Source: Octopus bimaculoides (lineage: Eukaryota). Taken from it: DNA of 33,006 nucleotides. Below are positions 1 through 33,006 of this stretch, in pieces. A program made the position numbers and the translations under genes. The notes under the pieces were generated by a model. That model did not search any database, was not told the origin of the DNA, and saw nothing but the letters and a program-made list of their open reading frames with translations. The stretch is taken from contig NC_069008.1 of assembly GCF_001194135.2 (NCBI RefSeq), positions 301,291 through 334,296 of the forward strand, given 5' to 3'. Numbering within the stretch: position 1 is the first letter of the stretch; each line of letters opens with the position of its first letter.

Positions 1-46
1 CCCCCCCCCCCACAAATTTCAGGTTTTGTGCCTATAGTAAAAATAA
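1..46 (+). mobile_element. 3' tail of a SINE family A copy
   Basis: ccccccacaaatttcaggttttgtgcctatagtaaaaa matches the tail of the copy ending near 7075. Confidence 0.5.
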
Positions 47-94
47 TGAAAAAAAACAATATGTACTAACATTTACTTGTGGTTTATTTTTTAG

Positions 95-1141
95 GCAAAG
101 GCTGTTCGTTTGTATACTTCTCTCTGAACGTGGCTCTCTTTACATACTTTCCAAACGTTGGTCGCCAATTGGTCTCCTTGGTCAGTGTTGGTGAAGGCGT
201 TTGTTTTATATTTGCTCTTCCTTTGATCTCATACTTCATTGAATCTTACGGCTGGCGGAGTAGTTTGCTCTTACTGTGTGGCATCGAAATGCACTGTATT
301 CCGTTTGGAATTATCTACAGCATGAAAGTAGACGTCACTCATGGTAATTGCAAAATGTCCAATCATTCTACAAGAGCAGCCATACGAACGGCCTCGTTTT
401 TTGAAAGCAAGAAAAGTCCACTCGCATCAAAGGAGAACCATGCAAATCACCCACAAAATAACGAGAGGAAAGAAGATCAATGCAATCCGTATTCAACTGC
501 TACAACAAATAAAGCTTGTGATGACACTAATAGCAGTGACAATGATTCCACAAACGATAAACCAAAACATTTAAACTCACCACGGTTGAATGACTCACGT
601 ATACCAAATGACAATGACAGTTCGATAGAAGTGGAGCAACCCGAGTCCAAGGAAAAGCATGGTATTAATTTTAAAAGCTTGAGAAATTTAGCCACAAATA
701 AAATGTACATGTTAGCTTTAATATCGGCGACCACCTTTCTTAGTACGTCACTGGTCATGTTAACGATTCTTCCTGACTTTTGCATGCAGCACGGCTTGTC
801 ACTCTCCCAAGGAGCTTGGAATAGTGCAATATCTTCAGTAGGGGATATCATCGCACGTTTTTTGGGTTCCTGGCTTCTTCATTCGAAACTGTTACCGAGC
901 ATAGTAACTTTTTCCTCAGCGATCATCATATGTGGCATTGCAATGTCCGTCTACATCGCCGTCAACACATTAACTTACATCACCCTGACTTCGTTCTTTT
1001 TCATGTTATTCAATGGACTTGCTTACTCTCAGTACGGTGTAATCTTCTTGGATCTTGTCGATTTAGAGGACTACGCTCTGGGGATGGGCCTGAACGAAAC
1101 TTCGGGTGGCATTGGTCTCTTATTGTGTGGTTATCTCGTCA
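95..1141 (+). CDS. Internal coding exon of an SLC16/monocarboxylate transporter (MCT)-like MFS protein (about TM4-TM11 plus large central loop); 5' exons lie outside the window
   Basis: Perfect TACTAAC branch point (64-70), ttttttag acceptor (exon starts 95, phase 1) and gtaagt donor at 1142; 1047 nt keeps frame. MCT-like motifs YGWRSSLLLLCG, long hydrophilic loop, TM8 GDIIARFLG. Confidence 0.85.
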
Positions 1142-1920
1142 GTAAGTATCTCTAAACATTTTTGGTATCGCCTCAAAAGTGATTGGGCATGTGTGTAGGC
1201 ATGCTCATATACGTGTGCGAGCATGATATATATGTGTGTATGCATGCATGAGTGTGTGTGTATGAGTCTGTAACGGCGAAAGATTATTTGTAGCGGTGAG
1301 ATTTGCTGGTAAGATGTAAAAGATGAACAATGCATGAGGTTTTAAGAAAATATTTATTTACCGTTACGTTGAATAAACCTTTGCCTCGACGGGCGTGTGT
1401 GGAAGGGAAGCCTTACGGCAGGGACATAACAGATGTCAGGCAGAAAGTAGTCGAACCAAGAAAGAAAGGTCAGACCTGGCCGAATCACGGTAATGTGGAA
1501 GAAGATGAGAGAGGTAGAGGCATAGAAGAATTAGAGAGGAACGAGGAAAAAAGAAAGGGGACAGAGTGAAGTGATATATATATATATATATATATATATG
1601 CGCAGGTGTGGCTGTGTATTTAAGACTTGGTTTTGTAAACGAGACGCTCACATTTGTTTTCAGATTTTTGTTTTAAATAAGAATTTGCTGTTACAGCATT
1701 CAATGCTTTTAATGTAATTATCCAAAGTCATGCATTTGGTCTCTTCGTGTTCTTCCTCTTATCTGTTTATTTGTCCTTATTTTTGATTATCTAATTTACC
1801 TAATTCATTTTGCTTTATATCAAAATGCAGTTTCTGACCTGTAAGCTGAGACTGTAACTTTTCTACTGATTATATGCATGCTTACAAGCATACGTACATT
1901 CAAACTTCTATGATTGTGCG

Positions 1921-1951
<31 letters not shown>

Positions 1952-2171
1952 TAGAGTGAAAATGGCAACAAAACCAAGAAAAGACAAGTGTTAGGAGTTA
2001 TTTAGAATATTTAATTTGAGTAACATTAATTTGAAATAATTAGTTCACAAAAACACAAATATACTTTTACGCTAAACCGAGAAAATTAGATTTAATCTCG
2101 ATAGAAAAAAAAAATGGTTTATGAATGTGTTCATGTAGATTTTCTTCAGTTTCTTTCTTCTGCTTTTCTAG

Positions 2172-2362
2172 ATTTACTTACTGAATACAATAACAACAAT
2201 TATGATTACAGCATCCTCATCATGGCTGTACTAACAACGGCTGGTGCTCTACCGATTTTTATTTTCTACGTATGTACCTGTCGGAAAACGAAAGCTGTCA
2301 TACTGGATCATCACCAGCAAACTCAGGAGACGTCGACAATCAAGAAAATTGCTGCTTCGTAA
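2172..2362 (+). CDS. Terminal coding exon of the SLC16/MCT-like gene (TM12 and C-tail)
   Basis: ttttctag acceptor ending 2171; phase 1 matches the donor at 1142, giving ...GYLV-N-LLTEYNNNNYDYSILIMAVLTTAGALPIFIFY...IAAS*, stop at 2360-2362. Candidate AATAAA at 3031-3036. Confidence 0.8.
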
Positions 2363-2374
2363 TGTACTTCAAGA

Positions 2375-2999
2375 TTTACCTCTGCCTTAGCGAAGGTAGA
2401 GGTATTGTTTCAGTCGTGTTTGTTTGTTTGACCGTGGACAAAATATCTCAGAAACCACTGATTGGATTCGGATGAAACTTTCAGGGATGTTTGGCCTCGT
2501 GACTAGCACGAACTGATTAGATTTGGGGATCAATCCGGTATCGGACATGGATTCTGGATTATTTTTTCAGTTTTTTTGTTTTTTTTCCTTACTTAATTTT
2601 TGAGAGCAGTCGGGCTCATTTTTAATATTCTCATTTGTAAGGCGGTGAGCTGGCGGAAACGTTAGCACGCCGGGCGAAACGCTTAGCGGTATTTCGTCTA
2701 CCGCTACGTTCTGAGTTCAAATTCCGCCGAGGTCGACTTTGCCTTTCATCCTTTCGNNNNNNNNNNNNNNNNNNNNNNNNNNNNNNNNNNNNNNNNNNNN
2801 NNNNNNNNNNNNNNNNNNNNNNNNNNNNNNNNNNNNNNNNNNNNNNNNNNNNNNNNNNNNNNNNNNNNNNNNNNNNNNNNNNNNNNNNNNNNNNNNNNNN
2901 NNNNNNNNNNNNNNNNNNTAAAAATCATCTCCGGCTAATCTTTGAGAGGACGTTGGTGCTGCCTTGGCGGAGGTTTGAACTCTCTGAGTGCTCTTGTTT
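2375..2999 (+). mobile_element. Non-autonomous Helentron-type element (HINE/DINE-1-like) in the MCT 3' UTR, with a nested SINE
   Basis: 5' tttacctctgcc, hairpin cctctgcctt-agcg-aaggtagagg (2379-2402), (gttt)n, ggatgaaacttt...gatt block; 3' sub-terminal inverted repeat ccttggcggaggt (2962-2974) followed by ctctctgagtgctcttgttt. Confidence 0.65.
2641..2756 (+). mobile_element. tRNA-derived SINE family A (octopus OR/OK-type), running into an N gap
   Basis: ggcggtgagctggcggaaacgttagc head, B-box-like gagttcaaattcc; same sequence recurs at 5451, 6858 and 27640-28232. Confidence 0.8.
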
Positions 3000-3069
3000 A
3001 ATTTTAATTTTCTGATTGAAGACTACGATGAATAAAAATGATTTATAAATCGATCGTTTCGTGTTTATC

Positions 3070-3209
3070 TTTTCTTCTTTTTTCTTTTACTTGCGTCAGT
3101 CATTTGACTACGGCCATGCTGGGGCACCGCCTCGAAGGGTTTTAGTCGAACAAAGCAATCCCAGAACTTATCTTTTTTTTTTTAGCCTTATACTTATTCC
3201 ATCGGTCTC
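3070..3209 (-). mobile_element. 3' part of a SINE family B copy
   Basis: Reverse complement gagaccgatggaataagta...gcatggccgtagtcaaatgactgacgcaagtaaaaga matches the 3' end of the copy at 28973-29365. Confidence 0.75.
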
Positions 3210-3219
3210 ATAAGTTAGT

Positions 3220-3301
3220 CGACGAGCATGAGATTCGAACTCACGTTGGGAGACACCGATGGATTAGGAGTCCATCGCGTCAACCCCTCAGTCACCTCGA
3301 T
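3220..3301 (-). tRNA. tRNA-Ser(GCT)-derived pseudogene with anticodon changed to CCT
   Basis: 82 nt, co-linear with canonical eukaryotic tRNA-Ser(GCT): perfect anticodon stem ATGGA/TCCAT, loop CT-CCT-AA, long variable arm, intact B box GAGTTCGAATC. Three mismatches in the acceptor stem and a broken D stem. Confidence 0.75.
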
Positions 3302-3876
3302 TGATACAAAAATGACTAATTCCACTCATGAATTTCTTTCTTCCTTCCTTCTTCTCCTTCTTTCTTTCTTAAATTAGCTTTTAGCGACAGAAGCAGCTTT
3401 TGTAATGGATATTAACTATCACATCCGACCTAACTTGGATCTGTTGTTTACAACGCCTTACGCTGCTGTAAACGTCCCGAAAACAAATTTCGTGGAGACA
3501 ACAAATGCTAAAAAGCATCAAAATTCTGTTATCACTTGATTCCACCGCATCGTGAATCATCAACGGCAACCATTCTAGCCGAATGCCAGAAAGAAAACCG
3601 GTCAAACTGATATGGAATTACATTGGCCAAACAGCCAATAGTATCGCGGGAAGTTGCCGAGCTGTGTATGGATTAGCAATTAGTGACAGAAGCAGCTTCT
3701 CTGGAATTGTTAAAAATGGTTGTTATTATTGTTGTAGACTGGCCAGCAGTTTTAAGGATAAAAGCTTCGTGCAATGGCCATACTCGATATTGAGTGAGTA
3801 GCCATAATGAATGTATGTCTGCATGCATGACATACATATTGTAGTTAACGTGTTACTCTTTATTCATAATGTCAAC

Positions 3877-4004
3877 GACTTTGCCTTTCGACCTTTCGAG
3901 GTCGATTAAATAAGTACCAGTTACGCACTGGGCTCGATGTAATCGACTTTATCCTTTTCTCTGTCCTTGTATGTCCCCTCTGTGAGTAATAAAGAAAAAA
4001 AAAA
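3877..4004 (+). mobile_element. 5'-truncated SINE family A
   Basis: gactttgcctttc...aagtaccagttacgcactggg...aataaagaaaa matches the 3' half of 5451-5659. Confidence 0.75.
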
Positions 4005-5450
4005 TATTCAATAAATGCAAGGCAGTTGGTTTCGTTTTCAAGGGAATGTACTCTTGGACTTCTCCTTTGACTTACCTCCCTTAGATCGTTTCACACGGAT
4101 AACATTTCTTTTTCTTGATTTTTCGAACTTTTTGCATTTAGCATCACATTCGGTCTTTTACGTTTCGAGCCTACGTTCTTCAGCAGAAAAGAATAAGAAG
4201 AAATAAATACAGAGAGAATGAAAACAGAAAAAAACGTGTTTTGTTCAGTGATAAAGATACAGATATACATTCATGTTTGCTTTCTTTGCCTTTGTAATTT
4301 AGAATAAATTTTGATCAGCCATCGCCTTGGTAGCAAGGTTGTGAATGAATGCATCTTGTTTTGTTCATTATCGTTTAAATATTAAGAAGATCTTGCAGAT
4401 TCTTATAGTCTCAGATATCGTGATCATTTGCAGCATATAAATTAAGGATTTGCGTTCTCCCCACAAAGATCCCAAGTTCAGCCATACTTTGCTCCAGACG
4501 GGTCGGCACGTATCCTGTTGCTCTAATAATAATAAGAGATGTCACTGAAAGTGTATCCTGAGTGCCGGATATGAAAACTTCGTATCAGTGGTCCGTAGAT
4601 GTGCTCTGTATGTATGTATGTAAGCGTGTATGTATGCGTGTACGAGCCACAGAGGGAGGGTTCGGGATCTTTTTTAAAACGGGGGCCACATTTTTCATTA
4701 ACGAAACACTTTGAAACTTGGAACACTGGTAGAATGTGTCATATAAAACATCTTTTTCTCTTAGTCTTCTTTAAAAAAAAAAGAAATCCCTAAGTTATTC
4801 CATGTTAAAGTTGTCGTATTTCTGTAATTTCAACCAATCACTGACGTCCATTCAGCCGATATACATTAAGTGCCGACTACATAAACAAACAATTCTATCG
4901 GTGATAGGGTTAGGGTTCGGGTAGAACAGCAAATTTAAAAAGAAAAAAGCAAATANNNNNNNNNNNNNNNNNNNNNNNNNNNNNNNNNNNNNNNNNNNNN
5001 NNNNNNNNNNNNNNNNNNNNNNNNNNNNNNNNNNNNNNNNNNNNNNNNNNNNNNNNNNNNNNNNNNNNNNNNNNNNNNNNNNNNNNNNNNNNNNNNNNNN
5101 NNNNNNNNNNNNNNNNNNNNNNNNNNNNNNNNNNNNNNNNNNNNNNNNNNNNNNNNNNNNNNNNNNNNNNNNNNNNNNNNNNNNNNNNNNNNNNNNNNNN
5201 NNNNNNNNNNNNNNNNNNNNNNNNNNNNNNNNNNNNNNNNNNNNNNNNNNNNNNNNNNNNNNNNNNNNNNNNNNNNNNNNNNNNNNNNNNNNNNNNNNNN
5301 NNNNNNNNNNNNNNNNNNNNNNNNNNNNNNNNNNNNNNNNNNNNNNNNNNNNNNNNNNNNNNNNNNNNACATTAATTTGTCGAGTTCGAAGCATGTCAAA
5401 ATGTTAAACGAAGTTGTTTCTTGCATTTCACACCACGAGATATAAATATG

Positions 5451-5659
5451 AGGACAGCGAGCTGGCAGAATCGTTAGCGCGCCAGACGAAATGCTCAGCG
5501 GTATTTCGTCTGCCGTTACGTTCTGAGTTCAAATTCCGCCAAGGTCGATATTGCCTTTTCTCCTTTCGGGGTCGATTAAATAAGTACCAGTTACGCACTG
5601 GGCTCGATGTAATCGACTTAATCTGTTTGTCTGTCCCCTCTGTGGGCAATAAAGAAATA
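5451..5659 (+). mobile_element. Full-length SINE family A
   Basis: Head gagctggcagaatcgttagc, B box gagttcaaattcc, core aagtaccagttacgcactggg, tail aataaagaaata. Confidence 0.85.
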
Positions 5660-5761
5660 TACATACATCTAAATCAAAATTTATTCATTATGGACCCCCC
5701 CCCCAACCTACTATTTTGGTTGCTTGAACCTACAAATATCATATGGACCGTCAGAGGCCAT

Positions 5762-6589
5762 ATTTATATATTTACTTCGTCCTTATATTTATTGCGCTGA
5801 TATTTCTGACCATATCGCGCGAGCATTTTCTTGGCGAGCAACTTAAACTGGTCGTCTGCATACGTGCATATATATGTATGTATACATGTTGTATATATAT
5901 ACATCTGTATTTATATGCTTTTCTATGTATATTCCACTGATGATGCAAAGCATTTCTTATGCAAAACCAGAAATCTGGAATCTGGAATTATCCAGTAATT
6001 TTTGCTGGTTTATTTGTCTCTTCGTCTTCTCTCCTGGTGCTTTATGAACATTTATTGTGGATTTTAGAGTCAAGCTTTGACTGCTATTTTCAGCGTGGCG
6101 GTGTCTCTTAGATACCCTAAATTATAATTTTAAATAATTATTACCTTTGATGGTTTTTTATTCCCATGCTGGCCACTTGATAAAATCGATATTTTAAATA
6201 TCGATCTTATCCTCATTTATATAAATTTATATATTTACTTCGTCATTATATTTACTGCGGTGACATTTCTGACCATATCGCGCGAGGATTTACATGGCGG
6301 GTAATTTAAACTGGTCGTCTGCATACATATGTAAGTATATCTTATGTTGTATGTATATATATATATATATATATATCTGTATATATGTGCTTTTCTGTGT
6401 ATATTCCACTGATGATGCAGAGCATTTCTTAAGCAAAACCAGAAATCCAGGATATGGAATTATTCAGTAATTTTTGCTGGTTTATTTGTCTCTTCATCTT
6501 CTCTCCTGGTGCTTTGTGAACATTTATTGTGGTTTTAGAGTCAAGCTTTGACTGCTATTTTCAGCGTGGCGGTGTCTCTTAGATACCCT
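5762..6589 (+). repeat. Direct duplication of about 360 bp (5762-6118 and 6225-6589) with a 106 bp spacer
   Basis: The two copies align end to end; the final ttttagagtcaagc...tcttagataccct segment (about 57 bp) is identical. Confidence 0.9.
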
Positions 6590-6789
6590 GCATGCTGCAA
6601 TAAGTGTGTGAATCTGAGAGGGGAAACAGTTGAATAAAATCATAATTAACTGATCCTCCTCTATTTTCTTTTACCAAAAGCCATCGACTTTTCACCACCC
6701 GTGTGTACGTATGCACGCATGTATGAATGTGTGTATGTATGCATAGATGTATGTCATTGTTCAGGTTTATTTCAAGATCTCTTGCCAAT

Positions 6790-7790
6790 AGATAAAAAGC
6801 CGGTTTCTAACCTAGATCCATTGGATTCCATCTAGATTCATTGGAATTTCAACGGGGAAGGGGGTCTGGCAGAAACAGTAGCACGTCGGGCGAAATGCTT
6901 AGCGATATTTCGTCTGAATTTATGTTCTGAGTTCAAACTCCGCCGAGGTCTACTTTGCCTTTAATCCTTTCGGGATCGATAAATTAAGTACCAGTTACGC
7001 ACTGGGTTCGATCTAATCGACTGGACCCCTCCCCAAAAGTTTCGGGCCTTGTGCTTACAACAGAAAAGAATATCAACAACGGGCTATTTTTGTATGTATG
7101 TGTTATGTATTTGTGCATATTTTTATGCTTAGCTTTATGTATGTATTCTCATGCATATAGCTACATATCTAGACAAGCTCATGTATATTTAAATGATAAA
7201 CTTCTGGAATTTTTACAGATTTTTACAGTTCCAGTGATGGATTGGATCTGTAATCTTCGAATAAGCTTTCTCCTTTCTGGTTTTGAGAAGCCTAATTTCT
7301 CAAGATTGCTATTTAGGCTGTGTGTTACATATCCCAGGGCCCCAATAATTACAGGTATAAACCTGAACTTGTAATCTGGATAGAGTAACTGCAGATTTCT
7401 CAATAGTTCAGCATAGATCTTCTCTTTTTCACTGATCTTCAGCTTTATGTTAACATCCGCTGGGCNNNNNNNNNNTTATGCTTACATTCTATTATGGTCT
7501 TCCCTGGGACATTCCACCAGTATTCCTTTTTATTATGAGTGGCAATGGGGTTCTTATTTCTTTGTTATCGGGATTATATTATATAGTGTCCTAGCTACAA
7601 CATCATGTCTCGTCGGTAGATAATACCATGATGACATTTTCAGACAACTGCTTACGATGTGGGTGATATCTTCAGTGTGAACGCCACAGAATCTGCATCG
7701 GTTGTCTCATTTTGCTGCTTTACCTGCATCTCTGTCCCCTTTGTGCATCAGGTGTGTGGTTGATATTTCCTGTTCCTGGATTGCAAACGC
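6790..7790 (-). mobile_element. 3' remnant of an RLE-type non-LTR retrotransposon (R4/Dong- or HERO/NeSL-like), with a SINE A in its putative 3' UTR
   Basis: Minus strand encodes FAIQEQEI, the knuckle CRFCGVHTEDITHIVSSC (C-x2-C-x8-H-x4-C, 7644-7697), RHDVVA, and PADVNIKLKISEKEKIYAELL...FIPVIIGALG (restriction-like endonuclease C-terminus). Confidence 0.8.
6858..7076 (+). mobile_element. SINE family A (ccctccccaaaa tail variant)
   Basis: Family A head and core; candidate 7 bp TSD caacggg at 6850-6856 and 7077-7083. Confidence 0.8.
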
Positions 7791-9039
7791 AATCCATGTA
7801 CCTATGTATGTATGTATGTATACGTGTATGAATGAATGCGTGTATATATATATGTATGTATGAATGCGTCTATGCATGTATGTGTGTATGCGTATTCACA
7901 TAGTTACTTACGTGCAAGCCAACAGAGGCCACCTGCTAGAAATAACAGCTCAAACGACATTTTAATCTTATATATAAATGAATGAGCCACAGCAGGCGAT
8001 TTCTCTCGCCGTCTCATAACCATTATTTCTCTTCCATTCAACACTTTCTTTCCTCCGCCTACCACCTTGAAATCAGCCAGCATGCCACTTCGTCTATTAC
8101 TCTTTACTCCTCCTTTCACCCTACACTCCGTTCATCTTTCCATTCATTTTTCTCTCTCTCTTTCTCTCTCTCTCTCTTTCACTCACACCTTTTCATGTAA
8201 TTCCTCATCCACTCCTCTCTCCCTTTTAATTCTTTGATTTTACTTTCTCTCTCTTACTCACTCACTCACTCACTGTCTCTCTCTCTCTCTTTTCTGCGAC
8301 TACTCCTCCTACCCCTACCTCCCGTCTGTCGGTAAACTATTTCCCTCCACCTACTCTGACTACCACTCCTTACCAAGCAGGCTGTCGTCTGCTGCCCATT
8401 CACCGTCTCCTTGCTCCTCTCTCCATTGGACAACCTCCACCTACTCCCCAAAAGCCAACACGACCCGTGTGGGTGGTCGCATGACGTGCTAGAAATAACA
8501 ACCTGTGCTCCCTCAAATCACACCTTAGCTTCTTACAAATAGACGCACATGTCAGATAACATTGCCAAATAAACACAGTGGCCATGCATGGAAAGCCATT
8601 GATCAAAATTCCATCTGAAGTTCGTCAGAGTTCACCTGAACTAAACCACGTCAACGATTACTCATTCATTCTCTCTCCCTCCTTCTCTTTCTATCTTTTC
8701 CCTCTCTCNNNNNNNNNNNNNNNNNNNNNNNNNNNNNNNNNNNNNNNNNNNNNNNNNNNNNNNNNNNNNNNNNNNNNNNNNNNNNNNNNNNNNNNNNNNN
8801 NNNNNNNNNNNNNNNNNNNNNNNNNNNNNNNNNNNNNNNNNNNNNNNNNNNNNNNNNNNNNNNNNNNNNNNNNNNNNNNNNNNNNNNNNNNNNNNNNNNN
8901 NNNNNNNNNNNNNNNNNNNNNNNNNNNNNNNNNNNNNNNNNNNNNNNNNNNNNNNNNNNNNNNNNNNNNNNNNNNNNNNNNNNNNNNNNNNNNNNNNNNN
9001 NNNNNNNNNNNNNNNNNNNNNNNNNNNNNNNNNNNNNNN

Positions 9040-9262
9040 CTCACTCTTACTTCCTGTTTCTGTTGTGCCTGTAATTCAAAGGGGTCAGCCTTGTCACACT
9101 GCGTGTCACGCTGAATATCCCCGAGAACTACGTTAAGGGTACACGTGTCTGTGGAGTGCTCAGCCACTTGCACTTTAATTTCACGAGCAGGCTGTTCCGT
9201 TGATCGGATCAACTGGAACCCTCGTCGTCGTAAGCGACGGAGTGCCCAACAATCTAACAACA
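9040..9262 (+). mobile_element. 3' half of a SINE family C copy (5' part in N gap)
   Basis: Near-identical to 12570-12790 and to the reverse complement of 19467-19690; ends in an aac-type tail. Confidence 0.85.
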
Positions 9263-9510
9263 ACCTGTTCAAAGTAATGTCAAGAAGAGCACCGTTTCAT
9301 CTTCTGAAAGAGTAACAGACGGGAAATAATGCCCGTCGAACACTGTTTCAAACAGACTGAGGATCTGTTAAACAACACTCACTACTACAGCACAAGCCTA
9401 ACATCAAACCACTAGTCCTACTACAACCGTTCAAACCCGAACGATTCTATATCGACTCTAGACACAACTAACACTCGCAGACAGTAGATACGTATTGGTA
9501 TATATATCAT

Positions 9511-9739
9511 TCTTCTATTCTTTTGCTCAGTTATTTGACTGCGGCCATGCTGGAGCATCGCCTTGAAGGGTTTTAGTCGAATAAATGGAACCCCAGGACA
9601 TATTTTTTTAAGCCTAGTACTTATTCTAGCGGTATCTTTTGCTGAACCGCTAATTTACGGGGACGTAAACGCACCAACACCAGTTGTCAAATGGTAATGG
9701 GAGACACACACACATACATACATACATATAGGTAGATAG

Positions 9740-9796
<57 letters not shown>

Positions 9797-9960
9797 CACA
9801 TACGATGGGCTTCTTTCAGTTTCTGTCTACCCAAATCCACTCACACGGCTTTGGTCGGGGCCTGAGGTTTTAGTAGAAGACACTTGCTCAAGGTGCCACG
9901 AAGTGAGACTGAACCCGGAACCATTTCGTTGGAAAGCAACCTTCTTAACCACACAGTTAC
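9511..9960 (-). mobile_element. SINE family B with internal (AG)n expansion
   Basis: Reverse complement aligns along its length to 10474-10809 and 28973-29365. Confidence 0.8.
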
Positions 9961-10053
9961 CGGGCATAATCTGCGATGCTGCGCTTTCGTCGCTGGATCT
10001 ACGTAAGGAATTTTTCGTTACATTTTGAGTATATTGCAAATGGTTGATACGGC

Positions 10054-10437
10054 AGACGGGTTGTAACTAGCACAACAATCGTTTCGGCTGCCTTCTGCAC
10101 TGTTCCCTAGTGGGTGGGGAATGATGTGATGACATCAGCTGCATCATGCAGTGCAAACAAACTTCATCAGGTGACGTAATATACTTCAAAAGTGATAAGA
10201 TTTACATTTTACTTCAAGTTAGATGCTGGTAGTATTACGTTGTGTTGCTAGTTGTTCACACATAGTACCAGCAGCATGTGGCTAGAAGCGAACTCTTATA
10301 ACTTTTGAGGCATATCACATCACCTGATCAGGCTCCCTGCCCTGTGCGATGCATCTGATATCATTACATCGGTCCCCACTCATTAAGAAACAGGGCAGAA
10401 GGCAGCGAAAACGAATGTTGAGCTAAATAAAGCGTCT
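10054..10437. mobile_element. Fold-back element / probable MITE with imperfect inverted arms of about 145 bp
   Basis: 10054-10200 is the imperfect reverse complement of 10294-10437 (gctgccttctgcactgtt vs aacagggcagaaggcagc; atcaggtgacgtaatatacttcaaaagtgataaga vs tcttataacttttgaggcatatcacatcacctgat). Confidence 0.75.
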
Positions 10438-10473
10438 AGTGACATTCCTGCTTCCGTATCAATCATTTAATAT

Positions 10474-10809
10474 ATAGGAGTGGCTGTGTGGTAAGTAGCT
10501 TGCTTCGCAACCACATGGTTCCGGGTTCAGTCCCACTGCGCGGACCTTGGGCAACAGTCTTCAACTATAGCCTCGGGCCAACCAAAGCCTTGTGAGTGGG
10601 TTTGGTAGACGGAAACTGAAAGAAGACCGTCGTGTGTGTGTGTTCGCGTCTGTGTTTGTCTCCCCAATATCACTTGACAACCGATGCTGGTGTGTTTATG
10701 TCCCCGTAACTTAGCGGTTCGGCAAAAAGAGACCGATAGAATAAGCATTAGGGTTACAAAGAGTAAGTCCTGGGGTCGATTTGCTCGACCAAAGGCGGTG
10801 CTCCAGTAT
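10474..10809 (+). mobile_element. SINE family B (tRNA-derived), 3' end in N gap
   Basis: A-box-like tggctgtgtggtaag and B-box-like gggttcagtccc; multiple copies in the window. Confidence 0.85.
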
Positions 10810-22405: not shown

Positions 22406-22691
22406 AACTATGATTTCCATTTTGATTTTCTCATTGCATGTAAATTTGTTCAACAGTTGAGGTCAGGTGAAGAAAACCGTGCTACTGGTATCATGTAACT
22501 CAGTTGAGCCTGTTTTAGTGGTCAGGTAGCTAACGAGTAAATCAGCTCCCCCACTTACCTTGCCAGGTGAGGAGGGTGCTGTGGATATTCTGCAGGACCT
22601 AAAACAAGACCTGTCAGAGGATAAATGAGTCCATTGTGAACCAGTGGCCATCCATGAGAGCAGTGTCTCTTAAAAGCATCCTACATAAGTT

Positions 22692-23068
22692 GCAGGAGTG
22701 GCTATGTGGTAAGAAGCTTGCTTCCCAACCACAGGGTTCTAGGTTCAGTCCCACTGTATGGCACCTTAGGCAAGTATCTTCTACTGTTTCCTCAGGCTGA
22801 CCAAAACTTATGAGTGGATTTGGTAGACGGAAACTGAAAGAAGCCTGTCATTTATATATGTGTGTGTGTCAGGACTTGACCCCCAGCACCATTTCACAAC
22901 TAGTGTTGGTTTGTTTTCATCACTGTAACTAAGCAGTTTGGCTAAATATAGAACACACAGAATAAGTACCAGGCCTAAAACAAGAAAAAAAAGGTACTGG
23001 CCAATCCATTTAAGTCGAAGCCGTGCCCCAGAATGGTCGTGGTCTAACAACTGAAACAAGTAAGAGAT
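22692..23068 (+). mobile_element. Full-length, diverged SINE family B
   Basis: gcaggagtggctatgtggtaag head through ctgaaacaagtaaga tail. Confidence 0.8.
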
Positions 23069-23629
23069 GAAGCATAGAATATGGCCTGGTGTAGTGTTCA
23101 GCTGCTCCAAGAACCATGAAGACTCCGAGGAAAGACAGACTGAGGCCTCATGCTGGAGCCAAGGTCCACAAATGGCGTGCTGTGGCTGCTGTTATGTCCT
23201 GGTTTGTGTCTGTTGTAAATAGCAACAAGGTCACTTGTGATGAATTGCTGGGGAGTTTCGTAACATTTTGGTGTAATATCCTGTGTTAGTTAGAAGGAGA
23301 CTGTGAGGAATCCTGCCCTGTATACTGATGCATTCTATTGTTTGGGTACTGGTGGTGGTGTTTGTTGTTGTCATTGCTGCCATCGTAGTAACAGCAGCAG
23401 CAGTAGTAGTAGTGGAGGTGTGTGTGTGTGGGGGGGGGGAGATGGTATCGTAGTTGAAGAGTAATGGCAGTTAAAAGGAGATGGTTATAGATGTGTTACT
23501 ACTACTACTACTACTACTACTAACACACCAAGCATTGACATTACTACCACAGGTACCACTACCACAGTGGCTGCAACTTCAAATACTACTACTTGTAGTA
23601 ATACTATATTATATGTTCAGTGTCAAGAA

Positions 23630-23634
<5 letters not shown>

Positions 23635-23665
<31 letters not shown>

Positions 23666-23721
23666 TAAACAAACAGGAGATTGATAGATAGATAGACAGA
23701 TAGATAGATAGATAGATAGAC

Positions 23722-23780
<59 letters not shown>

Positions 23781-23785
23781 CAGAC

Positions 23786-23848
<63 letters not shown>

Positions 23849-23852
23849 CAGA
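23635..23852. repeat. (AG)n and (AGAT)n microsatellite
   Basis: Directly visible. Confidence 0.95.
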
Positions 23853-23977
23853 TAGATAGATATCATAGAAGATGTATGCAGCCGGTTTATGTATATTTGT
23901 GTGTGTAATACGGATAGATATATGAGAACAGACAGTCCCTTATTTATATACATGTATGCGTAGATCGATAGATATAT

Positions 23978-24084
23978 ATTCTTTTACTTGTTTCAGTCAT
24001 TTGACTGCGCCCATGCTGGAGCAGATCGACCCCAGGACTTATTCTTTTTAACCTATTCTATCGGGTACTTTTGCCGAACCGCTA
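23978..24084 (-). mobile_element. Internally deleted 3' fragment of SINE family B
   Basis: tcttttacttgtttcagtcatttgactgcg...ttttgccgaaccgcta. Confidence 0.7.
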
Positions 24085-24351
24085 TTCGCAAGCATATAAA
24101 CACACACACACACACGTACACGCATATATACACGTTTATATATATATGTGTGTGTGTGTGTGTATGTTTGTATATATAATGTAGATATATATAAAGTCAC
24201 ACAGACACACACTTTAATATAGTATATACATGTTAGATGTGATTTTGCAAGCCGTACAGAATGAGTTTGAGTGTACCTAAATGTGGTGTGTGTGTGTGTG
24301 TGTGTGTGTTAATGGGTGTGCGTGTGTGTTGCAGCCAGCCAGCAAGCAAGC

Positions 24352-24417
24352 CAGCTGACCAGCCGGGGTGATACAGTTGCTTACGTCAGAAGCTGACACA
24401 GTGCTTCGGCACGTGAC
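24352..24417. promoter_or_regulatory. Candidate intronic cis-regulatory cluster (E-boxes plus CRE/ATF-like site)
   Basis: CAGCTG 24352-24357, CAGTTG 24374-24379, TTACGTCA 24381-24388, CACGTGAC 24410-24417 in a CpG-containing island between microsatellites. Confidence 0.25.
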
Positions 24418-24516
24418 CATCGGCAGGGGAATGAGGGAAGAAAAGAATAAGAGAATTGTAGAGGGGAAGAAGAGTAGAGGCAGGAGGTGGGCGACTGGCT
24501 CCCTCCCTCCCTTTCA

Positions 24517-24519
<3 letters not shown>

Positions 24520-24554
<35 letters not shown>

Positions 24555-24622
24555 TGCATGTGTGTGTGTATCTATACATATCTGTCTCTGTGTGGTTCTT
24601 ACGTGTTTACATGTGTATACTC

Positions 24623-24655
<33 letters not shown>

Positions 24656-24688
24656 ACACATACATATATATATATATATATATGTATG

Positions 24689-24725
<37 letters not shown>

Positions 24726-24812
24726 GTATATATATGTATGTATGTATATATATGTATGTATGTATGTATATATATGTATGTATGTATGTATATATATATA
24801 TGTATATGTATG

Positions 24813-24858
<46 letters not shown>

Positions 24859-25015
24859 TATGTGTGTATATATATATGTGTGTATATATATATATATATG
24901 CATCTTTATACATATGTATGTGTATTATGAATGAGTGTATGTATACATGTGTTTATGTACATATTTATATATGTATGTACGCATGTGTACATATATATAT
25001 ACATGCATATATATG

Positions 25016-25054
<39 letters not shown>

Positions 25055-25735
25055 TTATATATGTATATATATTTACATGTATATATATGTGTGTATATAT
25101 ATATATTTATTTATGTGTATGTATGTATATATATGTGTGTGTATGTGTGTGTGTGTGTTCTCTTTTCCATTTTAATCTAAAGTAAATTCTGACCGGCCAC
25201 CATCTTGGAGAGAAAGGAAGTATCACTCATTGAATCTTAAGAAGGTCTTAAAGTCTTATTATAGTCACAGACTTTATCATCATTTCTATGTATGTATATA
25301 TGTGTGTGTGTATGTATGTATATATGTGTGTGTGTATGTATGTACGTGCATATATATATATATATATGTATGCATGATTGTATGTGTGTATATATGTATG
25401 TTTGTATGAATTTATGATCATATGTATGTAGGATTGTGTGTATGTATATATGTATGGCATGTATGAATGTATGAGTGTATGTGTGTATGTATGACATGTA
25501 TATATGTATGAATGTGTGTATGCATTATTGTGTGTATTTATGTATGTATATATGTATGTATGTATGACTATATGTATGTATGTATGTATGTACGTGTTAG
25601 TATGTATGTATGGCGCATATGCATGTATGTGTTTGTATGAATGTATGTATATATTTGTATGTATGTGTTTGTATGAAAGTGTGTATATATGAATGTGTAT
25701 GTGTGTGTGTATGTGATTGTAAGGTGTGTATGTAT
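24520..25735. repeat. Large (CA)/(TA)/(TATG)/(TG) microsatellite complex
   Basis: Directly visible; explains the many Y/I/M/C/V-rich ORFs in the track. Confidence 0.95.
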
Positions 25736-26139
25736 GTTAAAGTTCAAGATTCAAGTGAATTGGGCCCTTAGATAGTAAAGCCCCAAGGTGGACCAATGAA
25801 GTCACAATCATTTACAAAACAGAATTACAGCAAAGTGAAGACTGATATGTATTCCAGTTTTTTGTACGATCTTGAATGTCTGACTGAATGTACCATGAGT
25901 CTCAAGGCTGTACCTGGGTACAACAGGGAAATTACGTCCTTTTCTCGCTGGAATTTGCCAGAGAGACATGAACTGGCACATATTTGGATTTGTAGAATGT
26001 CATTTTTTAATATGTTTAACTCATGTCTATATTCACCTGATGAAAACGTTTTCATTTTTTCACATGATGTAATAACTCTCTTCATCAAATCTTAGTAAAA
26101 TCATTGAATTAGTTTGGTTGGCAGAAGCCTAAAAATGTA

Positions 26140-26620
26140 CTTGTAACATCATCACCATGCAGAACACTTGCTATTGTTGAAAAGAATTTATTTTTCTTCA
26201 CATGTAACAATACGATGCGAAAATGGTTCGATTTTATACTGTGACAGCAACGAACAGCAAATTCCAAAATGACATTCAGTTTGTGTGATACCCACTTGAC
26301 CAGCTTCTTTACTTTGCCAGTTTGTTTGAGATGATCCAATACAGTTGCAATTGAAACGTCAAGTCTTGCTGCTAACCCTTGCATAGTTTCAGATGTATCC
26401 ACTTCCACTACAGTTTCCATCTCATGATTATCCACCATGGTCTCAGTTCTACCAAGGTGGATTTTCAAGAGAGAAGTCACCAGACCGGAACTTCTCAAAC
26501 CATTGACATACAGTGCACTCATCTGCCACATCTTCACCAAACACCTCACTGATGTTTCAAGCTGTCTGGGATGCATTGGTTCCATAAGCAACATGAACTT
26601 TTTATCAATCTATGGGTTCA
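26140..26620 (-). mobile_element. Degenerate mariner transposase, N-terminal half
   Basis: GTNASQTA*NISEVFGEDVADECTVCQWFEKFRSGDFSLENPP, then GRTETMVDN...LDHLKQTGKVKKLVKWVSHKLN (WVPHEL motif) and FSHRIVTCEEK; frameshifted with stops. Confidence 0.85.
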
Positions 26621-26714
26621 TAAAAACTGATTTACAAGAGAAAACTCAATTGGACACCATGGATTGCATTTCCAAACGTGATGATGTAACTCTTCAATGT
26701 TGTAAAACAAATAC

Positions 26715-26975
26715 ATGTGGTATCATGTCTATTCTCTTCAATGCCCCCACCCTGCATATTTCCCACTCCCAATTGTCATAGCTGTTCATTTTTTTCCTTC
26801 TTTTTTCTCTTCGATCCTGTTCTCACCAGGACATGTGATGTCAATTACCAAGCATGGTATTTTGGTCTTTTTTGTTCACCACAACAAGGTCAGGTTCCCA
26901 ATGTCTGATCTGATGGTCACACTGAATCATTGCATCCCACAGGATTTTTCAAGCTTCATTCTCAGGAACTTCTGA
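26715..26975 (-). mobile_element. Fragment of an RLE-type LINE endonuclease domain
   Basis: Minus strand ENEA*KILWDAMIQCDHQIRHWEPDLVVVNKK...LVIDITCPGENRIEEK, the typical RLE PD-(D/E)xK region. Confidence 0.7.
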
Positions 26976-26983
26976 GTTTTTAG

Positions 26984-27229
26984 CAGGGCTGTGGAGTCAG
27001 AGTCAATAAAACTATACTGACTCTGACTCCGACTCATGATATCTTTATTCTTTAATCTAAACCAGTTGTGACATATAGGCCGACTCAAAGTACAAGTGTA
27101 TGCATATGTTTTATGAGATATGTAGATCATAATCACTTGATTTCATTAAGAGGAGTCAGAATCAGAGGTGCCAATAGTAGAGGAGTCGGAGTTGGAGTCG
27201 AAGTTTTTTGTTTTGACTTCACAGCCCTG
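26984..27229. mobile_element. hAT-superfamily MITE (246 bp)
   Basis: 15 bp TIRs CAGGGCTGTGGAGTC / GACTTCACAGCCCTG (1 mismatch), identical 8 bp TSD GTTTTTAG at 26976-26983 and 27230-27237, sub-terminal GAGTC repeats. Confidence 0.92.
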
Positions 27230-27262
27230 GTTTTTAGTCATACCACATTTTCCCTCCCTACT

Positions 27263-27314
<52 letters not shown>

Positions 27315-27348
27315 TTCCTATTTTGAATTTGTTTCCCTTTTATTTCAG

Positions 27349-27438
27349 AATTCAGTCCATCATATTGTGCTAACATTGACTACTACAGACAAAGTTATGA
27401 CAGAGTGGAGCAAGCCAGTACTTCCATGGCCATCATTC
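27349..27438 (+). CDS. Coding exon 2 of the TARP-like gene (end of extracellular loop 1)
   Basis: tatttcag acceptor, gtaagt donor at 27439, 90 nt, phase 1-1; encodes (E)FSPSYCANIDYYRQSYDRVEQASTSMAII, matching the stargazin C-x2-ID segment. Confidence 0.85.
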
Positions 27439-27639
27439 GTAAGTTCGTCCTGCTTCACTTGCCACTAAATTCTTTCAGCCATACCTGTCTCCTTTATAAT
27501 TCTTTCTTCTAAAACAAAAAGCATGTCCCATGTGTGTGTGTGTGTGTGTGACACCCTGTCTGTTGCAAGTTCAATTTTGGTAATTCTGCCTCCGCATAAC
27601 TCCCTAAGGCTTCATCTTTGAAGATGGGAGGCATAATAG

Positions 27640-28232
27640 TAATAATAATTGTTTCAAGGTTTGTCACAAAGGCAGCCATTTTGGCGGGAGGGGACTAGTC
27701 GATTACATCGACCCCAGTACTCAACTTGTACTTAATTTATCGACCCCAGGAAGATAAAAGACAAAGTTGACCTTGGAAGAATTTGAACTCAGAACATAAA
27801 GACGGATAAAATGCCGCTAGGCATTTGGCCCAGCGTGCTATCGACTCTGCCAGCTCACTGCCTTAATAGTAATGATAATAATAATAATCCTTTCCCCTGG
27901 AAGCACAAGGCCTCAAGTTGGGGGAATGGATTAAGGTGATTACATTGACCCCAGTGTATAACTGGTACTCATTTAATTGAACCCTAAAAGATGAAAGGCA
28001 AAGTCAACCTCAGTGGAATTTGAACTCAGAGCATAGTGGCAGGCAAAATACTGCTAAACATTTCGTTCAGGGTGCTAACGATTCTGCCAGCTTGCTTCCT
28101 TAATAATAATAATAATGATAATAATAATGATGATGATGATGATGATGATGATGTCAGTAATGATGCTTTCTACTCTAGGCACATGGCCTGAAATTTGGAG
28201 GGAGGGGTCTAGTTGATTGCATCGACCCCAGT
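27640..28232 (-). mobile_element. Three head-to-tail SINE family A copies (about 27640-27864, 27866-28101, 28102-28232)
   Basis: Reverse complements show family A heads (first two), gagttcaaatt B box and (ATT/ATC)n tails. Confidence 0.8.
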
Positions 28233-28646
28233 GGTGGAAAAATACCCTCGTTTCAAACAGGTATTTCCTCGGCTGCCTATTGTAGCCTTTAGATCCCTAT
28301 ATTTATACTGTCATATATGGTGCCAGAACATTCTAGAATTTCTTGAAACTTTTAGAAACTTTTTAAAAGTTCTTCAAACTTTCAGAAAGTTTTAAAAAAT
28401 TCTGCTTCAGCAACTCAGTGCCAAATTTGTCTGAAATGTAATGGAAAATGGGTCAGTTCCAAGACATCGATGTCCAAGTCACAGAAGCAAAATGTGAAGG
28501 GAAGGGTAGTCATTTCCTTTGATTTCTAGAGAGAAGCAAACAGGAACTAACACTAACCAAAAAAACAAATAAAAAAATCTTTTTTACGTAGTGTACTCTG
28601 TCCATGTTTCTAGCTCTTCCTCTCACTCTCTCTTTCTCCCCCTCTG

Positions 28647-28684
<38 letters not shown>

Positions 28685-28685
28685 G

Positions 28686-28820
28686 GAGCCATCCGTTTGT
28701 CTGCACCATATCCAGTTTTTGCTCTCATCATGATCGTGGTGGCTGCCATAACCAGTGTGATTGGTAACATTAAGACCGACGTGAAAACTTTATTCGGTGC
28801 CATTATTTATGTTTTCTCAG
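28686..28820 (+). CDS. Coding exon 3 of the TARP-like gene (TM2 to start of TM3)
   Basis: (CT)n-ccag acceptor, gtgagc donor at 28821, 135 nt, phase 1-1; (R)AIRLSAPYPVFALIMIVVAAITSVIGNIKTDVKTLFGAIIYVFS resembles stargazin RAVRASSIFPILSVILL...IILSAGIFFVS. Confidence 0.9.
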
Positions 28821-28972
28821 GTGAGCTAAACACATGCACTTTCTTCCTTTATTCCTCTTTTATTTTGTTTTTTTGTGTTTGTGTATGTGTATATATATGT
28901 GTATATATGTATGTATGTATCCTGAGCACACCTGGGGGCATTTGATGTAAACAAATTAATATCTATGTATAT

Positions 28973-29362
28973 AGGCACAGCCATGGCTGTGTTGTAAGAA
29001 GCTGGCTTCCAACCATATGATTCCAGGTTCAGTCCCACTGCACGGCACCTTGAGCGAGTGTCTTCTGCCATAGTCTCAGCTGACCAAAGCCTTGTGAGTT
29101 GATTTGGTAGATATAAACTGAATGAAGCCCATCATGTATATATATATATGCATATGTTTGTGCGTCTGTGTTTGTCTTCCCATCATCGTTTGACAACTGA
29201 TACTGGTGTGTTTTCATCCCCGTAACTTACCAGTTTGGCAAAAGAGACCGATTGAATAAGTACTAGGCTTACAAAGAATAAATCCCGGGGTCGATTTGTT
29301 CAACTAAAGGCAGTGCTCCAGCATGGCTGCAGTTAAATGACTGAAGCAGTTAAAAGAATAAA

Positions 29363-29365
<3 letters not shown>
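28973..29365 (+). mobile_element. Full-length SINE family B
   Basis: Head through taaaagaataaaaga tail, followed by (TA)n. Confidence 0.85.
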
Positions 29366-29403
<38 letters not shown>

Positions 29404-29407
<4 letters not shown>

Positions 29408-29545
29408 AAATTGAAGGAATGGAAGAGACCACACTTGTTTCATAACTGGCAGAACCTCAGAAGTAGTATCTACTCAGACGAAGTTCTGCCAGCTATGAAA
29501 CATGTGTGGTCTGGATTTTATCTCCTCCATTCCTTCAATTTGGAT
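29404..29545. repeat. 142 nt inverted repeat (hairpin) in TARP intron 3
   Basis: Perfect 20 bp outer stem (29404-29423 / 29526-29545) and 32 bp inner stem with 3 mismatches (29426-29457 / 29481-29512). Confidence 0.9.
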
Positions 29546-30193
29546 TTTTACGTACATACCCAGCAGCCCCTGCTGCTAACTCTGAACTATAGAATAACTT
29601 TTCTCAGCTTATTGGACTTCGATATGGGAAACATTTACAACTGTGTCCATCAATAAACCACTATTGTTCCGGAAAGTTGTTTTTTTTTATAGCTTCTACA
29701 GACTGCATGAAGCTTACTCACTTCCTACACCTTGATCCTTGGATTTTATCTTTACATATTACCACACACACACACACACACATATATATAACATACATAC
29801 TTACATAAACACACACACAGACATTTCAAAATTAAACAGACACCCCTCATTATACTGTTCTATTGGTGCTGTGGACATTACTCATTAGTTCTCTGCTTAA
29901 ATGGGTTAAATTATTTAAAATTGCACAAGGCATCTCTACAAAATCCTTGATTAAGTATTCAAAGACATTAAATGACATTATTTGGTTTATAGAATCTTTC
30001 AAAACTAATGGCGTCTATTTACTTTTAAGATGTGTTTGTGTGTGTCTATATTTGTACGTGTATATATGTGCATATGCCAGATATGTATAAATGTATGTGC
30101 ATATACGTATGTACATATATATGTGTGCATATATTTATGTCCCTATATATGTGTGTGTGTGTGTGTATATATATATATGCATGTATACATGTA

Positions 30194-31205
30194 TATTAGG
30201 CAGAATACAGAGTCTTGTCGCATTTTGAATGAGGAAAGGAAAAGACACTTATTTGGTTGTAATGGATATATTTCATGAATATAATACTTTAGCCTCAATT
30301 TTAATAACCTAATCCCATCTGGCTGATAAGTTGTTGATCCCATCTGGGGCATAAAATCTTCAGGTTTCGATGTAAAAAGAGTTTCAATTTCTATTTTTAC
30401 CCCTCCTTGATTATTGAATTGTTTTCCCATTTAAATGATGTTGCATTGATCTGAAAAGCGGATAATCTGATGAGGCAAAGTTGGGTGGATCAGGAGGATG
30501 AGCCACAACTGCCATGTTAAGTGTGAGGAATTTTGTTTTGTGTAATGCAAGTTGTCATGGCTGATGTCAGTGCCACCTGACTAGCACCTGTGCCTGTGGC
30601 ACGTAAAAAGCACCATTTGAGCATGGCTGGTGCCAGTGCAAGTGGCACATAAAAAGCATCCTTTGATTGTGGTTGATGTCACTGCTGCTTGACTGGCCCC
30701 CATGCTAGTGGGACATAGAAATCCCCCAGTACACTCTTGGAGTGGTTAGCATTAGGAAGGGCATCCAACAGTAGAGACCTTGCCAGATTAGACTGGAGCT
30801 TGGTGCAGACTCCTTGCATGCCATTCTGCAATCAAACTATCCAACCCATGGCACCATTCAGAATGAATGATGATGAGGATGAGGATGATGATGCAGGAGC
30901 CTCACGCCTTTATAATTGACCAATGATGATGGCTTTTTCTGCAAATTTTCATACAGTGAATCCAGTTGGTGATAGTAATTACCAGTATTAATTGTTTCAC
31001 TGGAGTTCAATACTTCATATTAGATGACACTTTTCATGTTCCACTAAACACAAAGCATAACCTTTTCTGGGTGTAGTCTGCTCGTTTTCATTGGGTGATA
31101 ACCATTGTTGTTTCCTTTGGATATTATTGTAAAGCACCCACGTTTCATCATTGGTTATTCTTCTACTTGAAAAGGAGGTCACTGGCAATGAAGTGCAAAT
31201 GGCAG
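30194..31205 (-). mobile_element. Degenerate mariner element (catalytic domain plus 3' TIR), interrupted by a family E retroposon
   Basis: ICTSL...RRITNDETWVLYNNIQRKQQWL, MLCV*WNMKSVI*YEVL, GVRLL[insertion], AHPPDPPNFASSDYPLFRSMQHHL, GINNLSARWD*VI; TIR-like tattaggcagaatacagagtcttgtcgcatttt at 30194. Confidence 0.85.
30553..30893 (+). mobile_element. Retroposon family E copy with (GAT)n tail, nested in the mariner
   Basis: ggcacgtaaaaagcac repeats, ttagcattaggaagggcatccaacagtag, GAT tail. Confidence 0.7.
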
Positions 31206-31680
31206 CTCTGATAAAGTTGAGCATCAGCCAGAATATGAGGTCCTCCTTGAAGGCCTCATCAACTTTTTCAAGTTCCACTTGAAGAGGAAGATGAGAGTAG
31301 AGAGGGAAGTGCTGTCTCATAGCAAATTTATTGAAAGGTGGGTAAATATCAGTAAAATGGCCAGTATGAACGGACCAATTCTGAGGATACACCTGTAAAA
31401 AAAAAAAGGGTAATATAAAAGGAGAAAGGGCTCTCTACCCCTTTCTTATTTTCTGACCAGGCTCCCGTGGCTTTTATGGGTTTTTCCACGTGTAACCTTT
31501 CGAAGCGCCCCCCCCCCCCCATTGGGAGTTTTATTTGTTATATCTTTCTCTGTTTTCCTCACTGTTTACACGAACGTTTTTTCTACCTTTTCAGACAAAA
31601 CCCTTTGTACCCTTCGTCCTGTCTTTGTCCTTACATATTCTTAATTTATATTAGCTCTTGTGGCCAATAAAACCAGAATC

Positions 31681-31681
31681 A

Positions 31682-31725
<44 letters not shown>

Positions 31726-32010
31726 GAAGGTGAATGGCATAGTGGTTAGGGTGTTGCAATTATGATCACTAGATTATGATTTCAAGCAGTGCTGTTTTCT
31801 GCAAGTGCTCCACCCTTATTGCAGCCCCTATTTGTTGCACGTACTTCTCAAGATTTTTACTCACTGTTCCCATGGCTCCGACAATTATTGGTGGTAGTGG
31901 TACTAATTATTATTATTATTATTATCATTACTATTACTATTACTATTAGGTGGTAGTGGTAACAATTATTATTATTATTATTATTATTGTTATTATTATT
32001 ATTATTATTA
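31681..32010. repeat. (ATT)n tracts flanking a degenerate SINE D-like head (about 31726-31830)
   Basis: ATT repeats visible; atggcatagtggttagggtgttg resembles an A-box head. Confidence 0.7.
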
Positions 32011-32022
32011 TCTCTTCTTCAG

Positions 32023-33006
32023 GTCTGGCTTTGTCAGTTGGCATCATTCTCTACATATCAGCTGTCAACGATGAGGTGGGACATCGAGCCAAGATCATTG
32101 GTGTCCAAGGCCCAAAGTTTGCCTACTTCTATGGCTGGTCGTTCTTCTTTGCCGGAGTGTCCTTCATCACTGCCGAAATGGCAGCTGTGTTTGGCATCTC
32201 ACTCTACCTGCTGCGCAACTCACACGTCGACGACATTCTGCGCATCATCCCTGGCCTCGAGGACAGGCTAGACAAATTGAATAAGCTCAACGGTTACCGC
32301 AACGACTATGAGGACGACGATGTCTATGAGGATGGTGAAAGCCACTATGCTCGCACCCAGGGCAGGCAACTGCAGAAGCAACAATCACAAGAACAACAGC
32401 AACAGCAACAACAACAACAACAGCAACAACAACAACAACAACACAGCATTTATCAAACTTTACAACAGATACAGCAAGAGAAACAACAGCAACAACTTAG
32501 TCACTACCAAACATTGCAACAAATACAGCGCGAGAAACAACAGCAACAACAGCAACAGCAGCATTGCCACTATCAGACACTACAACAGATTCAACGGGAA
32601 AAGCCACAGCAAAGTCATTACCAAACCTTGCAAGAAATAAAACAAGACAAACAACAGCAAGAATGCCGTGAAATGGATGCTGAGAGTAACATTTATGCCA
32701 CGTTGCGCCATGCTGACGAGATGAGGAAAGATCCACGCGTCATCATTAGCGACTTTGATTTCGGTGGCCCCATCTATGGTGATAACGTGGACAGTGCCGC
32801 CCCTGTTGCATCGGATCTGGCCACCACCATCAGCCCTGGCCTCGACACCTACGCTGATCCATATGCACTCGATGGTTCAAAGTATACCATTTACGGACGA
32901 GTATCTCCAGCTAGTGCGGGCGGGGAGGGGGCGGGCGTGGCAGCTGCGTCATCGACGTCGTATGCCACCTATGACGTCATCAACAATGCTCCCGACGACA
33001 TCACCG
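32023..33006 (+). CDS. Coding exon 4 of the TARP-like gene (TM3, TM4, long cytoplasmic tail); open to the window end
   Basis: tctcttcttcag acceptor, phase 1; GLALSVGIILYISAVNDE...YFYGWSFFFAGVSFITAEMAAVFGISLYL resembles stargazin GLSNIIGIIVYISA...[23 protein letters not shown]. Manual translation finds no stop through 33006. The ORF track omits this frame. Confidence 0.92.

What the first reader, a model, noticed from the sequence alone, without database searches (positions are those of the whole stretch)
32445..32705. Tandem ITIM-like tyrosine-motif array in the TARP cytoplasmic tail, conserved at protein level
Seen: four repeats SIYQTLQQIQQEK, SHYQTLQQIQREK, CHYQTLQQIQREK, SHYQTLQEIKQDK (Tyr codons 32451, 32505, 32571, 32619; spacing 18, 22, 16 aa, set by Gln-rich linkers), then NIYATL (32688-32705). 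YQTL is coded tat caa act tta / tac caa aca ttg / tat cag aca cta / tac caa acc ttg: every difference is synonymous, which argues for purifying selection. Known: SxYxxL fits the ITIM consensus (SHP-1/2, SHIP docking), YxxL is also the AP-2/AP-3 mu sorting signal, and vertebrate TARPs have no such array. Inference: a possibly undescribed module coupling a glutamate-receptor auxiliary subunit to multivalent phosphotyrosine/SH2 signalling or endocytic sorting in cephalopod neurons. This is the strongest novelty candidate in the window.
Basis: partly seen in the sequence, partly recalled or inferred. Interest (0 to 1): 0.8.

Follow-up and report, generated by a model that had tools for sequence, protein, structure and literature searches.

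The report
Tyrosine-motif repeats in octopus TARP tail
An unannotated octopus copy of a glutamate-receptor helper protein (TARP) carries a long extra cytoplasmic tail with four selectively maintained YQTL tyrosine motifs, which probably dock trafficking or signalling adaptors, but nobody has yet shown that the tail is expressed.

Summary
Window 32445-32651 encodes four copies of [SC][IH]YQTLQ[QE]I[QK][QR][ED]K, followed by NIYATL at 32688-32705. They lie in a frame that stays open for 327 codons to the window end.

Differences between the units fall mostly at third codon positions. Units 2 and 3 differ at 12 nucleotides but only 1 amino acid, so the peptide is under purifying selection.

The exon is the last visible exon of a four-exon TARP gene. 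It passes the Pfam claudin thresholds, and its predicted fold best matches TARP gamma-5 and gamma-7.

The window is Octopus bimaculoides CM046628.1:301,291-334,296. The gene is an old, constrained TARP-B1 paralog (omega about 0.05) lying tail-to-tail about 36 kb from annotated TARPB1c, with short tracts identical or nearly identical to it.

All 35 aligned mollusc and brachiopod TARP-B proteins lack this tail; most are short and end in ...TIVL or ...NPTIIL.

No protein in 5.8 billion clusters or 1.84 billion representatives contains this tail. It is therefore unannotated, and I found neither transcript nor ortholog evidence.

The ITIM reading is only a consensus match (3 of 5 motifs). YQTL fits a YxxØ adaptor-sorting signal at least as well. 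The conserved core is longer than either motif and is predicted to be helical.

Verdict: a real, probably functional new tail variant of a known family; its mechanism is unproven.

The parts
16286..16478 (+). Exon 1 of the TARP-B1 paralog (MNNQ...CTIN, TM1 and the start of extracellular loop 1). It is 99.6% identical to exon 1 of TARPB1c and sits on a 779-bp contig between two N gaps.
   Evidence: tblastn, splice sites and phases, identity and gaps
27349..27438 (+). Exon 2 (EFSPSYCANIDYYRQSYDRVEQASTSMAII). It is 65% identical to TARPB1c at protein level and has a 4-residue deletion.
28686..28820 (+). Exon 3 (TM2 and the TM2-TM3 linker), 89% identical to TARPB1c.
32023..33006 (+). Exon 4: TM3, TM4 and a cytoplasmic tail of at least 257 residues. 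The reading frame is still open at the window end.
31845..32236 (+). Tract essentially identical to O. bimaculoides TARPB1c, covering the end of intron 3 and the first 214 bp of exon 4. It carries O. bimaculoides-specific variants and ends abruptly at 32237. Read as a gene-conversion tract.
32235..32273 (+). Juxtamembrane motif ILRIIPGLEDRLD, the TARP-B hallmark RIIPGLE[DE]. It is diverged from TARPB1c (5 synonymous and 4 replacement changes) and anchors the tail to a TARP exon in frame.
32295..32348 (+). Acidic tyrosine cluster YRNDYEDDDVYEDGESHY.
32394..32441 (+). Run of 16 glutamines, encoded by an imperfect (CAA/CAG)n repeat.
32445..32651 (+). Four-unit array [SC][IH]YQTLQ[QE]I[QK][QR][ED]K with Gln-rich linkers. 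Units are at 32445-32483, 32499-32537, 32565-32603 and 32613-32651.
32688..32705 (+). Fifth, diverged motif NIYATL.
32886..32903 (+). TIYGRV: a YxxØ motif that also fits the ITSM pattern TxYxx[VI].
32964..32981 (+). ATYDVI: a further YxxØ motif in the distal tail, which is predicted to be disordered.

Best explanation
The array is genuine coding sequence in the terminal exon of an unannotated, old and selectively constrained TARP-B1 paralog of Octopus bimaculoides. Exon 1 lies at about CM046628.1:317.6 kb, and exon 4 runs past 334.3 kb.

In this paralog the tail common to most TARP-B proteins (about 40 residues, ending ...TIVL or ...NPTIIL) is replaced, at least over the first 257 residues, by a tail rich in Gln, Tyr and acidic residues. 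Within it a unit of about 18 residues was duplicated in tandem four times. Its 13-residue core has since been held constant while synonymous sites randomised.

Most likely mechanism (inferred, not shown): the tail is a multivalent tyrosine-based docking module on a glutamate-receptor auxiliary subunit. When unphosphorylated, the YQTL and YATL motifs act as YxxØ signals for clathrin-adaptor mu subunits of the AP-2/AP-3 type. YQTL is a hybrid of the textbook signals YQRL (TGN38) and YQTI (LAMP-1). This would set the endocytosis and lysosomal sorting of the TARP-receptor complex. Tyrosine phosphorylation could switch the same sites to SH2 docking, as in CTLA-4.

Shown: the sequence, the frame, the selection, the TARP identity and the genomic position. 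Inferred: expression, cytoplasmic exposure and every binding partner.
For: - The frame is open for 327 codons, and 0 of 20,000 shuffles stay open.
- Differences between repeat units are concentrated at synonymous sites: 15 of 22 minimum substitutions are at third positions, and units 2 and 3 give P < 5e-5.
- Exons 2-4 lie on one gap-free contig with canonical splice sites and compatible phases.
- Against TARPB1c, pS is 0.72 (saturated) and pN is 0.10, giving omega about 0.04-0.05. The O. bimaculoides versus O. sinensis dS for TARPB1c is only 0.12, so this is an old paralog that has been kept functional.
- Pfam Claudin_2 scores 59.8 bits and PMP22_Claudin 54.2 bits, both above their cut-offs.
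- The AlphaFold core has pLDDT above 90, and Foldseek's best matches are TARP gamma-5 and gamma-7, with E = 3e-14 and a target-normalised TM-score of 0.87.
- Seven YxxØ motifs occur in 257 tail residues, and Tyr makes up 6.2% of the tail.
- Vertebrate stargazin already controls AMPA-receptor endocytosis and lysosomal delivery through AP-2 and AP-3 binding (PMC6502786, section 13). A TARP tail that engages adaptors therefore has precedent.
Against: - There is no transcript evidence.
- No annotated or predicted protein in 5.8 billion clusters or 1.84 billion representatives contains the tail, although the locus lies in an NCBI-annotated assembly.
- I could reach no ortholog, so conservation across species is untested.
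- Conservation covers 13 residues (Q+4, I+6 and K+10 are invariant), more than a mu2 or SH2 site needs.
- AlphaFold predicts the array as part of a long helix (residues 249-331 and 340-374), whereas mu2 and SH2 domains bind extended peptides. Q-rich helices of this kind are often over-confident predictions.
- The motifs lie about 75-160 residues from TM4.
- The C-terminus is beyond the window.
Confidence: 0.4

Rival explanations
1. Phosphotyrosine signalling scaffold. Src-family kinases phosphorylate the SxYxxL motifs, which then recruit tandem-SH2 proteins such as SHP2/Csw or a Syk/Shark-type kinase. This would couple the receptor complex to tyrosine-phosphatase or kinase signalling.
For: - Three motifs fit the strict ITIM consensus.
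- TIYGRV fits the ITSM pattern.
- Units 3-4 fit a relaxed ITAM (YxxL-x12-YxxL).
- Tyr-to-Tyr spacing of 16-22 residues is, from general knowledge, in the range bridged by tandem SH2 domains.
- The tail has 16 tyrosines, several in acidic contexts typical of kinase substrates.
Against: - The consensus is very loose and fails for 2 of the 5 motifs (C and N at position -2).
- Canonical ITAM spacing (x6-8) is not met.
- From my own knowledge, Q at +1 is not the preference reported for the SHP2 or SHIP SH2 domains.
- ITIMs are defined by function, and nothing functional could be tested.
- The array is predicted to be helical.
Confidence: 0.2
2. Structural Q-rich helical or coiled-coil module. The conserved Y-x-x-L-x-x-I stripe with charged ends is the hydrophobic face of a repeated amphipathic helix. 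It would mediate self-association, scaffold binding or condensate formation at the synapse. On this view the YxxL motifs are incidental.
For: - AlphaFold predicts helices at residues 249-331 (block-mean pLDDT about 69-95) and 340-374, covering the polyQ run and all five motifs.
- Invariant positions extend to Q+4, I+6 and K+10, beyond any short linear motif.
- Y, L and I fall within a 120-degree arc of a helix (inference).
- Gln makes up 55 of 257 tail residues.
Against: - High-confidence Q-rich single helices are a known AlphaFold habit, and the tail had no alignment depth.
- Spacing between units (18, 22 and 16 residues) is not in heptad register.
- Tyr is invariant in every unit, although Phe or Leu would serve a purely hydrophobic role.
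Confidence: 0.2
3. Not part of a functional protein. Either the paralog is silent or recently pseudogenised and the tail is a relic, or the join between the TARP exon and the array is an assembly chimera formed at the (CAA)n tract.
For: - No protein from NCBI, UniRef, EukProt or Logan covers exons 2-3 or the tail of this gene, although the assembly carries NCBI gene models.
- The window has 10 N gaps, and exon 1 sits on a 779-bp contig between gaps.
- Tracts identical or nearly identical to TARPB1c could be paralog collapse rather than gene conversion.
- A 65-bp CAA/CAG repeat (TRF call; its core is the 48-bp run of 16 Gln codons at 32394-32441) separates the TARP-like part from the array.
Against: - The frame is intact for 327 codons, and exons 2-3 are intact with omega about 0.05.
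- Exons 2-4 lie on one gap-free 12.5-kb contig.
- TARP homology continues 38 bp past the identity tract in the same frame.
- The frame and the Q-rich composition are continuous across the CAA tract.
- No other protein in the databases owns the YQTL array.
- Logan holds no O. bimaculoides contigs even for the annotated TARPB1b and TARPB1c, so its silence is uninformative.
Confidence: 0.15

Closest known systems
Protostome TARP-B proteins and vertebrate type II TARPs (CACNG5, CACNG7); specifically O. bimaculoides TARPB1c (XP_014776155.1 / UVH70849.1) and TARPB1b (UVH70856.1)
   Same: It has the four-TM claudin fold, the GLW...C...C motif in loop 1 and the RIIPGLE[DE] juxtamembrane motif. It is 88% identical overall to TARPB1c. 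It sits on the same chromosome, about 36 kb away, tail-to-tail. The octopus-specific expansion of TARP-B has already been reported (PMC9282427).
   Different: All 35 other mollusc and brachiopod TARP-B proteins in the alignment lack this tail. Most end about 35-45 residues after TM4 in ...[NT][PT]T[IV][IV][LM]. This gene instead continues for at least 257 residues with polyQ, an acidic Tyr cluster and the YQTL array, and the conserved terminal motif is absent from the visible part.
YxxØ tyrosine-based sorting signals (TGN38 YQRL, LAMP-1 GYQTI), and stargazin's AP-2/AP-3 binding
   Same: All five motifs plus two more fit YxxØ. YQTL combines residues of two classic mu-adaptin ligands (general knowledge). 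A vertebrate TARP tail already engages AP-2 and AP-3 to drive AMPA-receptor endocytosis (PMC6502786).
   Different: As far as I know, stargazin binds the adaptors through a region controlled by serine phosphorylation, not through YxxØ. Here the signal is repeated four to seven times and lies far from the membrane in a predicted helix. No binding was tested.
ITIM, ITSM and ITAM motifs of immune receptors (for example PECAM-1, SIRPα, PZR, Draper)
   Same: They share SxYxxL-type sequences in the cytoplasmic tail of a membrane protein, in multiple copies 16-22 residues apart. One ITSM-like motif and one relaxed ITAM-like pair are present.
   Different: The carrier is a claudin-fold channel auxiliary subunit, not an Ig or lectin receptor. 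Two of the five motifs fail the ITIM consensus. Canonical ITAM spacing is not met. Phosphorylation and SH2 recruitment are unknown.
Long, lineage-specific low-complexity tails of other TARPs (vertebrate gamma-7 and gamma-8; fish gamma-7a with a poly-Q/H tract)
   Same: Divergent tail extensions on a conserved TM core are a recurrent theme. Fish gamma-7a (P0033) also has a long Q/H-rich stretch.
   Different: There is no sequence homology between the tails, and none of the others carries a repeated tyrosine motif.

Membership tests
TARP (claudin-superfamily AMPA-receptor auxiliary subunit; TARP-B / type II-like) | Four-TM PMP22/claudin domain above Pfam gathering thresholds | tested here: met
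   Spliced model: Claudin_2 scores 59.8 bits (cut-off 29.1) and PMP22_Claudin 54.2 bits (cut-off 26.7).
TARP (claudin-superfamily AMPA-receptor auxiliary subunit; TARP-B / type II-like) | Three-dimensional fold closest to solved TARPs rather than to other claudins | tested here: met
   The AlphaFold core has pLDDT above 90. The top 50 Foldseek PDB hits are all TARP gamma-2, -3, -5, -7 or -8; the best are gamma-5 and gamma-7 (E = 3e-14, target-normalised TM-score 0.87, 33-36% identity). phmmer against PDB sequences agrees.
TARP (claudin-superfamily AMPA-receptor auxiliary subunit; TARP-B / type II-like) | Loop-1 GLW...C...C motif and TARP-B juxtamembrane RIIPGLE[DE] motif | tested here: met
   G56, L57, W58, C61, C71, P216, G217 and L218 are invariant or nearly invariant in the 37-sequence alignment.
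TARP (claudin-superfamily AMPA-receptor auxiliary subunit; TARP-B / type II-like) | Conserved TARP-B C-terminus ...T[IV][IV][LM], a putative PDZ ligand | tested here: inconclusive
   It is absent from the 257 visible tail residues, but the frame runs off the window end, so the true C-terminus is unseen.
TARP (claudin-superfamily AMPA-receptor auxiliary subunit; TARP-B / type II-like) | Binds and modulates AMPA-type glutamate receptors | not testable with these tools
   This is inferred by homology only. Within the TARP-B clade only C. elegans STG-2 has functional data (PMC9282427).
ITIM | Sequence consensus [S/I/V/L]xYxx[I/V/L] | tested here: inconclusive
   SIYQTL and both SHYQTL motifs fit. 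CHYQTL and NIYATL do not. The pattern is short and loose.
ITIM | Tyrosine phosphorylation and recruitment of SHP-1, SHP-2 or SHIP through SH2 domains | not testable with these tools
   No phosphoproteomic or binding data are available.
ITAM | YxxL/I-x(6-8)-YxxL/I | tested here: not met
   Tyr-to-Tyr spacing is 18, 22 and 16 residues. Only units 3-4 fit a relaxed x6-12 definition, at x12.
YxxØ adaptor-sorting signal | Y-x-x-bulky hydrophobic residue in a cytosolic segment at least 7 residues from the membrane | tested here: met
   Seven matches (four YQTL, plus YATL, YGRV and YDVI) lie 75-250 residues after TM4.
YxxØ adaptor-sorting signal | Accessible, extended peptide that binds a mu-adaptin | tested here: inconclusive
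   AlphaFold predicts a helix over the array, but there was no alignment depth for the tail. Binding is not testable here.

The most novel reading that the evidence does not exclude
An octopus-lineage TARP has acquired a multivalent, phosphotyrosine-switchable module: YxxØ adaptor signals when unphosphorylated and ITIM/ITAM-like SH2 docking sites when phosphorylated. This would give a glutamate-receptor auxiliary subunit a direct line to tyrosine kinase and phosphatase signalling as well as to endocytosis. No vertebrate or other invertebrate TARP is known to have such a coupling, and it arose within the octopus-specific TARP-B expansion.
Probability: 0.12. Interest if true: 0.75.

Novelty: new variant of a known kind. 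Interest (0 to 1): 0.45.

Why it matters
TARP cytoplasmic tails decide where and for how long AMPA-type receptors stay at synapses. In vertebrates this control runs through serine phosphorylation, lipid binding, PDZ ligands and AP-2/AP-3 binding.

TARP-B is the one synaptic scaffold family reported to have expanded in octopus relative to Aplysia (PMC9282427). If one of the octopus-specific copies swapped the conserved short tail for a selected array of tyrosine motifs, it would be a concrete, testable example of how cephalopods diversified receptor trafficking or signalling independently of vertebrates.

It would also flag a constrained gene that is missing from the protein sets derived from current octopus annotations.

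If the tail proves to be unexpressed, the finding reduces to a curiosity of paralog decay.

Tried and rejected
- **Tail homologs.** I searched exon 4 against 5.8 billion protein clusters. I ran the tail alone with full HMMER against 1.84 billion representatives; the only hit was one spurious Q-rich protein, P0066. A scan of JGI metagenome contigs found nothing.
- **Gene model for this paralog.** A search with the N-terminal 263 residues found none. The best hit is TARPB1c at 90% identity. The cluster members are only TARPB1b and TARPB1c from three Octopus species.
- **Tail in neighbouring loci.** tblastn of the tail against the TARPB1c loci of O. bimaculoides (L001, including 10 kb downstream) and O. 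sinensis (L002) gave no match.
- **Sequence beyond the window end.** The TARPB1c and MFS loci stop short, at record positions 360,004 and 313,652. The O. vulgaris TARPB1c and O. bimaculoides TARPB1b gene ranges exceed 100 kb, so no DNA was returned. P0036 is not on record.
- **Route through the antisense calpain gene.** I abandoned this because no calpain coding exon was recognisable in L001. The calpain gene later turned out not to overlap the window.
- **tblastx of the window against L001.** This showed only interspersed repeats.
- **Alternative short-tail isoform.** I first suspected an alternative splice to a short ...TIVL exon. I rejected this because in TARPB1c the short tail is contiguous with TM4 in a different locus.
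- **Pfam.** There is no domain in the tail; the weak GDPD hit is below threshold. Two intronic ORFs also have no Pfam hit.
- **Literature.** Searching 'YQTL' returned nothing relevant. 'TARPB1' was not found as such. The supplements of PMC9282427 are not held.

Full report
**1. The observation**

Reading window 31500-33006 and translating 32025-33005 on the + strand reproduces the four units and the fifth motif as described:
- SIYQTLQQIQQEK
- SHYQTLQQIQREK
- CHYQTLQQIQREK
- SHYQTLQEIKQDK
- NIYATL

At DNA level the array is a diverged tandem repeat. TRF reports period 54 with 81% matches. The direct-repeat family has 5 copies at 61-77% identity to the reference copy. Linker lengths are set by CAA/CAG runs.

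The frame has no stop in 327 codons and is still open at the window end. The other two frames have 4 and 17 stops. None of 20,000 shuffles of the tail stayed open.

**2. Selection on the repeat**

Across the four 13-codon cores, the minimum numbers of substitutions at codon positions 1, 2 and 3 are 5, 2 and 15.

Units 2 and 3 differ at 12 of 39 nucleotides but at only one amino acid. In 20,000 simulations that placed the same number of changes at random, none gave so few replacements. Four of the six pairs have P <= 7e-4; the other two give 0.008 and 0.12.

Synonymous sites between units are effectively saturated, so the duplications are not recent and the peptide has been held constant. The conserved positions go beyond YxxL: Y, Q+1, T+2, L+3, Q+4, I+6 and K+10 are invariant.

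**3. What gene this is**

- **Sequence match to solved TARPs.** The N-terminal 65-80 residues of the exon match TM3-TM4 of solved TARPs. The best matches are gamma-5 and gamma-7 at E = 1e-8.
- **Exon structure.** tblastn with the closest database protein finds three upstream exons. With canonical GT/AG sites and compatible phases, the model is exon 1 at 16286-16478, exon 2 at 27349-27438, exon 3 at 28686-28820 and exon 4 at 32023 to beyond 33006.
- **Pfam.** The spliced protein passes both claudin models (59.8 and 54.2 bits).
- **Fold.** An AlphaFold model built on a 37-sequence alignment has a TM core with pLDDT above 90. Its best PDB matches are all TARPs, led by gamma-5 and gamma-7 (E = 3e-14, target-normalised TM-score 0.87).
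- **Family motifs.** The loop-1 GLW...C...C motif and the TARP-B juxtamembrane motif RIIPGLE[DE] are present.

The TARP assignment, and the cytoplasmic position of everything after TM4, are therefore well supported. Receptor modulation itself is inferred by homology.

**4. Which TARP, and where**

The closest protein is O. bimaculoides XP_014776155.1, also deposited as 'TARPB1c'. A second cluster contains 'TARPB1b'.

These names come from Orvis et al. 2022 (PMC9282427). That paper defines protostome TARP-A and TARP-B. [quoted passage not shown]

The TARPB1c locus (L001) is a different locus from the window. There, exon 4 reads straight from TM4 into ...KVDGDNYQDNVGIQTTTIVL and a stop.

The MFS-transporter exon at window 79-1155 is 100% identical to O. 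bimaculoides LOC106873337. The window aligns at 100% to that locus. This places the window at GCA_001194135.2 CM046628.1:301,291-334,296 on the + strand.

TARPB1c lies on the same chromosome at 370,004-402,090 on the - strand. The two genes are therefore tail-to-tail, about 36 kb apart.

**5. Mosaic relationship to TARPB1c**

Two tracts are identical or nearly identical to TARPB1c:
- Window 16286-16568 is 99.6% identical; this tract ends in an N gap.
- Window 31845-32236 is essentially identical and includes variants that distinguish O. bimaculoides from O. sinensis.

Identity stops abruptly at 32237.

Elsewhere the genes are old paralogs. Over exons 2 and 3 and the juxtamembrane segment, pS is 0.72 (saturated) and pN is 0.10, giving omega of about 0.04-0.05. 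Between the two species' TARPB1c genes, dS is only 0.12.

The simplest reading is an ancient, constrained paralog that has undergone recent short gene-conversion events with its inverted neighbour. An assembly chimera is less likely for two reasons. Exons 2-4 sit on a single gap-free 12.5-kb contig. TARP homology also continues in frame for 38 bp past the identity tract (ILRIIPGLEDRLD against MVRIIPGLEDKVD).

**6. How unusual the tail is**

In the alignment of 35 mollusc and brachiopod TARP-B proteins plus one fish gamma-7a, none has this tail. Most TARP-B proteins end 35-45 residues after TM4 in a conserved ...[NT][PT]T[IV][IV][LM]. A few gastropod models have longer, unrelated tails.

This gene instead has the following elements:
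- an acidic Tyr cluster (32295-32348)
- a run of 16 glutamines (32394-32441)
- the four-unit array
- NIYATL
- a distal segment, predicted to be disordered, containing TIYGRV and ATYDVI

The tail has 16 Tyr and 55 Gln in 257 residues.

No protein in 5.8 billion clusters matched the tail. All hits covered only the TM part. A full HMMER scan of 1.84 billion representatives gave only one spurious Q-rich protein. No model covering this gene's exons 2-3 exists either.

The gene is therefore missing from every protein set I could search, although it lies in an assembly with NCBI gene models.

This absence does not count strongly against expression. Logan-derived proteins include no O. bimaculoides contigs even for the annotated TARPB1b and TARPB1c. 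It does mean that there is no positive evidence of expression.

**7. Mechanism**

The motifs satisfy several short consensus patterns:
- seven YxxØ motifs
- three strict ITIMs; CHYQTL and NIYATL fail at position -2
- one ITSM-like motif
- one relaxed ITAM-like pair (x12); canonical ITAM spacing is not met

From established knowledge, YQTL combines the classic mu-adaptin ligands YQRL (TGN38) and YQTI (LAMP-1). Vertebrate stargazin already drives AMPA-receptor endocytosis and lysosomal delivery through AP-2 and AP-3 (PMC6502786).

On that basis I rank a multivalent adaptor-sorting module first, possibly switchable by phosphorylation as in CTLA-4. A purely SH2-based ITIM-like scaffold and a structural helical role come next.

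The structural alternative deserves weight. AlphaFold places the whole array in long helices at residues 249-331 and 340-374. The selected core is also longer than any mu2 or SH2 footprint. Against this, the tail had no alignment depth, and Q-rich helices are a common over-prediction.

I found no strong internal 5' splice site that would remove the tail. That scan was crude.

**8. Verdict**

The ITIM and SH2 function is an untested pattern match with an at least equally good alternative.

The feature is a new tail variant of a known family, in a gene that current octopus annotations miss. What is lacking is transcript evidence, the true C-terminus and orthologs. None of these could be reached with the tools available.

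Noticed in passing
window 79-1155 (+): This is the terminal coding exon of an MFS_1 transporter, 100% identical to O. bimaculoides LOC106873337 (P0068). It fixes the window at GCA_001194135.2 CM046628.1:301,291-334,296. The O. sinensis ortholog P0067 is 91% identical.
   Followed up: yes
window 16286-16568 and 31845-32236; L001 10013-10294 and about 41607-41996: Two short tracts are identical or nearly identical to the inverted neighbour TARPB1c, set in otherwise saturated paralogous sequence. The boundaries are sharp: one lies at the ATG of exon 1 and one at 32237. They look like recent gene conversion between tail-to-tail paralogs.
   Followed up: partly
window 2757-20505 (ten N runs); exon 1 contig at 15790-16568: The first 20.5 kb of the window is broken by ten assembly gaps. 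Exon 1 sits on a 779-bp contig between two gaps, so its assignment to this gene is less secure than that of exons 2-4.
   Followed up: partly
window 31682-31725 and 31906-32011: Long (ATT)n microsatellites lie immediately upstream of the exon 4 acceptor. The same arrangement occurs in TARPB1c of O. bimaculoides and O. sinensis.
   Followed up: no
(no DNA returned): The gene models for O. bimaculoides TARPB1b and O. vulgaris TARPB1c span 308 kb and 118 kb. O. bimaculoides TARPB1c spans only 32 kb. Either the first introns are very long, or first exons are being joined across neighbouring paralogs.
   Followed up: no
window 9040-9252, 12474-12780, 19440-19771; L001 13336-13665: Copies of an interspersed repeat of about 300 bp, 92-95% identical, occur in both TARP loci in both orientations. 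Other SINE-like repeats are shared as well.
   Followed up: no
P0033 (fish CACNG7a) in alignment A2, columns 425-510: A vertebrate type II TARP also has a long poly-Q/H tract in its tail. It is not homologous to the octopus tail and appears to be a convergent low-complexity expansion.
   Followed up: no
L001 1-44654 (- strand of the locus): O. bimaculoides TARPB1c is nested antisense inside an intron of a 614-residue calpain gene. That gene starts about 2.5 kb beyond the TARPB1c stop codon and does not reach the window.
   Followed up: partly
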